64,000 nucleotides of DNA, taken from the sequence record MK327931.1; one strand, given 5' to 3'. The notes beneath the pieces are model-generated. The model was given only the letters and a program-made list of their open reading frames with translations, had not been told where the DNA came from and ran no database searches. The translations under genes were made by a program, and so were the position numbers. This DNA comes from Escherichia phage vB_EcoM_G17. Positions 1 to 64,000 of the stretch are shown here, piece after piece (within the stretch, counting starts at the first letter, position 1; each line of letters begins with the position of its first letter).

Positions 1-601
1 TACTAAGACATTGAATTTCAAAATGTTTTGCACCTTTGTCAAAATACTTGAATGCATCAATATCACCGACAATAAAACTATTCTTTAATGTAGTGAATAG
101 GTTCTCAGGAAACACGGTAATAGGTGACATTGATTTAAGAATGTATGTATCTTTGGCATTCTTAATGTACTCAATGAAGCAGTAGTTAACGTCAGGCTCG
201 ATTGAACGATCCGCGTTATGATACCAGTGTTTAAACTCACTGTACTCAGCAAACTTATGCTGGCGTAATGCGTTACAATCTTCACACAATGCAGTCATGT
301 TCTCTTTATCATTACCGCCCTGAAGACAGTCCAGTATGTTATGGTCTAACGTCATGCGTACAAGACGTTTCCCTTTAAGTACATAAGGTCTGAATTTATA
401 ACGTTCTTTAGTACTGTGCTTATGTAAAGTGAATACCACATTGGATTCACCACAACAATCACATTTAAAGCCATCACGTGACATTACATGAATGAGTTTG
501 CGTGTGTTCGGTCCAAACTCAGATTTAGTAATGTTATCCACAATTTCTGATGGTTGGTAATATTTTGAATTCCGTTGAATCAGTTCATCGATAGTGCTCA
601 T
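1..601 (-). CDS. HNH/HNN-type (homing) endonuclease; 3' end runs past window start
   Basis: Manual translation from ATG at 601 gives CDCCG zinc knuckle then LDHNILDCLQGGNDKENMTALCEDCN (DH..GG..N..LC..CN HNH motif); no stop before position 1. Confidence 0.6.
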   Translation of the reverse strand, partial: MSTIDELIQRNSKYYQPSEIVDNITKSEFGPNTRKLIHVMSRDGFKCDCCGESNVVFTLHKHSTKERYKFRPYVLKGKRLVRMTLDHNILDCLQGGNDKENMTALCEDCNALRQHKFAEYSEFKHWYHNADRSIEPDVNYCFIEYIKNAKDTYILKSMSPITVFPENLFTTLKNSFIVGDIDAFKYFDKGAKHFEIQCLS

Positions 602-832
602 TTACATTATTCCTTCTATGCAACAACCAAGAATTACTTTTTTAACTTCAACAACTCGTACCAAATAGAATCCATTTGAAAAGTTAAAACTATACATTTG
701 TACTAAGGCATCTGCTTCAGATTTCGCACGGATACATGATAGATAAATTTCACGTATATCATCATCCAACGATACTTGTTTCTCTGCATTGATGACAATA
801 GAACGAATCTCAAAACTAACACCATAACTCAT
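602..832 (-). CDS. hypothetical protein
   Basis: 76-aa ORF in track, tiles with neighbouring minus-strand genes. Confidence 0.4.
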   Translation of the reverse strand: MSYGVSFEIRSIVINAEKQVSLDDDIREIYLSCIRAKSEADALVQMYSFNFSNGFYLVRVVEVKKVILGCCIEGIM

Positions 833-1038
833 TGAGTTTGTCCTACAATAAGCTTTGTGTTAGTATTACTATTGTAACACCACATTTGTTCTTTATTAAC
901 TGTAATCCAAATATCTTTGTTTACTTGTTCGTATGTACTATCACGTACTGCTATGCATTGATTCATGGAATTCATTGGGGTTATTTGTATACCGGAATTA
1001 ACAGAGAAAGCGACTACTAAAAAGATTACTGAATTCAT
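829..1038 (-). CDS. hypothetical small protein with hydrophobic N-terminus
   Basis: 69-aa ORF; N-terminal hydrophobic stretch MNSVIFLVVAFSV. Confidence 0.35.
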   Translation of the reverse strand: MNSVIFLVVAFSVNSGIQITPMNSMNQCIAVRDSTYEQVNKDIWITVNKEQMWCYNSNTNTKLIVGQTQ

Positions 1039-1655
1039 TGGATATTCCTTAATGGTTAATCATCCATCTCTTCGAGATGTCTGTTCGCTTCTAATACTAC
1101 GTATTCTACGCGAATGATTAATAACTGTCAAGGACTTTTAATATTGACGGGATTTGAGGAAGGGATTTTTCTTCCCCCCACAAGGAGGGAAATTTGACGC
1201 TGATGGTATCAGAGCTATTGCATTGAAGATTACTCATAACGAGTGCGAAAGCGGGTCATCCTGTTTCTCTCTACTTCAGTTTCATATGACGGTCTACACT
1301 TTTAAACATAGTGTATCTTCATTAAGTATCTATGCAATCAAATACTTAATGTGAGTACTCAAATTTTGGACGCAACTTTCCTGTACAAAATTCGATAACT
1401 CTCCCTTAGATAATTCGTAAGGTGTTATCCTTATATGTCTATCAAGGAACCACCAGCTATCCTAACGTGGTTCTTTATACAGCCGCATTGCCGTGAGGGG
1501 TTCAAACTATGCCCACATCTAACGGGTTTCTTTTGCTGTTCGCACTGTCGGACTGCTCAACTGCCCTCTACGTTTTCGAGTGGATCAGGTACATGAATAT
1601 CATGCCAACAGAATTGTACAAGATAATTATATCACAAACTTTTACTTCATCCCAT

Positions 1656-1687
1656 AAAAAAAGGTTGGCATAAGCCAACCTTTTTTC
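1656..1687. terminator. bidirectional rho-independent terminator
   Basis: GGTTGGC-ATAA-GCCAACC hairpin flanked by A7 and T6 runs, immediately 3' of the sigma factor gene. Confidence 0.55.
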
Positions 1688-1688
1688 T

Positions 1689-2654
1689 TTAGAAATCTTC
1701 GTATTCGTACCCTTTTGCAAGTACTAGCTTCTTAAGCTTTTGCATAGCTTCACTGTACTTTCGATGTATTGATGAACGGGATTTAACATATTTTCCATTA
1801 TCATCAACAAAACCATTATCAGCAATCTCACGAAGCGTTTCAGGTTCATATTCACCTAGACCATGAACACGCTGGATAATCTCACGTTCTTTAGTACTCA
1901 ATTCGTTAGTCAGTTCATTGATAGCATAACGTAAAGGTGCACGAATACTATCAACATTGAGGTTAAAATCAGAAGCAGGTGAATGAATAATGTCACCTAG
2001 TGTACCATCGGTAACACCGTCTAATGGTGCATCCAGAGAAGTGTATTCGCTTTGAAATAACAAACAGTTATTAACATGCTGAATCTCAATCCCAGTACCC
2101 TCTGAGATTATTTCAGGAGTTGGGCGAACACCATGTTTACGCATATATTCCTGGCAGAATCTTTTTACTTTGATCTTATGAACACTCATATAACGTGGGA
2201 AGTGTACCATATAGTTAGCGTCAGAACTTTCGTTATAAACTGTCATGTAAATACTAGAAGAAGCATAGGTAATGAACTTCACATTCTTATTAAGATCAAA
2301 GGTTTTTAGTGCTCTCATGAACCCCTCAACACCATATGAAATCTTATCTTCAAATGGGATATAACAAGTACATTTACTTGCTACATCAATAATAAGTCCA
2401 TAATTGTAACGAACTAACAGTTCAGTGTTTTTCTTTACATTGATACCAGCTTGAATATCACGAATTAGATCTTCATTGGAAACATTTGGTGGTCGCTTAA
2501 GTGTAATATTATATTTGAAACTGCTTTGTACTTTACCTTCATTTTCATCTTTATCTTCAACGAAATCTAAGGCTTCTAGTGTGTTGACTTCTTCATTAGC
2601 AAAACATTCATCCAGAACTTCTTCGGCAATTGTATTTAAATCAAGCTTTTTCAC
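1689..2654 (-). CDS. sigma-70 family RNA polymerase sigma factor
   Basis: Region 2-like EDKISYGVEGFMRALKTFDLNKNVKFITYASSSIY and region 4-like EREIIQRVHGLGEYEPETLREIADNGF helix-turn-helix. Confidence 0.8.
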   Translation of the reverse strand: MKKLDLNTIAEEVLDECFANEEVNTLEALDFVEDKDENEGKVQSSFKYNITLKRPPNVSNEDLIRDIQAGINVKKNTELLVRYNYGLIIDVASKCTCYIPFEDKISYGVEGFMRALKTFDLNKNVKFITYASSSIYMTVYNESSDANYMVHFPRYMSVHKIKVKRFCQEYMRKHGVRPTPEIISEGTGIEIQHVNNCLLFQSEYTSLDAPLDGVTDGTLGDIIHSPASDFNLNVDSIRAPLRYAINELTNELSTKEREIIQRVHGLGEYEPETLREIADNGFVDDNGKYVKSRSSIHRKYSEAMQKLKKLVLAKGYEYEDF

Positions 2655-2675
2655 TTACATCTCCTAATGACGAAA

Positions 2676-3173
2676 TCAAAATCGATATACATTAATATTA
2701 TCATCTGTGAAGCAATCATGGTTATGCACATCCATGAAAGTACTAAACACTTTATCATATAAAGTTGTATGTTCTTCATGAATAGCAGCATCTAGCATGT
2801 ATTCTCCACCACTACCCATAAAGAAAGTGTAGTCTTCATGTAGATATTCAAGTTTTTTAATAAACTTTCCTTTAGTTAAAATCATATGAATAACATAATC
2901 TTTAGAAAGAAGCACACAATGGCAACTTAACTTTCTGTCAGGTATAACTGGTACTTTATTAATTAACCAATCCAGTACTTTATCAATTTCACTTACTGAC
3001 CCACTAGCACTGAATAAACGGTCATGTACATATAAAGTTTTTTGATTAACAACTCCATATTGATATTTTGGTCTTAGTGGGAAAAAACCAAATAAGTTTC
3101 GTGGTATAGTTGACGTAACTCTAGAATCGGTAATCAATAAATTTAATCGTTTATCAATATAAACAGTTGTCAT
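2676..3173 (-). CDS. hypothetical protein
   Basis: 165-aa ORF, minus-strand tiling. Confidence 0.5.
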   Translation of the reverse strand: MTTVYIDKRLNLLITDSRVTSTIPRNLFGFFPLRPKYQYGVVNQKTLYVHDRLFSASGSVSEIDKVLDWLINKVPVIPDRKLSCHCVLLSKDYVIHMILTKGKFIKKLEYLHEDYTFFMGSGGEYMLDAAIHEEHTTLYDKVFSTFMDVHNHDCFTDDNINVYRF

Positions 3174-3174
3174 A

Positions 3175-3594
3175 TTAAACCTTATCTAAGAATTTATCGT
3201 ATATATAAAATTCTTTATCGGTGAATACATTAATTCTAGTATCGAATCTTTGCATCGTGTTCATATACAATGAACTTTTTAAATAAAAATACAAAGCAAC
3301 AAATTCTGATATATGCATATTCTTTTTATTGTTACATAAATTCTTTAGCATTTTGATGCTATCAAATTCTTCTTTATCAAATCTGTACTGGTAAAAATTG
3401 TATCTATTGGAACGGCACTCATAGATACGAAGTGCCATTATATCAATACATTCTTTAGATTTACAGTACTTATTCAATACGTCATAATCACCCGTACATA
3501 ATGCTACAAAGATTTTATGTGCAAGCGTAGCTTTGCCCTCAATCGTATAATAGCCAAAGAATTTAATGATTAAGTACTGAATGAATGTAATCAT
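3175..3594 (-). CDS. hypothetical protein
   Basis: 139-aa ORF. Confidence 0.5.
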   Translation of the reverse strand: MITFIQYLIIKFFGYYTIEGKATLAHKIFVALCTGDYDVLNKYCKSKECIDIMALRIYECRSNRYNFYQYRFDKEEFDSIKMLKNLCNNKKNMHISEFVALYFYLKSSLYMNTMQRFDTRINVFTDKEFYIYDKFLDKV

Positions 3595-3599
3595 TTGAT

Positions 3600-3860
3600 T
3601 TAGAATTTCTCCGAAATTACTAGAGTGTCATCATAATCTTCTGCAATCTCATGAAGAACTTTTAAGTTACTTTCACCAGAAACGCTTTGTACTTCGTTCA
3701 AAAGATAGTTTAGATCAACTTTAGTTACTTTTTCTGAATCAAATACACAGAAAGTCAATTCAGCGTTTGGACAGATCTTCTTCAGATTATCAGCAACAAC
3801 TTGTTTGAAGTTGAAAGATGGGGAAGCAACCAGGTTAACTGCAACGAGAATAGATTTCAT
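3600..3860 (-). CDS. hypothetical protein
   Basis: 86-aa ORF. Confidence 0.45.
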   Translation of the reverse strand: MKSILVAVNLVASPSFNFKQVVADNLKKICPNAELTFCVFDSEKVTKVDLNYLLNEVQSVSGESNLKVLHEIAEDYDDTLVISEKF

Positions 3861-3934
3861 AATGTTTTCCTTTTTAGCTGATAATTAAATTAGGAGCACA
3901 TTGTACTCCATATTATTTGTTATGTAAAATACTT

Positions 3935-4186
3935 TTAGATACCAAGTGCAGTAGATAACTCTTTACGTTTGTTATATGAATCAGATTCAATCTTACTTTT
4001 CTTGTTGAAAAGGGATTCAATATCCTTATAGATTGCTTCGATAGATTTAGTTACTACCCATTCTGATTCTTGAAGCATACCTTGGAGTCGTGCGTACTCA
4101 ACTTTAATAGTACTGCGAAGTTCTTCACAAACTTCTTCATTCTTAATTAGTGCAGCACTAAGTTCTTTGACCTTATCGATGTTCAT
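3935..4186 (-). CDS. hypothetical protein
   Basis: 83-aa ORF. Confidence 0.45.
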   Translation of the reverse strand: MNIDKVKELSAALIKNEEVCEELRSTIKVEYARLQGMLQESEWVVTKSIEAIYKDIESLFNKKSKIESDSYNKRKELSTALGI

Positions 4187-4245
4187 AAGTTCCTTACTCT
4201 AATTTGTTTTTAACAAAATAATTATATATAACATACTAAATTATG

Positions 4246-4671
4246 TCAAGTATTTTTAGTACCTTCTTCTGCCATTTTTGTGATATACCAATTAAGTACT
4301 GATTTGTGTACCATAAAAAATGTGAATGCAAATATAGCAATAGCTGCTGATGTAACACTATTAGATAATGACCCAAGTTGGATGTTAGTACCTAAAATAA
4401 CAATAAATGGATACAACACAATTAATCTACTGTAAGGTTCGTCTCCAGTATCACGGAGAAATACAAGCCTTTCATGATCAGTATCCATTGTGACAATTGA
4501 ACAGAACATAAGTGCAGACATAAGAGCAATACCAATTTGTGCTACATTAGAAATTGTAAACCACAAAGGATTTAAACCATATGAAATATTATTTTCTGTA
4601 CAGTAGTAACCAAACGAATTGAATGCACAAACTAAAAATACAAAAATACAAATCTTATTATAACCTCTCAT
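4246..4671 (-). CDS. hypothetical integral membrane protein
   Basis: 141-aa ORF with several hydrophobic segments. Confidence 0.5.
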   Translation of the reverse strand: MRGYNKICIFVFLVCAFNSFGYYCTENNISYGLNPLWFTISNVAQIGIALMSALMFCSIVTMDTDHERLVFLRDTGDEPYSRLIVLYPFIVILGTNIQLGSLSNSVTSAAIAIFAFTFFMVHKSVLNWYITKMAEEGTKNT

Positions 4672-5090
4672 TTGTTTAGCTCCGTTAATTTTCGTTTAAC
4701 TTCTAGATCATGAAACTCATCTGCATATGAGTTTTGAACAGTTCTGATGTATTCCAACATAACAAACATAGTTCCACATACCCATAGATATGTATAGTAA
4801 TCAAATACAAATGCATATAACATACACGGTACTAAAATGAAAGTGTAAACAAAACTATATCGTGTAGTTCCAAATACTTTCAGATATAACAAACGTCTAT
4901 AATCACGGGCAAATGTATTGATGCACACTGAAAATGTAATTAATGTATACCATGAAATACCCTGAATTAAACCTGAAACATTTAAAAGTTTATGTTCATC
5001 GGAAAACCCCAGTGCATTTAGCACTGGAGCCATAACCCAACCAATAATACTAATAAGAAAAAGATATTTTGCATTACTTAGTGTGAACAT
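4668..5090 (-). CDS. hypothetical integral membrane protein
   Basis: 140-aa ORF with multiple hydrophobic helices; 4-nt overlap with downstream gene. Confidence 0.5.
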   Translation of the reverse strand: MFTLSNAKYLFLISIIGWVMAPVLNALGFSDEHKLLNVSGLIQGISWYTLITFSVCINTFARDYRRLLYLKVFGTTRYSFVYTFILVPCMLYAFVFDYYTYLWVCGTMFVMLEYIRTVQNSYADEFHDLEVKRKLTELNK

Positions 5091-5091
5091 A

Positions 5092-5550
5092 TTACTTTAG
5101 TCCCCATGCTTTTTTGATTGCATCAACAGAGTTTTGGTCCACTACTTCCTTTTTTTCTGATGTAGTTTGAAGTTTATTAATTACATATTCCTTTGCATCT
5201 TTTTCTATCATAAATTTACCATCAACCAACACACCAAAAACTTTAGAATTTCGGGCTGGATATGGATTAATTTCATCAAGAGTACGGACTTTCTTATCAA
5301 CTATAATGGCTTTGATGTAACCAGTTTCAAGTACTGTTGTAATCACAGTCATTTCAATTGCAACTGGTGAATCTTCCCAATACGCAATCCATTTAGTAAA
5401 GCTACGATCAGGTGAATCTTTTGTGCATTTTAATTTAATTGCACTATTAAAAATGTATTGTTTAAAATTGTCATCGACAACTTCACTAATACTAAAATAA
5501 CCTTCACGCTCTTCAACATTACGTTTGAAATTTGTAGCTAATACATCCAT
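5092..5550 (-). CDS. hypothetical protein
   Basis: 152-aa ORF. Confidence 0.5.
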   Translation of the reverse strand: MDVLATNFKRNVEEREGYFSISEVVDDNFKQYIFNSAIKLKCTKDSPDRSFTKWIAYWEDSPVAIEMTVITTVLETGYIKAIIVDKKVRTLDEINPYPARNSKVFGVLVDGKFMIEKDAKEYVINKLQTTSEKKEVVDQNSVDAIKKAWGLK

Positions 5551-5591
5551 TTTCCATCCCCCTTGGGTTACTTGGTGTGTTAATTATAATA

Positions 5592-6068
5592 CTAAGAATC
5601 TTTGTTGTCAAACTTTTCCCTCAAATATTTTTCTATTAATCTAATTTGTGTTGGTGGTAAGATAAAGTAATCGTACATAGATTTACTACCATGTATCGAA
5701 CAACCTACACTAATACTATAATCATATGGATATAAGTATATTGGGTCTTGTATATCAGGTATGAAAACTATTCTTGATATATTACCATTTCCTATTCTTA
5801 CTTGGACGTTATCATTATTATTAAGATAATTTCTTATACAGTACTCAATTATACCATTTACTTTAGAATCATAACCATAATTTTTATATTCAGGAAAAAT
5901 GAAATAGCGTTCATGGTATAGATATGAGCATAGTAACGCTGGGAAAAAATTCCAAAATCCTTCATGTTTTGCAATTGTTTGTGCATATTTAAAATGATTA
6001 GCATTACTAAAAATATTATACAGCACAAAATACACAAATGGACTTACCAACAACACTATTGTTAACAT
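5592..6068 (-). CDS. hypothetical membrane protein
   Basis: 158-aa ORF, N-terminal TM helix MLTIVLLVSPFVYFVLY. Confidence 0.5.
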   Translation of the reverse strand: MLTIVLLVSPFVYFVLYNIFSNANHFKYAQTIAKHEGFWNFFPALLCSYLYHERYFIFPEYKNYGYDSKVNGIIEYCIRNYLNNNDNVQVRIGNGNISRIVFIPDIQDPIYLYPYDYSISVGCSIHGSKSMYDYFILPPTQIRLIEKYLREKFDNKDS

Positions 6069-6529
6069 CAGAAGCCTCTGTATTTTTCATACACTTCAAC
6101 GCATTCCATGATTTTGTCATCGTCCATCATATCATAGCCTTGTAGAAATTCTTCTTTATCAACCTTCCCTGCCATCATGTCTGTGTCAGAAATTCTGGAG
6201 TCATAGAAGGAATACATATCTTTATAGTACTGGTTTTTGTGCTGCTCAATCTTTACTTTAGCATATCCAGCACAAAATGAAGGAGATTTAACAACTTCCC
6301 ATTTATGCTTCTTGATGGGTTTATCATTAGCATGTTTTTCTCTGTATGTCTGACGATAACGTTCACGCATTTCAGGCATGTATTCTTCAGCAGTACGTTT
6401 AGGGGGAGTTTTACCAGTCCCAATAGTTTTAATAGTTTGACGTTGTTCTTCTGCGTGTACTGGGGAAATAAAACATGATGTACCAAACAGTACTGCTACG
6501 ATAACCATAAAATTCTTAAACATAATCAA
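6068..6529 (-). CDS. hypothetical secreted protein
   Basis: 153-aa ORF with signal-peptide-like N-terminus MIMFKNFMVIVAVLFGTSCFISPVHA. Confidence 0.5.
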   Translation of the reverse strand: MIMFKNFMVIVAVLFGTSCFISPVHAEEQRQTIKTIGTGKTPPKRTAEEYMPEMRERYRQTYREKHANDKPIKKHKWEVVKSPSFCAGYAKVKIEQHKNQYYKDMYSFYDSRISDTDMMAGKVDKEEFLQGYDMMDDDKIMECVEVYEKYRGF

Positions 6530-6753
6530 ACCTCTTTTACAATAATATCGATTGATACTGGAATTGCAATTTCACTATTACATGAATATACATCAGCACA
6601 GTACTCAATATCTAGTACTTTATAATATTTCTCAAAACCACAAATGGTAAGATTCAACGTTGACCCAACTGCTGGGAGTTCAGGAAATGATAAGAACGCA
6701 ATTTTAGAATGAAATTCTTCATTGATATCTTGATATACAGTTGCAGTAATCAC
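6526..6753 (-). CDS. hypothetical protein
   Basis: 75-aa ORF overlapping neighbours by 4 nt. Confidence 0.4.
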   Translation of the reverse strand: MITATVYQDINEEFHSKIAFLSFPELPAVGSTLNLTICGFEKYYKVLDIEYCADVYSCNSEIAIPVSIDIIVKEV

Positions 6754-7334
6754 AATGGTAACTCCTGTAGTGGTTTCATAATACCGAGTACTGGGTGATT
6801 TTCAATCATTGGTCGCCCTGGTACACCAGTGAGGATAACTGGGATAGAACTAATATCTTTTACATAGTTGAATCCCTCAAACGTGAACTCTTGTTTTTTC
6901 TCATTATACAATACCCATAGTATTACGTCAGCTTTTTTCTGGATATTTTTTAACTGTCGAGTACTAACACATGGTCCAAAGTCAGTCCATGATTTATACT
7001 TGATACCTTTTACTTCAATACGAAGGTTGTTTACCTTAATATCACATTCACCGTCACGTGCTTCATTTTGGAATGCTGGATCGATATTAAGTTTAATACC
7101 AGTATTGTTTTCAATTTCATTAAAAAGTACTAAAGATGCGTGCTCACATACCATACCAACAAAATGACTATGTGCATGATTAAAACCATATGGCGATTTA
7201 CTGGCTGGAGCCAAAAGTTTATATCGTTCTGATTTTTCAATCGCTTTTGCCATGAAAGAATCAGCTTCATCTTTATATAACTTAACAGTCATTTTTCCAT
7301 TTTTCAGTACTAATCTATTATCAATAACATTCAT
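6750..7334 (-). CDS. hypothetical protein
   Basis: 194-aa ORF; weak PD-(D/E)xK-like D..ECDIKV..EVK pattern, not assigned. Confidence 0.5.
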   Translation of the reverse strand: MNVIDNRLVLKNGKMTVKLYKDEADSFMAKAIEKSERYKLLAPASKSPYGFNHAHSHFVGMVCEHASLVLFNEIENNTGIKLNIDPAFQNEARDGECDIKVNNLRIEVKGIKYKSWTDFGPCVSTRQLKNIQKKADVILWVLYNEKKQEFTFEGFNYVKDISSIPVILTGVPGRPMIENHPVLGIMKPLQELPL

Positions 7335-7450
7335 AAAAACACCTCATTATTCATTCACTACATGATAACACCAAATCATACACCAGTCAAGCTCATTTTT
7401 TGGATATGCATAATAAATACGTTATAATAATTATACCAATGGAGGGATAA

Positions 7451-8605
7451 ATGTCAAGGTCAATTGCTGCGGCTGGACGCTATAAGTTTGGTGAATGTGG
7501 TTATGTTGTTGATGGTGCAATCCTCAACGATGGAACTAGACTAAAAAATATTAGAATCTATCGCCAAAGAAGCCATAGATTATATGATTTAGTTGATCCC
7601 AGAACTAATATAATATATCGTAAAGTACAAATAACAACTAAAGATAATAAAGGTTATCTATTAAATTACAATAAAACTAATGACCAACTATTAAGTGAAA
7701 TTAATAAAAATTGTTTCTTTGTTCGTGGATATTCCGAAGAGCCACAAGAAACTGATACTGGATTTGTATATAAATTCATGCTACATAAAACAATTTTAGG
7801 TAGTTCACAAACCTTGTATCATATGTATACACCTGAATGTGGTATTATAGATCGTGATATAGATAATATTCTCATTTCACCAGTATTTGTTGGTAATGAC
7901 TCAATTAGTGGTAAATTATTCAACACTGGTTCAGAAATTGATACTAACGGTATGGTAATAACAATCGTATTACCAGACGGGACAGAATACTTTACTACCC
8001 AATTTGTTAATGATGCATTTACAATTCCAGTTGATGTTATCACACAATCAGGGAAAGGTACTGCTACGCTCACTTCTCCATATTATAACACTAAAGTGGT
8101 GGAATTTGATGTTCTTGAAAGTGGTGAGGATATTGATTTTGTTACATCAGTTCTTCTATCCCAATTTGAACCTGTTTCGGAAGGTGTATTTTCTGCGGTT
8201 GTTCCATTTGATGTTCATGATCGTGGACAGTACTTAGCACTTCAAGCATACAGTGGTGACTTATATCAAGTTGGTGTAGATCTTTCTGTAGACGCAGAAG
8301 GTAATATTACTGTGTATCAAACTGATAATTTACCTGTTTCTTTGAGTATAATCGGAAAAACACTGCATACTACTCCTTTCCATAAAGAATATACTTTAAG
8401 TGAGTGGGTTCTCGGTGAAGACTCTATGTACTCTATCTCAGTTCCAGTAACTGAACATGGTAAAGCACTACCACAAGTTCAATTATATTCTTCAGACAAT
8501 CATGTAGTTCATAGTGAAATACAAGTGGATGAAGATGATAATGTAATTCTTAAAGTAGTAGAACCGCTTGACTGCTCAGTCGTAATAGTTGGTTACAACG
8601 CATAA
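7451..8605 (+). CDS. hypothetical protein (plus-strand island)
   Basis: 384-aa ORF with GGA-rich RBS upstream and a terminator hairpin downstream. Confidence 0.55.
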   Translation: MSRSIAAAGRYKFGECGYVVDGAILNDGTRLKNIRIYRQRSHRLYDLVDPRTNIIYRKVQITTKDNKGYLLNYNKTNDQLLSEINKNCFFVRGYSEEPQETDTGFVYKFMLHKTILGSSQTLYHMYTPECGIIDRDIDNILISPVFVGNDSISGKLFNTGSEIDTNGMVITIVLPDGTEYFTTQFVNDAFTIPVDVITQSGKGTATLTSPYYNTKVVEFDVLESGEDIDFVTSVLLSQFEPVSEGVFSAVVPFDVHDRGQYLALQAYSGDLYQVGVDLSVDAEGNITVYQTDNLPVSLSIIGKTLHTTPFHKEYTLSEWVLGEDSMYSISVPVTEHGKALPQVQLYSSDNHVVHSEIQVDEDDNVILKVVEPLDCSVVIVGYNA

Positions 8606-8640
8606 TAAAAAAGCCACTACATTGTAGTGGCTTTAATTTT
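8605..8640. terminator. bidirectional rho-independent terminator
   Basis: AAGCCACTACA / TGTAGTGGCTT hairpin with flanking A and T runs between convergent genes. Confidence 0.55.
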
Positions 8641-8646
8641 ATCTAA

Positions 8647-9459
8647 TTATTTGAAATTGTCACGTAGAACTTCTTCAAGTGTTTTATCTGGATTGCTAAT
8701 GGCTACATTATAAATCAATTCTTTAAATGCAGTTAGTGCCTGCTCAGTTGCTTCTGGACCAAAGTTCTCACTAATGCTTTTAAACATACTTTGTGCACGT
8801 TCTGATTTGATACAACTAGTTACAAACTTGTCAATTTCATTACGAAGCTGCTTAGTTGTCATGTCACCAATGAGCATCTCACTAATTTCTTTTGGTTCAT
8901 CTGCACTTGTTCGGTCATTCGTAAAACCAAACACATCATCACCTGAGCCAAAGCTACGTTTTTCTTTTTTAGTTTCTTTTACTGGTTCTTCTTCAACTTC
9001 TTGTTCGTATTCTTTAGTAAAGAGATGAGATAGTACATCATCAAGATTTTTAACCATACCGTCAATACGAGATTCAGCATTCTTGGATACATGTTTGAAT
9101 GCTTGCTCTAGTGCTTTTTCTTGAATCTGGTCACGAACATTATTAACTACATTACGAAGTTTTTCATTACAGTTGTCTAAAATTTCTAATACTTCACCAG
9201 TTTTGATTTTTTCCAAAAGTACATCTAAATCAGATTTTACATGTTGTTTTTGACTTACTTCACCATTAAGAATTGAATTCAATTCTTTAGCACCTTCAAC
9301 TGCTTCTTCATGTGTTTTAAATTCAACTGGTACGTCAACACCATCCAGTACAATATTAAGCACTTTACCATCAACGTAGGCGTAGGAGTAAGATGCTTTT
9401 TTGAAAGAAATAGTTTTGAAGAAAATGTTGCTCATATTGATATACTCCTTAATGCCCAC
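8647..9459 (-). CDS. hypothetical protein
   Basis: 270-aa ORF, acidic, coiled-coil-like. Confidence 0.55.
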   Translation of the reverse strand: MGIKEYINMSNIFFKTISFKKASYSYAYVDGKVLNIVLDGVDVPVEFKTHEEAVEGAKELNSILNGEVSQKQHVKSDLDVLLEKIKTGEVLEILDNCNEKLRNVVNNVRDQIQEKALEQAFKHVSKNAESRIDGMVKNLDDVLSHLFTKEYEQEVEEEPVKETKKEKRSFGSGDDVFGFTNDRTSADEPKEISEMLIGDMTTKQLRNEIDKFVTSCIKSERAQSMFKSISENFGPEATEQALTAFKELIYNVAISNPDKTLEEVLRDNFK

Positions 9460-9790
9460 TAGCTGGGAAGGTTTTAAACATATAGTGACATTGTACTAAA
9501 TCATCGAACTTCAAGCCGAAGTCTTTAGTACCCATCAGTGTGTGGTAAAAATAATGCGAAATTGTATTAGTTTCAGCGTCTTTAATATAGATACCAAATT
9601 CGGTACAGCAAAACTGAACAACTTCATTATAACTTTCTAACTTGGAAATTACAAGTACTTGATCATAAGAATTTTTATCAAATCCAATGATGTACATTTC
9701 CTCTGTTTCTGGGTGTACAATCATCCCACCGCGAGAAATAATTTTCTCGAAGTTACTGCTCAAGTACTGAATTGTTGAACTTAAGTTCAT
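9449..9790 (-). CDS. hypothetical protein
   Basis: 113-aa ORF. Confidence 0.5.
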   Translation of the reverse strand: MNLSSTIQYLSSNFEKIISRGGMIVHPETEEMYIIGFDKNSYDQVLVISKLESYNEVVQFCCTEFGIYIKDAETNTISHYFYHTLMGTKDFGLKFDDLVQCHYMFKTFPASGH

Positions 9791-10003
9791 TTACAACTCC
9801 TTACGTATTACTCGTCCGGTAAGATGTTCATCTGTACAGAACTTCATTATAAATGCTTTTAGATGGAAGTCTTCTAAAATTCTATATGCTTGCTTTTTCA
9901 TAACGACTTCCTTCTTCTCCACATCAACAATTATATCATGTTTCTCGTGAAGTTCCTGGATCATTTGATATGAATTCAAACTTAGTACGCTCATAACCAC
10001 CAA
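9791..10003 (-). CDS. hypothetical protein (start uncertain)
   Basis: 70-aa ORF overlapping the upstream gene; true start probably an internal Met. Confidence 0.3.
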   Translation of the reverse strand: MVVMSVLSLNSYQMIQELHEKHDIIVDVEKKEVVMKKQAYRILEDFHLKAFIMKFCTDEHLTGRVIRKEL

Positions 10004-10310
10004 TGTCCTCCATCTCCCACAAAATTTGAACTGCCACTTCTAATTCGTGGTGAATTTGAAAATAACCATTACTTGCAGTATAGATGTAGCCATTTTTAGT
10101 AATTGCATAACCCCACTTTTTACTTTGAGAATGCATCTCACGTTTCAACCCATAAGGTGATGGTGGCTTCTTGACTGGTTCTGGTTCTCGGTTTTCGTTG
10201 TAAATCTCTTGTTCGATTCGCAACGCTTTATAATATGAGTATACATGAATCAGGCGACAAAGTACAATAGTAATGCAACAAATAATTGTAAATGTTATCA
10301 AGCTCATCAA
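9936..10310 (-). CDS. hypothetical membrane-anchored protein
   Basis: 124-aa ORF with N-terminal TM helix. Confidence 0.45.
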   Translation of the reverse strand: MMSLITFTIICCITIVLCRLIHVYSYYKALRIEQEIYNENREPEPVKKPPSPYGLKREMHSQSKKWGYAITKNGYIYTASNGYFQIHHELEVAVQILWEMEDIGGYERTKFEFISNDPGTSRET

Positions 10311-10726
10311 TTTGCCCTCTGCCTAGATACATATTCATTAATTGCATCTTCCAAATCATACCCTGACATTTTTACATTATCAATTGAAACATGATATTTT
10401 TTCAGCACTTTTTGTCCAGCAGTGTTCTCCCATATAGACCCATCAGGCTCAATATGAACTTTATGGTTCAGGATGAAATCGAACATTTCTTCTTTTGATA
10501 AGTTTGCTTTACGGGTTTCAATGTGATTAGTATTAAGTAATTCACGAGTATGTTTAATGCCATATTCAGTGTGCACACCAACACTACGATGCAAAACTTT
10601 TAACTGCTCGGAAGCAGTCTCTTCATCATAAACATGAATAGTTTCAGTACTATATAAAATATCCTGAATATTACCAGTACTTACTTCTGTCCAAGTGTCT
10701 TTGAAATGAATTTTGATTGTTTTCAT
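10307..10726 (-). CDS. hypothetical protein
   Basis: 139-aa ORF. Confidence 0.5.
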   Translation of the reverse strand: MKTIKIHFKDTWTEVSTGNIQDILYSTETIHVYDEETASEQLKVLHRSVGVHTEYGIKHTRELLNTNHIETRKANLSKEEMFDFILNHKVHIEPDGSIWENTAGQKVLKKYHVSIDNVKMSGYDLEDAINEYVSRQRAN

Positions 10727-10737
10727 GGAAGCTCGTA

Positions 10738-11184
10738 TTAGTTATATGCTGTGAATAGGTCAATGTTTTTATCATCTACACTGATTAATTTACCAGTTGA
10801 ACTAACAAACACAATATTACCACCAGGGGTGATTTGAACACGCTGGTTTACTGAATATTGATCACTAAGGTTATAATTAGCCCATTCAACTACATAACGC
10901 TGTTCAACACCGTTAGTATCATATAGATAAACGTGTGTAACGTCACGCATTTTTAAACGGTCTAACAGTGTAGAGTTGTCCATGAAATCCGATGGTGTAT
11001 TGCTGCGTAATGCAATACCGAACTCACCGATAACAGTACTAATTGTCAGACCGTTTGAAAAACGGCTACAAAGAGTCTTCTCATCAGCAATATGCATCCA
11101 TAAAACATTCTTTACATCAATATCAACAAATTCACAGTTTTCAAAAACCAAACCTACTTTGGAAACTTTACCATTAAATTGCAT
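10738..11184 (-). CDS. hypothetical protein
   Basis: 148-aa ORF. Confidence 0.5.
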   Translation of the reverse strand: MQFNGKVSKVGLVFENCEFVDIDVKNVLWMHIADEKTLCSRFSNGLTISTVIGEFGIALRSNTPSDFMDNSTLLDRLKMRDVTHVYLYDTNGVEQRYVVEWANYNLSDQYSVNQRVQITPGGNIVFVSSTGKLISVDDKNIDLFTAYN

Positions 11185-11629
11185 TAGTAACTCCTATTTT
11201 TTTATATTTTAAAATTAAATCACTCACTGCTTTCATTAGCTTATATGGAATAGCTAACTCTTGAACAGTACTTTCCATAAAATGTTCTTCTTCTGTATCA
11301 TAAAATGTTGAACTACAGTGTTCACAATCATCTATACTATCATAAAAAGAAGACGTAAGTTTATCAACAATGACAGTGATTTGTTTGTCAGTTTTGGTAC
11401 ATCCTACCTGAACGGTTAATCCAATATCATCAGCCTCTACACGAATTATAAACGAATTATTAGTATAGTTCAGCCAACAATCTTCACCAAAGTATACAAC
11501 ACTGTGTTTCTTCTGAAATGAAGTTGCGGTGTTAAGAACACCAATAACAACATCAACTGTTTTTTCATTTAAAATATTAGACATTTTTATTCCTGCTTCG
11601 TATGTTTCGTGAAATCTCAAATATTCCAT
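11174..11629 (-). CDS. EE-x-FFQ C-terminal-motif family paralog
   Basis: C-terminal DTEEEHFMESTVQEL motif shared with about 20 paralogs; annotated start likely too far upstream. Confidence 0.5.
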   Translation of the reverse strand: MEYLRFHETYEAGIKMSNILNEKTVDVVIGVLNTATSFQKKHSVVYFGEDCWLNYTNNSFIIRVEADDIGLTVQVGCTKTDKQITVIVDKLTSSFYDSIDDCEHCSSTFYDTEEEHFMESTVQELAIPYKLMKAVSDLILKYKKIGVTNAI

Positions 11630-11993
11630 TCAACTGCTCAACAGTTAAACCCTGTAAATCGTAAACTGTTGATAGTTGAAAGAACATCTCTGAATCTATA
11701 GTATCATGTTCAATTGGAAGACTCAAGAGGTCTTTATTAATAAAATAATCATATGTTCGAATTGTCAAAGAATCACCAAAGATATCAATGTAAAATTTCG
11801 GAACATTATGTAACGAAACATCTATTAATATGTTTTCAGCATATCTACAAGAAATTTTAGAATTATTTTTATAAGATTGGTATGAAAAATTATAAGGTTC
11901 ATCGACCAATGTGTATGATGAGGTATCACCTTCGGAAAATATTACACCACATTCAATAAGATGTGTTAACGACTTAGGTGGAATTTTTAACAT
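11577..11993 (-). CDS. EE-x-FFQ C-terminal-motif family paralog
   Basis: C-terminal SEMFFQLSTVYDLQGLTVEQL. Confidence 0.55.
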   Translation of the reverse strand: MLKIPPKSLTHLIECGVIFSEGDTSSYTLVDEPYNFSYQSYKNNSKISCRYAENILIDVSLHNVPKFYIDIFGDSLTIRTYDYFINKDLLSLPIEHDTIDSEMFFQLSTVYDLQGLTVEQLNGIFEISRNIRSRNKNV

Positions 11994-11994
11994 T

Positions 11995-12423
11995 TCACTT
12001 CCTATCCTTACTCATATTACTACGGATCACCCCACTAAGAAAACATATTTTCCTTAATGTATCATAACTGATATTTGTAAGATCATGTACAAAATTCAAC
12101 TGCAAGTACATTTCTTCAGTTAATTGATTAAATGTATCATCAACATGAATGTTAGTATGTTCCGTTATATCTATTTCTATATTATTTTCCCAAATATCAA
12201 TGTTAACAGCATAGTCTGATGTATGTCTGGATTGAACTGAAATAAAAATATTATTACTGTTGTATAATGTCTCGGTGTATCCATTCAAAAATGATCCAAC
12301 GACAACATCAAAAATGCCATCTCTAATTGGATTTTTTGTTTCAAACGTATCACTACAAACTTGACGGTATACAATGTCAACATACTTATCAATTAAAGTA
12401 AACAAATAACTCATTGCATTCAC
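11995..12423 (-). CDS. EE-x-FFQ C-terminal-motif family paralog
   Basis: C-terminal TEEMYLQLNFVHDLTNISYDTL. Confidence 0.55.
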   Translation of the reverse strand: MNAMSYLFTLIDKYVDIVYRQVCSDTFETKNPIRDGIFDVVVGSFLNGYTETLYNSNNIFISVQSRHTSDYAVNIDIWENNIEIDITEHTNIHVDDTFNQLTEEMYLQLNFVHDLTNISYDTLRKICFLSGVIRSNMSKDRK

Positions 12424-12431
12424 CTATATAA

Positions 12432-12459
12432 GAAAAAAGGCCGATTCATCGAATCAGCC
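12432..12459 (-). terminator. rho-independent terminator
   Basis: Minus strand GGCTGATTC-GATG-AATCGGCC hairpin followed by T6. Confidence 0.45.
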
Positions 12460-12648
12460 TTAAGTATAACACAGTAGAAGTTAAAAAGTCAACTTCTAAA
12501 TTACAGCATCCAAGAGGAATAAAAAGATACTGTTAGAGGGTAACGAATATAATGAATTTGAGGGTAATATCATTATACGTAAAAAAGTGATAGCTTCTAT
12601 ACATAAGGAGGAATCAGTACTGACTAGAAGCTATCGGGTTAAACGATT

Positions 12649-12933
12649 TCAGTACTGAGTGTTTAGTTTAGGATGAGTATTTCCATCTTCGATTTGTTTT
12701 AGAATCGAGTCACGAATTTCTACTGCCCCTTGATAACTATATTTATCTTTTGGGATCACCCATGTATATTCGCCATCAGTGGTTTTAAAATCAATACATG
12801 GATTATCCCTGTATTCAGATGCAATGATTGCAATAACATGTAATGAATTCAATGAATGATTTGTATAAGGATAATTGTTATTATCTCTGAACGTGAATGT
12901 TTTAAGTTCATCAGGTGCAACAATGAATTCCAT
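12649..12933 (-). CDS. hypothetical protein
   Basis: 94-aa ORF. Confidence 0.45.
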   Translation of the reverse strand: MEFIVAPDELKTFTFRDNNNYPYTNHSLNSLHVIAIIASEYRDNPCIDFKTTDGEYTWVIPKDKYSYQGAVEIRDSILKQIEDGNTHPKLNTQY

Positions 12934-13124
12934 TATTCATCCTCGTACTTCTTGAATGGTGGAACATCTACCTTGAAGTCTTTGCACATCTTAGTTGTAC
13001 GAACTTCAGTATTGTTGTGATAATTTTTCTTAAATTCATAAGAAACATAATTACGAATACCAGGTGTATGAATAATAGCAAGAACCAATGTACGACCAAA
13101 CAAGCATAATAAATTCCAGAACAT
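12933..13124 (-). CDS. hypothetical small membrane protein
   Basis: 63-aa ORF with hydrophobic N-terminus. Confidence 0.35.
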   Translation of the reverse strand: MFWNLLCLFGRTLVLAIIHTPGIRNYVSYEFKKNYHNNTEVRTTKMCKDFKVDVPPFKKYEDE

Positions 13125-13133
13125 ATGAATCTC

Positions 13134-13499
13134 CTAATTGTGGGTTTTAACCAAACGTGAGACAGCTAGTATAGCATTAACCTCATCCAATGTCAACCCA
13201 CCAATGTCATTAATCATTGAGTACTGAAATAGTGATTCTTCAGTGTAATGGTAATCATGAGAAGCAATAAAGATTGCTGGTTTAGAGGCATCCAAAATTA
13301 TCTTTGTCATTGTACTATATATATCAAATTGATATAATAGATTTTCACCTGTATATGCTACGTAGATATTATTTGAATAGGCTGGATGTACCATTGTAAA
13401 ACCATCATAACATAATATTTTTATGTTCGGATCGTCAAAATTGCCTGTATAAAGGTTATTACAAACATCTTGCATTATACGTACTATTAGACTAGTCAT
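13134..13499 (-). CDS. EE-x-FFQ C-terminal-motif family paralog
   Basis: C-terminal TEESLFQYSMINDIGGLTLDEV. Confidence 0.55.
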   Translation of the reverse strand: MTSLIVRIMQDVCNNLYTGNFDDPNIKILCYDGFTMVHPAYSNNIYVAYTGENLLYQFDIYSTMTKIILDASKPAIFIASHDYHYTEESLFQYSMINDIGGLTLDEVNAILAVSRLVKTHN

Positions 13500-13917
13500 T
13501 TAATGGATTTAGTACCTCTTCTGGAATCAACTTTTGAACTTTAAGTATAGCTTTAATGTCCTCAAATGTTAATCCTAATATGTCGTTAAGGAGGCAGTAC
13601 TGGAAGAATTTTTCTTCAGTATCAATATCGTTAACATTCAATTCAATTGATTCATCATCATAATCATAATCTTCATTATCACATTCATAACTTCTGAATA
13701 TAACTTTTTCAAAATACACATCAAATGAATAAAAATGATTATTGAATTCATAACCAAGAAAAATATTAAAACATTTACTCAAATCTGTGGTTTGATTCAA
13801 ATCTGGATCATAGCAAAATACTCTAACTTCACCAATATCTTCTAATTGTACATCATGCAGTGACCATGCGTTGTTTTTTAATACATAGTTCACCATTTTA
13901 ACAATGTTGTATGTCAT
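13492..13917 (-). CDS. EE-x-FFQ C-terminal-motif family paralog
   Basis: C-terminal TEEKFFQYCLLNDILGLTFEDI. Confidence 0.55.
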   Translation of the reverse strand: MTYNIVKMVNYVLKNNAWSLHDVQLEDIGEVRVFCYDPDLNQTTDLSKCFNIFLGYEFNNHFYSFDVYFEKVIFRSYECDNEDYDYDDESIELNVNDIDTEEKFFQYCLLNDILGLTFEDIKAILKVQKLIPEEVLNPLND

Positions 13918-13923
13918 AGTGTA

Positions 13924-14013
<90 letters not shown>

Positions 14014-14025
14014 AGAAGTAAGATA

Positions 14026-14126
<101 letters not shown>

Positions 14127-14178
14127 GCCAAGAGTCGGCATAGGTGCAGCACTACAAAGTTCTTCAAGCTGCTTGGTA

Positions 14179-14210
<32 letters not shown>

Positions 14211-14211
14211 T

Positions 14212-14268
<57 letters not shown>

Positions 14269-14270
14269 TA

Positions 14271-14398
<128 letters not shown>

Positions 14399-14417
14399 GC
14401 ATACTCGAAGTACCTCT

Positions 14418-14455
<38 letters not shown>

Positions 14456-14456
14456 A

Positions 14457-14821
<365 letters not shown>

Positions 14822-14830
14822 TAATACCCG

Positions 14831-15232
14831 CTAGTAGTTTAAGTCTGCGGCGTTGAATACACCAAGTGAAGTCTTACCACGTAGTTTAGGTGAAAGGACA
14901 TACTTTGTCAATTTCTTTTTACCGTACCAGCGATTGAATTCGTCTTCAGTGACATATGGGTTCTGGAAATCGTATTCGCGTTTCTTATGCAGTTCTTTAG
15001 CACGTTCTGCAATCTTGGTTCGTTGGTCTTCTGGAATGTCGAATGTATTGTTACGTTCACACCATTCGTGCTCTAATGCACCCTGAAGAAACTGTTCGGT
15101 TTCTTTGACTAGAGTGATTTTAGTCAAGCCTTTTTCGATGTTCATATAATCATCGACGTATCCATTCCAAATAACAATCTCTGGATTGCCGTCAATTTCT
15201 TGAAGCATTTTGATCAAGTCATTCTTTTTCAT
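14831..15232 (-). CDS. hypothetical protein
   Basis: 133-aa ORF. Confidence 0.5.
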   Translation of the reverse strand: MKKNDLIKMLQEIDGNPEIVIWNGYVDDYMNIEKGLTKITLVKETEQFLQGALEHEWCERNNTFDIPEDQRTKIAERAKELHKKREYDFQNPYVTEDEFNRWYGKKKLTKYVLSPKLRGKTSLGVFNAADLNY

Positions 15233-15240
15233 TTAAATTC

Positions 15241-15498
<258 letters not shown>

Positions 15499-15519
15499 TT
15501 ATACCTCTCATTGTTTATG

Positions 15520-15591
<72 letters not shown>

Positions 15592-15595
15592 TAAT

Positions 15596-16203
<608 letters not shown>

Positions 16204-16254
16204 ATAAACCTCACTATACGTAACTTACACCATATACGTCTGATTGTGGAATTC

Positions 16255-16279
16255 ATTATATCAGTACTGAACTATTTAG

Positions 16280-16283
<4 letters not shown>
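16255..16283 (-). promoter_or_regulatory. sigma-70-type promoter copy B (TTGACT-N17-TATAAT)
   Basis: Consensus -10, near-consensus -35, conserved 17-nt spacer; upstream of gene 15820..16203. Confidence 0.6.
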
Positions 16284-16693
<410 letters not shown>

Positions 16694-16702
16694 CTTTTTT
16701 TT

Positions 16703-16864
<162 letters not shown>

Positions 16865-16868
<4 letters not shown>

Positions 16869-17029
16869 AATCGTACCAGTAGTTCAATTAAGTACATTTC
16901 ATATGCTGGATCGTTGATAAGTTTATCATACAGATGTGGCTCTGAAATGAATTCCCAATGATACTTTAGCCATCTACCGATACCCGAATATCTAAAATTA
17001 ATGTCATTCATCCATTCTTCATGTGTCAT
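16865..17029 (-). CDS. MTHEEWM-family small protein (54 aa)
   Basis: Manual translation MTHEEWMNDINFRYSGIGRWLKYHWEFISEPHLYDKLINDPAYEMYLIELLVRL; tandem with next copy. Confidence 0.5.
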
Positions 17030-17190
17030 AATCGTACCATTATTTCAATAAAGAACCACGGATACACTTCATGATTCATAAGTTTATCGTATTCTGCTGG
17101 GTCTGATATGATTTCCCAATGATACTTTAGCCAACTACCGATACCCGAATATCTAAAATTAATGTCATTCATCCATTCTTCATGCGTCAT
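17026..17190 (-). CDS. MTHEEWM-family small protein (54 aa)
   Basis: Manual translation MTHEEWMNDINFRYSGIGSWLKYHWEIISDPAEYDKLMNHEVYPWFFIEIMVRL; about 75 percent identical to previous copy. Confidence 0.5.
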   Translation of the reverse strand: MTHEEWMNDINFRYSGIGSWLKYHWEIISDPAEYDKLMNHEVYPWFFIEIMVRL

Positions 17191-17213
17191 GGTTTTTAAC
17201 CTTTAATTAAAAT

Positions 17214-17290
17214 TGGCCGAGGTAGAGGGACTTGAACCCCCAACCTAGAGATTAGAATTCTCTTGCACTATCCAATTGTGCTATACCCCG
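17214..17290 (-). tRNA. tRNA-Arg (anticodon UCU)
   Basis: Acceptor CGGGGTA/TACCTCG plus G-CCA, D-arm GCACAATTGGATAGTGC, anticodon stem AGAGA/TCTCT with loop AUUCUAA, T-arm GGGGG-TTCAAGT-CCCTC. Confidence 0.7.
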
Positions 17291-17294
17291 TATT

Positions 17295-17410
<116 letters not shown>

Positions 17411-17443
17411 ATGTTATGTCCCATTATATAATGAATTAATGAT

Positions 17444-17770
17444 TTATGCAAGTGCTTTAGATACACCGACACCAATAATTCCAGTGATATCGATATGGAT
17501 ATTGGCAAGTTGATTACTATCATATGGGTTTGTTTCTGTAATAACCAATGTTGTATCATTGACTAAAACCACAGTACCTTTTACACGATAACCATGTAGT
17601 AGTACTTGAACCTCATCTTCAGGTTTTAATGATTGAATAACTTCAAATAAAGTTGTTTCCATTTTTTGTATTCCTTGTTTAGTTTTGATTATTTGACTTT
17701 CTAAATGCCAGTTCGCATATAAACCAGGGTTTTCTGGTATCCAAAACATATGACCTGAAAAGATTTTCAT
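17444..17770 (-). CDS. hypothetical protein (start uncertain)
   Basis: 108-aa ORF; 5' end overlaps 17679..17879 so an internal Met is the likely start. Confidence 0.4.
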   Translation of the reverse strand: MKIFSGHMFWIPENPGLYANWHLESQIIKTKQGIQKMETTLFEVIQSLKPEDEVQVLLHGYRVKGTVVLVNDTTLVITETNPYDSNQLANIHIDITGIIGVGVSKALA

Positions 17771-17862
17771 CTCTTAATATATCATAATGTACCTGACGAA
17801 TGCCATTCCCAAAGCAGTCATGTTCTTTATGCTGTTTGGACATCCATTCTTCGTGTGTCATT

Positions 17863-17879
<17 letters not shown>
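17679..17879 (-). CDS. MTHEEWM-family small protein
   Basis: Contains MTHEEWMSKQ...WFICELAFRK aligning with other family members. Confidence 0.5.
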
Positions 17880-18198
<319 letters not shown>

Positions 18199-18203
18199 TC
18201 TTA

Positions 18204-18398
18204 CTATTTTTTATCTCTAATAGCAAGCTCGTAGATGAACCAGTGGTTGGAATCTTCGTCCAAAACCAATGATTCGAACGTTTTTTTATCGTTCAAAACA
18301 TCATAATGGCCTTGGCGTATACCAAATCCAAAATGATCATGTTTATATTTTAGTGACTCTATCCATTCTTCATGTGTCATTTTATGTATCCAGTTCAA
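18204..18398 (-). CDS. MTHEEWM-family small protein
   Basis: MNWIHKMTHEEWIESLKYKHDHFGFGIRQGHYDVL...WFIYELAIRDKK. Confidence 0.5.
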   Translation of the reverse strand: MNWIHKMTHEEWIESLKYKHDHFGFGIRQGHYDVLNDKKTFESLVLDEDSNHWFIYELAIRDKK

Positions 18399-18458
18399 TT
18401 AAGTGTTTCATTTATTCTTCTGTAAAGAAAGCATTGCAATGGACAATGGAAAAGGTTA

Positions 18459-18638
18459 TTATATTTTTTTGTCTCTAACCGCAAGCTCATAGATGAACCA
18501 ACGATTTCCATTCTCATCTAGTACATATGATTCGAACTTATATTTGTCTCGTAAAATATCGAAATGACCATCAATAAATCCATTTCCAAACTGGTCATAA
18601 CGTTTTTTCATCATTGCCATCCATTCTTCATGTGTCAT
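18459..18638 (-). CDS. MTHEEWM-family small protein (59 aa)
   Basis: Manual translation MTHEEWMAMMKKRYDQFGNGFIDGHFDILRDKYKFESYVLDENGNRWFIYELAVRDKKI. Confidence 0.5.
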   Translation of the reverse strand: MTHEEWMAMMKKRYDQFGNGFIDGHFDILRDKYKFESYVLDENGNRWFIYELAVRDKKI

Positions 18639-18820
18639 CTCTTAATATCCATAACGGCTATACTAAAATATGTACCAAAATCATCACAATTGATAATGTT
18701 GTTATAGTACTCAATTGGGTTACGCAATGATATATACAATTCAAGCTTAAAATAGTATATATCTGCTGCATTTATATTATAGTGTAGATTAAACCACTCA
18801 TCAAATGTCTTAGGCTGCAT
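18635..18820 (-). CDS. hypothetical protein
   Basis: 61-aa ORF. Confidence 0.35.
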   Translation of the reverse strand: MQPKTFDEWFNLHYNINAADIYYFKLELYISLRNPIEYYNNIINCDDFGTYFSIAVMDIKR

Positions 18821-19214
18821 TATATTTATCTTTATAAAAATCCATGATTTTAGTCAACAGTACTGCAATCGTATAATCTAAATCAGGATAAAGTAAATTG
18901 TACTGAAATTCTTCCTCAACACTATAGTTAGTGGTACAGTACTGGTAATCTTTATAACCTATTGAAAAATAATTCGGATACAATGTACAACGAAAGCGAT
19001 AAGCTTCATCTGTCATATAATCATTGTATTCAACACAGAAGTATAGTGATTTTGAATTTAATTCGATAAGCTCAACGAATCCATCAGGTAATGAATGGTT
19101 ATAAATTACTGAATCTTCATTAAACCATTCATAGTATTTTTCCAAAAAATCACTAATGGATACATCCAGACTTTGTATAGGTGGAGTTATGATAATTTGA
19201 ACTTCTTTATTCAT
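18810..19214 (-). CDS. EE-x-FFQ C-terminal-motif family paralog (divergent)
   Basis: C-terminal SVEEEFQYNLLYPDLDYTIAVLL. Confidence 0.5.
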   Translation of the reverse strand: MNKEVQIIITPPIQSLDVSISDFLEKYYEWFNEDSVIYNHSLPDGFVELIELNSKSLYFCVEYNDYMTDEAYRFRCTLYPNYFSIGYKDYQYCTTNYSVEEEFQYNLLYPDLDYTIAVLLTKIMDFYKDKYNAA

Positions 19215-19714
19215 TTCGACCCCTTACTATATTTCACGTATGGGTTATCATACAGATCATAACTTTTTTGTGCACGTTCTTTTCGGCGTTCATACATGAT
19301 TCTATCATACTCTTTAGCTTTCTGATTTGCTTCATTATACAATTTTAAAATTAGCAAAAATGCATCAAGATCGGGATAGTTTGCCGGATTGATAGTACTC
19401 AGCATAAATCGTTCTTCTTCAGTTCTAGCTAAGTCAAATTCATACTTAATAGTTTTATACCCACTCCATTTATATATATGCGTTACTTTATTAGTAAGTA
19501 CATTATATTCAACGAAGTCAGTACTACCATCAAGTACACGAGTAATCTTAATAGATGTACCAATGACAATCTGCACAGAACTCATTTCTGAAGTTTTAAA
19601 GTAATAAATGTTATTACGGCGAAGATTAACTTCTCGATCTCCAATGCGAACATGCTTAATAACTTCCATTAATGGTTCTGGGACACCACGAATCGGCATG
19701 TTAGTATTCCTCAA
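19211..19714 (-). CDS. EE-x-FFQ C-terminal-motif family paralog (divergent)
   Basis: ARTEEERFMLSTINPANYPDLDAFLL. Confidence 0.5.
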   Translation of the reverse strand: MRNTNMPIRGVPEPLMEVIKHVRIGDREVNLRRNNIYYFKTSEMSSVQIVIGTSIKITRVLDGSTDFVEYNVLTNKVTHIYKWSGYKTIKYEFDLARTEEERFMLSTINPANYPDLDAFLLILKLYNEANQKAKEYDRIMYERRKERAQKSYDLYDNPYVKYSKGSK

Positions 19715-20270
19715 TAACGGTTAGGAATCTATCCCAACCAGTATAAGTGAAATGATCAAAGTATTGTTTTTCGCCACCTACCATATATACTTCAATTAAA
19801 CCGTGGTCGAAATAATTTTTTGGTTTTTTAACTTCAGTTACGATTGCTTTATGTCTGAAACCATTATAATCAGTATATGTTACAATATCGTGAATTTTGA
19901 TATTATCAGGTGTATAAGTGTTGGCGTTATTATTGAGAACATGAAGATGATGGTCTACGATTTCTTTACTGGAAATTACTCCAAATATGTTACCAGAAAA
20001 TACTTTATTACCATTACAGGTCAATGCCCAGCCATCACCAACTTCAATAGATTCAAATACATAATGTGTGCAAATTTTAGATACATCTGACGTATCCCAG
20101 TAATCACCATCAAGATTGGTGAATTTATAAACAGTTTTGAGTTTTTCGCCATCAAATGAAAGCAATGATACTCCGATAACAACCGTTCCGTCTTTAAGAA
20201 TAATATTAAATTTATTATTTGTATTAAAATATGCTTCTGACTCATATGTGTTGAATTTAATAAAGTTCAT
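19701..20270 (-). CDS. hypothetical protein
   Basis: 189-aa ORF. Confidence 0.5.
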   Translation of the reverse strand: MNFIKFNTYESEAYFNTNNKFNIILKDGTVVIGVSLLSFDGEKLKTVYKFTNLDGDYWDTSDVSKICTHYVFESIEVGDGWALTCNGNKVFSGNIFGVISSKEIVDHHLHVLNNNANTYTPDNIKIHDIVTYTDYNGFRHKAIVTEVKKPKNYFDHGLIEVYMVGGEKQYFDHFTYTGWDRFLTVIEEY

Positions 20271-20317
20271 ATGTTCTCCTTAGTAAGTCATAGTATTATA
20301 TCAGAGTTTCATTGCAC

Positions 20318-20710
20318 TTACCAGCATGTTTTCATAACTTCTGTGATGTAAATCATTTTATCTTTAAGTTCGTGAGGGATGCAAATTTCACCTGGGTTTA
20401 ACGTTGTGTTCTTTTGAAACTCATCTTCTTCGGAATCAGCCAGGTAAAATGGGTGTGTCACAAAGGTATCATCAACTGTACGCTTATTTGGTTTCATTAA
20501 TGCATCATGATTTATAAAATAATAGGCATCAATATCAGGACGGTAATACAAACAATCAACCTTGAAGTTCGGGTGTAACCATAAAGACAACGAATAGGTC
20601 ATTTGGTTACCAATTTGTCTTGGTCCAGTAGTAATTGTATTGATGTTATTTTTATCTTGCACCATTTCATAAATGAAATCTATCATTTCGTGTAGTTCTG
20701 ATTCAGTCAT
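20318..20710 (-). CDS. EE-x-FFQ C-terminal-motif family paralog (divergent)
   Basis: ADSEEDEFQKNTTLNPGEICIPHEL. Confidence 0.5.
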   Translation of the reverse strand: MTESELHEMIDFIYEMVQDKNNINTITTGPRQIGNQMTYSLSLWLHPNFKVDCLYYRPDIDAYYFINHDALMKPNKRTVDDTFVTHPFYLADSEEDEFQKNTTLNPGEICIPHELKDKMIYITEVMKTCW

Positions 20711-20720
20711 TTTATTTCCT

Positions 20721-20751
20721 TAAAAAAATACCCAGTACTTGACTGGGTATT
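20721..20751 (-). terminator. rho-independent terminator
   Basis: Minus strand AATACCCAGT-CAAG-TACTGGGTATT hairpin followed by T7. Confidence 0.5.
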
Positions 20752-20764
20752 TACAAAGTAACGT

Positions 20765-20914
20765 TTAATCAGATTTCTTTTCGTAATCTGTAAAAACAGT
20801 CAGGATTGTTGCACATAGTGAATCAACTACTGATGCACGTGTGTTATCAAGGTCTTTAGCTAGTGCTTGAATCTCTTGAAGTTTTACTACTAAGTCGATT
20901 TTTTGATTACTCAT
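20765..20914 (-). CDS. hypothetical small protein (49 aa)
   Basis: Manual ORF MSNQKIDLVVKLQEIQALAKDL... preceded by AGGAG RBS and followed by a terminator. Confidence 0.4.
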   Translation of the reverse strand: MSNQKIDLVVKLQEIQALAKDLDNTRASVVDSLCATILTVFTDYEKKSD

Positions 20915-20936
20915 TACTTCTCCTATTGGATGTTTT

Positions 20937-21227
20937 TTAGATATTAATTTTTATACCACTAAGGTCTAGAACTTTTTTATTAGATACTGTTTCTGATTCT
21001 AATTTAGTTTCTTTTACCTCAGTGTTAATATTTACGTCATCTTTGAGAATATCAGGGATAATACCATGTTGAATATCATCGTACATAGAAACAACGGTTT
21101 CGGCACAAGATAACATTTCACGAACTTTGTACTGATAACCCTGTGGTAACTCATTGATGATTTCCATAATATCTAGTAATTTAGTTTGGACATCAATAAG
21201 AATTTTTCTTGATTTTTCTGGTTCCAT
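20937..21227 (-). CDS. hypothetical protein
   Basis: 96-aa ORF. Confidence 0.45.
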   Translation of the reverse strand: MEPEKSRKILIDVQTKLLDIMEIINELPQGYQYKVREMLSCAETVVSMYDDIQHGIIPDILKDDVNINTEVKETKLESETVSNKKVLDLSGIKINI

Positions 21228-21733
21228 TACTCCAACTCCACAACATTACTTTTTTTGGATTTAATCACTGATGGTGGCTCATTAACGCTTGTTTGACCAC
21301 GAAGTGATTTTTCCAACGCAATGATGCGTTTTAAAGTTTTTATTGATGGTCGCTTCTTCGTCAACTCAGCTTTTGCTTCTGAATAATATTTTCTTACATA
21401 TCCATAGGCATAATATTTTGAACCAATGAAAATTTCAGCAACTACTGGATTTGAGTATTGTGTATCAATTCCATCTAGATCCGTGTCTACCGAGTAGAAT
21501 GAAATATTTGTATCACATGCTGAAATTTTAGCCACCAAAAGATTTGCATCGAACTTATCTAAAATTAGAGAAATTGTTTTTTCGGCATCAGCACTATATG
21601 GCATAGCAGACATTAAAAGTTGGAATGTCTTAAAGTACTTACTTCCACTAATCATGGTATTGAAAATCAATCCAATGGTGATTAATGCAAGTGTACCAAT
21701 ACACACAAACAAAAACCAATATTCAACACTCAT
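21227..21733 (-). CDS. hypothetical membrane-anchored protein
   Basis: 168-aa ORF with N-terminal TM helix FLFVCIGTLALITIGLIF. Confidence 0.5.
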   Translation of the reverse strand: MSVEYWFLFVCIGTLALITIGLIFNTMISGSKYFKTFQLLMSAMPYSADAEKTISLILDKFDANLLVAKISACDTNISFYSVDTDLDGIDTQYSNPVVAEIFIGSKYYAYGYVRKYYSEAKAELTKKRPSIKTLKRIIALEKSLRGQTSVNEPPSVIKSKKSNVVELE

Positions 21734-21798
21734 TTATAAATCCTCTTACTTTATATGATTAAAATGCCCCATCAAAAATGATGAGGCGGTAAGATAAA

Positions 21799-22008
21799 TT
21801 ACTTACGATTTGCTTTACGCAGTTCAGATAGTTCTTCTTGAAGACTTTTCTTCCATGCAATCAAGTGAGCAAAACGGATTGGCCTTGCACCAGTACCGTG
21901 GAATACTGCTAGAGCTTCTTCTGCTTGATGAATCTGGAATTGAATGTAGTTCACAGTGCGGTCGAAGTCGGTGATATCTAGTACTTGTGCGTTAGTTTCT
22001 TTAGCCAT
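21799..22008 (-). CDS. hypothetical protein
   Basis: 69-aa ORF. Confidence 0.4.
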   Translation of the reverse strand: MAKETNAQVLDITDFDRTVNYIQFQIHQAEEALAVFHGTGARPIRFAHLIAWKKSLQEELSELRKANRK

Positions 22009-22123
22009 TTTAATACCCTTTTATTTCTTTTTTATGAAAAACCCTCATCATTGAGGAATGGTTTGCATTTTAATATCTGCCGATAACAAACATTATATCA
22101 CAATATCTGTTCTTGTCCAATTT

Positions 22124-22483
22124 TTAATTATTAGAAAGAACAATTTTTGAAACTGGTAAATCTGTATTATTTACACGTTGTTCATTATATCCATTCTGTA
22201 CAAGAATGTCAATAACTTTAGACTTATCAATTGTAAATGATTCTAACATATCATATCGGTAATAACCAATAGTCTGACTGAACTCATATTTTCCTGGCTG
22301 TTGACGACAACACGTATTTGTTTCAGCCATAATCTTATTGATTAGGTAATATGTTTCAGTACTATCAATATTTGGAATATAGATCTTATCATCAAAATGA
22401 ATTACTTCATGTTTATTCATAGAGTGATTCAATCTCCGCTTTAAGAATGGAAATAATCTCTTTCTGAAGGCCAGTAATTTCAC
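22124..22483 (-). CDS. hypothetical protein
   Basis: 119-aa ORF. Confidence 0.45.
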   Translation of the reverse strand: MKLLAFRKRLFPFLKRRLNHSMNKHEVIHFDDKIYIPNIDSTETYYLINKIMAETNTCCRQQPGKYEFSQTIGYYRYDMLESFTIDKSKVIDILVQNGYNEQRVNNTDLPVSKIVLSNN

Positions 22484-22682
22484 TGTTCAAAGATGATAGT
22501 CGCTTCGATAATGCCATGAATTGCTTTGCATCTTCTTTAGAACGGTCATTTCGTACTTTATCAGAACTCCAGTTAGCATATGATTGCTCATCTTTCCTGT
22601 TAAGGATATCCCAGTCTAAACGTACTAGTTTACGTTCTTTCTTCAGTTCGCTTAAGCGAGATTTCATTTCTTCTTTAGTCAT
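22413..22682 (-). CDS. hypothetical coiled-coil protein (start uncertain)
   Basis: 89-aa ORF overlapping downstream gene. Confidence 0.4.
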   Translation of the reverse strand: MTKEEMKSRLSELKKERKLVRLDWDILNRKDEQSYANWSSDKVRNDRSKEDAKQFMALSKRLSSLNSEITGLQKEIISILKAEIESLYE

Positions 22683-22972
22683 TAAATTGTTCCTTTCATG
22701 AAGTCTGGAATAACGATTACGATAGGAGGATTATACTCTACATAACCATTTTTTGTCAATAGACTTTTAATATCTGAAATCACATTATCATGCTGTTCAA
22801 TATCTTTATCACAAAAGATTTCCAATTCTTTCTGAAACGGTTTTTTAACCGAGATGTTTTGAGTCAGTGTTTGGATTCTCTGTAACATATCAATTGGATC
22901 TGGACTGAACTCATTACCAACATAAAGAGTACCAGATGCATCTTTTTCTAGCAAGACTTCTAAAATTTTCAT
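22682..22972 (-). CDS. hypothetical protein
   Basis: 96-aa ORF. Confidence 0.45.
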   Translation of the reverse strand: MKILEVLLEKDASGTLYVGNEFSPDPIDMLQRIQTLTQNISVKKPFQKELEIFCDKDIEQHDNVISDIKSLLTKNGYVEYNPPIVIVIPDFMKGTI

Positions 22973-23805
22973 TTCGTATCCTTCAATTTACTAAAGTTTT
23001 CTCGTGTAAATCCAGGAACTGGAAAATATACATCACAGTCAACATCAGGATTCATAATTACCATGTCATTACATATTATATCACGAATTTTACTGCCGTC
23101 CACGATTTTTTGCATTAAATCATTCCATTTTTTACGAGAAATAACGAATGTACTAATTATACATAAATCATGTCCACGTTTTGAAATATATCCTAGTACT
23201 TCATTATCGTAAACAACACGTATGGTAACTTTTCCAATTGTAACCCCTCTTACTGGATTAATACTAGTATCTTCAAAAATTAATTCTAATTTAAGTTTAC
23301 CATTCGAAATAAGTGATGAAGTATATTTAGAAACCATTTTATCAATTTCTTGAGTTAAATCATCTCTACCTAGATATTCAAATACAGAATAAGTTAATTC
23401 GTCTGCACCTAACTGTTGGATAGTTGGAAGCTGTGCAACCATATCTAAAGATACAGGTTCGATATATATTCTTTCAATATCAGAAGATTGTACAAATAGA
23501 CAACCATCAGGTGTCGTATCTCTAACAATTTCGGCATAATATGTATAAAGATAAAAAACATTAGACTCGGATGAGTCAGTTTCTACCCAAATCTCAGATT
23601 GTTTCATTTCATCTTTATGAAGAATTCGTTGAGTAAATCCTATGTAAAAACCAAGATATAAATCATCATCAGTTTCAAACGGATTAAACATCAAATACGG
23701 ATATTTGTCAAGGTACTCATTGAACTTACGCTGTACATCTCTATCACAATCCATGATATACTTTCGGAATTCAGAAATGATTATTTTTTCTAATGACATA
23801 ATCAA
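22969..23805 (-). CDS. hypothetical protein
   Basis: 278-aa ORF. Confidence 0.55.
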   Translation of the reverse strand: MIMSLEKIIISEFRKYIMDCDRDVQRKFNEYLDKYPYLMFNPFETDDDLYLGFYIGFTQRILHKDEMKQSEIWVETDSSESNVFYLYTYYAEIVRDTTPDGCLFVQSSDIERIYIEPVSLDMVAQLPTIQQLGADELTYSVFEYLGRDDLTQEIDKMVSKYTSSLISNGKLKLELIFEDTSINPVRGVTIGKVTIRVVYDNEVLGYISKRGHDLCIISTFVISRKKWNDLMQKIVDGSKIRDIICNDMVIMNPDVDCDVYFPVPGFTRENFSKLKDTK

Positions 23806-23999
23806 TCCTCAAGATGCATGTAGTACATAAACATCGCCAACCATATAAAAAACCCGAAACAACGAAGTAAAATATCAATTGTTGGATCTGTCCCACCATT
23901 AACTTGGTAAACGATTACTGGGATTAAAGCAATAGTAATAGACACAGCACATAAGATGAATGCAACAAACACCTCAAACATAAACTTAATCGTTTCCAT
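23802..23999 (-). CDS. hypothetical small membrane protein
   Basis: 65-aa ORF with two hydrophobic helices. Confidence 0.45.
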   Translation of the reverse strand: METIKFMFEVFVAFILCAVSITIALIPVIVYQVNGGTDPTIDILLRCFGFFIWLAMFMYYMHLED

Positions 24000-24558
24000 T
24001 ATTATCCTTCAATGTGTAGTGTAGTACATCTAAAAAGTTATACATTGATTCATTACGCATAACCTTGATTGTTAAATTACGACAACCCAACATACGTTTG
24101 AGGCGACGCTTCACCGCAGTTAAATCATGTGTACTATTCGTATACAGACCATTAACCTGACCTGGAACAGTTGGCACATGAAGAATGTAATCATAATTCA
24201 TTAGTAAGCGTTGATTATATTTCTTTAATGCTTGCTTGTATTCTGAAATATTTTCAAAGAATGTACAATAACGGTCGTAACGATTCATTTTATTCAAAAT
24301 TGAAATACGAAAAGCGTTACCACTATTCCAATCATCTTCAGTTGGGTTTGGGTTGATATGTGCCATGTTAGCTGTACTGTACCCACCACTTGTGAAAACT
24401 TCAGAATATCCATTCTCAAAAACATACAATGTTGCTTTGTGGCCTCGGAATTCTTTACGGTACTTTGACAGTACTTGAATGTGATTACGCTTGGACTTGT
24501 ACATCTCGTAACCTTCATAATCTGAACTGAATTCACAAATTTTATCAACACCAGCCAT
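23986..24558 (-). CDS. hypothetical protein
   Basis: 190-aa ORF. Confidence 0.5.
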   Translation of the reverse strand: MAGVDKICEFSSDYEGYEMYKSKRNHIQVLSKYRKEFRGHKATLYVFENGYSEVFTSGGYSTANMAHINPNPTEDDWNSGNAFRISILNKMNRYDRYCTFFENISEYKQALKKYNQRLLMNYDYILHVPTVPGQVNGLYTNSTHDLTAVKRRLKRMLGCRNLTIKVMRNESMYNFLDVLHYTLKDNNGND

Positions 24559-24758
24559 TTCGTATATCCTCGTTTAATTAATATAGGAGTATTATATATA
24601 CTCCATTTTCATGTGTCAAGCTTTATAATACGGAAGACTTTTTACTAAAGATTCAGACGTATTATTTTTTACCCATGTACTACCGTTATCATTAGATACG
24701 TATCCAGTACCATTAATAAATTTACGCATAATACCAGTAAAAATATTAGTATACACCA

Positions 24759-24956
24759 TTACTCAGTATCCTTTGGTTTAGAATGTAAACCATACTTTTC
24801 ATCATAACGATCATAGGTAGTACCATTAGTACTAGCTTTGATGCTTTCAGTACGATTGATTGGTTCAATCTTAACACCACGATAACCAATCTCTTCTTTA
24901 AATTGTTCCCATGATTCACGTAAACTCATTTTAGCCCCTTTTGTTATTTCATACAC
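24759..24956 (-). CDS. hypothetical protein
   Basis: 65-aa ORF. Confidence 0.35.
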   Translation of the reverse strand: MYEITKGAKMSLRESWEQFKEEIGYRGVKIEPINRTESIKASTNGTTYDRYDEKYGLHSKPKDTE

Positions 24957-25089
24957 TCACGTAGGTCAATCTTTTCTACTGACCCACCGAGCACTAGATA
25001 GTGAAAATTAGAATCTTTGTTTGCCATATTCAAAAGATCTGCTTTCTGTTGAAGCGTAAAGCGTGAAGTACTGTTACGTACTGGCATAG

Positions 25090-25533
25090 TTACTCCTTAA
25101 AGTAGATATCACGAATTTGTTTAATCATCTCTAACTCTTGAAGTCCTATCATACCAAAGTCTTCTTGTATTGTCAACTGCTGAAAGTACATTTCCTCTAA
25201 ATTATCATAAGGAATATCCACTAATGATAAAGGAACACGTTCACCACGGTATAGCAGATCTTCAACTAAAAGTTTTAAAATCATGATAGAAAATGAATCT
25301 TTTTGGATATGAAATTTGTAAAATGTCTGGTTAGTACTGAACATTGTATTTGATGGATTGAAACCCATTTCAACAAATACTGTATCTTTATCATTATGTG
25401 TGACATATGTACATCTTGAATTCGCAAGAACTTTAGATTTTGGGAAATAAAAATCACCCATCAACTTCTGTCGTTTCCAATCCTCGTATACAACTGGATG
25501 CTTAACCTTCTTCAATTGGTGCAGTACTGTCAT
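25090..25533 (-). CDS. EE-x-FFQ C-terminal-motif family paralog
   Basis: C-terminal NLEEMYFQQLTIQEDFGMIGLQEL. Confidence 0.55.
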   Translation of the reverse strand: MTVLHQLKKVKHPVVYEDWKRQKLMGDFYFPKSKVLANSRCTYVTHNDKDTVFVEMGFNPSNTMFSTNQTFYKFHIQKDSFSIMILKLLVEDLLYRGERVPLSLVDIPYDNLEEMYFQQLTIQEDFGMIGLQELEMIKQIRDIYFKE

Positions 25534-25913
25534 AGTTTTTTCCAGTCCAATGAATCGAAATCGATTTGCTCAGGATTATCAACAGCGACAACTCGTGCAT
25601 TATGAAGAGTTTCAAAGTAGCCGTTCCACGGTGTTCGTAATGGAACTGTCACATCGCCAACTTTAACCAAGAATGAATATTCTGGTGATATTGGGTCAAA
25701 CCACTCTTTTTGTTTAGCATTTTCAACGATAGTTTCGTGTTCTTTAGTATAGCAATTATCTTGCTTCATATAAAACACCCAATGCTCTTTTAGGCACTGT
25801 AAAGCAGCAACTGCTTCCTCTTTAGAAGACCATTGAATATCAATTGTATTAAGAACGTCATAACAATTTTCAGTGTCCCCTGTAGTATAATGTACTTCAA
25901 TGCTGTATTTCAT
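25530..25913 (-). CDS. hypothetical protein
   Basis: 127-aa ORF. Confidence 0.5.
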   Translation of the reverse strand: MKYSIEVHYTTGDTENCYDVLNTIDIQWSSKEEAVAALQCLKEHWVFYMKQDNCYTKEHETIVENAKQKEWFDPISPEYSFLVKVGDVTVPLRTPWNGYFETLHNARVVAVDNPEQIDFDSLDWKKL

Positions 25914-26368
25914 TAATCATCGCCTTTTAGTAATTTACAAATTTCAATCATATGATAATAACATGTATTCCAAAATTGTCCATTAGTACTTCCAACATCA
26001 TGCACAGTACTTTGCTGGAACACATATTCATCGTTGAACATCATTTTAATATCATCAATGTAAAATTCTGGTTTTGAATCATTATTGTATTCAATACTCG
26101 TTTCACCATCTGGATCAAGTGAAATTGATGATATGTCGTGAATTCCTCTCGGATTTGTTGGATAAATTCTCAACGTAAGAGGATAGAAGTCTGGATCGGT
26201 TTCATAGGTATATTCGATTATGTAATAACCATCACCAGTAATTGATTGATATTTAAATGTAGTTTCAATTGAATTTGAGATGTTATATCCCAGTTTCTTT
26301 ATCTCATGTAGATGTGATAATATTTTATGTAAAGATCCTAAAACATGAATCAAATTATCAATTTTCAT
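25913..26368 (-). CDS. EE-x-FFQ C-terminal-motif family paralog
   Basis: C-terminal FNDEYVFQQSTVHDVGS. Confidence 0.55.
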   Translation of the reverse strand: MKIDNLIHVLGSLHKILSHLHEIKKLGYNISNSIETTFKYQSITGDGYYIIEYTYETDPDFYPLTLRIYPTNPRGIHDISSISLDPDGETSIEYNNDSKPEFYIDDIKMMFNDEYVFQQSTVHDVGSTNGQFWNTCYYHMIEICKLLKGDD

Positions 26369-26907
26369 TTACGATCCTTTGAAAAGTTCAGTTTAAAAGT
26401 TTTACCAAATTCCATTGTAGCTTTACCCAGATTGTTAATATTTTCTTTCAACATTTCTTGCATCTTCCTAATACTTTCAATCCAGGCTTCTTCTTCGATA
26501 CGAAGAATTGGTCGCAATCGTTCCTGAATATCGTTAAAACGTGTATTGAGTTCAACCAATGATTCATATGTGAAATCTTTCATATCGATAATAGTACTTC
26601 TTTGAAAGAATTCTTCTTCAGACAAATTACTTAAAATGATTTTATCACGACCAATAGATAATGTCAATTCATCATCTTTATTTTTTTTAATTACAATACT
26701 AATAGGTGTTTTTAATGTAATACAAATATCATGATTATTAAATGTTTCAGTTTGGTTTGACATTCTGAATTGAAGTTTCCCAGATAAAGCATGTACTGGT
26801 GATGGTTTCTTTTTACCAGTAATAACATCTTCCCATGAATCGAGAATATTATTAATAATTTTAACATAAGGAATTGGCATATATGCACCTATGAAAAATC
26901 CACGCAA
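26365..26907 (-). CDS. EE-x-FFQ motif family paralog with C-terminal extension
   Basis: LSEEEFFQRSTIIDMKDFTYESL followed by about 50 extra residues. Confidence 0.55.
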   Translation of the reverse strand: MRGFFIGAYMPIPYVKIINNILDSWEDVITGKKKPSPVHALSGKLQFRMSNQTETFNNHDICITLKTPISIVIKKNKDDELTLSIGRDKIILSNLSEEEFFQRSTIIDMKDFTYESLVELNTRFNDIQERLRPILRIEEEAWIESIRKMQEMLKENINNLGKATMEFGKTFKLNFSKDRK

Positions 26908-26922
26908 TGCGTGGATTTGTAA

Positions 26923-27453
26923 TTATTCAAGTATAGTAATTTCAATTAAACGAATTTCGATAAACTCGTTTTCAGTTTCCCATGACGTGCCAAATTTCTT
27001 TTCAAGTTCAGATTTCACATCACTTTTAAATTTTCCCATAGTATTAGGAATAATTTGTTTGGTTAATTTGTCGTAACCACAATAAAACATAGGTTTCTCC
27101 CTTCGAGATATTAGCTGAACAAAATCTTTTGGATATGCAGGTATGTTATGCATCACTTCATGAATACACTCAGTACTTGAATCTTGTACTTTGTACATTA
27201 CATTAAGTTTACCTCTGAAATTTGCGGTCATATCAACAATAGTTCCTTTACCCGATTTAAGTAAAGTTCCATTCTTTGAATGAGAGCAATAAAATACCTC
27301 ATCACCAATATTAGGATAATACAAATTAAATTCTAATTCAGATTTTACAGCCAGCCGTTTGAAACTTTCTGTACGTTTTATATAAGTTTGGTATTTGTTT
27401 ATGTTCAAAAGAATATCTCTCTTAGTAAATGTGATATAACTGGCATAGTCCAT
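26923..27453 (-). CDS. hypothetical protein
   Basis: 176-aa ORF directly downstream of the methyltransferase. Confidence 0.5.
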   Translation of the reverse strand: MDYASYITFTKRDILLNINKYQTYIKRTESFKRLAVKSELEFNLYYPNIGDEVFYCSHSKNGTLLKSGKGTIVDMTANFRGKLNVMYKVQDSSTECIHEVMHNIPAYPKDFVQLISRREKPMFYCGYDKLTKQIIPNTMGKFKSDVKSELEKKFGTSWETENEFIEIRLIEITILE

Positions 27454-28265
27454 CCATTCCCAAGCATTTTGTATGCTTGTGTCTTACTAGACACTTTAAA
27501 GAAATCTTCAGGAACACCCTGTAATTTACAACATTCTACTACACTTAAGTGTCTATAGTCAATATTTCTTTTGCCATTCTCTAATAGATATTGACGACTG
27601 ATCACTGGGTCACGAAACACCAATTGTCGTCTGGATTTATTAAAGTACTGGTTACAATCACCACCTTTAAAATAGTTAGCATCTATACAGTACGAAGCGG
27701 TTCTGTCAGTGTACCAACCATCTTCAATAATATCTTGAAGTTTAGGTGCATTGGATAATGCAGGTGGTATAAAAAGCTTATCAGTACTGTACCAGTAATA
27801 TCTCTGCCTGAAGTGAGGCGTATAATGCTGGGAGTTTATCAGTACTGGCGTGATTCCTAAAATACTATTAATGTATTCTTTGAAATCTTCCTTCATTTTA
27901 ACATTTTCAAACAGAAATTTCAAGTTAGGATTGAGACTTTTGATATGATCAAAAATTTCAACCATTACTAAAAATAACTGCCCACGTATATCATTTAAAC
28001 CACCCTGTTTACCTGCAACTGACCAGGCTTGACATGGGAAACCACCCATTAATAAATCTATTTTATCCCACTCAATATCCCATTCTCTCCACTTAGTTAC
28101 ATCACCCAATTGGATAATATCAGGAAAGTTAGCTTGAGATTCAGCTATTGCGTACTTGTCAATTTCGGATGAATAATATTTTTCAACTGGGATACCAGCA
28201 TCTTGCAATGCCATATATCCCACACTCATTCCATTAAAAAGAGAAAGTACTCGGATAGGTTTCAT
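27405..28265 (-). CDS. DNA (cytosine-5)-methyltransferase
   Basis: C5-MTase motifs: LFNGMSVG (I), GGFPCQAWSVAGKQ (IV, PCQ), FLFENVKM (VI, ENV), RQRYYW (VIII), GNGWTMPVISHLL (X). Confidence 0.8.
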   Translation of the reverse strand: MKPIRVLSLFNGMSVGYMALQDAGIPVEKYYSSEIDKYAIAESQANFPDIIQLGDVTKWREWDIEWDKIDLLMGGFPCQAWSVAGKQGGLNDIRGQLFLVMVEIFDHIKSLNPNLKFLFENVKMKEDFKEYINSILGITPVLINSQHYTPHFRQRYYWYSTDKLFIPPALSNAPKLQDIIEDGWYTDRTASYCIDANYFKGGDCNQYFNKSRRQLVFRDPVISRQYLLENGKRNIDYRHLSVVECCKLQGVPEDFFKVSSKTQAYKMLGNGWTMPVISHLLREIFF

Positions 28266-28317
28266 ATAAAATCCTTTTTATATTGTTAAGGTACTATAAT
28301 ATATTATAGCATCTTAT

Positions 28318-28608
28318 TTAGAAATCTTCCAAACTTTTTTCATCACACCATCGTGATGTACAGATGATTGCAGATGCCAGAATTGAAGCACTTGCACGTC
28401 CTCCACCAAGTAAGTACTGGCTAATTACACCAATCATATTGAACACTTTATCATACTCGGTTAGTTGTTCAAAACCTTTCTTCCAATGCTGATATTCTTC
28501 TTCTGTGACATTAAACTCACCATCAAGTTCCTTTAAAATCTTTTTAAGCACAGCACTATGTTCACTCATCATCATCTCCATATCGTTCGTCATAAAAATC
28601 ATCATCAC
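28318..28608 (-). CDS. hypothetical protein
   Basis: 96-aa ORF. Confidence 0.45.
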   Translation of the reverse strand: MMMIFMTNDMEMMMSEHSAVLKKILKELDGEFNVTEEEYQHWKKGFEQLTEYDKVFNMIGVISQYLLGGGRASASILASAIICTSRWCDEKSLEDF

Positions 28609-28647
28609 GATCTAATGGTTCTTTTGGCTTTTCAGACATATATTTCC

Positions 28648-28908
28648 TCACATGGTAAAGGTATTATCACCATCCATATCTTCATCAGTTGCTTCAGCTA
28701 ATGTCTTGATTGTAAGTAATCCACGCTTCACGTACAACATGAAGACCTTTTCATAATTACCAAACATAATCTCAGGTGACATGTAATTCTCTGTTACAAT
28801 GACGATTGGACGGCCCTGTGAAAGCATACGAAACATAGTACGATATTTGTCAAATGTACGAAATTCATCCATGTTCATCATGTGGCGTTTACGAACTACT
28901 TTAGTCAT
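28648..28908 (-). CDS. hypothetical protein
   Basis: 86-aa ORF. Confidence 0.45.
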   Translation of the reverse strand: MTKVVRKRHMMNMDEFRTFDKYRTMFRMLSQGRPIVIVTENYMSPEIMFGNYEKVFMLYVKRGLLTIKTLAEATDEDMDGDNTFTM

Positions 28909-28922
28909 CTTATTACCTTTAG

Positions 28923-29363
28923 TTAATTGAACTCTACTTCTGGATAATGATTATAGAACATCTCACGAACTGCGTCAAGATGTTCTTGAAATTGTTTTAT
29001 ATCTTCTAATGATGGTGCATCAATAACAGTACTAAGTTGAAACAACGATTCTTCTGTGTTATATAGTGACATATCAAATGAGTTATTGTTGTCATCAGTT
29101 ATGATATTATCACAAATTTCGTAAGTGTCAATACAAACATCATCAAGTGTTGTATTATCATATACAGTGTATACGAATACAAAAATAAAAGAAGAATGTT
29201 CTTTACCATAACGCGGTGGGTCATATGTCACATAGCATTTGTGGTCAAATGTATCGAGTTCCATAGACACCACCCCAGCTTCACGATATTCATTAGTTTC
29301 ACTGGTAAGATCCGGTATTGATGTTATCGAAAGTAAGTGGAGAAATTTACTTGGATTTAGCAT
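28923..29363 (-). CDS. EE-x-FFQ C-terminal-motif family paralog
   Basis: YNTEESLFQLSTVIDAPSLEDI. Confidence 0.55.
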   Translation of the reverse strand: MLNPSKFLHLLSITSIPDLTSETNEYREAGVVSMELDTFDHKCYVTYDPPRYGKEHSSFIFVFVYTVYDNTTLDDVCIDTYEICDNIITDDNNNSFDMSLYNTEESLFQLSTVIDAPSLEDIKQFQEHLDAVREMFYNHYPEVEFN

Positions 29364-29818
29364 TTCACCACCATTGGATTTTGCGACTGTATATTAAAAA
29401 GGGATAATACAAAAGTACTCAATTTTTCGAAACAATCTACTAATACATTTAACTCATCATAACTAACACCAATTTCACGAATAAGCGATTGTTGAAAGAA
29501 TCCTTCTTCGGTTAACGTTAAACTACTAACCTCAGTTATGTTATAATAACTGTGGGATGTTGTGGTTGATATTAGTTGTATTGCAATCGTATCTGATGTT
29601 GTGTTGTACAGATATAAATATTTTGTTTTTCTTTCCAATGGATCTATACATGAAAGATCGATCATGTCATAGGTTTTTCCAATAAAAATATTACAATCAT
29701 CTGACAATTCACAACAAATGCGTATATGTTCTTTCGGGTCATGAACACGTTGTGTGTCAAATTCACATGACATTGCAATTTCAAAATGATTTTTTATTTC
29801 GTCAACATTCATCTGCAC
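29357..29818 (-). CDS. EE-x-FFQ C-terminal-motif family paralog
   Basis: LTEEGFFQQSLIREIGVSYDEL. Confidence 0.55.
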   Translation of the reverse strand: MQMNVDEIKNHFEIAMSCEFDTQRVHDPKEHIRICCELSDDCNIFIGKTYDMIDLSCIDPLERKTKYLYLYNTTSDTIAIQLISTTTSHSYYNITEVSSLTLTEEGFFQQSLIREIGVSYDELNVLVDCFEKLSTFVLSLFNIQSQNPMVVKC

Positions 29819-30186
29819 CCACCATTAATTCTTATATTTGTATAGTTTAATGCTTTTTTAATAATACCAATTTCTGTAATTCCTATTACATTTTTCTCAA
29901 TCAATGACAATTGGAATAGTTCCTCTTCGGAAATATCAATACTGTGGATTCTTGTACAATAATCGTTGAAGTCATATACATATCGTATTGTATAGTCGTT
30001 TATAGAAACTGATACAATTGCAATCCCATCATGGATGTAAGTTAGTTCATTTGAGTATCTATTAAAAATTAACCTATCTGGTGAACCTATTGGTAGTTGA
30101 AATGTATTTCTAGTATCTTGAACAATAACAAAATCATCATCTATATTTCTACTCAGAACACCCAAAATATCATATATAGTAGTCAT
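29809..30186 (-). CDS. EE-x-FFQ C-terminal-motif family paralog
   Basis: ISEEELFQLSLIEKNVIGITEI. Confidence 0.55.
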   Translation of the reverse strand: MTTIYDILGVLSRNIDDDFVIVQDTRNTFQLPIGSPDRLIFNRYSNELTYIHDGIAIVSVSINDYTIRYVYDFNDYCTRIHSIDISEEELFQLSLIEKNVIGITEIGIIKKALNYTNIRINGGCR

Positions 30187-30187
30187 G

Positions 30188-30592
30188 TTATTCTTTACCT
30201 TCAGCAGTTCTGATAATTTTCATAACTTCTCTGGATAGTGCGTATATTTTTTTATAGTACTCAAATGTAACTGAACCAAAATCATTAATAGTACTAGCCA
30301 TGAAGAACGATTCTTCTGTATATAGTTCATTTGACAAAGCAACCAGTTCTTGGTGAAATTTTGCGTCCTTCCAATAACGAAATTCAAAAACAAATTGTCC
30401 GTCATGACCGACTCTACAACATTCAGAACGATCACTGTCTACACAGCTAAACACAATATCCCTTTCAGAGTCGTACCAGATATTTCCAATATTTGTTTCA
30501 ATAACAGCATAATCAATTTTTTTAGAATTTGGAATTAAACCTTTTTTCACCAGCACTAAACTGGTATTATCAATATCTAGTAAACTTACCAT
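30188..30592 (-). CDS. EE-x-FFQ C-terminal-motif family paralog
   Basis: YTEESFFMASTINDFGSVTFEY. Confidence 0.55.
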   Translation of the reverse strand: MVSLLDIDNTSLVLVKKGLIPNSKKIDYAVIETNIGNIWYDSERDIVFSCVDSDRSECCRVGHDGQFVFEFRYWKDAKFHQELVALSNELYTEESFFMASTINDFGSVTFEYYKKIYALSREVMKIIRTAEGKE

Positions 30593-30593
30593 A

Positions 30594-31004
30594 TCAATTC
30601 CCCATTACTAAAGTGTTTTTAATCTCCAACAATTCACTATACATATTCTTCAATTGTAATATATCTTCAAAAGTAATACCACCAAGATCATCAACTAATG
30701 AACGTTGGAATAAAGATTCACTTGTTTGTAATGTATCTAAATCGGTGATTTTTAATAAAGAACTTGGATTAAGTGTTTCGACTAGTAGTATGTTTTTGTA
30801 TGGTACATATGTGATCTTGATGTTCTTTTTATAATTAATCTTATAAAATCGCATAATTGACGATTCATCACTTAGTTGGATAATTGGGTCGTCTTGATCA
30901 TTAGACCACCATACAGTACTAGTCATATGATTGACGTGGTGGTTCAATTCTGATATGTCCAAATCTAAAAAATATTTTAGTTCATTGTGTAAATCTAAAC
31001 TCAT
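30594..31004 (-). CDS. EE-x-FFQ C-terminal-motif family paralog
   Basis: QTSESLFQRSLVDDLGGITFEDI. Confidence 0.55.
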   Translation of the reverse strand: MSLDLHNELKYFLDLDISELNHHVNHMTSTVWWSNDQDDPIIQLSDESSIMRFYKINYKKNIKITYVPYKNILLVETLNPSSLLKITDLDTLQTSESLFQRSLVDDLGGITFEDILQLKNMYSELLEIKNTLVMGN

Positions 31005-31059
31005 AAATTTATCCTCAATGCAGCATCATCATGTATTGTAGGATAAACCCACAATAATG

Positions 31060-31455
31060 TCAAGATGTGAAATAATTATACCAGTAATATAGTTCTTTTA
31101 ATTCTTCAGTACTGAACAATACTTCTTCTATTGTAGATTGTTGAAAGTGATATTCATCATTTAGATACATAGAAATATTACTATATACTTTCCTATTGTA
31201 TTGACATAAAAAAGAAGTTTTTTGATTAATGTATTCCGTAAATGTTAATTTATCTAACTCAATATCGAATGATAATTTAATAATATGACTATTATCATTT
31301 ACATACATTAGTTTCTTTGAAAAATGATCAATTGTAATATATTCTTTATGAGAGAACTGAAATATATTATTAAATTTATTACCATTTGTGCTTCTAAATT
31401 TTTCAAGGTAATAAGAAAGTGGTTTAATTATTGAAGTTCCAATATTGTTCTTCAT
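31060..31455 (-). CDS. EE-x-FFQ C-terminal-motif family paralog
   Basis: LNDEYHFQQSTIEEVLFSTEEL. Confidence 0.55.
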   Translation of the reverse strand: MKNNIGTSIIKPLSYYLEKFRSTNGNKFNNIFQFSHKEYITIDHFSKKLMYVNDNSHIIKLSFDIELDKLTFTEYINQKTSFLCQYNRKVYSNISMYLNDEYHFQQSTIEEVLFSTEELKELYYWYNYFTS

Positions 31456-31474
31456 ATATCCTCAATTTTAGATA

Positions 31475-31500
31475 AGAAAAATGCCCCGAAGATCGGGGCA
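31475..31500 (-). terminator. rho-independent terminator
   Basis: Minus strand GCCCCGA-TCT-TCGGGGC hairpin followed by a T-run, downstream of 31619..32170. Confidence 0.45.
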
Positions 31501-31618
31501 GTACTAAAATGATTTTGTACCAAAAGGGGAATAAGAACAAAATGAAAATATAATAACGCATCATTATTATGATGTAAGGGAGGAAAGTAACATGATATGT
31601 TAACCATTTCTGGTATAT

Positions 31619-32170
31619 TTATTTATCATTTAATTCTTTAAGTTGGGTTTGTATATCTTTAGTTATATTTCGAATTTTCTTAAAGCAATAAACACTATCG
31701 TCCAATTCGATTTTAAGTTCATGTGTAAATGCATACAGAAGTTCAGCAAATACTAAATCTTGACGCATCCAGTTTCCATCTTTATATAAAGTCATTACAC
31801 AATATGGGCATTCACTATTAGAAGTTTGCTTTCCAATAAAAACACTTTGAATTGATTCATGCTTAAAGCCAATAAAACTTTCATTTATTTTTTTAATTTC
31901 AGTACTGATATCGAATTTAGCACTGGTGTTGATTGCAAAAATTTTATTCCCACTTTCATCAGTATTGATATTGAGTTCAATATCACTACCTAGTTTACGT
32001 ACTGCTAGAGTATAAAGAAGTAATTCATACATGTCGTAACTTGTTACATTACCATTTGGTGCAATTACATCAACACTAACACCGTGCATTTTTACTTCTG
32101 TATTAAATCCATCTTTATCAGAAAGAAAATCAGTGATTTGCTTTGTAAGGATTTTAATTTGGTCTATCAT
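31619..32170 (-). CDS. hypothetical protein
   Basis: 183-aa ORF. Confidence 0.5.
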   Translation of the reverse strand: MIDQIKILTKQITDFLSDKDGFNTEVKMHGVSVDVIAPNGNVTSYDMYELLLYTLAVRKLGSDIELNINTDESGNKIFAINTSAKFDISTEIKKINESFIGFKHESIQSVFIGKQTSNSECPYCVMTLYKDGNWMRQDLVFAELLYAFTHELKIELDDSVYCFKKIRNITKDIQTQLKELNDK

Positions 32171-32223
32171 ATTTCATTTCCTTATGTGATAAAAGCCTCC
32201 ATAATGGAGGCTTTTGTATTTAC

Positions 32224-32805
32224 TTAGAGAGATTCTTCGTATTCAGCAACAATCTCAACCATTTCATTAATGAACTTGATGTGAGAATGTGTCACTGTAC
32301 GGAAGTCGTAAACAAGTGACTGTTGGAAAAATACATCTTCATCAAGAGAACCATCAAAGTTCAAATCAATGTTTTCATCGTCATTGCTTGGTGCAACTTT
32401 AATATTCAGAAGATTTTCATCAATGAACTTGATGTGAGAATGTGTCACTGTACGGAAGTCGTAAACAAGTGACTGTTGGAAAAATACATCTTCATCAAGA
32501 GAACCATCAAAGTTCAAATCAATGTTTTCATCGTCATTGCTTGGTGCAACTTTAATATTCAGAAGATTTTCATCAACTGCAAGTTTTACAACACAACCCA
32601 GTGCAATGGCAAGAACATATGCTGGTTTCTTAGCTTTTTCATTACGGAATGGTGCACGTAGAGCACAAAAAGTACTGCTAATCTCATCATTTGGTTCTTT
32701 GTATTTAACATTGACCATTAGTTCTTCGATTTTGACGCTCTCAATAACACGACCAGTTTCTGGAGCGAAGAAAGAATGTTCACGGATAGTTTGTTCGATA
32801 TTCAT
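32224..32805 (-). CDS. EE-x-FFQ motif family paralog carrying an internal 51-aa tandem duplication
   Basis: Motif LDEDVFFQQSLVYDFRTVTHSHIKFI occurs twice because of a perfect 153-bp direct repeat. Confidence 0.55.
   Translation of the reverse strand: MNIEQTIREHSFFAPETGRVIESVKIEELMVNVKYKEPNDEISSTFCALRAPFRNEKAKKPAYVLAIALGCVVKLAVDENLLNIKVAPSNDDENIDLNFDGSLDEDVFFQQSLVYDFRTVTHSHIKFIDENLLNIKVAPSNDDENIDLNFDGSLDEDVFFQQSLVYDFRTVTHSHIKFINEMVEIVAEYEESL
32271..32576. repeat. perfect 2 x 153-bp tandem direct repeat, in frame within a CDS
   Basis: Identical sequence read at about 32271..32423 and 32424..32576 (repeat phase arbitrary). Confidence 0.85.
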
Positions 32806-32808
32806 ATA

Positions 32809-33003
32809 TTATTCCTTATTTAGATTGCTAAAAATACGAAGATTGCGGTTTGCTTTAAACTGTTTCAAATCACCAAATCTATCATCAACGATGAAAGTTG
32901 CTGATTTCTTTGACTGACATATTGTACAAATCAACATACCTTGTATTGTATACTCAGTTGAGCAATTTGTACAGTACTTTTTTTCATAAAGTTCAGTACT
33001 CAT
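32809..33003 (-). CDS. hypothetical zinc-ribbon protein
   Basis: 64-aa ORF with CTNC...CTIC pairs. Confidence 0.4.
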   Translation of the reverse strand: MSTELYEKKYCTNCSTEYTIQGMLICTICQSKKSATFIVDDRFGDLKQFKANRNLRIFSNLNKE

Positions 33004-33335
33004 AAAACCTTCACATCAGTACGTTTTTCTCTTTGTTCTTTTTTAACCTCATCAGTTCTAGTATCTTCTAATTGTAACACAACTTCTTTTAGAATGTCAA
33101 CATCAATTGTTGCTTCTACATATTGATAGTCGTTTACACCAAAAACATACTTTACTGCAACCCATACACGGTTATACCATTTTAAAAAAGGATTTAAACG
33201 CATACTTATCAGACATTGACCAAGTTTATCATCTCCATATTCCTCTGTCAAGTCAAATTGTGCAATGTGAACGCAATGCTCCATTTTATCGCCACAAGAA
33301 CAACGTAAAATATACTCTTTACTATCTTCACTCAT
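33000..33335 (-). CDS. hypothetical protein
   Basis: 111-aa ORF. Confidence 0.45.
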   Translation of the reverse strand: MSEDSKEYILRCSCGDKMEHCVHIAQFDLTEEYGDDKLGQCLISMRLNPFLKWYNRVWVAVKYVFGVNDYQYVEATIDVDILKEVVLQLEDTRTDEVKKEQREKRTDVKVL

Positions 33336-33754
33336 ACTGGATAAGCCTTTAAAAATTGTTTAAGAACTCCAAACTTAGATGAATCGTAATCGTATTGATA
33401 GTTAAGCTCTCGCTTATCATTCATACGATACACCATATGAAAATTTGGATAACCAATTCTAACAGGTTTTTTAGGATTAGCAAGTAAAATTGCCCATTCT
33501 TTTACTGGAAATACGTTTTCAGTCAGCATTTTGATATTTGTTTCAAAATACTTCATGGCTTGCTTTCCGTGTTTGTAATCTTCTTCACTAATCTCTTGAC
33601 AATCAATTCTATGTGTTTCGGTATCTAACACCCATTGTTGATCTTCGGTATATAAATCAATTACATCATCAATAGTATAACTATCAGGTAAATCATAAAA
33701 TACCCAATGAGATAAACCAGAACTTACACCAATTCGAATTTTAAAGAACTTCAT
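33332..33754 (-). CDS. hypothetical protein
   Basis: 140-aa ORF. Confidence 0.5.
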   Translation of the reverse strand: MKFFKIRIGVSSGLSHWVFYDLPDSYTIDDVIDLYTEDQQWVLDTETHRIDCQEISEEDYKHGKQAMKYFETNIKMLTENVFPVKEWAILLANPKKPVRIGYPNFHMVYRMNDKRELNYQYDYDSSKFGVLKQFLKAYPV

Positions 33755-33987
33755 TCTTTATCACCTTTTACATAATTATAACACACGACACAGTGAATTA
33801 CAAGAAGAATTATTTCCACAATGTTAAGAGACAATACATGACTCTGCGGTGTGAAAAGTGCCAATAACAACATTATAGCAGGTATTGTGAATATTTTCCA
33901 AGTTTTTTTCATTTTATTCCTTTGTATATGCATATGGTAAAAATAAAACCTCTGCATTAGGAATGCATTGTGCCAATCCTTCAACAA
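33751..33987 (-). CDS. hypothetical small membrane protein
   Basis: 78-aa ORF with two hydrophobic helices. Confidence 0.45.
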   Translation of the reverse strand: MLKDWHNAFLMQRFYFYHMHIQRNKMKKTWKIFTIPAIMLLLALFTPQSHVLSLNIVEIILLVIHCVVCYNYVKGDKE

Positions 33988-34400
33988 TAGATTTGTTTTA
34001 TTACATTGCCAAACTTAGTAATTTTATGTCTAAATACTTTTTTATCAACGACAATCCAGTACATGTCCATTTTAACAGTACTGTTATCAGATGGTGTTAG
34101 TAAAGTATCGATGTCATATGTATCAAAGATTTGTCGTTCATATAATCTCCTAATAAAATATTCTCGATTCTCTCTTATATACCCAGATACACAGTTAGTT
34201 GTGGCTTGGTTAGTGAATGAAATCTCACTATTGGACACGCCATTTGCATCACACAAAGGACATATTCCCATGTACTTGGGGGTCGGGTAGGTGTCCAATT
34301 TGTATTTTTCATTACACACCATGTACTGCTGTGGCAATACATCTAATATTATTTCATATTCTTCATCAAACACCTTGAAGCATACCCAACATTTACCCAT
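33981..34400 (-). CDS. hypothetical Cys-rich (zinc-finger-like) protein
   Basis: 139-aa ORF with CWVC, CNEK, CPLC and CVSG cysteine clusters. Confidence 0.45.
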   Translation of the reverse strand: MGKCWVCFKVFDEEYEIILDVLPQQYMVCNEKYKLDTYPTPKYMGICPLCDANGVSNSEISFTNQATTNCVSGYIRENREYFIRRLYERQIFDTYDIDTLLTPSDNSTVKMDMYWIVVDKKVFRHKITKFGNVIKQIYC

Positions 34401-34626
34401 TATAGTTTTCCTTTAACACCGTTCTTATATATTCGAATGTTTTAACAAACCAATCATGTTCGTCGGATACATCTACAACTTTACCACCATATACATAGTA
34501 ATGGTAAAAAGGTAACTTGCTTTTTCTTAATCTTTCGGCTAACTCTGGATTTTGAATTATCTTAGCACAAATAGCATCTTGAATAATAGAAATACAATCA
34601 TCCGTCATTTCAATTCGATCATGCAT
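34393..34626 (-). CDS. hypothetical protein
   Basis: 77-aa ORF. Confidence 0.4.
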   Translation of the reverse strand: MHDRIEMTDDCISIIQDAICAKIIQNPELAERLRKSKLPFYHYYVYGGKVVDVSDEHDWFVKTFEYIRTVLKENYNG

Positions 34627-34883
34627 ATATTGTTAGCGGCTGCTTTTGCTGCTGCACCAGATACTTTTCTAAGGTCATCATGTTTTTGCCCAGTTAAAAA
34701 CCAAAAGTAAAATGTTTCAACTGAAGGGAACCAACCATATGGTTCAAGTGTGAAGCTATGTGAAGAAAAGTTAGATAGATCTCTACCTAACTTAGTTCTA
34801 GCTTTACTATAAATGTTAATGTGTCGGTATCCATCATCAGTAGGGTCAATAAAGTCAAATGACTCTTCTGGAAACTCAAACAT
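34605..34883 (-). CDS. hypothetical protein
   Basis: 92-aa ORF. Confidence 0.4.
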   Translation of the reverse strand: MFEFPEESFDFIDPTDDGYRHINIYSKARTKLGRDLSNFSSHSFTLEPYGWFPSVETFYFWFLTGQKHDDLRKVSGAAAKAAANNICMIELK

Positions 34884-34885
34884 AA

Positions 34886-35122
34886 TTATTCTTCTTCTCC
34901 TGAAGGAGTTCCACGTAGTTTGTCAAAATCAACCCAAATACCATGCTGATTTTTAAATCTACATTTCTCATAGTACCAGCTATAGTCAGTTTCAACACCT
35001 TGTGATATAGATCTAACACTACAATCATACATATTATATAAATGATCCCTGACAATATACGTATTAATCAGAATAACAAACAATACAATAATACCACAGA
35101 CTTTAGGATGATCCATAATCAA
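34886..35122 (-). CDS. hypothetical small membrane protein
   Basis: 78-aa ORF with N-terminal TM helix. Confidence 0.45.
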   Translation of the reverse strand: MIMDHPKVCGIIVLFVILINTYIVRDHLYNMYDCSVRSISQGVETDYSWYYEKCRFKNQHGIWVDFDKLRGTPSGEEE

Positions 35123-35240
35123 ATCTAGAACGGAACTCGTTTCAGTACTGTCAATTTACTACGACCGATGGCAACAGCTTTCAGTACTGCTAATGATACC
35201 AGTAATGAAATAACAAGAACACTCAAATAAATTAGCATAA

Positions 35241-35821
35241 TTAGACTCCTACACCAAAACGTAAAAGGATGTTATTAACAAACACAAAATCAAATGGAGA
35301 CTTTGGTTCAGATACCGAGTACTGAAAAGTTTCAGCGGAGAAACTTTCCCTATTGTGCCATGTTGATGAATCGATTAGTAATTGTTTATCACCAATTGAC
35401 GTTGAATGTAATGGAAAGTGTGCTGATGAATTTATGGAATACGCATTTAGTTTTCCTTGTTCATCTAATGTGATACTAAGATAATATTTTTTCTCAATAT
35501 CAGGAATAAGTTCTTTTGTATACGAATAGATTGAATCAACCCATTCATCATGTACATTTTCTGCACCAATCAGGTGTCCGAATGATAAATTACGTTTAAC
35601 TGGCTTTGATCCTGGTCGAGTTAGAATGAATTGTTTTGTTAAGTAAAAATTATTATGTTTACTTCAATATTAACATTTTTAAAATTCACAACTTTATCAT
35701 ATACATTTCGAAAAACTGTTATATCCCAAGTACTAATTTCATCCATAATACTTATCACCAGTTCTTCTAGTTCTTGGATAAATGGCAAATCATCCTGATG
35801 AAATCTAGTCATGGTTTTCAT
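35241..35821 (-). pseudogene. gene split by a frameshift (60-aa N-terminal ORF plus about 130-codon start-less ORF)
   Basis: Manual translation finds an open frame 35241..about 35650 with no ATG/GTG/TTG start, abutting ORF 35639..35821 in another frame next to an A/T homopolymer run. Confidence 0.4.
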
Positions 35822-36404
35822 ATACCTTTTTCAAATTCATAATTTCTAGAATGCTGTATTCTTTATCACCAATCAAATCTTCAGTGAATGCAGTGGGGTC
35901 GGCATCGCTATACAACTTACCATTGATGATAACACAACCATTACTAAGATACAATGCACTCATGATCTGTTGTCCTTCTTTCACATTTTGTGCTAGACCT
36001 GTATTTGTTACTACAAATCCATTTGTTGCTAATGATGATGTTAGTTCTGACCATTCAACTGATATTAAGTCGCGATAGTCCTTAGATACTTTTATATTCA
36101 CAATACAAGCAACTCGTTTAATAGGTGGAGTGCTAATCGTGTACATTTGTGGTTGTTGGTAATTAGAGTTGTATGTTTGTGGTGTTTTAACAGCAGTTCC
36201 TGAATTTTGAGTTGATTTGGTAATTACTGGTTCTACACTGGGGACTATTGTTCTTAGTGATATAATACGTCCAGTTTCATCCAATTTAAGGACTAAACGA
36301 TGAGTTTCATCCTCAGAGTAATAGGGAAACAAGCCACCGGAATTCATATTTTGAAGCATTTTAATTAATTCATAAGTATTTTTTAAAAACATAGTACACC
36401 CCAT
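35805..36404 (-). CDS. hypothetical protein
   Basis: 199-aa ORF. Confidence 0.5.
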   Translation of the reverse strand: MGCTMFLKNTYELIKMLQNMNSGGLFPYYSEDETHRLVLKLDETGRIISLRTIVPSVEPVITKSTQNSGTAVKTPQTYNSNYQQPQMYTISTPPIKRVACIVNIKVSKDYRDLISVEWSELTSSLATNGFVVTNTGLAQNVKEGQQIMSALYLSNGCVIINGKLYSDADPTAFTEDLIGDKEYSILEIMNLKKVYENHD

Positions 36405-36430
36405 AGAAAAGGGGAGTACAAAGTACTCCC
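36399..36430 (-). terminator. putative rho-independent terminator
   Basis: Minus strand GGGAGTAC-TTT-GTACTCCC hairpin followed by a T-rich tract. Confidence 0.4.
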
Positions 36431-36439
36431 AACATTTAA

Positions 36440-36994
36440 TTATAGTTTAATTGATTCTTGAATACCAGTATCCATTGCTTTCTTGGTACGTGTATCAGAT
36501 ACTACTGTACAAAGGTGTTCAATATTTTCACTTGGAAACGTATTCGAATCAAGAATTTTGGAATTCCAGAAGCCTTTGCGGAACTTAGCATAATCAGTAC
36601 ACTGGTCAATTTTCATTTTCTGAAGATTGTTGAACTTTGTACGTCCTGCTTCAATTGTCACCATCAATTCCTGATAAATTTTAGGATCAAGATTTGGAAC
36701 CTGTTGTTGAATCTGTGACATTACAAACTTCTGGTCAACACCTTCACGCCCTTTAAAGTATGACTCAATCGTTTCTTTCAACGCATTTTTGTACTTATCT
36801 GCTACTTGAACCTTATCTTGAATAGTAAGAGTATAATTGCTAAGTTGACTTTCAGATGCATCATAGTACTTTTTAATGTTTCCTTCAAACTCAACTGCAC
36901 GATCATGTGCACCAACATACATACTAATAGAACCAAACACCATTAGTACAATAACTACCAAAATACCAATTAACGCAAGGAGTTTACCATTCAT
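36440..36994 (-). CDS. hypothetical membrane-anchored protein
   Basis: 184-aa ORF with N-terminal TM helix LLALIGILVVIVLMVFGSI. Confidence 0.5.
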   Translation of the reverse strand: MNGKLLALIGILVVIVLMVFGSISMYVGAHDRAVEFEGNIKKYYDASESQLSNYTLTIQDKVQVADKYKNALKETIESYFKGREGVDQKFVMSQIQQQVPNLDPKIYQELMVTIEAGRTKFNNLQKMKIDQCTDYAKFRKGFWNSKILDSNTFPSENIEHLCTVVSDTRTKKAMDTGIQESIKL

Positions 36995-38085
36995 AAATCG
37001 TTATCCCTCATATAAAGGCCAATGAAAATAGACAGAATCAACAAAACAATGGAAGCACCGATAAGAACATCTTTTCTAGGTTCCATTTTTACTGACAAGT
37101 ACTCAAACTCTTTATTAGAGAGTCTCTCAAACTGTGTGTCAATATTATGTACTTCTTTAACTAGTAAGTCAAGAGTTAATTTTTCATTTAATGCATCAAT
37201 ACGCATCTTTGCATGTAACTCTTCATTCTTCATTCCTTGTGCAAATGATGTACTGTAAAATTTGACAACGTTACCATCATTGTCAATACCAAAGAACATA
37301 ATAACATCATTCTTCTTACCACCACGCCACGATGCAAGGGTAGCATCAACAAAATCCACATCTTTGTAATCATAAACTAGTACTTGGATGTTTACCTGCT
37401 TTCGTGCACCCATCGTTTTTAGCTCATTACGAAGGTATTCATCGTAACCATCAACGTTGTAATTTGTAGTGTTAATTACGTGATGTGTTTTGTAATAATC
37501 AACTACACTTGGGTATTCTGGAATAGTACTAAGATACTTTTCATCATACATGTTGTGTAGTTCTTCAGGACTAAACAATGAGTTCTTATCAGCAAATAGA
37601 TAGTTGATATATGAACTCTCTGCGGCGGCATAGTCACCAATCATAACTTGCTGCCAACGTGGTGGTGTCATTGTACCTTGACGGTTCACACGTTCAATCT
37701 CAAACTCACCTACTGTACTTTTCACATACCAATCAACTTCATATGAGTAATCAAAAACCTTATATGATTCACACTCACGATGTGATTTACCTTTACTATC
37801 ATATCGCGTATGGCACTTCTCATGCCATGTATAGTGCTTACATGAACTAGATTGTGTGCAATATTCTTTGTGGCTGTATTTTGAAGTTACTTGACCATTC
37901 AGAATCTCAACATCATAAAGCTGGCTATAGTTGATTGCGTATGAAATACCAAGAACAAGAGCCGCACCAACCAGACAACAAGCAATATGAATCAATAGTT
38001 CTTTAGTACTGATATGCTTATCGTACATGTATTTCATAACGAATACAACGATAAGAGCAGGTATTAACAGAATAATGAAATTCAT
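36991..38085 (-). CDS. hypothetical membrane protein (N- and C-terminal TM helices, Cys/His-rich central region)
   Basis: 364-aa ORF. Confidence 0.55.
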   Translation of the reverse strand: MNFIILLIPALIVVFVMKYMYDKHISTKELLIHIACCLVGAALVLGISYAINYSQLYDVEILNGQVTSKYSHKEYCTQSSSCKHYTWHEKCHTRYDSKGKSHRECESYKVFDYSYEVDWYVKSTVGEFEIERVNRQGTMTPPRWQQVMIGDYAAAESSYINYLFADKNSLFSPEELHNMYDEKYLSTIPEYPSVVDYYKTHHVINTTNYNVDGYDEYLRNELKTMGARKQVNIQVLVYDYKDVDFVDATLASWRGGKKNDVIMFFGIDNDGNVVKFYSTSFAQGMKNEELHAKMRIDALNEKLTLDLLVKEVHNIDTQFERLSNKEFEYLSVKMEPRKDVLIGASIVLLILSIFIGLYMRDNDL

Positions 38086-38088
38086 GTA

Positions 38089-38778
38089 TTAATCCATTTT
38101 AAGCTTGTTTAGACAGAATGAAATCTGGATTGCTTCACGTGCTGCATCAAACAGTGGGTGATGTAACTCCAACCCATTAATCCCACACGTATTTGCATAT
38201 GTGATAAATTTATCCAACTGTACCGAAACGATTTCATCCATTTCAATACGAGCTTCTTCATTCAATAAACGTTTCAATGTGCGTGCATTTTCAGGTGCAT
38301 CATACTTCCACAACTCACCAGCGTTCATTAGTTTTAAATGGTTTGCTTGTAAAATACTACAATCGAAGTTACATCCGTTGCCCCAGACTGAATGAGGAAC
38401 TTCTTCACCATAATCATTGTAACGTAATTCTTTCCAGAAATCAACAATACTACTGTATGCAAAAAATCGTCGTGATTGACCATTCGGTCCATACAGTTCA
38501 GGTGCTTTGAGTTTCATAGTACTGGCAACTTCAGAATATGCATTAGAGTATTCTTTCTGACATGTATTCATCCAAAAATCCATTGCACCTGCGTCTGATT
38601 TTAAACCAGCAGCAACTTGATCCTGGTATGGTAATTTAATATATAAGAACTGACGAATGTCATTTTCAGGTTTACTTGGAACTACTACTGCTGCGTAATT
38701 TGGGATAATAATATCATAACCGGAAAGTTCAGGTGTTCCAAGAGCTTCAATATCAACACTAATATGACGACGTTTCAT
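38089..38778 (-). CDS. dexA: DEDDh-family 3'-5' exonuclease (DexA-like)
   Basis: Exo I motif ISVDIEALG, C-terminal HHPLFDA (Exo III H-x4-D); about 229 aa, close to T4 DexA size and near a dda-like gene. Confidence 0.6.
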   Translation of the reverse strand: MKRRHISVDIEALGTPELSGYDIIIPNYAAVVVPSKPENDIRQFLYIKLPYQDQVAAGLKSDAGAMDFWMNTCQKEYSNAYSEVASTMKLKAPELYGPNGQSRRFFAYSSIVDFWKELRYNDYGEEVPHSVWGNGCNFDCSILQANHLKLMNAGELWKYDAPENARTLKRLLNEEARIEMDEIVSVQLDKFITYANTCGINGLELHHPLFDAAREAIQISFCLNKLKMD

Positions 38779-38857
38779 AAGTTAGTTCCTTATCTGTACA
38801 TTAAAAAGAGTGCGTTTTCAATAAGATTATATTAAAAACGCACTCATATGTCAACTA

Positions 38858-39994
38858 TTACTTGTTAGCTTTTTCGGCAATTTCACGAAGAGTGTCTTCC
38901 AGTTCATAGGAAAGTTGTGCAATTTCCTGTTTAGCACGTTCACGTTCCAATTTGCCTTTTTTCTCTTCTTCAATAACTGCTTCAATACTGTCAATCATCG
39001 TTTTATGTACATTACGCAAGGTTTTAATATCCACAATACCACGGTTGTTTGCCTTTGCTGCGTCCAACATATTTGCTGCAACCATTTTAGAGTTAGTTTC
39101 CAAAAGACGGTTTGTCTCATTATCAATTAGATTGCCTAGTTCATTATCCTTACGTTGACGCTCGGAAATTAACTGTTCAGCCAATTGAGACTTCCATGCT
39201 GGAATAACAACAGATTTTAAATCTTCAAACTTAGAAACAGTGTTCAAGTTTACTTTTTTCATACTCATCAAACGTGGACCACTTAGCTCGCACATCATGA
39301 TAAGACGACGAATCTTATCTTCTTGTTTAGAAAGTGCTTCACAAATCATCTTTTGCTCTTGAATAGCAAAAGAGTCTACATTTTTGTCTGCTTGCATTTC
39401 TAATAATAATGCATCTTGTGTTTTAGTTACTTCTTCTAAACCAACTAATGTATCACGTAATTCAAACAAATATTCTTTGTTTTCATTATATGCTTTATCA
39501 AGCCATTCACATTCTCCGTGCTGGCGATTAATACCAGTTTGAAGAGTTTTCATAATTTCGTCAATTTGCTCTTTACTGTTTTTGTACTGATCACCTACTT
39601 TCTGTTGAGCATTAACAAAGAATTTCTTAATACGACCAACAATTGATTTATCTTCTTGAAGACTGTCAATATCAACTGCACGAGTCAACGTAAGAATTGT
39701 GGTGATTGATTTACCAAACTCGGTATTGTCATCCGTTACATTAACTTTAGACATAATTTCATCAGCCAAACGCCCAACAGCAGCACCAGCAGTTGTACCA
39801 ACAGTATTGATGTTTTGAACTGTTAGAGACATAGTATTTCCCTTAACATCTTTCAGTACTGGTAGTGATTTTGTAGTTTGGTTAAAAATATCACTTGCAT
39901 CAATTGTATGACCTTTAGACGCAGTTTTAGTAGTGCGTTTTGCTGATTTAGCTGCGGTGGATGCTTTTTTAGGATTGATTTCTTTCTCGGACAT
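38858..39994 (-). CDS. hypothetical coiled-coil protein
   Basis: 378-aa ORF with basic N-terminus and long helical, charged body. Confidence 0.5.
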   Translation of the reverse strand: MSEKEINPKKASTAAKSAKRTTKTASKGHTIDASDIFNQTTKSLPVLKDVKGNTMSLTVQNINTVGTTAGAAVGRLADEIMSKVNVTDDNTEFGKSITTILTLTRAVDIDSLQEDKSIVGRIKKFFVNAQQKVGDQYKNSKEQIDEIMKTLQTGINRQHGECEWLDKAYNENKEYLFELRDTLVGLEEVTKTQDALLLEMQADKNVDSFAIQEQKMICEALSKQEDKIRRLIMMCELSGPRLMSMKKVNLNTVSKFEDLKSVVIPAWKSQLAEQLISERQRKDNELGNLIDNETNRLLETNSKMVAANMLDAAKANNRGIVDIKTLRNVHKTMIDSIEAVIEEEKKGKLERERAKQEIAQLSYELEDTLREIAEKANK

Positions 39995-40067
39995 TTAGTA
40001 TTCCTCGTTTAATTTAATATGATGTGCTGCTCTGTGATAAACATTATACGGGCAGCACGTATGATAG

Positions 40068-41207
40068 TCAAGTATTTTTTAACTCTTTGTTACCATATGC
40101 CAGATTACGAATAATTTCTACAGTACTCTCATCCACAGCTTTACCTGTCTGTGATTGTAAACGATTGATAATCAAAGGAATAGTAATAGTTTGAAGATCT
40201 ACCATACGATTCATATCAACTTGATATTGCTTACTTGTTGCAATAATGCTCGTTTCAGTCATGGAGGTGGTGATTCCCATTTTCATAATACGTTCTAATG
40301 TTAATTCATATTCAAACGCATCATCCACACAACGTAGTGCGTATTCACAACCCAACTTACCATATTCAAGTTCATTTTTGATTTCATTAACTTCGTTTCT
40401 AAGTTCTGAAAACATCGTACTAAGACCACTAAACTTATTAGTGTCATACTTAACTGCTTCATTTAGTGCTTTCATCACTTTTGGCAAATCTGATGGTTGC
40501 ACTTTGATATCAGTTTTACCAAACAATTTCTGTGTAAAGGTCGGCTTCAATGGGAACAACGTCTCCAACGCAACAGTAAGGTTATTCATAAGCATTCTAA
40601 TATAATCACTATGCTGTTGTAATGCTGAGTTAAGATCCAATTGACGTTCTGAAATTTGTTGAATCTTAGTTCCAATTTCTTGTGCACAAACTGGTAAGTT
40701 TACAAACCAGTCTAGTACTTTTACTGAATTCTTTTCAATAGTACTAGGGAATTCAACCCATCTTTCAATGTCATCAATTCTGCTATCGTCTGGGTTGATA
40801 GGTTTTTTCTTAAGAACAATAGGTGCAGGTACATCTGGTGATGTTTGTACCAAGTCTAAACGTGGTTTGGCACGACCTTCTTTCCATTCACGATATTCAC
40901 GCTCTAATGGCGGTACTGGCATGTTAGGATCAATTCTAATATTACTAAAATGAATTTTATCCTTCATTAAATCAAGAACTTTCAGACGTTTATTATCAAA
41001 ATAGATTTCATCTAATGACAGAGTTTTTACATCAAATAACGGATTACCCAGCGAGTCATAGGTGCGACGTACAATTACATTGTAAATGTATTTTTTGTTT
41101 GATGAACGGTCATATTGTTTCAATAAAGAGTTCAGTACATAATTATAGTTAAATTCTTGAATCTCAACTTCTTTGCCATTTTCAATGAAAAAATATTTAC
41201 CTTTCAT
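40068..41207 (-). CDS. hypothetical protein
   Basis: 379-aa ORF. Confidence 0.55.
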   Translation of the reverse strand: MKGKYFFIENGKEVEIQEFNYNYVLNSLLKQYDRSSNKKYIYNVIVRRTYDSLGNPLFDVKTLSLDEIYFDNKRLKVLDLMKDKIHFSNIRIDPNMPVPPLEREYREWKEGRAKPRLDLVQTSPDVPAPIVLKKKPINPDDSRIDDIERWVEFPSTIEKNSVKVLDWFVNLPVCAQEIGTKIQQISERQLDLNSALQQHSDYIRMLMNNLTVALETLFPLKPTFTQKLFGKTDIKVQPSDLPKVMKALNEAVKYDTNKFSGLSTMFSELRNEVNEIKNELEYGKLGCEYALRCVDDAFEYELTLERIMKMGITTSMTETSIIATSKQYQVDMNRMVDLQTITIPLIINRLQSQTGKAVDESTVEIIRNLAYGNKELKNT

Positions 41208-41303
41208 TATAAAACCTCATAATCAATTAAAATTTACGCTATGGTGATATTGTACATACTTCGACTACACATGTCAACACCTGAAAAGAAAAAAGGACGC
41301 ACC

Positions 41304-42122
41304 TTAGTGCATCCTTTTGTTACTTTTATCCTTGTACCATACAAATGTCTTGACAGGTGGATATTTTTCATTCTTTGGTGGTTCAGGCATGTCGTATACA
41401 GTTGCATTTCTAAACTTAAGAATGTATGTGTCCATTAAACGGATTATACAATAGTTTAAACATTTTTGTGCTCTTTCTTTCCAAAAATGTTTATATGGTT
41501 CTGGACAACCAAGATAATCAAGTTTATACATACTCATAGCAACTTGCATAAATCTTTGGGCCGAGAATTTTCGCTTATCAATCTTACTTGCTCTGTGTTG
41601 GTCACATGTCCAACTTGATACACCAGGCAAGTGACAAAACAAATCAAAACTAACCATACTATCAAAGTATTTGTTATGACCATGTAACTCACCATAAAAT
41701 ACAGCTTCTGACACAGTATCATATAATGAGAAATTTGAATGTATATGTTCATTATCAAAAATACTTTTTAAATCTTTATAAGTTTCTGGAACAGGTGGCT
41801 CAGGTAATACTTCACCGAATACTTCAACACACCATATCTTCCATAAACCTTTTGTAAATTTATTTTCTAATTCTCTATCACTATCAATATAAAAAGTTTT
41901 TTCATTTATGAAAACTTTTCTAGCCATGTATGCTTTAAAAATTGCATCTGGATCAATGTCTTCACGATTTACATCATCCCAGCCTTTACCAATTCTTGAA
42001 ATTTCAAATCTACGCATATACATACGACATGCTAAATCTTTAGTAAGGCTGCGACGATACTTTTCATCCTGATGTAATTTGGTTGTTTCGTGAAGAGATT
42101 TAAGCATATTTAAAATTCTCAT
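41304..42122 (-). CDS. hypothetical protein
   Basis: 272-aa ORF. Confidence 0.55.
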   Translation of the reverse strand: MRILNMLKSLHETTKLHQDEKYRRSLTKDLACRMYMRRFEISRIGKGWDDVNREDIDPDAIFKAYMARKVFINEKTFYIDSDRELENKFTKGLWKIWCVEVFGEVLPEPPVPETYKDLKSIFDNEHIHSNFSLYDTVSEAVFYGELHGHNKYFDSMVSFDLFCHLPGVSSWTCDQHRASKIDKRKFSAQRFMQVAMSMYKLDYLGCPEPYKHFWKERAQKCLNYCIIRLMDTYILKFRNATVYDMPEPPKNEKYPPVKTFVWYKDKSNKRMH

Positions 42123-42799
42123 CGCAACACCAAATATTTCCCGTTTCTTCCAATTACATATTGATCACCACTTCGTAGTACTGTATAGCTTTCCCCTAGT
42201 ATGGAACTAAGACGCGAAGTGTCTAATTGTGTATCATTCTTTAATAACTTTTTCACATATGTTTCTGAAACAAAACCGCTTCCAGTACTGTAATGTAATT
42301 TACCATATGCTGTTTTTAATGTCAACATGTTTCCTTCTTTGATTACTGAAACACCAGCATAATCAAGGAACTCACTAATTGAACTAGGAATACCCAAATC
42401 AATTCTCTGCTGTATTTCTTCAAAATCAACATCGATTGGGTCATTAACACCATATAGTTGTATTTTCCAACCTGGGTCTGGACAAATATTTTCAATAGTT
42501 TTAATTAAACGTAAAAGTTTTTCAGGGAATTCAGCATTTCGTTCCATTTCAACATAAACTTGATATCGACCATCTAAATTTGGTGTTTCTGCTGCTTCTG
42601 TATCAGCTACATCAATAGGTGATTTTTCAATAAAAGAAGATAAATCATATGCTGCATCAAAATTGTTAAGTACCTGAAACATAATAACAATATTACTATC
42701 TTCAATTTTAGGAGTATATTCATCAACACTAATGATAGGATGAATCAAATCTTTGAGAACTTGCGGACGTAAGCCTTGTTCATTTAATTTCTTTTTCAT
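42119..42799 (-). CDS. hypothetical protein
   Basis: 226-aa ORF. Confidence 0.55.
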   Translation of the reverse strand: MKKKLNEQGLRPQVLKDLIHPIISVDEYTPKIEDSNIVIMFQVLNNFDAAYDLSSFIEKSPIDVADTEAAETPNLDGRYQVYVEMERNAEFPEKLLRLIKTIENICPDPGWKIQLYGVNDPIDVDFEEIQQRIDLGIPSSISEFLDYAGVSVIKEGNMLTLKTAYGKLHYSTGSGFVSETYVKKLLKNDTQLDTSRLSSILGESYTVLRSGDQYVIGRNGKYLVLR

Positions 42800-43362
42800 T
42801 ACATTCCACCTTCTTGTGTCTCATCCGTTACTTCTACATCTAAATCCACATCATCACCAGTTACAGGTTCTTCAATATTCTCAGGAGAATTCATTGGATT
42901 ACTATTGAATTCTGCTGCCATTAGTTTATATTCATCAAAACTTTCTGGATTAATCAAGTTTCGTGGAATCTGCACTCTAACCAATAGTACTGGTATTCTT
43001 TCATTTTTTGGTATACGTACCGATCCTGATTGTGTCGCAACACTTTTCATATCAGCTTGTCGATTAGGTTCTTTGATAGGAGTTATTTCATAATCAGCTT
43101 TAACATATACTTTAGTACCATGCTTCTCCAAAATAGAGAATGCTGTCGGATCAGGGAAGTTTTCACGATAGTATTTAAAAGTTACAGTACACCAATACTT
43201 ACTTACAATTGGCCCCTCTACCAACTCACCCTCAATAATTCCTTTATACGCATATAAATCATTATCATCGAAATATTTCTCTACAGCAAGAAGTATATCT
43301 AACATACCACTGTTATCATACAACTGCTGAATAGCATTATCTGTATAATCTAAATCGTCCAT
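42799..43362 (-). CDS. hypothetical protein
   Basis: 187-aa ORF. Confidence 0.55.
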   Translation of the reverse strand: MDDLDYTDNAIQQLYDNSGMLDILLAVEKYFDDNDLYAYKGIIEGELVEGPIVSKYWCTVTFKYYRENFPDPTAFSILEKHGTKVYVKADYEITPIKEPNRQADMKSVATQSGSVRIPKNERIPVLLVRVQIPRNLINPESFDEYKLMAAEFNSNPMNSPENIEEPVTGDDVDLDVEVTDETQEGGM

Positions 43363-43420
43363 ATTTTATATTATCCTTAAAAACTAGCACATATAATACT
43401 ATTTACTACTTTTAAAATAC

Positions 43421-43446
43421 AACAAAAGGGGTTTGAATCAAACCCC
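43421..43446 (-). terminator. putative rho-independent terminator
   Basis: GGGGTTTGA-(TTC)-AAACCCC hairpin followed by a T-rich tract on minus strand. Confidence 0.4.
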
Positions 43447-43458
43447 AATTTAAAAGTT

Positions 43459-44103
43459 TTATTTGTAATATTTACCTAGTACTGAATAAATTTTCAATCT
43501 AAGATCTGTCCAGTTCTCAATGTATTCAAAATTACCAGTGTTCTTATACATTGAATTATGAGAACATCCCATCATAACTGACGGAATGCCAAGTCCCATT
43601 GCAGTTTCAATATTATTGATATAATCATCAATCATAAGTTTTACATCATATCTAGACTGTAAATCCTCTAGTGCTTGTTTCTTTGATTCATTCATTTCGA
43701 TAATAATAATCTCATCAAAACAGTTTTCACCAAATTCACGCATTAGGTTTACATTACGTAAAACTTCACCATAACCTTTTTTACCACATTTCGTTAGTAC
43801 TACAAATTTTTCTTTATGAAAACGATCACGTAGCTCTTGTACAATATCAACTGTATTTGGTTCGACTGGTTTTAACAACCCAAACAAATATGATTGTTGG
43901 TTGAATTGTTCAAGAATTTTTTTAACTTCTTGTTGGGGGACACCCAACCAATCGGATAAATCATATTCTAATGGGTATGGTGTTGATGGTGTGATATTAT
44001 AAGTTTGTTTTACAAACTCAGAAAGCATACCCATATGGTCCAATAGAACTTCATCACAATCAAAAACTATACAACGTGGTTTCATTACATGTTCCCCGAA
44101 CAA
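43459..44103 (-). CDS. HAD-superfamily phosphatase, likely 5'(3')-deoxyribonucleotidase
   Basis: N-terminal HAD motif I IVFDCDEVLLD (DxD nucleophile). Confidence 0.55.
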   Translation of the reverse strand: MFGEHVMKPRCIVFDCDEVLLDHMGMLSEFVKQTYNITPSTPYPLEYDLSDWLGVPQQEVKKILEQFNQQSYLFGLLKPVEPNTVDIVQELRDRFHKEKFVVLTKCGKKGYGEVLRNVNLMREFGENCFDEIIIIEMNESKKQALEDLQSRYDVKLMIDDYINNIETAMGLGIPSVMMGCSHNSMYKNTGNFEYIENWTDLRLKIYSVLGKYYK

Positions 44104-45074
44104 ATTAGGTCAATCTCACACAGTAAAGCACTAAGATTCATTTCACGGTCTGATACTGTTGCTTGCTTAACAACTGCATCACGAATTTTAACTTTAATCT
44201 TCATCAGTGTGATTTCATCAGTACTGAACATTTCAGCATTTCTGTACAAGTAAGAGAAAAATGCATCCATCTCATCATCAGGGATATTTTGTACAATTTG
44301 TTCACGCATTTGGCGAATGTTGCCTGCCTTTAATGCTTCAACAATTGCAGTACGATACCCTGCTGAATTTTCAATACTATCTTCAAGTTTTACTAGCTTA
44401 CCATCAACAACTGAACTTTGCAATACGTTTAGTGTTTTACGGAAATCAGGATAGGAAGCATTGATGTACTTTTGAACTTGTTCAACACTATCATCACTAC
44501 TCAAATCAACACCTTCTGCTAGAAGAATATTATAAATTCGAGTCATGAATTGTTCCATATCATGCTTTTCGATTGTAATAACTTGAACACGAGAAATGAT
44601 AGGTTTTTGAATTTTATGTGGTTCGTTACTTGTTAAAATAAAGCGAGCATTTTCATGATAGTCTTCCATTACACGTTTCAAACTACCTTGTGCTTTGTGG
44701 TTCATCTGCTCCATTTCTTCAAGAACAAAAATACGATATCTACCAAAACATGATAGCTTTGCTGCGGCATCGATTTTGTCACGAACAGCATCAATGCCTT
44801 CATCGGACATGTTAAGCGTGGTCACATCACTTGGATCAAGGTGTCCATTTTGAACTAGTCCATTAATTAGTACTTTGATCGCAGATGTTTTACCAGTTCC
44901 TGCTGGGCCAAAAAACCCAATATGTGGAATGTCACCAGTCTTAATCCATTCTTCCATTTTCTGGCGTAGTGCATCGTTTTTTGATACATAATCTTCCATT
45001 GATTGTGGGCGATATTTTTCAGTCCATAGTGTGGTCATTTGTATTTCCTTATGTGTACGTGTTATAGAATCCAA
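44085..45074 (-). CDS. sliding-clamp loader ATPase subunit (RFC-like, T4 gp44-like)
   Basis: RFC box LWTEKYRP, Walker A GPAGTGKTS, Walker B/DEAD-like LEEMEQM, sensor-1 ISRVQ. Confidence 0.8.
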   Translation of the reverse strand: MDSITRTHKEIQMTTLWTEKYRPQSMEDYVSKNDALRQKMEEWIKTGDIPHIGFFGPAGTGKTSAIKVLINGLVQNGHLDPSDVTTLNMSDEGIDAVRDKIDAAAKLSCFGRYRIFVLEEMEQMNHKAQGSLKRVMEDYHENARFILTSNEPHKIQKPIISRVQVITIEKHDMEQFMTRIYNILLAEGVDLSSDDSVEQVQKYINASYPDFRKTLNVLQSSVVDGKLVKLEDSIENSAGYRTAIVEALKAGNIRQMREQIVQNIPDDEMDAFFSYLYRNAEMFSTDEITLMKIKVKIRDAVVKQATVSDREMNLSALLCEIDLICSGNM

Positions 45075-45334
45075 TCGGCTGAATTATATAATAAAGCCGT
45101 GAAAAGTTCTTCTGTCATTTCCAATTGATTTAATAAAAAATTAAAAGAATTTGCCTTATTTTTAATCCCAGTACTTTCAGCTTGGGCTGATGCAACTAAT
45201 AAAACTTTAAACATATCATGTGAAACTTCATATACATATTTGGTATTTTTTCTATCTTCAAACATGAATCTTCCGTTTTTAGATACTAATGTTACATCCT
45301 TGAAACTAAATTTTCCATCATCAGTTATCATCAA
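45062..45334 (-). CDS. hypothetical protein (possible clamp-loader small subunit by position only)
   Basis: 90-aa ORF immediately downstream of the clamp loader ATPase. Confidence 0.35.
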   Translation of the reverse strand: MMITDDGKFSFKDVTLVSKNGRFMFEDRKNTKYVYEVSHDMFKVLLVASAQAESTGIKNKANSFNFLLNQLEMTEELFTALLYNSADWIL

Positions 45335-45387
45335 AATCTGTCCAAATAAAAAGCCCAGATATTCATCCGAGCTTTAATTATATTTTA

Positions 45388-45714
45388 TTAACGACCAAAG
45401 GTTAGCATTTTAGTTCGTGGATCTTCATCTGAAACTAAACTAACTGCGGCTGGATAATCAACCAAGTTTAATTCAATACCATCAACTTCAATAGTTCTTG
45501 ACCATCGACCATGATCAATTAAAATCCATTGACCTTCTTTAATATCAGTAATGTCTTCGCCTACAGAATAAACTTTTGCCCAGCGAGAACGAATACCTCT
45601 AATTTTACCGTCATCGTTTGTTAAAACGATACCACCTGCTGTTTTGCGTTCACCATGTTCCAGTTCAGTTACCAGTACTTTACCTTTACATGCAGTCATT
45701 ACTTTATTAGTCAT
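45388..45714 (-). CDS. GroES-like co-chaperonin (T4 gp31 analog)
   Basis: KGKVLVTELEHGERKTAGGIVLT matches the GroES N-terminal signature; about 108 aa. Confidence 0.7.
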   Translation of the reverse strand: MTNKVMTACKGKVLVTELEHGERKTAGGIVLTNDDGKIRGIRSRWAKVYSVGEDITDIKEGQWILIDHGRWSRTIEVDGIELNLVDYPAAVSLVSDEDPRTKMLTFGR

Positions 45715-45722
45715 TTAATATA

Positions 45723-46067
45723 TTACTCCTGATCTTTGGTTCTAGCTCGACGTGGTGCTTTCTTCTCTTCAGAAACCTCAGCTTCTTGTTCTTCGGGCTT
45801 AACTTCAAAACTCTCATCATCCCATACTTCATCCGTACCATGTTCAGTACTATGAAGTTGATGTTCAGGGATATAATCAGGAATTTGCATTTCTCGTTCT
45901 TTTTCTTGAATCAACTCTTCACGAGTTTTAATAATTGTTCCACCTGAACCGATTTTATCACCACGTGCGTTTAAATTAGCATTACCTAATGCTACCTGAT
46001 GTTGATTTTGGTACTTGAGCATATCCATGTCAATTGTTGTACCACGATAAGTTGTATGTTTAGACAT
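45723..46067 (-). CDS. hypothetical protein
   Basis: 114-aa ORF, acidic C-terminus. Confidence 0.45.
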   Translation of the reverse strand: MSKHTTYRGTTIDMDMLKYQNQHQVALGNANLNARGDKIGSGGTIIKTREELIQEKEREMQIPDYIPEHQLHSTEHGTDEVWDDESFEVKPEEQEAEVSEEKKAPRRARTKDQE

Positions 46068-46130
46068 ATCAAAATCCTTTTATTGTATGTGTGATATAAG
46101 CCTACAATAAACATTATATCACATGTTTTT

Positions 46131-46649
46131 CTACCATTTCAAAAATTCGTTAACATCAAGTTCATACTTCAATGAATCTACCATATGTAGTCCAATCAAA
46201 AACAAACAGTATGATGCAACAGAGCTTCCACGACCTAGACCCCAAAAGATCTCATTTTCTTCCATATAATCAACAAGCCATATCATACATCTTAGTAGCT
46301 TTGTCATATTATAATATTCATATAAATCAAGTTCATACTCAACACGTTTTCGTGCTTCATCGGATGTGCATTTTTGTAAGAAAAAGTCACGCAGATTTAT
46401 ATTGTCGTATACTGGATCATATCGCCACAGTTCATGATTTTTATCATGCTCAATTGTATAATCCAGCATACGTTGTTCTAAGCCAAATTTTTTACAGTTA
46501 TCATTGAATTTCAACCTTTCAGGTTCATCAATTTCCTGCAATTGTAAGTACTGGATATCTGCACCGCAATTGATTGCATAAACAACTGCGTTAAGATTAC
46601 ATTTCACATCACCATTGGGACTTATAAATCTGTTTCCTTGTACTTTCAT
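46131..46649 (-). CDS. hypothetical protein with DnaE (Pol III alpha)-like segment
   Basis: C-terminal RVEYELDLYEYY...WGLGRGSSVASYCLFLIGL...LKYELDVNEFL resembles the DnaE region around the GPGRGSAAGS motif (recalled from memory, not searched). Confidence 0.4.
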   Translation of the reverse strand: MKVQGNRFISPNGDVKCNLNAVVYAINCGADIQYLQLQEIDEPERLKFNDNCKKFGLEQRMLDYTIEHDKNHELWRYDPVYDNINLRDFFLQKCTSDEARKRVEYELDLYEYYNMTKLLRCMIWLVDYMEENEIFWGLGRGSSVASYCLFLIGLHMVDSLKYELDVNEFLKW

Positions 46650-46920
46650 TTTTCTTCTTCTGGGCCTCTTCGTTGTCAGTTAGATATGAATCCATATCGA
46701 AGATACATGGATCTTCTTCGTCATAAACAGTTTTTTCTTTTTGTCCTTGGCGAAGTTCTAGTTCAGCATAACATTGATTTAAGACAGTTTGCATATTACC
46801 AATAATCATGTCGCTTAGGCCAGCAGCACGAGCAGAAGTTAAACGCATTGACTGTTCATTAATTTTTAACTGTAGTTCTTTTTCCGTCATTCCAGACGGG
46901 TCAAAAAACGGATTAAACAT
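46609..46920 (-). CDS. hypothetical protein
   Basis: 103-aa ORF. Confidence 0.4.
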   Translation of the reverse strand: MFNPFFDPSGMTEKELQLKINEQSMRLTSARAAGLSDMIIGNMQTVLNQCYAELELRQGQKEKTVYDEEDPCIFDMDSYLTDNEEAQKKKNESTRKQIYKSQW

Positions 46921-46921
46921 A

Positions 46922-49342
46922 TTAACCTCCTATGTTATTGTTTTGCAATGTAATCAAAAATGTATCTGAAACATAATTCACTGATTCATGCGAAAAGTAT
47001 CCGAATTCAACCGATGTGATTTCGAACTCTACACCTACCATTGTACCATGTTCATTGTTCTGAAGTAAAGTGTTGAAAAATGCTTCACCTTTGCCTGGTT
47101 GACAATATGCAACTGGAATGATAGGCATGAATTTTTTCTGTATACCATCTTCAATGTATGGGTGATTCATAAATCTTGGGACCGTATCAAGCATTTCATC
47201 ACTGATACTTGGTATCGCATCAACGTATAGACCACGATTTTGTAAATCGGTTGGGTCTTTTACTAAGTTGGTTGTGTCTTCACCAATAGCCTGAAAAATA
47301 TTTTGTCGTAAACCAAATAATTCACCAAGCTGACCGTTGTCGATTTGAGTATATTGACGTGGATTTTTGGATACAGATACTAAAGAACCTTCAGGTAAAA
47401 CCTCTCTATATAATAGATCATATTGTAAGTTACCTTGATTGTCAAGTGCTGATATTATTTTATAATTACCCATTACCATTTTAAATTTTCCATTTGGAAT
47501 AGTAGTTCCATTTGGGTTAATTATACTATTTCTCAATACTTTCTTGATATCAGAAAGGTTAGTATATGGATACGTTTGACTTAGGAAGTTTTCTTTCAAT
47601 AACATCTTCGGTATTTTCTGAAGACCATATCTATTGTCAGATTGTCGGAAAAATAGTTGATTAGTGAATGATGAAGTACTTATACATTTAAACCATTCTC
47701 TCTCAAATGCAACCGAAGGTAATACATGTGCACTCAAATAATTCTGTCCGAATCCTCTTACAATCTTAAGGTTAAATATTTTTCTTGCTTCACCACCTTC
47801 AGTACTAAATGCTTTAACATAAAACGATAATTTAATATCATCATTTTCACTAAAATCAATACTTTTGGCATATGCAGTTCCTACAAGATATCCATCTGGT
47901 GTCAAATCTATCCCATACTTTCTAATGTCATCACCACCATCTAAAACATACGAAACTTGATTAGAGCTATCAGTTTCAATTTTAGGATATATACTGTCTC
48001 CAAAATATTCACCAACATGTATGGTTCCTAAATCACTATCAGTAATAAAGTTTATATTATTACCTTCTTCTGCGTTTATCAAAACCCTGAACATTTTTTG
48101 CATACCAATGATATTATCACCAAGAGTAGAGTCATAATATCCTAAATCAATCCAATCACTACTATCATAAACGGGCTTAATTGTTCCATTATCGTATTCA
48201 CCACTAATTACGTATGGATACACAACATTATCTTTTAATTGATATAAATGATTGGGTAGTGGTTTTTCTGAAATAGAATATATAGTATCTATGTCTTCAG
48301 GACAAACCCACATTTGATATGCTTTATATCGTTGATTGATAGCAAACCTTTCACTTTCTTCGGTGTATGTACTTAATATATCAACAATCTCAACTTTAAA
48401 ATATGCATCACAAGCATCTGAGTCATATAAAAATGTTTGCAATAATTGCCCATTTGGGTTGAACACCATTCCAGTGTCAATTAAATTACCATTTCTATTT
48501 TGAATATTAACTTTTACTTCTTTGTTTATACCAGAAATAGGCCATGTTGATTGTGCTGGCTTGAATACTGCGAAATCATTCGTAATATGTTTATCTGGAA
48601 CTTCAGAAATATCCATGTCAATCAAACGATATGCTGGAAAAAAGACACGAGGTGTAATATCAGTAGTCATGTCAGTACCCAAAATGAAAGGTCGTCTTCT
48701 TCCAAATCCTTGAACGAACAATGTACTGTTGGAGCCATACTCAACATCACCAATACAATAAAGCTTTTTGTCATCACCAATCTCAACTCCGGGTGTAACC
48801 CAAACTTCTTGACTATCATATGTTATTGATGTATCAGTTAATCCTAGAACACCACTTGGTGAAATATTTCCAAAATACATAACATTTACTGCTTGTAAAT
48901 AAAAATTTATAATTTCTGTATTATTATAGGTTCCATCATTTTTACAATGAATTTTTATAAAATAAACATCTTCACTATTAGTACTTGCAGATAAGTTAAA
49001 TTCATTTTTGCTGATTTTACACTTATGCTTACCATTTACTAATTTATTACCAGTTGTACCATCTGAAATAGGAACAAAAGTATTTTCGTCATTACCAACA
49101 TAAAAAGTATAATGTGGTTCTGGATCAAATACAGCACCTGAACTATCCAAGCATTGTATGTTAAGAATCATTTCTAAGTATTCATCTTCATTTAATACAT
49201 AGCTATCATCCGTTGTGCTTTCTTTATTGATACTCAAACGCACAAGAATGTCTTGTCCTTCTTGTATATATCGAGCATCGGCTTTTATATCCCATCGTGG
49301 GGTAAAAGTTGTCATTATAATTCTCCATAGCCAAGCTGCCAT
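46922..49342 (-). CDS. hypothetical large protein (806 aa)
   Basis: Long uninterrupted ORF; Asn/Gly/Tyr-rich, no recognisable catalytic motif. Confidence 0.6.
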   Translation of the reverse strand: MAAWLWRIIMTTFTPRWDIKADARYIQEGQDILVRLSINKESTTDDSYVLNEDEYLEMILNIQCLDSSGAVFDPEPHYTFYVGNDENTFVPISDGTTGNKLVNGKHKCKISKNEFNLSASTNSEDVYFIKIHCKNDGTYNNTEIINFYLQAVNVMYFGNISPSGVLGLTDTSITYDSQEVWVTPGVEIGDDKKLYCIGDVEYGSNSTLFVQGFGRRRPFILGTDMTTDITPRVFFPAYRLIDMDISEVPDKHITNDFAVFKPAQSTWPISGINKEVKVNIQNRNGNLIDTGMVFNPNGQLLQTFLYDSDACDAYFKVEIVDILSTYTEESERFAINQRYKAYQMWVCPEDIDTIYSISEKPLPNHLYQLKDNVVYPYVISGEYDNGTIKPVYDSSDWIDLGYYDSTLGDNIIGMQKMFRVLINAEEGNNINFITDSDLGTIHVGEYFGDSIYPKIETDSSNQVSYVLDGGDDIRKYGIDLTPDGYLVGTAYAKSIDFSENDDIKLSFYVKAFSTEGGEARKIFNLKIVRGFGQNYLSAHVLPSVAFEREWFKCISTSSFTNQLFFRQSDNRYGLQKIPKMLLKENFLSQTYPYTNLSDIKKVLRNSIINPNGTTIPNGKFKMVMGNYKIISALDNQGNLQYDLLYREVLPEGSLVSVSKNPRQYTQIDNGQLGELFGLRQNIFQAIGEDTTNLVKDPTDLQNRGLYVDAIPSISDEMLDTVPRFMNHPYIEDGIQKKFMPIIPVAYCQPGKGEAFFNTLLQNNEHGTMVGVEFEITSVEFGYFSHESVNYVSDTFLITLQNNNIGG

Positions 49343-49402
49343 TATCTATAGATTATTTATATAAAGGACAAGGAAGACCCATAAGGTCTTCCATTAAATA
49401 TA

Positions 49403-50815
49403 TCAATTGTCTGATTTAGGAGTAAAGTCAATCTTTCTTAGTTCTTTTAGTTCAGATTTATAAATGTCCCAAATTAAGTCATGATTAGATAACAGTTCAT
49501 TGTACTTATCCATCAAATCAAGATTATCTTGAATATCTTGTAGTACTGATTGATAATTATCTTGCGTCCAGCGATATGAAGGGAAGTTTACAATGCTTTG
49601 AATATTCTCTTCCGTTGCTTCAATTTCGGTATTTAACGATTTAACGAATTCAACCATTTCAGCACGGTTTGCAAATCCTTTTACCTTAGCAATCATATCA
49701 TTATCGAAACATTCTTTAATTAGAATTTTATAACGAACTTCAGCAGCACAATCATCAAGTTTCTTTTCATAACGCTTGATGTAATATTTGAAACGGAAAT
49801 CAACGAAGTCTTTAATCAAATCCATCGTAGTATCGTAAACTTTCACTTTGCCATTTTCACCTAGAACAGTTAAATGTTGAGTCATTTTTTTGTTAATGCC
49901 AAAATACTCAATAACATCCATCTCTGTCCATTTAGCTGACGTTCCACGTGGAAGTTTAATGGTAATATCAATTACATCAGTACTATCATTGTCATAATCA
50001 CGAATCTCACCATCATCACTCATTTTGATTAGTTTTTCGATGAATTTCTCAATACTGTAATTAGGTGGTAAGCCTGTTACTTTAACAGTGCTTGCATCAA
50101 TAACCTCAGCTTTACCATAGAATTCATACTTATTTTCATCAAGCTTAGTCACAACATCACTTGCACCACATGAAACATAATATGGGGTCATTTCTTTTAG
50201 TGGTTTTTTATCAATAGCACGAATGCAATTATCAATAATATCTTCAATTTTATGTGGTAGAATTGTACTCTTATAACCAACTGACATACTATCATTACCA
50301 AACAATGATAATGGAATAATAGGCAAGAAATGAACAGGTTCATATGTTGTCCCGTCATAGTTCTCTTTCATTGGTATAATATCAGCATCACGCAAAACAA
50401 GCATCTCAGTACTCTTATTCTTTTTAACATAAGTGTAACGAGCAGATGCTGGCGTACTGTTTACTTGTGTACCAAAACCACCACGTTTTCCAATAAGAGG
50501 ATAGTTGTTAGCTACTGGAGATGCTAGATTTTGAAGTGTTCCTGATGCTGACGTGTCCCCATGAAGATAGATACCATCACTAATCATTTTTCCAGCACAT
50601 GATACTGTTTTAATTTCCCCACTAATTTTAGATAATGTGAAGATTGCTTTACGTTGTGAACTCTTTAGACCATCAATTCCAGGAATAGCACGGTCTAGTG
50701 TATACATCGAATATTCTAGTGATGTTGTATTCACATAATCAGAACTGTTATAATCTAGTAGAGTTAGTGTTTGGTTATCGATATTATTATTTTCTGTTTT
50801 TTTACTTTTAGCCAT
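49403..50815 (-). CDS. type II DNA topoisomerase, GyrA-like subunit (T4 gp52-like)
   Basis: SSQRKAIFTL...GDTSASGTLQNLASPVANNYPLIGKRGGFGT resembles the GyrA/ParC breakage-reunion region; 470 aa; adjacent to GyrB-like gene. Confidence 0.75.
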   Translation of the reverse strand: MAKSKKTENNNIDNQTLTLLDYNSSDYVNTTSLEYSMYTLDRAIPGIDGLKSSQRKAIFTLSKISGEIKTVSCAGKMISDGIYLHGDTSASGTLQNLASPVANNYPLIGKRGGFGTQVNSTPASARYTYVKKNKSTEMLVLRDADIIPMKENYDGTTYEPVHFLPIIPLSLFGNDSMSVGYKSTILPHKIEDIIDNCIRAIDKKPLKEMTPYYVSCGASDVVTKLDENKYEFYGKAEVIDASTVKVTGLPPNYSIEKFIEKLIKMSDDGEIRDYDNDSTDVIDITIKLPRGTSAKWTEMDVIEYFGINKKMTQHLTVLGENGKVKVYDTTMDLIKDFVDFRFKYYIKRYEKKLDDCAAEVRYKILIKECFDNDMIAKVKGFANRAEMVEFVKSLNTEIEATEENIQSIVNFPSYRWTQDNYQSVLQDIQDNLDLMDKYNELLSNHDLIWDIYKSELKELRKIDFTPKSDN

Positions 50816-50865
50816 TCCATTGTCTCTTGGTAAAAGGGGAACACCATGTTCCCCATTAGTCTATA

Positions 50866-52830
50866 TTATTCCATCCAGTTCTTACGATCATCTGCACGTT
50901 TCTTGTTGAAAATCAAATCAAGAGTTTCTCCAAGACGTCCATCATCGGTGATCGCTACTGCAACACTATTAGTGAATGCATCACGGAAGTTTGCTTTTTC
51001 TAAAGTTCCTAAACCTTTTGCACGCGTTGCTTTCCAGCCTTTCCAATCATCTGGGTTATATTCATGCACATTATGACCATAGTAGTATTTTGATTCTTTA
51101 CCTTTCTCAAGAATGATAAATGGTGTTTTGAATACATACACAAATGGATTTTCTGGGTCTTGAAACAATTCAGGCCAGAATTTAAATAAGAAGTTACACA
51201 CTAGAGCACCAATGTTCTTCCCATCTTCATCTTCATCAGCACAGATGTAAAGCTTACCATAGTTTAGTTCAGAACGTTCTGCTTTAACACCTGGAACTAA
51301 GTTGATACTAGCCATTATATCATGTAAAGCCATTGAATCCATTAATTCTTTGGTTTTCTCAGTACCACTGACGTTCATAATTTTCCCACGCAATGGTAGA
51401 ATACCATGAATACTTGGTATACGAGCACTAGCCATGTTGGAAATTGCAGAGTCACCTTCTGCAATCAATAGAATACACTGTGAACGGTCTGTTCCAGTAC
51501 TATCCAATAGTTTTGCAACTTTACCTTTTAGAAGTTTCTTTGCTAGGCGACGATCTTCTTCTGCATCTTTCTTATTTGTACGGGCAGCACAACGTTCGAA
51601 GATTTCATCAACCCATTCTTTGTTCTTCTTAACTAATTCATCAAACCATTCGGTACTCATAGCTTGTTGAATTGGACGGATTACGTTTTCATTAGTTAGT
51701 TTAGATTTAATCTGTGAGTTGAATGAAGGTGCTTTCATAGTTGTGACATTATAAATCAACAAACCTTCTTCAATATCAGAACGATTAGGTTTCATCCTAC
51801 GTTTCTTAGATTCTTTCTCTAGTGCAGTTCCTACACCGAGTGAGAAGAATTTCTTGAATGTATCAAGATGTGTACCACCATCAAATGCAGGAGCATTGTT
51901 AACCAACCCATGCATATGGAAATTCGTGTTCATGCCAGCTACTGCATTAGGAACAATATAAAAAGTACTGTTAAAATTGAATGAATCATCTTTAACATTC
52001 AACTGCATTAATTTAGATGCATTGAAGAGTGCTTTTTCAGTGTTTCCTTTAATAGCAATACGTTTCCCGTTCAGAAAGATTTTATAAGTTGGGTTAGCTG
52101 CTGCCATTTCTTTAAGAATACTATAAAGTAATTCGGTTGGTAGTTTTCTGTTTGGAAAAACTTCTTTACTCAAAGTAAAACGAATTGTTGTTCCAGTTTT
52201 ATCGGTTTGTACCTTTCTAATAGTAGGTTCGTGTACATGAAGCTCAGGGAACATAATAGTTCCTTCCTCAAACTTCTGATTGAACTTATAAAACCCATCA
52301 TAACCATCATTACTACTTTGTGTTTTATACGGACGACCTTGGCGATGAATTTCTAACTCTGCCTTAGAACTGACAATCATTGCAACAGAACCACCTAAAC
52401 CATTCTGACCAATCGTTTCATCACGTTTTGAATCGTCAAAGTTACGGCCTGTTTTTGTTTCAGTCATTACCATAGTACACAAGTTTTTCTGATACTCTGG
52501 AACATAATCAATTGGAATACCACGTCCATTGTCACTAATTTCAAATGATAGTTCTTCTTCATTGAAATCAACTTTCAAAACAGGTTCTTTGGTTCCAGCT
52601 TTTTTAAATTCATCTAAGCTGTTATCAATAATTTCACGTGTAGCAGTAAGAATTGCAGGAACCCATTCTACGTTCTTAACCTCATAACCTGATTCGCCAA
52701 AAATCAGTACTTGACTTTCATGCACTGAACGAGAACCAAGATACATCTCGGTACGCAAACGAGCATGTTGATAATCATTTAGTCGTTGAACATCATGTTC
52801 CTGTAGAACAGCACTTTCTTTCTTAGCCAT
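50866..52830 (-). CDS. type II DNA topoisomerase, GyrB-like ATPase/Toprim subunit (T4 gp39-like)
   Basis: GHKL ATPase elements (EIIDNSLDE, ISDNGRGIP, GLGGSVA) and Toprim LLIAEGDSA. Confidence 0.8.
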   Translation of the reverse strand: MAKKESAVLQEHDVQRLNDYQHARLRTEMYLGSRSVHESQVLIFGESGYEVKNVEWVPAILTATREIIDNSLDEFKKAGTKEPVLKVDFNEEELSFEISDNGRGIPIDYVPEYQKNLCTMVMTETKTGRNFDDSKRDETIGQNGLGGSVAMIVSSKAELEIHRQGRPYKTQSSNDGYDGFYKFNQKFEEGTIMFPELHVHEPTIRKVQTDKTGTTIRFTLSKEVFPNRKLPTELLYSILKEMAAANPTYKIFLNGKRIAIKGNTEKALFNASKLMQLNVKDDSFNFNSTFYIVPNAVAGMNTNFHMHGLVNNAPAFDGGTHLDTFKKFFSLGVGTALEKESKKRRMKPNRSDIEEGLLIYNVTTMKAPSFNSQIKSKLTNENVIRPIQQAMSTEWFDELVKKNKEWVDEIFERCAARTNKKDAEEDRRLAKKLLKGKVAKLLDSTGTDRSQCILLIAEGDSAISNMASARIPSIHGILPLRGKIMNVSGTEKTKELMDSMALHDIMASINLVPGVKAERSELNYGKLYICADEDEDGKNIGALVCNFLFKFWPELFQDPENPFVYVFKTPFIILEKGKESKYYYGHNVHEYNPDDWKGWKATRAKGLGTLEKANFRDAFTNSVAVAITDDGRLGETLDLIFNKKRADDRKNWME

Positions 52831-52892
52831 TTGAATTCCTTATCATGTCTCTTTGTCATAAAACATTGTATCACCAATGTTTTGTTTGTCTC

Positions 52893-52926
52893 AAAAAAAA
52901 ATATCGGAACAATTTGTCCCGATATA
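52893..52926 (-). terminator. putative rho-independent terminator
   Basis: Imperfect hairpin ATATCGGAAC..GTCCCGATAT followed on minus strand by T9. Confidence 0.4.
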
Positions 52927-52929
52927 TTA

Positions 52930-53720
52930 TTATTTTACTAACATAAGTTGAAGTTCGGCACTTGGACTTGATTCATCATCACTCCAGTACTTATGAACCT
53001 TATCTGGACTCGCCTTTGCAAGTACTTCACCACCACCAACAATATAAACTTGATGGGAACCAATTAAACGGGTCCAGAATTTAATTGCATCATCAGTATG
53101 CAGACTATCACTCAGAACTTTAATACCATGTGATATCATATCCATAAAAATATTATAAATTATACCTTTAGTTCCAGTTTTAGATGCAGTTGCGGCAATT
53201 TCAAAAACGTTTTGAACACCAAGTACTGCATCATTGGATAAATGCCCACTAACTATAGCAAGCTGTTTACCAGACTTATCGTAAGCGATAAATCCAGTAC
53301 CGTTTTTGTTCATATATACATCATAGTCTTTATGTTCTGCGAACTTAACCATGTTGTGCTTACCTGTCATTTCGGCAGTTTTATCGACAAACTCGTCTCG
53401 GTCTTGACCTTGAAAACTATCGAAACGTTGTGGCATTTCATCCAACTTATCTTTGTCGTCTTCACATGAATCCATTATATCACAAGTTCTGTCGTCTGTA
53501 TCAGCTAATTCTGCATCTTGTACAATATCGACTAAACTACGCATACTTGCTTCTTTTACTTTATTAGGAAGTTTAGAACTTTTTTTAAGATTTCCTTCCT
53601 TTTCATCAGCGGCATTCCATTCTTTAGCAGCACTTTGCGAAATTCCAGCTTTCTTTGCAAATTCTGGATTGTGTGCGGCGGCTGCGAAGAATTTAGCCTG
53701 ACTTTTACTCTTACTTGGCA

Positions 53721-53721
<1 letters not shown>
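52930..53721 (-). CDS. hypothetical protein
   Basis: 263-aa ORF. Confidence 0.55.
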
Positions 53722-55864
<2,143 letters not shown>

Positions 55865-55898
55865 ATATATCTAATCTTGGAGTTTTTAAGTCTATATT

Positions 55899-56961
<1,063 letters not shown>

Positions 56962-57030
56962 GTAATAAAAGCTCCAATATGATTTTAATGTTTTGTTCGA
57001 TAGTAATTATAGGATAGAACATTAGTTCTG

Positions 57031-57225
57031 TCAAGCACTATCATTGTGTTTTTTAATTGCTTCACAGATTGCTTGAACTTGAACAAGATAAGTTTTTGCA
57101 AATTCTGCTTGGGTTCGCACACGGGGGTTCGGTGCGTCTTTGATCATAAGTTCTAGGTCATAAACTACCTTATCAAAAACTCCCTTGTCTTCAATAATAC
57201 GATCATAAAATGTTTTGTCAGTCAT
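57031..57225 (-). CDS. hypothetical protein
   Basis: 64-aa ORF. Confidence 0.4.
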   Translation of the reverse strand: MTDKTFYDRIIEDKGVFDKVVYDLELMIKDAPNPRVRTQAEFAKTYLVQVQAICEAIKKHNDSA

Positions 57226-57248
57226 GTCAAGAACTCCATGTTATAAAA

Positions 57249-57839
57249 TTATAATTTAACGTAAGATACTACAGATGCATCAGAAACAGAAGGAACATTA
57301 AGATACACGTTCTCATACTCAATAAAATCAACAGTACTCGTAGTAAGAGCATTCTTGATACGTTGTATGGTTTTTTGTACAGTAATTTCTTCATTTTCTA
57401 GTGCATTAGTGCCATTACCTTTCAATGAATCATTGATTAGTGTTTGGATAATCTCAGCAGCTTTTGCTGTTTTCATATCTTCAGTAGTTAGTGCTGCTTG
57501 TTCTGCAACACTCAAAGTACTAAGAAAAGGTTGATAACTAATATATCCAACGGTGATTGTTGCACCAGTTGGAATCGTTTTTGCAGTTCCTGGTGTAGCA
57601 AATTCAACATTGCTATAAACTGGTACTGAATAAGTTGAAAGCAAACGAGAAAGTTGTAGGTAACGCAAAAGTGCAATTGACTTATCAATAGTTTGCTGGT
57701 CAGTCGGTGCGGTTGTTGGGGAAGATGAATCATAATCACCATACATATAATATGGGATATTATCTAGGTTCGTCCCTGCAACTTCAATTTTAAATACTTG
57801 TAGTAAATTGTTCATTGTATATTCTTCTCCATAATACAA
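57249..57839 (-). CDS. hypothetical protein
   Basis: 196-aa ORF. Confidence 0.5.
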   Translation of the reverse strand: MYYGEEYTMNNLLQVFKIEVAGTNLDNIPYYMYGDYDSSSPTTAPTDQQTIDKSIALLRYLQLSRLLSTYSVPVYSNVEFATPGTAKTIPTGATITVGYISYQPFLSTLSVAEQAALTTEDMKTAKAAEIIQTLINDSLKGNGTNALENEEITVQKTIQRIKNALTTSTVDFIEYENVYLNVPSVSDASVVSYVKL

Positions 57840-57898
57840 AACACTTTTGATTATTTATTATTAAAAATCAAAAATATTTACGTATAACATTTAGTCTT

Positions 57899-59242
57899 TT
57901 AGAATCGTGCATTTTGTCTCAACATAACACTATAACGTGGACGTGTCATGGCAGTGTATAAAATTCTACACTTAGTATCATTTGTACCAATACGTTCAAT
58001 AAAATCAGTATCAAACCAAATGTTATCAAAAGTACTTCCTTGCGATTTATGAACAGTTGTTGCGTAAGGATAATTGATAATATGCAATTTATTCTTTATT
58101 ACATAGTAATCCTGCCACATATATGGTTTCTTTGTCAATGGATTTATTTCTTTTTTCTCAATATCCTTAACAAGTTTATCTAGTTTTTCGTCCATTGCAA
58201 TTCTTGTTTCTGGTCCTACGCCTAAAATATAACTACCATTAGGTAAACGGAATTGCCAACAATCTATTCCCATGAAACTTTCACGTTTCACTTCAGGACA
58301 TTGTATAATTTGTTGTACTACATATGGACTATTCTCAGTTATGCTTTCAAAAACAATTGGTTCACCTTTAGTAAATTCATCTGGTACTTCAAATAGTTGA
58401 CTTCTAATGTAAATATTAGCCAAATTAACTCGATAGTTAGTATATGCTAAGATTTTATTTTCATTTACGAAATCAAATATTTTTTTAGATGAACCCTTGT
58501 TTTCCATAATAAATTCACGATAAACATCTAAAAATAAATCTTCATCATCAATAGGTGTAATAGTGCTTAAACCATATGTCTGATGCATAATATCAAATGG
58601 ATTTTTACTAGTTCCAATACACTCTCGAATAGCAGTTGCAACTGCCAAAATCGGATTATCCAATGCTTGACGTAAAACCTCAGTTAACTCATATTGAACA
58701 GGTACATCAAACGTAGGAGACAATTTAGTCTCTCCCATTGTACCTTCGGACTCAACTGGGGGCAATTGACAACGATCACCAATGAATAAAACTGCTCGAC
58801 GGACACGCCACAATTGATCCTGAATATGTTGGAATAATTCTTCTGAAATCATACTACACTCATCAACAATAAGAATGTCAACGTTAGTATTACTAACTTT
58901 ACTTTGGGGATCATGTTTCAGTACTTGACGATTCTTTTCATATACTAATTTTAGTCCTAAAAAAGAGTGTATTGTACTAACTTGTGCATCTTCCTTAGTA
59001 AGACCAGCATTATTGATTAGCATATTACGAATAACAGCATTGGCTTTATGTGTAGGTGAAGTTACTGCAATATTATAGTTTTTACATAGTGCTTTTACAA
59101 TCTCAGCAGTAGTGAATGTTTTTCCAGTTCCTGCTGGGGCAGACAAAACCGAAATGGTCTTACCTGCATAGTTGTAAACACGATCTATAAAATCATCAAA
59201 GATTTCTTGTTGCTTATCCGTAAGCTTAATTTTACTCATCAT
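57899..59242 (-). CDS. dda: SF1 DNA helicase, Dda/RecD-like
   Basis: Walker A SAPAGTGKTF, Walker B ILIVDECSM, C-terminal TTVHKSQGSTFD motif; 447 aa. Confidence 0.8.
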   Translation of the reverse strand: MMSKIKLTDKQQEIFDDFIDRVYNYAGKTISVLSAPAGTGKTFTTAEIVKALCKNYNIAVTSPTHKANAVIRNMLINNAGLTKEDAQVSTIHSFLGLKLVYEKNRQVLKHDPQSKVSNTNVDILIVDECSMISEELFQHIQDQLWRVRRAVLFIGDRCQLPPVESEGTMGETKLSPTFDVPVQYELTEVLRQALDNPILAVATAIRECIGTSKNPFDIMHQTYGLSTITPIDDEDLFLDVYREFIMENKGSSKKIFDFVNENKILAYTNYRVNLANIYIRSQLFEVPDEFTKGEPIVFESITENSPYVVQQIIQCPEVKRESFMGIDCWQFRLPNGSYILGVGPETRIAMDEKLDKLVKDIEKKEINPLTKKPYMWQDYYVIKNKLHIINYPYATTVHKSQGSTFDNIWFDTDFIERIGTNDTKCRILYTAMTRPRYSVMLRQNARF

Positions 59243-59269
59243 TCCCTCGACTGATTTTTACATTTCAAG

Positions 59270-60572
<1,303 letters not shown>

Positions 60573-60657
60573 ATTACTTCTTTCTCCATATAAACTATGT
60601 AAAACGTAAAATTGGGTAAATACTTTATAAAAATAACAATAAGATTGGAGATTAACA

Positions 60658-62060
<1,403 letters not shown>

Positions 62061-62063
62061 AAT

Positions 62064-62095
62064 AAAAGGAGCAACATTTTGTTGCTCCTTTTTTA

Positions 62096-62096
<1 letters not shown>
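62064..62096. terminator. bidirectional rho-independent terminator
   Basis: AAGGAGCAAC-ATTTT-GTTGCTCCTT hairpin followed by T6, between convergent genes. Confidence 0.6.
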
Positions 62097-63571
<1,475 letters not shown>

Positions 63572-63709
63572 CTAGTGCCATCACTTAAGATTATACCATT
63601 ATCACAAACATCAATCACAGTACCCGTTACCTTTACACCACCAGTAAGATAAAAATCATATATAACGTTAGCATCTATTGTAAAAATATCTTTCATATAT
63701 TATACCCAT

Positions 63710-63734
63710 AAGAAAAGGGATTCATAGAATCCCT
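63710..63734 (-). terminator. putative rho-independent terminator
   Basis: AGGGATTC-ATA-GAATCCCT hairpin followed by a T-rich tract on minus strand. Confidence 0.4.
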
Positions 63735-63746
63735 GTTAGTTTGAAT

Positions 63747-64000
63747 TTATAGTTTGAATGGTGTGAATGTATCTACTTGGATATCATTCACAATACCACC
63801 AATGATATAAGAACTTATTTCAGTTTCTTGTGGTGCAACTTGTACTGAACCACCACTAACCCAATGCTCAGTCCAAGGTAGTGGGTTACTCTTAGATACG
63901 GTATATGGACATTTAATTCCTAGTGCAGTCATACGCTTAGAACCAATCCAACGAACATATTGTTTTAGGATTTCTGCATTCAGCCCAATGATTGAACCAT
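63747..64000 (-). CDS. hypothetical protein (5' end beyond window end)
   Basis: Frame of the 61-aa track ORF stays open to position 64000 (GSIIGLNAEILKQYVRWIGSKRMTALGIK...). Confidence 0.45.
   Translation of the reverse strand, partial: GSIIGLNAEILKQYVRWIGSKRMTALGIKCPYTVSKSNPLPWTEHWVSGGSVQVAPQETEISSYIIGGIVNDIQVDTFTPFKL

What the first reader, a model, noticed from the sequence alone, without database searches (positions are those of the whole stretch)
35241..35821. Gene split by a frameshift next to an A/T homopolymer run
A 60-aa ORF with a proper start (35639..35821) ends at TAA, while an overlapping frame stays open for about 130 further codons with no ATG/GTG/TTG start, ending at 35241. 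The junction sits at ATAATAATTTTTACTT. Pseudogene, sequencing error or programmed frameshift are all possible.
Basis: seen in the sequence. Interest (0 to 1): 0.4.

Follow-up and report, generated by a model that had tools for sequence, protein, structure and literature searches.

The report
Conserved phage gene broken by one-base deletion
A small jumbo-phage gene of unknown function, intact in every relative, is split here because one A is missing from a run of four; this is an ordinary lesion or sequence error, not programmed frameshifting.

Summary
On the minus strand a 60-aa ORF (35821..35639) is followed by a start-less open frame in the -1 phase, running to the stop at 35243..35241.

The cause is one missing base. 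Every relative reads GAAGTAAAACAT (A4); the window reads GAAGTAAACAT (A3, 35658-35660). Putting the A back gives exactly the 193-aa gp270 of Escherichia phage Sharanji (phrog_23860, function unknown). All 33 full-length matches in other phage records and all 19 protein clusters encode one ORF of 190-195 aa.

Nothing supports programmed frameshifting: there is no X XXY YYZ site, no downstream structure, and no conservation of the split.

The lesion is not isolated. The window is otherwise 100% identical to Sharanji over 64 kb, but it has six private single-T deletions within 1.66 kb (33996-35660). These break five consecutive genes. A 153-bp tandem duplication lies at 32262-32576.

I lean to a local sequence or assembly defect (about 0.6) over a real burst of slippage mutations (about 0.35). 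Only reads can decide. Interest is low.

The parts
35241..35821 (-). Whole disrupted gene. It is the ortholog of Sharanji gp270, PBECO4 gp434 and 121Q gp71 (phrog_23860, function unknown). The intact form is 193 aa.
   Evidence: Restoring one A gives a protein identical to Sharanji gp270. The PHROG match has E 3.4e-108 over the full length.
35639..35821 (-). 5' fragment: a 60-aa ORF. It holds 54 native codons, then 6 out-of-frame codons (NIIIFT), then TAA.
35658..35660 (-). The lesion: an A3 run where all relatives have A4 (codon 55, AAA Lys, in GTA AAA CAT).
   Evidence: Alignments. All 13 relatives at >=99% identity carry 6 extra bases over 33900-35700.
35241..35663 (-). 3' fragment: a start-less open frame of 140 codons plus stop, in the -1 phase. 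It encodes native residues 56-193.
35645..35649 (-). It is identical in all relatives and is not the lesion.
35155..35157 (-). Private one-base deletion (A4 to A3 on the coding strand). It splits the gp269 homolog (117 aa) into ORFs of 37 aa and 78 aa.
34630..34631 (-). Private one-base deletion (A3 to A2). It splits the gp268 homolog (163 aa) at codon 85.
34130..34132 (-). Private one-base deletion (A4 to A3) in the gp267/gp266 overlap. It removes the gp267 stop and fuses gp267 to gp266, giving the 139-aa chimeric ORF 33981..34400.
34015..34016 (-). Private one-base deletion (A3 to A2) in the gp266 homolog, codon 43.
33996..33999 (-). Private one-base deletion (A5 to A4) in the gp266 homolog, codon 50.
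32262..32576 (-). Private 153-bp tandem duplication (2.1 copies), in frame. It lengthens the gp261 homolog from 142 to 193 aa. The junction shows 8 of 9 bases of microhomology (TTTCAT.AA).

Best explanation
This is one ordinary gene, not two, and it is not a recoding site. In Asteriusvirus jumbo phages it is a conserved 190-195-aa protein of unknown function (Sharanji gp270, phrog_23860).

In this sequence alone, one A is missing from the A4 run at codon 55 (GTA AAA CAT has become GTA AAC AT.). Translation from the normal ATG therefore leaves the frame after residue 54 and stops six codons later. The remaining 138 native codons sit in the -1 phase with no start codon.

The lesion is one of six private single-base deletions. 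All six are in T3-T5 runs of the + strand, and all lie within 1.66 kb. A private 153-bp tandem duplication lies next to them. The rest of the 64 kb is identical to phage Sharanji.

The most likely origin is a local defect of this particular sequence: a poorly supported or poorly polished stretch, or some other non-biological alteration. In that case the phage makes the normal 193-aa protein.

Shown: the deletion, that it is private, the intact orthologs, the cluster, and the lack of frameshift signals. Inferred: that the cluster is an artefact rather than a real mutation. The confidence of 0.6 applies to the artefact origin. That the split is a private, non-programmed one-base deletion in a normally intact gene I hold at about 0.97.
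For: - Relatives have A4 and a single ORF at this site.
- tblastn found 33 records besides the window's lineage that match residues 1-193 in one piece, down to 76% identity.
- All 19 clusters found in a 5.8-billion-protein database are 190-195 aa, and EVKHNNFYL across the site is invariant.
- Restoring the A reproduces Sharanji gp270 exactly.
- The A3 version is absent from IMG/VR, JGI metagenomes, GTDB genomes, E. coli complete genomes and PLSDB.
- The window against Sharanji shows 0 differences in the first 32,423 nt. In the rest there are only 6 one-base gaps plus the duplication junction.
- The chance that six uniformly placed events fall within 1,662 nt of 64 kb is about 7e-8.
- All six deletions hit T-runs of 3 or more. 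Such runs make up about 11% of the bases there, so six random hits would have a chance of about 1.6e-6 (my arithmetic from the run counts).
- Six hits among 53 T-runs is about 11% per run. By my estimate from general knowledge, that is far above any replication error rate. It is typical of under-called homopolymers in thinly supported consensus sequence.
- The exact products of the altered ORFs are on no public contig. The intact neighbouring protein is on record only in Sharanji OR545507.1, where gp270 is whole.
- That record was assembled from Illumina NovaSeq reads with SPAdes (PMC11895373).
Against: - A platform-wide homopolymer problem would leave errors across all 64 kb and mainly in the longest runs. 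Here the other 62 kb are perfect. The T6 and T7 runs inside the affected stretch are untouched, while two T3 runs are hit.
- The nearby 153-bp duplication has 8 of 9 bases of junction microhomology, with a chance of about 1e-3 (my estimate). That looks made by a polymerase or by recombination rather than by software.
- All six deletions are on one strand (P about 0.03 from the run counts). A one-strand patch of error-prone synthesis would also give that pattern.
- No reads are available, so the artefact claim is an inference.
Confidence: 0.6

Rival explanations
1. The cluster is real and recent. A single episode of slippage-prone DNA synthesis, such as a repair or recombination-dependent replication patch copied by a low-fidelity polymerase, left six -1 deletions in T-runs on one strand and a microhomology-mediated 153-bp duplication within 3.4 kb. 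This inactivated five dispensable genes of a Sharanji-lineage phage. The gene would then be a fresh pseudogene.
For: - All changes belong to the slippage class. Six of six deletions are in homopolymers and on one strand.
- The duplication junction has 8 of 9 bases of microhomology.
- The duplication is in frame.
- The affected genes are small lineage-specific ORFs with no Pfam family, and so plausibly dispensable.
Against: - About 11% of the T-runs in the stretch were hit while there are no substitutions in 64 kb. By my estimate from general knowledge, that is orders of magnitude above known frameshift rates, even for error-prone polymerases.
- Three hits fall in one gene (gp266) and five adjacent genes are hit, which selection does not need.
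- The longest runs (T6, T7) were spared.
- No public assembly carries any of the altered products.
Confidence: 0.35
2. Programmed -1 ribosomal frameshifting or transcriptional slippage joins the 60-aa ORF to the downstream frame to make a fusion protein.
For: - The downstream frame is in the -1 phase.
- A U UUU context (the T5 run) lies inside the 22-nt overlap, so a single-tRNA slip is formally possible.
Against: - No X XXY YYZ heptamer lies in the overlap.
- The 91 nt downstream fold at -7.5 kcal/mol, worse than the shuffle mean (z = +1.09).
- There is no Rfam match.
- The runs are only A3 and T5, too short for transcriptional slippage.
- Every relative encodes one ORF.
- A slip at the T5 run would turn the invariant KHNN into NIII.
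- Five more private frameshifts lie in neighbouring genes, which no recoding signal could explain.
Confidence: 0.02
3. These are two genuine separate genes, with the downstream one starting at a non-canonical codon.
For: In-frame ATT, CTG and ATC codons exist in the downstream frame.
Against: - Both parts align colinearly with one conserved protein.
- The break falls inside the most conserved block.
- No family member is split.
Confidence: 0.01

Closest known systems
Escherichia phage Sharanji gp270 (WNN14551.1), also PBECO4 gp434 and 121Q gp71: phrog_23860, hypothetical protein of Asteriusvirus
   Same: The flanking DNA is 100% identical to Sharanji. With one A restored, the product is identical to gp270 (193 aa). 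The position is the same, between the gp271 and gp269 homologs.
   Different: The window lacks one A of the A4 run at codon 55, so the gene reads as a 60-aa stub plus a start-less remainder.
Homopolymer-length indels: Streisinger slippage mutations, or homopolymer miscalls in sequence assemblies
   Same: It is a single-base loss inside a mononucleotide run. Five more of the same type lie nearby, and intact orthologs exist elsewhere.
   Different: The cluster is confined to 1.66 kb of an otherwise perfect 64 kb. It affects one strand only and spares the longest runs. That pattern is atypical for a platform-wide error and also for independent mutations.
Programmed -1 frameshift sites of phages and bacteria (for example dnaX, or tail assembly chaperone G/GT)
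   Same: Two overlapping frames are in the -1 relation, with a U-rich stretch in the overlap.
   Different: There is no slippery heptamer and no stimulatory structure. The two-frame layout is not conserved, and relatives encode a single ORF.

Membership tests
Programmed -1 ribosomal frameshift site | Slippery heptamer X XXY YYZ in the zero frame within the overlap of the two ORFs | tested here: not met
   All in-frame heptamers across the overlap (starting at 35669 down to 35642, minus strand) were listed and none fits. Only a U UUU single-codon context exists.
Programmed -1 ribosomal frameshift site | Stable stem-loop or pseudoknot a few nt downstream of the shift site | tested here: not met
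   The MFE is -7.5 kcal/mol for 35645..35555. The shuffle mean is -10.6, z = +1.09, and 176 of 200 shuffles fold at least as well. There is no Rfam element.
Programmed -1 ribosomal frameshift site | The two-frame arrangement is conserved in relatives | tested here: not met
   In 33 phage records the match covers residues 1-193 in one frame. All 19 protein clusters are 190-195 aa.
Transcriptional slippage or phase-variable homopolymer tract | A long A/T run (about 7-9 or more) whose length varies between isolates | tested here: not met
   The runs are A3 (A4 in relatives) and T5. Run length is invariant in all aligned relatives.
Frameshift-disrupted gene (pseudogene or sequence error) | Orthologs have one continuous ORF, and both fragments align colinearly with it | tested here: met
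Frameshift-disrupted gene (pseudogene or sequence error) | A defined indel relative to orthologs explains the frame change | tested here: met
   A single A is missing at 35658-35660. Restoring it gives the ortholog sequence exactly.
Sequencing or assembly homopolymer error | Several indels of the same kind in homopolymers of the same sequence | tested here: inconclusive
   Six of six private indels are T-run deletions. However, they are confined to 1.66 kb, the T6 and T7 runs are spared, and the other 62 kb are error-free.
Sequencing or assembly homopolymer error | Reads disagree with the consensus, or coverage is low at the site | not testable with these tools
   No reads are available for the window.
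phrog_23860 (Asteriusvirus hypothetical protein) | Full-length significant match to the family profile | tested here: met
   E 3.4e-108, residues 4-193 on profile positions 1-190 of 190, using the A-restored product.

The most novel reading that the evidence does not exclude
The six one-strand -1 deletions and the microhomology duplication are real. They would record a single 'slippage shower': a patch of about 3.4 kb copied by an extremely slippage-prone polymerase during recombination-dependent repair or replication in a jumbo phage. This would be a frameshift counterpart of clustered mutagenesis, caught before any other divergence from the parent genome.
Probability: 0.08. Interest if true: 0.55.

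Novelty: already known. Interest (0 to 1): 0.08.

Why it matters
It matters little for biology. The gene is an ordinary conserved hypothetical gene of Asteriusvirus phages, and the split is a private one-base loss.

The practical value is for annotation. The locus should be annotated as one gene, either disrupted or corrected, and not as a recoding site or as two genes. The same applies to the four neighbouring genes.

Only if reads proved all seven changes real would the tight one-strand cluster of slippage events become an interesting mutational footprint.

Tried and rejected
- **Function of the protein.** Pfam gave no hit for this protein or for six neighbouring proteins in their intact Sharanji form. 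A PDB profile search gave nothing better than E 0.12. AlphaFold2 on the 19-sequence alignment gave an unusable model (mean pLDDT 37, pTM 0.25), so I ran no fold search.
- **Programmed frameshift.** The heptamer scan, the downstream fold and the Rfam search were all negative.
- **Source of the altered version.** The A3 junction is absent from IMG/VR and from GTDB genomes. In the metagenomes the A3-or-A4 pattern gave two 35-nt matches, which is the length of the intact A4 version, so I infer that neither carries A3. The 3.9-kb stretch has no match in E. coli complete genomes or in PLSDB.
- **Exact-product look-ups.** The 60-aa stub, the 139-aa chimera and the 193-aa duplicated protein are not on record.
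- **Shared sequence motif at the six sites.** I read the contexts for something like a methylation motif that could explain systematic miscalls. I saw nothing beyond the A-run itself. All six runs include an in-frame AAA Lys codon, which is expected in an AT-rich coding strand.
- **'NADAR', 'WWE' and 'primase/helicase' labels.** These appear in some relatives' annotations of this stretch. Pfam did not reproduce them on the Sharanji proteins.

Full report
**What is in the sequence**

All genes around the finding lie on the minus strand. The ORF 35821..35639 starts with ATG and overlaps the end of the upstream gene (35805..36404) by 17 nt. It encodes 60 aa and ends with TAA.

A second frame, in the -1 phase relative to the first, opens after a TGA at 35666..35664. 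It stays open for 140 codons (35663..35244) up to TAA 35243..35241. Its only canonical start codon is a GTG 14 codons before the stop. From base composition, a stop-free stretch of that length has a probability of about 7e-6.

**What the window is**

The window comes from an Asteriusvirus jumbo phage of E. coli, the PBECO4/121Q group. It is essentially the genome of Escherichia phage Sharanji (OR545507.1).
- The first 32,423 nt have 0 mismatches and 0 gaps against Sharanji.
- The remaining 31.6 kb differ only by six one-base gaps and one apparent mismatch, which is the junction of a duplication.
- The exact product of the intact neighbouring gene (35805..36404) is on record on a single public contig, Sharanji itself.

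**The cause of the split**

Sharanji, PBECO4, 121Q and phAPEC6 all read GAAGTAAAACATAATAATTTTTAC. The window reads GAAGTAAACATAATAATTTTTAC. One A of an A4 run is missing (window 35658-35660, codon 55, AAA Lys).

It merely lies inside the 22-nt overlap of the two frames.

Restoring the A gives a 193-aa protein identical to Sharanji gp270. In relatives the gene is annotated as one CDS of 573-582 nt.

**Conservation of the intact gene**

- tblastn with the restored protein found 34 phage records. In 33 of them residues 1-193 match in a single piece, down to 76% identity.
- A search of 5.8 billion proteins returned 19 clusters, all 190-195 aa and none split.
- In their alignment the block VNIEVKHNNFYL across the lesion is nearly invariant, and K55, H56, N57 and N58 are fully invariant.
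- The family is phrog_23860, function unknown.
- There is no Pfam family and no PDB relative. The AlphaFold2 model is unusable (pLDDT 37), so the protein's function stays unknown.

**Programmed frameshifting is not supported**

- No X XXY YYZ heptamer lies in the overlap.
- The 91 nt downstream fold more weakly than shuffled sequence (-7.5 kcal/mol, z = +1.09).
- Rfam finds nothing relevant.
- The A3 and T5 runs are too short for transcriptional slippage.
- A -1 slip on U UUU would give ...EVNIIIFYLTK..., replacing four invariant residues.
- The two-frame layout occurs in no relative.

**The lesion is part of a cluster**

Relative to Sharanji, PBECO4 and 121Q, the window lacks one T (on the + strand) in each of six runs:

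| Window run | Run in window | Run in relatives |
|---|---|---|
| 33996-33999 | T4 | T5 |
| 34015-34016 | T2 | T3 |
| 34130-34132 | T3 | T4 |
| 34630-34631 | T2 | T3 |
| 35155-35157 | T3 | T4 |
| 35658-35660 | T3 | T4 |

- Each of the 13 relatives at >=99% identity spans 1807 nt against the window's 1801 over 33900-35700, six bases more. At all six sites the three relatives I aligned (Sharanji, PBECO4, 121Q) keep the full run, so the six deletions appear private to the window.
- They disrupt five consecutive genes, the homologs of Sharanji gp266 (three hits), gp267, gp268, gp269 and gp270.
- The chance that six uniformly placed events fall within 1,662 nt of 64 kb is about 7e-8.
- All six are in T-runs of 3 or more. 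None falls in the 43 A-runs of 3 or more, and none in the T6 and T7 runs of the same stretch.
- About 1.4 kb away, the window has a private 153-bp tandem duplication (32262-32576). It is in frame and lengthens the gp261 homolog from 142 to 193 aa. Its junction shows 8 of 9 bases of microhomology.

**No public copy of the altered version**

- The A3 junction is absent from IMG/VR and from GTDB genomes.
- The only two metagenome matches have the length of the intact A4 version.
- The stretch has no match in E. coli complete genomes or in PLSDB.
- The altered ORF products are on no public contig.

**Artefact or real mutation**

For an artefact:
- About 11% of the T-runs in the stretch are hit, with no substitution anywhere in 64 kb.
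- By my estimate from general knowledge, that density is orders of magnitude above replication slippage rates. It is typical of under-called homopolymers where a consensus is thinly supported.
- The only public genome of this lineage was assembled from Illumina reads (PMC11895373) and has all the genes intact.
- Five adjacent genes are hit, one of them three times, which selection would not require.

For a real event:
- The other 62 kb are flawless.
- The longest runs in the stretch are spared.
- All six hits are on one strand.
- The duplication junction looks polymerase-made.

I put a local defect of this sequence at about 0.6, a genuine recent slippage burst at about 0.35, and recoding at about 0.02. 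Reads or Sanger sequencing across the sites would settle it.

**Verdict**

This is one conserved gene broken by a private one-base deletion. It is an ordinary kind of feature, of low interest, and should not be annotated as a recoding site.

Noticed in passing
window 32262-32576 (ORF 32224..32805, minus strand): A private 153-bp tandem duplication (2.1 copies) absent from Sharanji, PBECO4 and 121Q. It is in frame and repeats 51 aa of the gp261 homolog, lengthening it from 142 to 193 aa. The junction has 8 of 9 bases of microhomology (TTTCAT.AA). The resulting product is on no public contig.
   Followed up: partly
window 33996-33999, 34015-34016, 34130-34132, 34630-34631, 35155-35157: Five further private single-T deletions (A on the coding strand) disrupt the homologs of Sharanji gp266, gp267, gp268 and gp269. 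With the finding's own deletion, all six lie within 1.66 kb of a window otherwise identical to Sharanji. They create a 139-aa gp267-gp266 chimeric ORF (33981..34400) and split gp268 and gp269.
   Followed up: yes
window 13934-18176, minus strand: A cluster of seven phage tRNA genes (Thr-tgt, Asn-gtt, Met-cat, Ser-act, Arg-tct, Ser-tga, Gly-tcc). The Ser tRNA has an unusual ACT anticodon, and the Met tRNA is unusually long at 90 nt. Sharanji's annotation lists the same seven.
   Followed up: no
window 34393-34883 (gp268 homolog) and neighbouring genes: Some relatives' records label genes in this stretch as 'NADAR domain-containing', 'WWE domain-containing' or 'DNA primase/helicase'. Pfam gave no hit at E <= 0.01 for the intact Sharanji gp266-gp269, gp261 or gp271 proteins, so these labels are unconfirmed here.
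   Followed up: partly
Escherichia phage CMSTMSU MH494197.1, about 218603-219073: This is the only relative whose match to the protein is partial (residues 37-193) and falls in two places in the record. That suggests its copy may also be interrupted or misassembled.
   Followed up: no

Follow-up and report, generated by a model that had tools for sequence, protein, structure and literature searches.

Bacterial DNA polymerase III alpha, such as DnaE1 of E. coli or PolC, is one chain of 1000-1200 aa. In cyanobacteria, a C-family polymerase is produced from two distant genes, and the split DnaE is healed by protein trans-splicing. Full-length DnaE proteins of phages (Bacillus phage G-type "group 3.2", Microbacterium, SSU5-like) are single-chain, host-like and equipped with a PHP domain (PMC7824862), and presumably serve as the main replicase. 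The closest described system is the "split minimal DNA polymerase III alpha" of group 2.2 jumbo phages (Iyer, Anantharaman, Krishnan, Burroughs and Aravind, Viruses 2021; PMC7824862), a phage-specific minimal catalytic module made of two proteins whose genes lie far apart: the N-terminal one binds NTP, the C-terminal one Mg2+ and the template. A family B polymerase is encoded alongside them. These authors proposed, as a prediction, that the two proteins reconstitute an enzyme for one-strand synthesis or repair; we found no experimental follow-up to Iyer et al. (2021) in the literature. Elsewhere, the N-terminal protein (hereafter the N-piece) was noted as a "truncated" Pol III alpha of 172 aa vs. 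1120 aa in the CBB genome paper (PMC5259590) and simply listed as Pol III alpha/DnaE in the Atu_ph07 and Sharanji genome papers, and neither gene is mentioned in the PA5oct omics paper. The pair analyzed here appears to be the same entity as that of Iyer et al. (PMC7824862), all of whose described features were re-derived here independently. The pairing of the N-piece with its partner, gp488 (the C-piece), is already published as a computational prediction and is not new.

The DNA analyzed was a 64,000-nt stretch of Escherichia phage vB_EcoM_G17 (MK327931.1), referred to as the window. Its 172-aa N-piece ORF corresponds to gp449 of PBECO4 (YP_009150763.1; 239915-240433), which RefSeq labels "DNA polymerase"; window positions equal PBECO4 positions minus 193784. 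Around the ORF, the sequence matched Escherichia phages Sharanji and PBECO4 at 100% identity and 121Q at ~94%. These three phages belong to Asteriusvirus, a group of "Rak2-like" jumbo myophages with genomes of ~350 kb. Features of the locus and of the partner gene are collected in Table 1.

Table 1. Predicted features at the N-piece locus and at the C-piece locus; positions are those of the window unless another genome is named.
Feature	Position	Strand	Size, evidence or remarks
N-piece ORF (predicted NTP-binding subunit of split minimal Pol III alpha)	46131..46649	-	172 aa
DnaE-homologous segment (aa 92-171; roughly E. coli DnaE 320-394)	46137..46376	-	Pfam range, hhalign, translation
GLGRGS motif (aa 137-142), equivalent to DnaE GPGRGS 359-364	46224..46241	-	Family alignment, motif mapping, translation
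Conserved protein end NEFLKW + stop, equivalent to DnaE ERFLNP 389-394	46131..46148	-	Alignment of 33 members
Upstream gene, phrog_15348	46609..46920	-	103 aa; 3' end overlaps N-piece start by 41 nt
Downstream gene, phrog_14844	45723..46067	-	114 aa; downstream of N-piece in 3 of 4 distant genomes examined
GroES/gp31-like co-chaperonin	45388..45714	-	Pfam Cpn10 2.2e-5, phrog_931; position kept in L003, L005, PA5oct
ORF, phrog_16539	45062-45334	-	90 aa; overlaps clamp-loader gene start by 13 nt
Clamp-loader large subunit (gp44/RFC-like AAA+)	44085..45074	-	phrog_168 1e-78, Pfam DNA_pol3_delta2 + AAA
gp488 (C-piece)	PBECO4 270767-271405		212 aa; phrog_11778 match
Conserved C-piece neighbourhood	PBECO4 NC_027364.1 268281-271405; PA5oct NC_071039.1 143938-148353		

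The earlier note on this DNA, made from its letters alone, had described the ORF as resembling an internal segment of DnaE, with the likeness lying in the C-terminal ~70 residues around the GPGRGS motif. Both observations were borne out. Pfam DNA_pol3_alpha (PF07733) matched N-piece residues 92-171 with E = 1.9e-9 (37.9 bits; gathering cut-off 23.9), the significant Pol III alpha profile match on which that reading had been made to depend. A 33-member family alignment compared with E. coli DnaE by hhalign placed residues 98-172 on DnaE 320-394 (E = 7.5e-6), with the GLGRGS of the N-piece on the GPGRGS of DnaE, and PHROG 11127, a 171-position profile named "DNA polymerase", covered the protein end to end (3e-87). 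The GS motif serves triphosphate binding in Pol III alpha and in Pol-beta-like nucleotidyltransferases. When the single N-piece sequence was searched against PDB sequences with phmmer, only a non-significant DnaE match was obtained (E = 1.7), and profile and fold methods were therefore needed. E. coli DnaE, run as a single tblastn query on the window, gave no match and missed the N-piece itself, so this search is insensitive to parts of DnaE. The palm segment is also homologous to that of full-length phage DnaE, which a distant N-piece matched by tblastn with E = 1e-4 to 7e-4.

An AlphaFold model of the N-piece, built from the family alignment, had a mean pLDDT of 86.8, and its predicted fold was the Pol-beta-like palm of solved DnaE/PolC structures. 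DnaE (PDB 5fku, 2hpi) and PolC (3f2b) were the best, and the only strong, structural matches of both halves. The homologous segment holds two helices, a strand, the GS motif and a helix of this nucleotidyltransferase palm. At the first palm strand (~residues 133-137) no strand was predicted and the confidence was lower, which in the model is consistent with a need for the C-piece to form the sheet. All catalytic carboxylates were absent from the N-piece in the family alignment; the protein stops at DnaE 394, and the three catalytic Asp (D401, D403, D555) do not reside in the same polypeptide.

A search for homologs of the N-piece returned 176 relatives with identities down to ~31-35%, all of 171-187 aa apart from a few short and probably partial entries. 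When the family profile was run against 1.84 billion representatives, no fewer than 480 clusters (50% identity) matched with E <= 1e-30. The matches listed were all short (95-196 aa, most ~170 aa), and each of the best 150 of the at least 480 clusters was a short stand-alone protein that reached the end of the profile. The 33-member alignment contained 16 invariant columns, centred on G-x-G-R-G-S-S-V-x-S, with G137, G139, R140, G141, S142 and S143 invariant across the family. In all 33 aligned members the chain ended 0-14 residues past an "(E/D)F(L)(K/R/H)" motif. This fixed stop, six to seven residues ahead of the DnaE catalytic D401 (D401/D403), implies that another chain provides the remainder of the active site in trans. 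Two longer phage profiles, PHROG 13169 (463 positions) and PHROG 7513 (461 positions), matched the N-piece near their C-terminal ends, at positions 339-409 and 363-438, respectively. The position of these matches suggests that other phage DnaE-like proteins, probably consisting of PHP and N-palm, also end at or near the same junction, which may be a recurrent split site among such proteins.

The annotation of PBECO4 lists two further "DNA polymerase" genes, gp488 and gp512, both outside the window. The regions of PBECO4 examined here were 1-50 kb and 220-310 kb. The earlier note had seen no other polymerase part nearby and advised looking for the remaining segments elsewhere in the genome; that search led to gp488, ~31 kb away and outside the 64-kb window. 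No Pfam match above cut-off was found for gp488. Its sequence starts with "...RTDIDIDF", in which the DxDxD motif corresponds to DFDVDF 401-406 of DnaE, and continues with "PHNSGVHF" (DnaE HAGGVV 511-516), "GYQKVDILSQS" (KFDFLG 553-558), "IAMIRPGK" (FRPGP 638-642) and "KKPHAYAY" (NKSHSAAY 757-764). The C-piece family comprised 785 matches, and those listed were of ~190-220 aa, except for one that was shorter and probably partial. Residues D16, D18, D20, H48, G51, K80, D82, R149, P150, K152, K187, H190 and Y194 were invariant; the catalytic Asp of the DnaE core are among them, as D16, D18 and D82.

Alignment of C-piece residues 71-152 with DnaE 544-642 by hhalign was weak (E = 0.025). An hmmsearch of the C-piece profile against PDB sequences gave a single match, M. 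tuberculosis DnaE1 (E = 1.9), which comprised four collinear stretches, including DIDID and FNKSHAAGY. Pfam DNA_pol3_finger matched 12 of 32 C-piece members, below its cut-off. Because these sequence-only statistics are weak, it is mainly the predicted fold and the collinear motifs that assign the C-piece to the DnaE type. In Escherichia phage CMSTMSU (MH494197.1), the C-piece match was in four pieces and a distant N-piece query matched only residues 132-174; these breaks seem to stem from faults of the deposited sequence (frameshifts or misassembly), not from the biology of the phage.

Taken together, the N-piece (to DnaE 394) and the C-piece (motif from 401) cover DnaE collinearly, without overlap or gap. 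Like bacterial DnaE1 and PolC, the phage pair has the palm with its GS motif, the Asp triad, the equivalent of lysine K553 and the finger motifs. Unlike the 1160-aa E. coli DnaE, it totals 384 aa in two chains, and the chain break falls inside the catalytic domain. Domain boundaries of DnaE, reportedly set out by Lamers and colleagues in 2006, place the thumb at 433-510. The spacing from DxD to HxxGV is 27 aa in the C-piece vs. 105 aa in DnaE, and the C-piece therefore lacks the thumb. The spacing from RPG to KxH is likewise 35 residues vs. 115, and the gp488 chain ends 18 aa past the KxHxxxY motif. The pair retains little of the fingers and has no beta-binding, OB or tau-binding region, and no Pfam match to a PHP domain was found in the N-piece or gp488. 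We know of no characterised precedent in family C for a polymerase without a thumb and with minimal fingers. According to Iyer et al. (2021; PMC7824862), other DnaE-derived domains (e.g., PHP) are also absent elsewhere in the genome.

To determine how the two halves are distributed, both families were searched by tblastn against 50,697 phage records. The N-piece family occurred in 93 of these and the C-piece family in 95, and their tallies by genus were almost the same: for N/C, among others, Escherichia 33/33, Pseudomonas 11/11, Klebsiella 10/11, Salmonella 8/8, Erwinia 8/8, Xanthomonas 4/4 and Yersinia 4/4. Both were present in every divergent lineage checked, namely PA5oct-like phages, Sinorhizobium Phosso, Agrobacterium Atu_ph07, Salicola SCTP-2, Xoo-sp13, Stenotrophomonas CM1/RAS14, Vibrio 2.275.O and Alishewanella phage Slickus01. 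Identity to the PBECO4 proteins dropped in parallel (N/C, e.g., Klebsiella K64-1/RaK2 83/75%, GAP32 81/84%, Vibrio 43/53%, Atu_ph07 36/40%). The distance between the two genes varied from 14 to 224 kb across seven divergent lineages (~31 kb in PBECO4, 44 kb in PA5oct, 182 kb in Atu_ph07, 14 kb in Xoo-sp13, 224 kb in Phosso). They were adjacent in none of the genomes checked, so there is no operon-level link between them. A fused N+C form was not found among the best 150 N-piece and the best 120 of the 785 C-piece family members. Slickus01 (OQ508957.1; 141.6 kb) had matches to both halves ~11 kb apart (68370-68840 and 79802-80014). Its genome is below the 200-kb jumbo threshold, so jumbo genomes are not the only ones to carry the split enzyme.

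Downstream of the N-piece, the 114-aa protein matched by BLASTP the corresponding neighbor in two distant metagenomic contigs, L003 (3e-18) and L005 (3.5e-6), and PA5oct gp195 (4.7e-15). In a third contig, L002, the downstream gene (62 aa) was without similarity to it. The phrog_14844 gene and the GroES-like gene recurred in two of the three distant contigs and the clamp loader in one of the three. The clamp-loader subunit was 33% identical (7e-58) to PA5oct gp193, which is syntenic with the N-piece there too. No gp62 (small clamp-loader subunit) or gp45 (clamp) homologs were recognised in these phages in the CBB genome paper (PMC5259590), and a helical small clamp-loader subunit is mentioned by Iyer et al. 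(PMC7824862). The neighbors of the C-piece were a small opposite-strand ORF, a virion structural protein, a DNA primase and a DnaB-like helicase. Both neighborhoods are common to PBECO4 and PA5oct, which represent different virus families. Each half therefore sits within a replication module, and this favors a function in DNA synthesis. The family B polymerase, gp512, is a protein of 1001 aa with Pfam DNA_pol_B_exo1 and DNA_pol_B. The PBECO4 annotation also includes a clamp loader, a primase, a helicase, a gp32-like SSB and UvsX/UvsY, i.e., a T4-like replisome.

Several side observations were made in these regions. The 114-aa protein, for which no Pfam match was found, has a conserved N-terminal "GNA.(L/M)NARGDKIG.GG" and a charged, probably disordered tail. 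Its "TIDMDM" was considered as the missing catalytic strand (cf. DnaE "DFDVDF") and rejected; the Asp are not conserved (L005 has "FNMAAF"), and gp488 supplies the true DxDxD partner elsewhere. Small "MF.." proteins with a similar helical pattern, as judged by eye, precede the N-piece in L002, L003 and L005; BLASTP of the phrog_15348 protein against the upstream ORFs of distant contigs was not significant. The best sigma-70-like match in a local scan (46113-46142, minus strand; TTGAAA-18-TATAAT with an upstream TG, 11/12 positions) straddles the N-piece stop codon upstream of the 114-aa gene; promoter-like sites as a whole were no more numerous than in shuffled sequence. An inverted repeat (tgtgatata...tatatcaca) was seen by eye in the 63-nt spacer. 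Within the replication cluster of the C-piece, gp495 (PBECO4 NC_027364.1 275741-276559) encodes a 272-aa DnaQ/RNase T-type 3'-5' exonuclease (Pfam RNase_T 6.7e-15). The Atu_ph07 paper paired its "epsilon" with "alpha"; an alpha-epsilon contact of the E. coli type cannot apply to the pair, because it is without a PHP domain.

The homology to DnaE/PolC, the collinear and non-overlapping coverage, the invariant catalytic residues, the co-distribution and the replication neighborhoods were demonstrated, and with a probability of roughly 0.8 the N-piece is the NTP-binding half of a two-polypeptide minimal C-family polymerase core of which gp488 is the other half. In such a core, the Pol-beta-like palm would get its helices, its first strand and the GRGS loop from the N-piece, which stops before the catalytic strand; the DxDxD strand and the third catalytic Asp would come from gp488, together with a finger module in reduced form. 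The two chains would associate non-covalently, with the strand and GRGS loop of the N-piece completing the sheet of the C-piece. The assembled site would be a two-metal nucleotidyltransferase, in which the minimal finger module would hold the template and the incoming dNTP. An enzyme that lacks a thumb and any recognisable clamp-binding region should be distributive. A polymerase of such low processivity might carry out gap filling, repair or short primer extension beside the family B replicase, which presumably performs bulk replication, a role that full-length phage DnaE presumably fills where it occurs. The conserved block with the GroES-like gene and two small genes is left unexplained by this polymerase model.

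A more specific proposition, that the pair is a working polymerase with a replisome task of its own, one not performed by the family B enzyme, is put forward tentatively and seems rather doubtful to us. A candidate job, by analogy with the hand-off from DnaE to PolC in B. subtilis and with eukaryotic Pol alpha, would be the extension of primase-made primers before hand-off; the location of the halves beside the primase-helicase and the clamp loader would fit it. The phrog_14844 and GroES-like proteins might be accessory or assembly factors.

Among the alternatives, the one that survives best, and which we nonetheless consider unlikely, accepts that the pair assembles and makes it a non-templated Pol-beta-superfamily nucleotidyltransferase with another substrate, which could act, for example, as a terminal transferase, in primer tailing or in nucleotide signal synthesis. 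The Pol-beta-like fold underlies many non-polymerase transferases. The absence of a thumb and of a clamp-binding region and the minimal size of the finger module, as seen from the motif spacing of the pair, would suit such an enzyme, as would the presence of a complete family B polymerase in the same phage.

It is very unlikely that the N-piece alone is a non-catalytic DnaE-derived domain whose co-occurrence with gp488 stems only from shared phage ancestry. Such a domain might serve as an adaptor or as a decoy for some replisome factor, of the host or of the phage; it could also be a client or co-factor of the adjacent GroES-like protein. This reading would agree with the missing catalytic carboxylates, with a conserved block that includes the phrog_14844 and GroES-like genes and not the C-piece, and with two genes that are always far apart. 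However, conservation peaks at the triphosphate-binding loop (GRGS), a pattern not readily expected of a pure adaptor, and the end of the N-piece leaves a lone palm-sheet strand that is unformed in the model. Moreover, the C-piece starts exactly where the N-piece stops, and both families occur in every lineage checked, including the 141-kb phage.

The manner of the split bears on a further alternative, namely that the halves are joined post-translationally by a split intein, for which we see next to no chance. Naturally split DnaE genes healed by trans-splicing exist in cyanobacteria, and the phage pair resembles them in being a C-family polymerase from two distant genes. The cyanobacterial protein is split at another place; the phage break precedes the catalytic DxD and the pair has no intein sequences. 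A related phage, MIJ3, carries an intein in its family B polymerase (PMC6892783). At the break itself, the N-piece runs on for only 0-14 residues past its conserved end and the C-piece has only 1-18 ahead of its DxDxD, some C-pieces beginning with "MDIDIDF", so there is no space for intein halves. With no Pfam match to an intein/Hint domain in the N-piece ORF, the split-intein reading is refuted by sequence. The search for intein or intron signatures in the flanks that the earlier note had called for turned up none: Rfam found no introns in the window, only six tRNA genes (RF00005, 50-70 bits; 13935-17384, all on the minus strand). As judged from these data, the split is not caused by an intein, an intron or an inserted mobile element. 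Of the three options in the earlier note, a polymerase gene split by mobile elements came closest; the core does lie in two genes, and the mobile element is what failed to appear. That the N-piece is instead a gene fragment, the decaying remnant of a once full-length phage- or host-derived dnaE, is scarcely credible: only ~75-125 residues' worth of a 1160-aa protein are covered and the label "truncated" was given in the CBB genome paper (PMC5259590), but the constant length and fixed end point down to ~31-35% identity, the invariant columns, the large family and the confident AlphaFold model effectively refute it, and by this conservation pattern the N-piece is not a decayed fragment.

In genome records, the N-piece is often mislabelled as "DNA polymerase III alpha", "DnaE" or "truncated" and the C-piece as "hypothetical" or "putative membrane protein", and correct pairing of the two would improve the annotation of jumbo phages. 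Here, moreover, a bacterial-type polymerase shares one replisome with an archaeo-eukaryotic-type enzyme. A core of ~384 residues, broken inside the nucleotidyltransferase domain, would mark the minimal needs of C-family chemistry.
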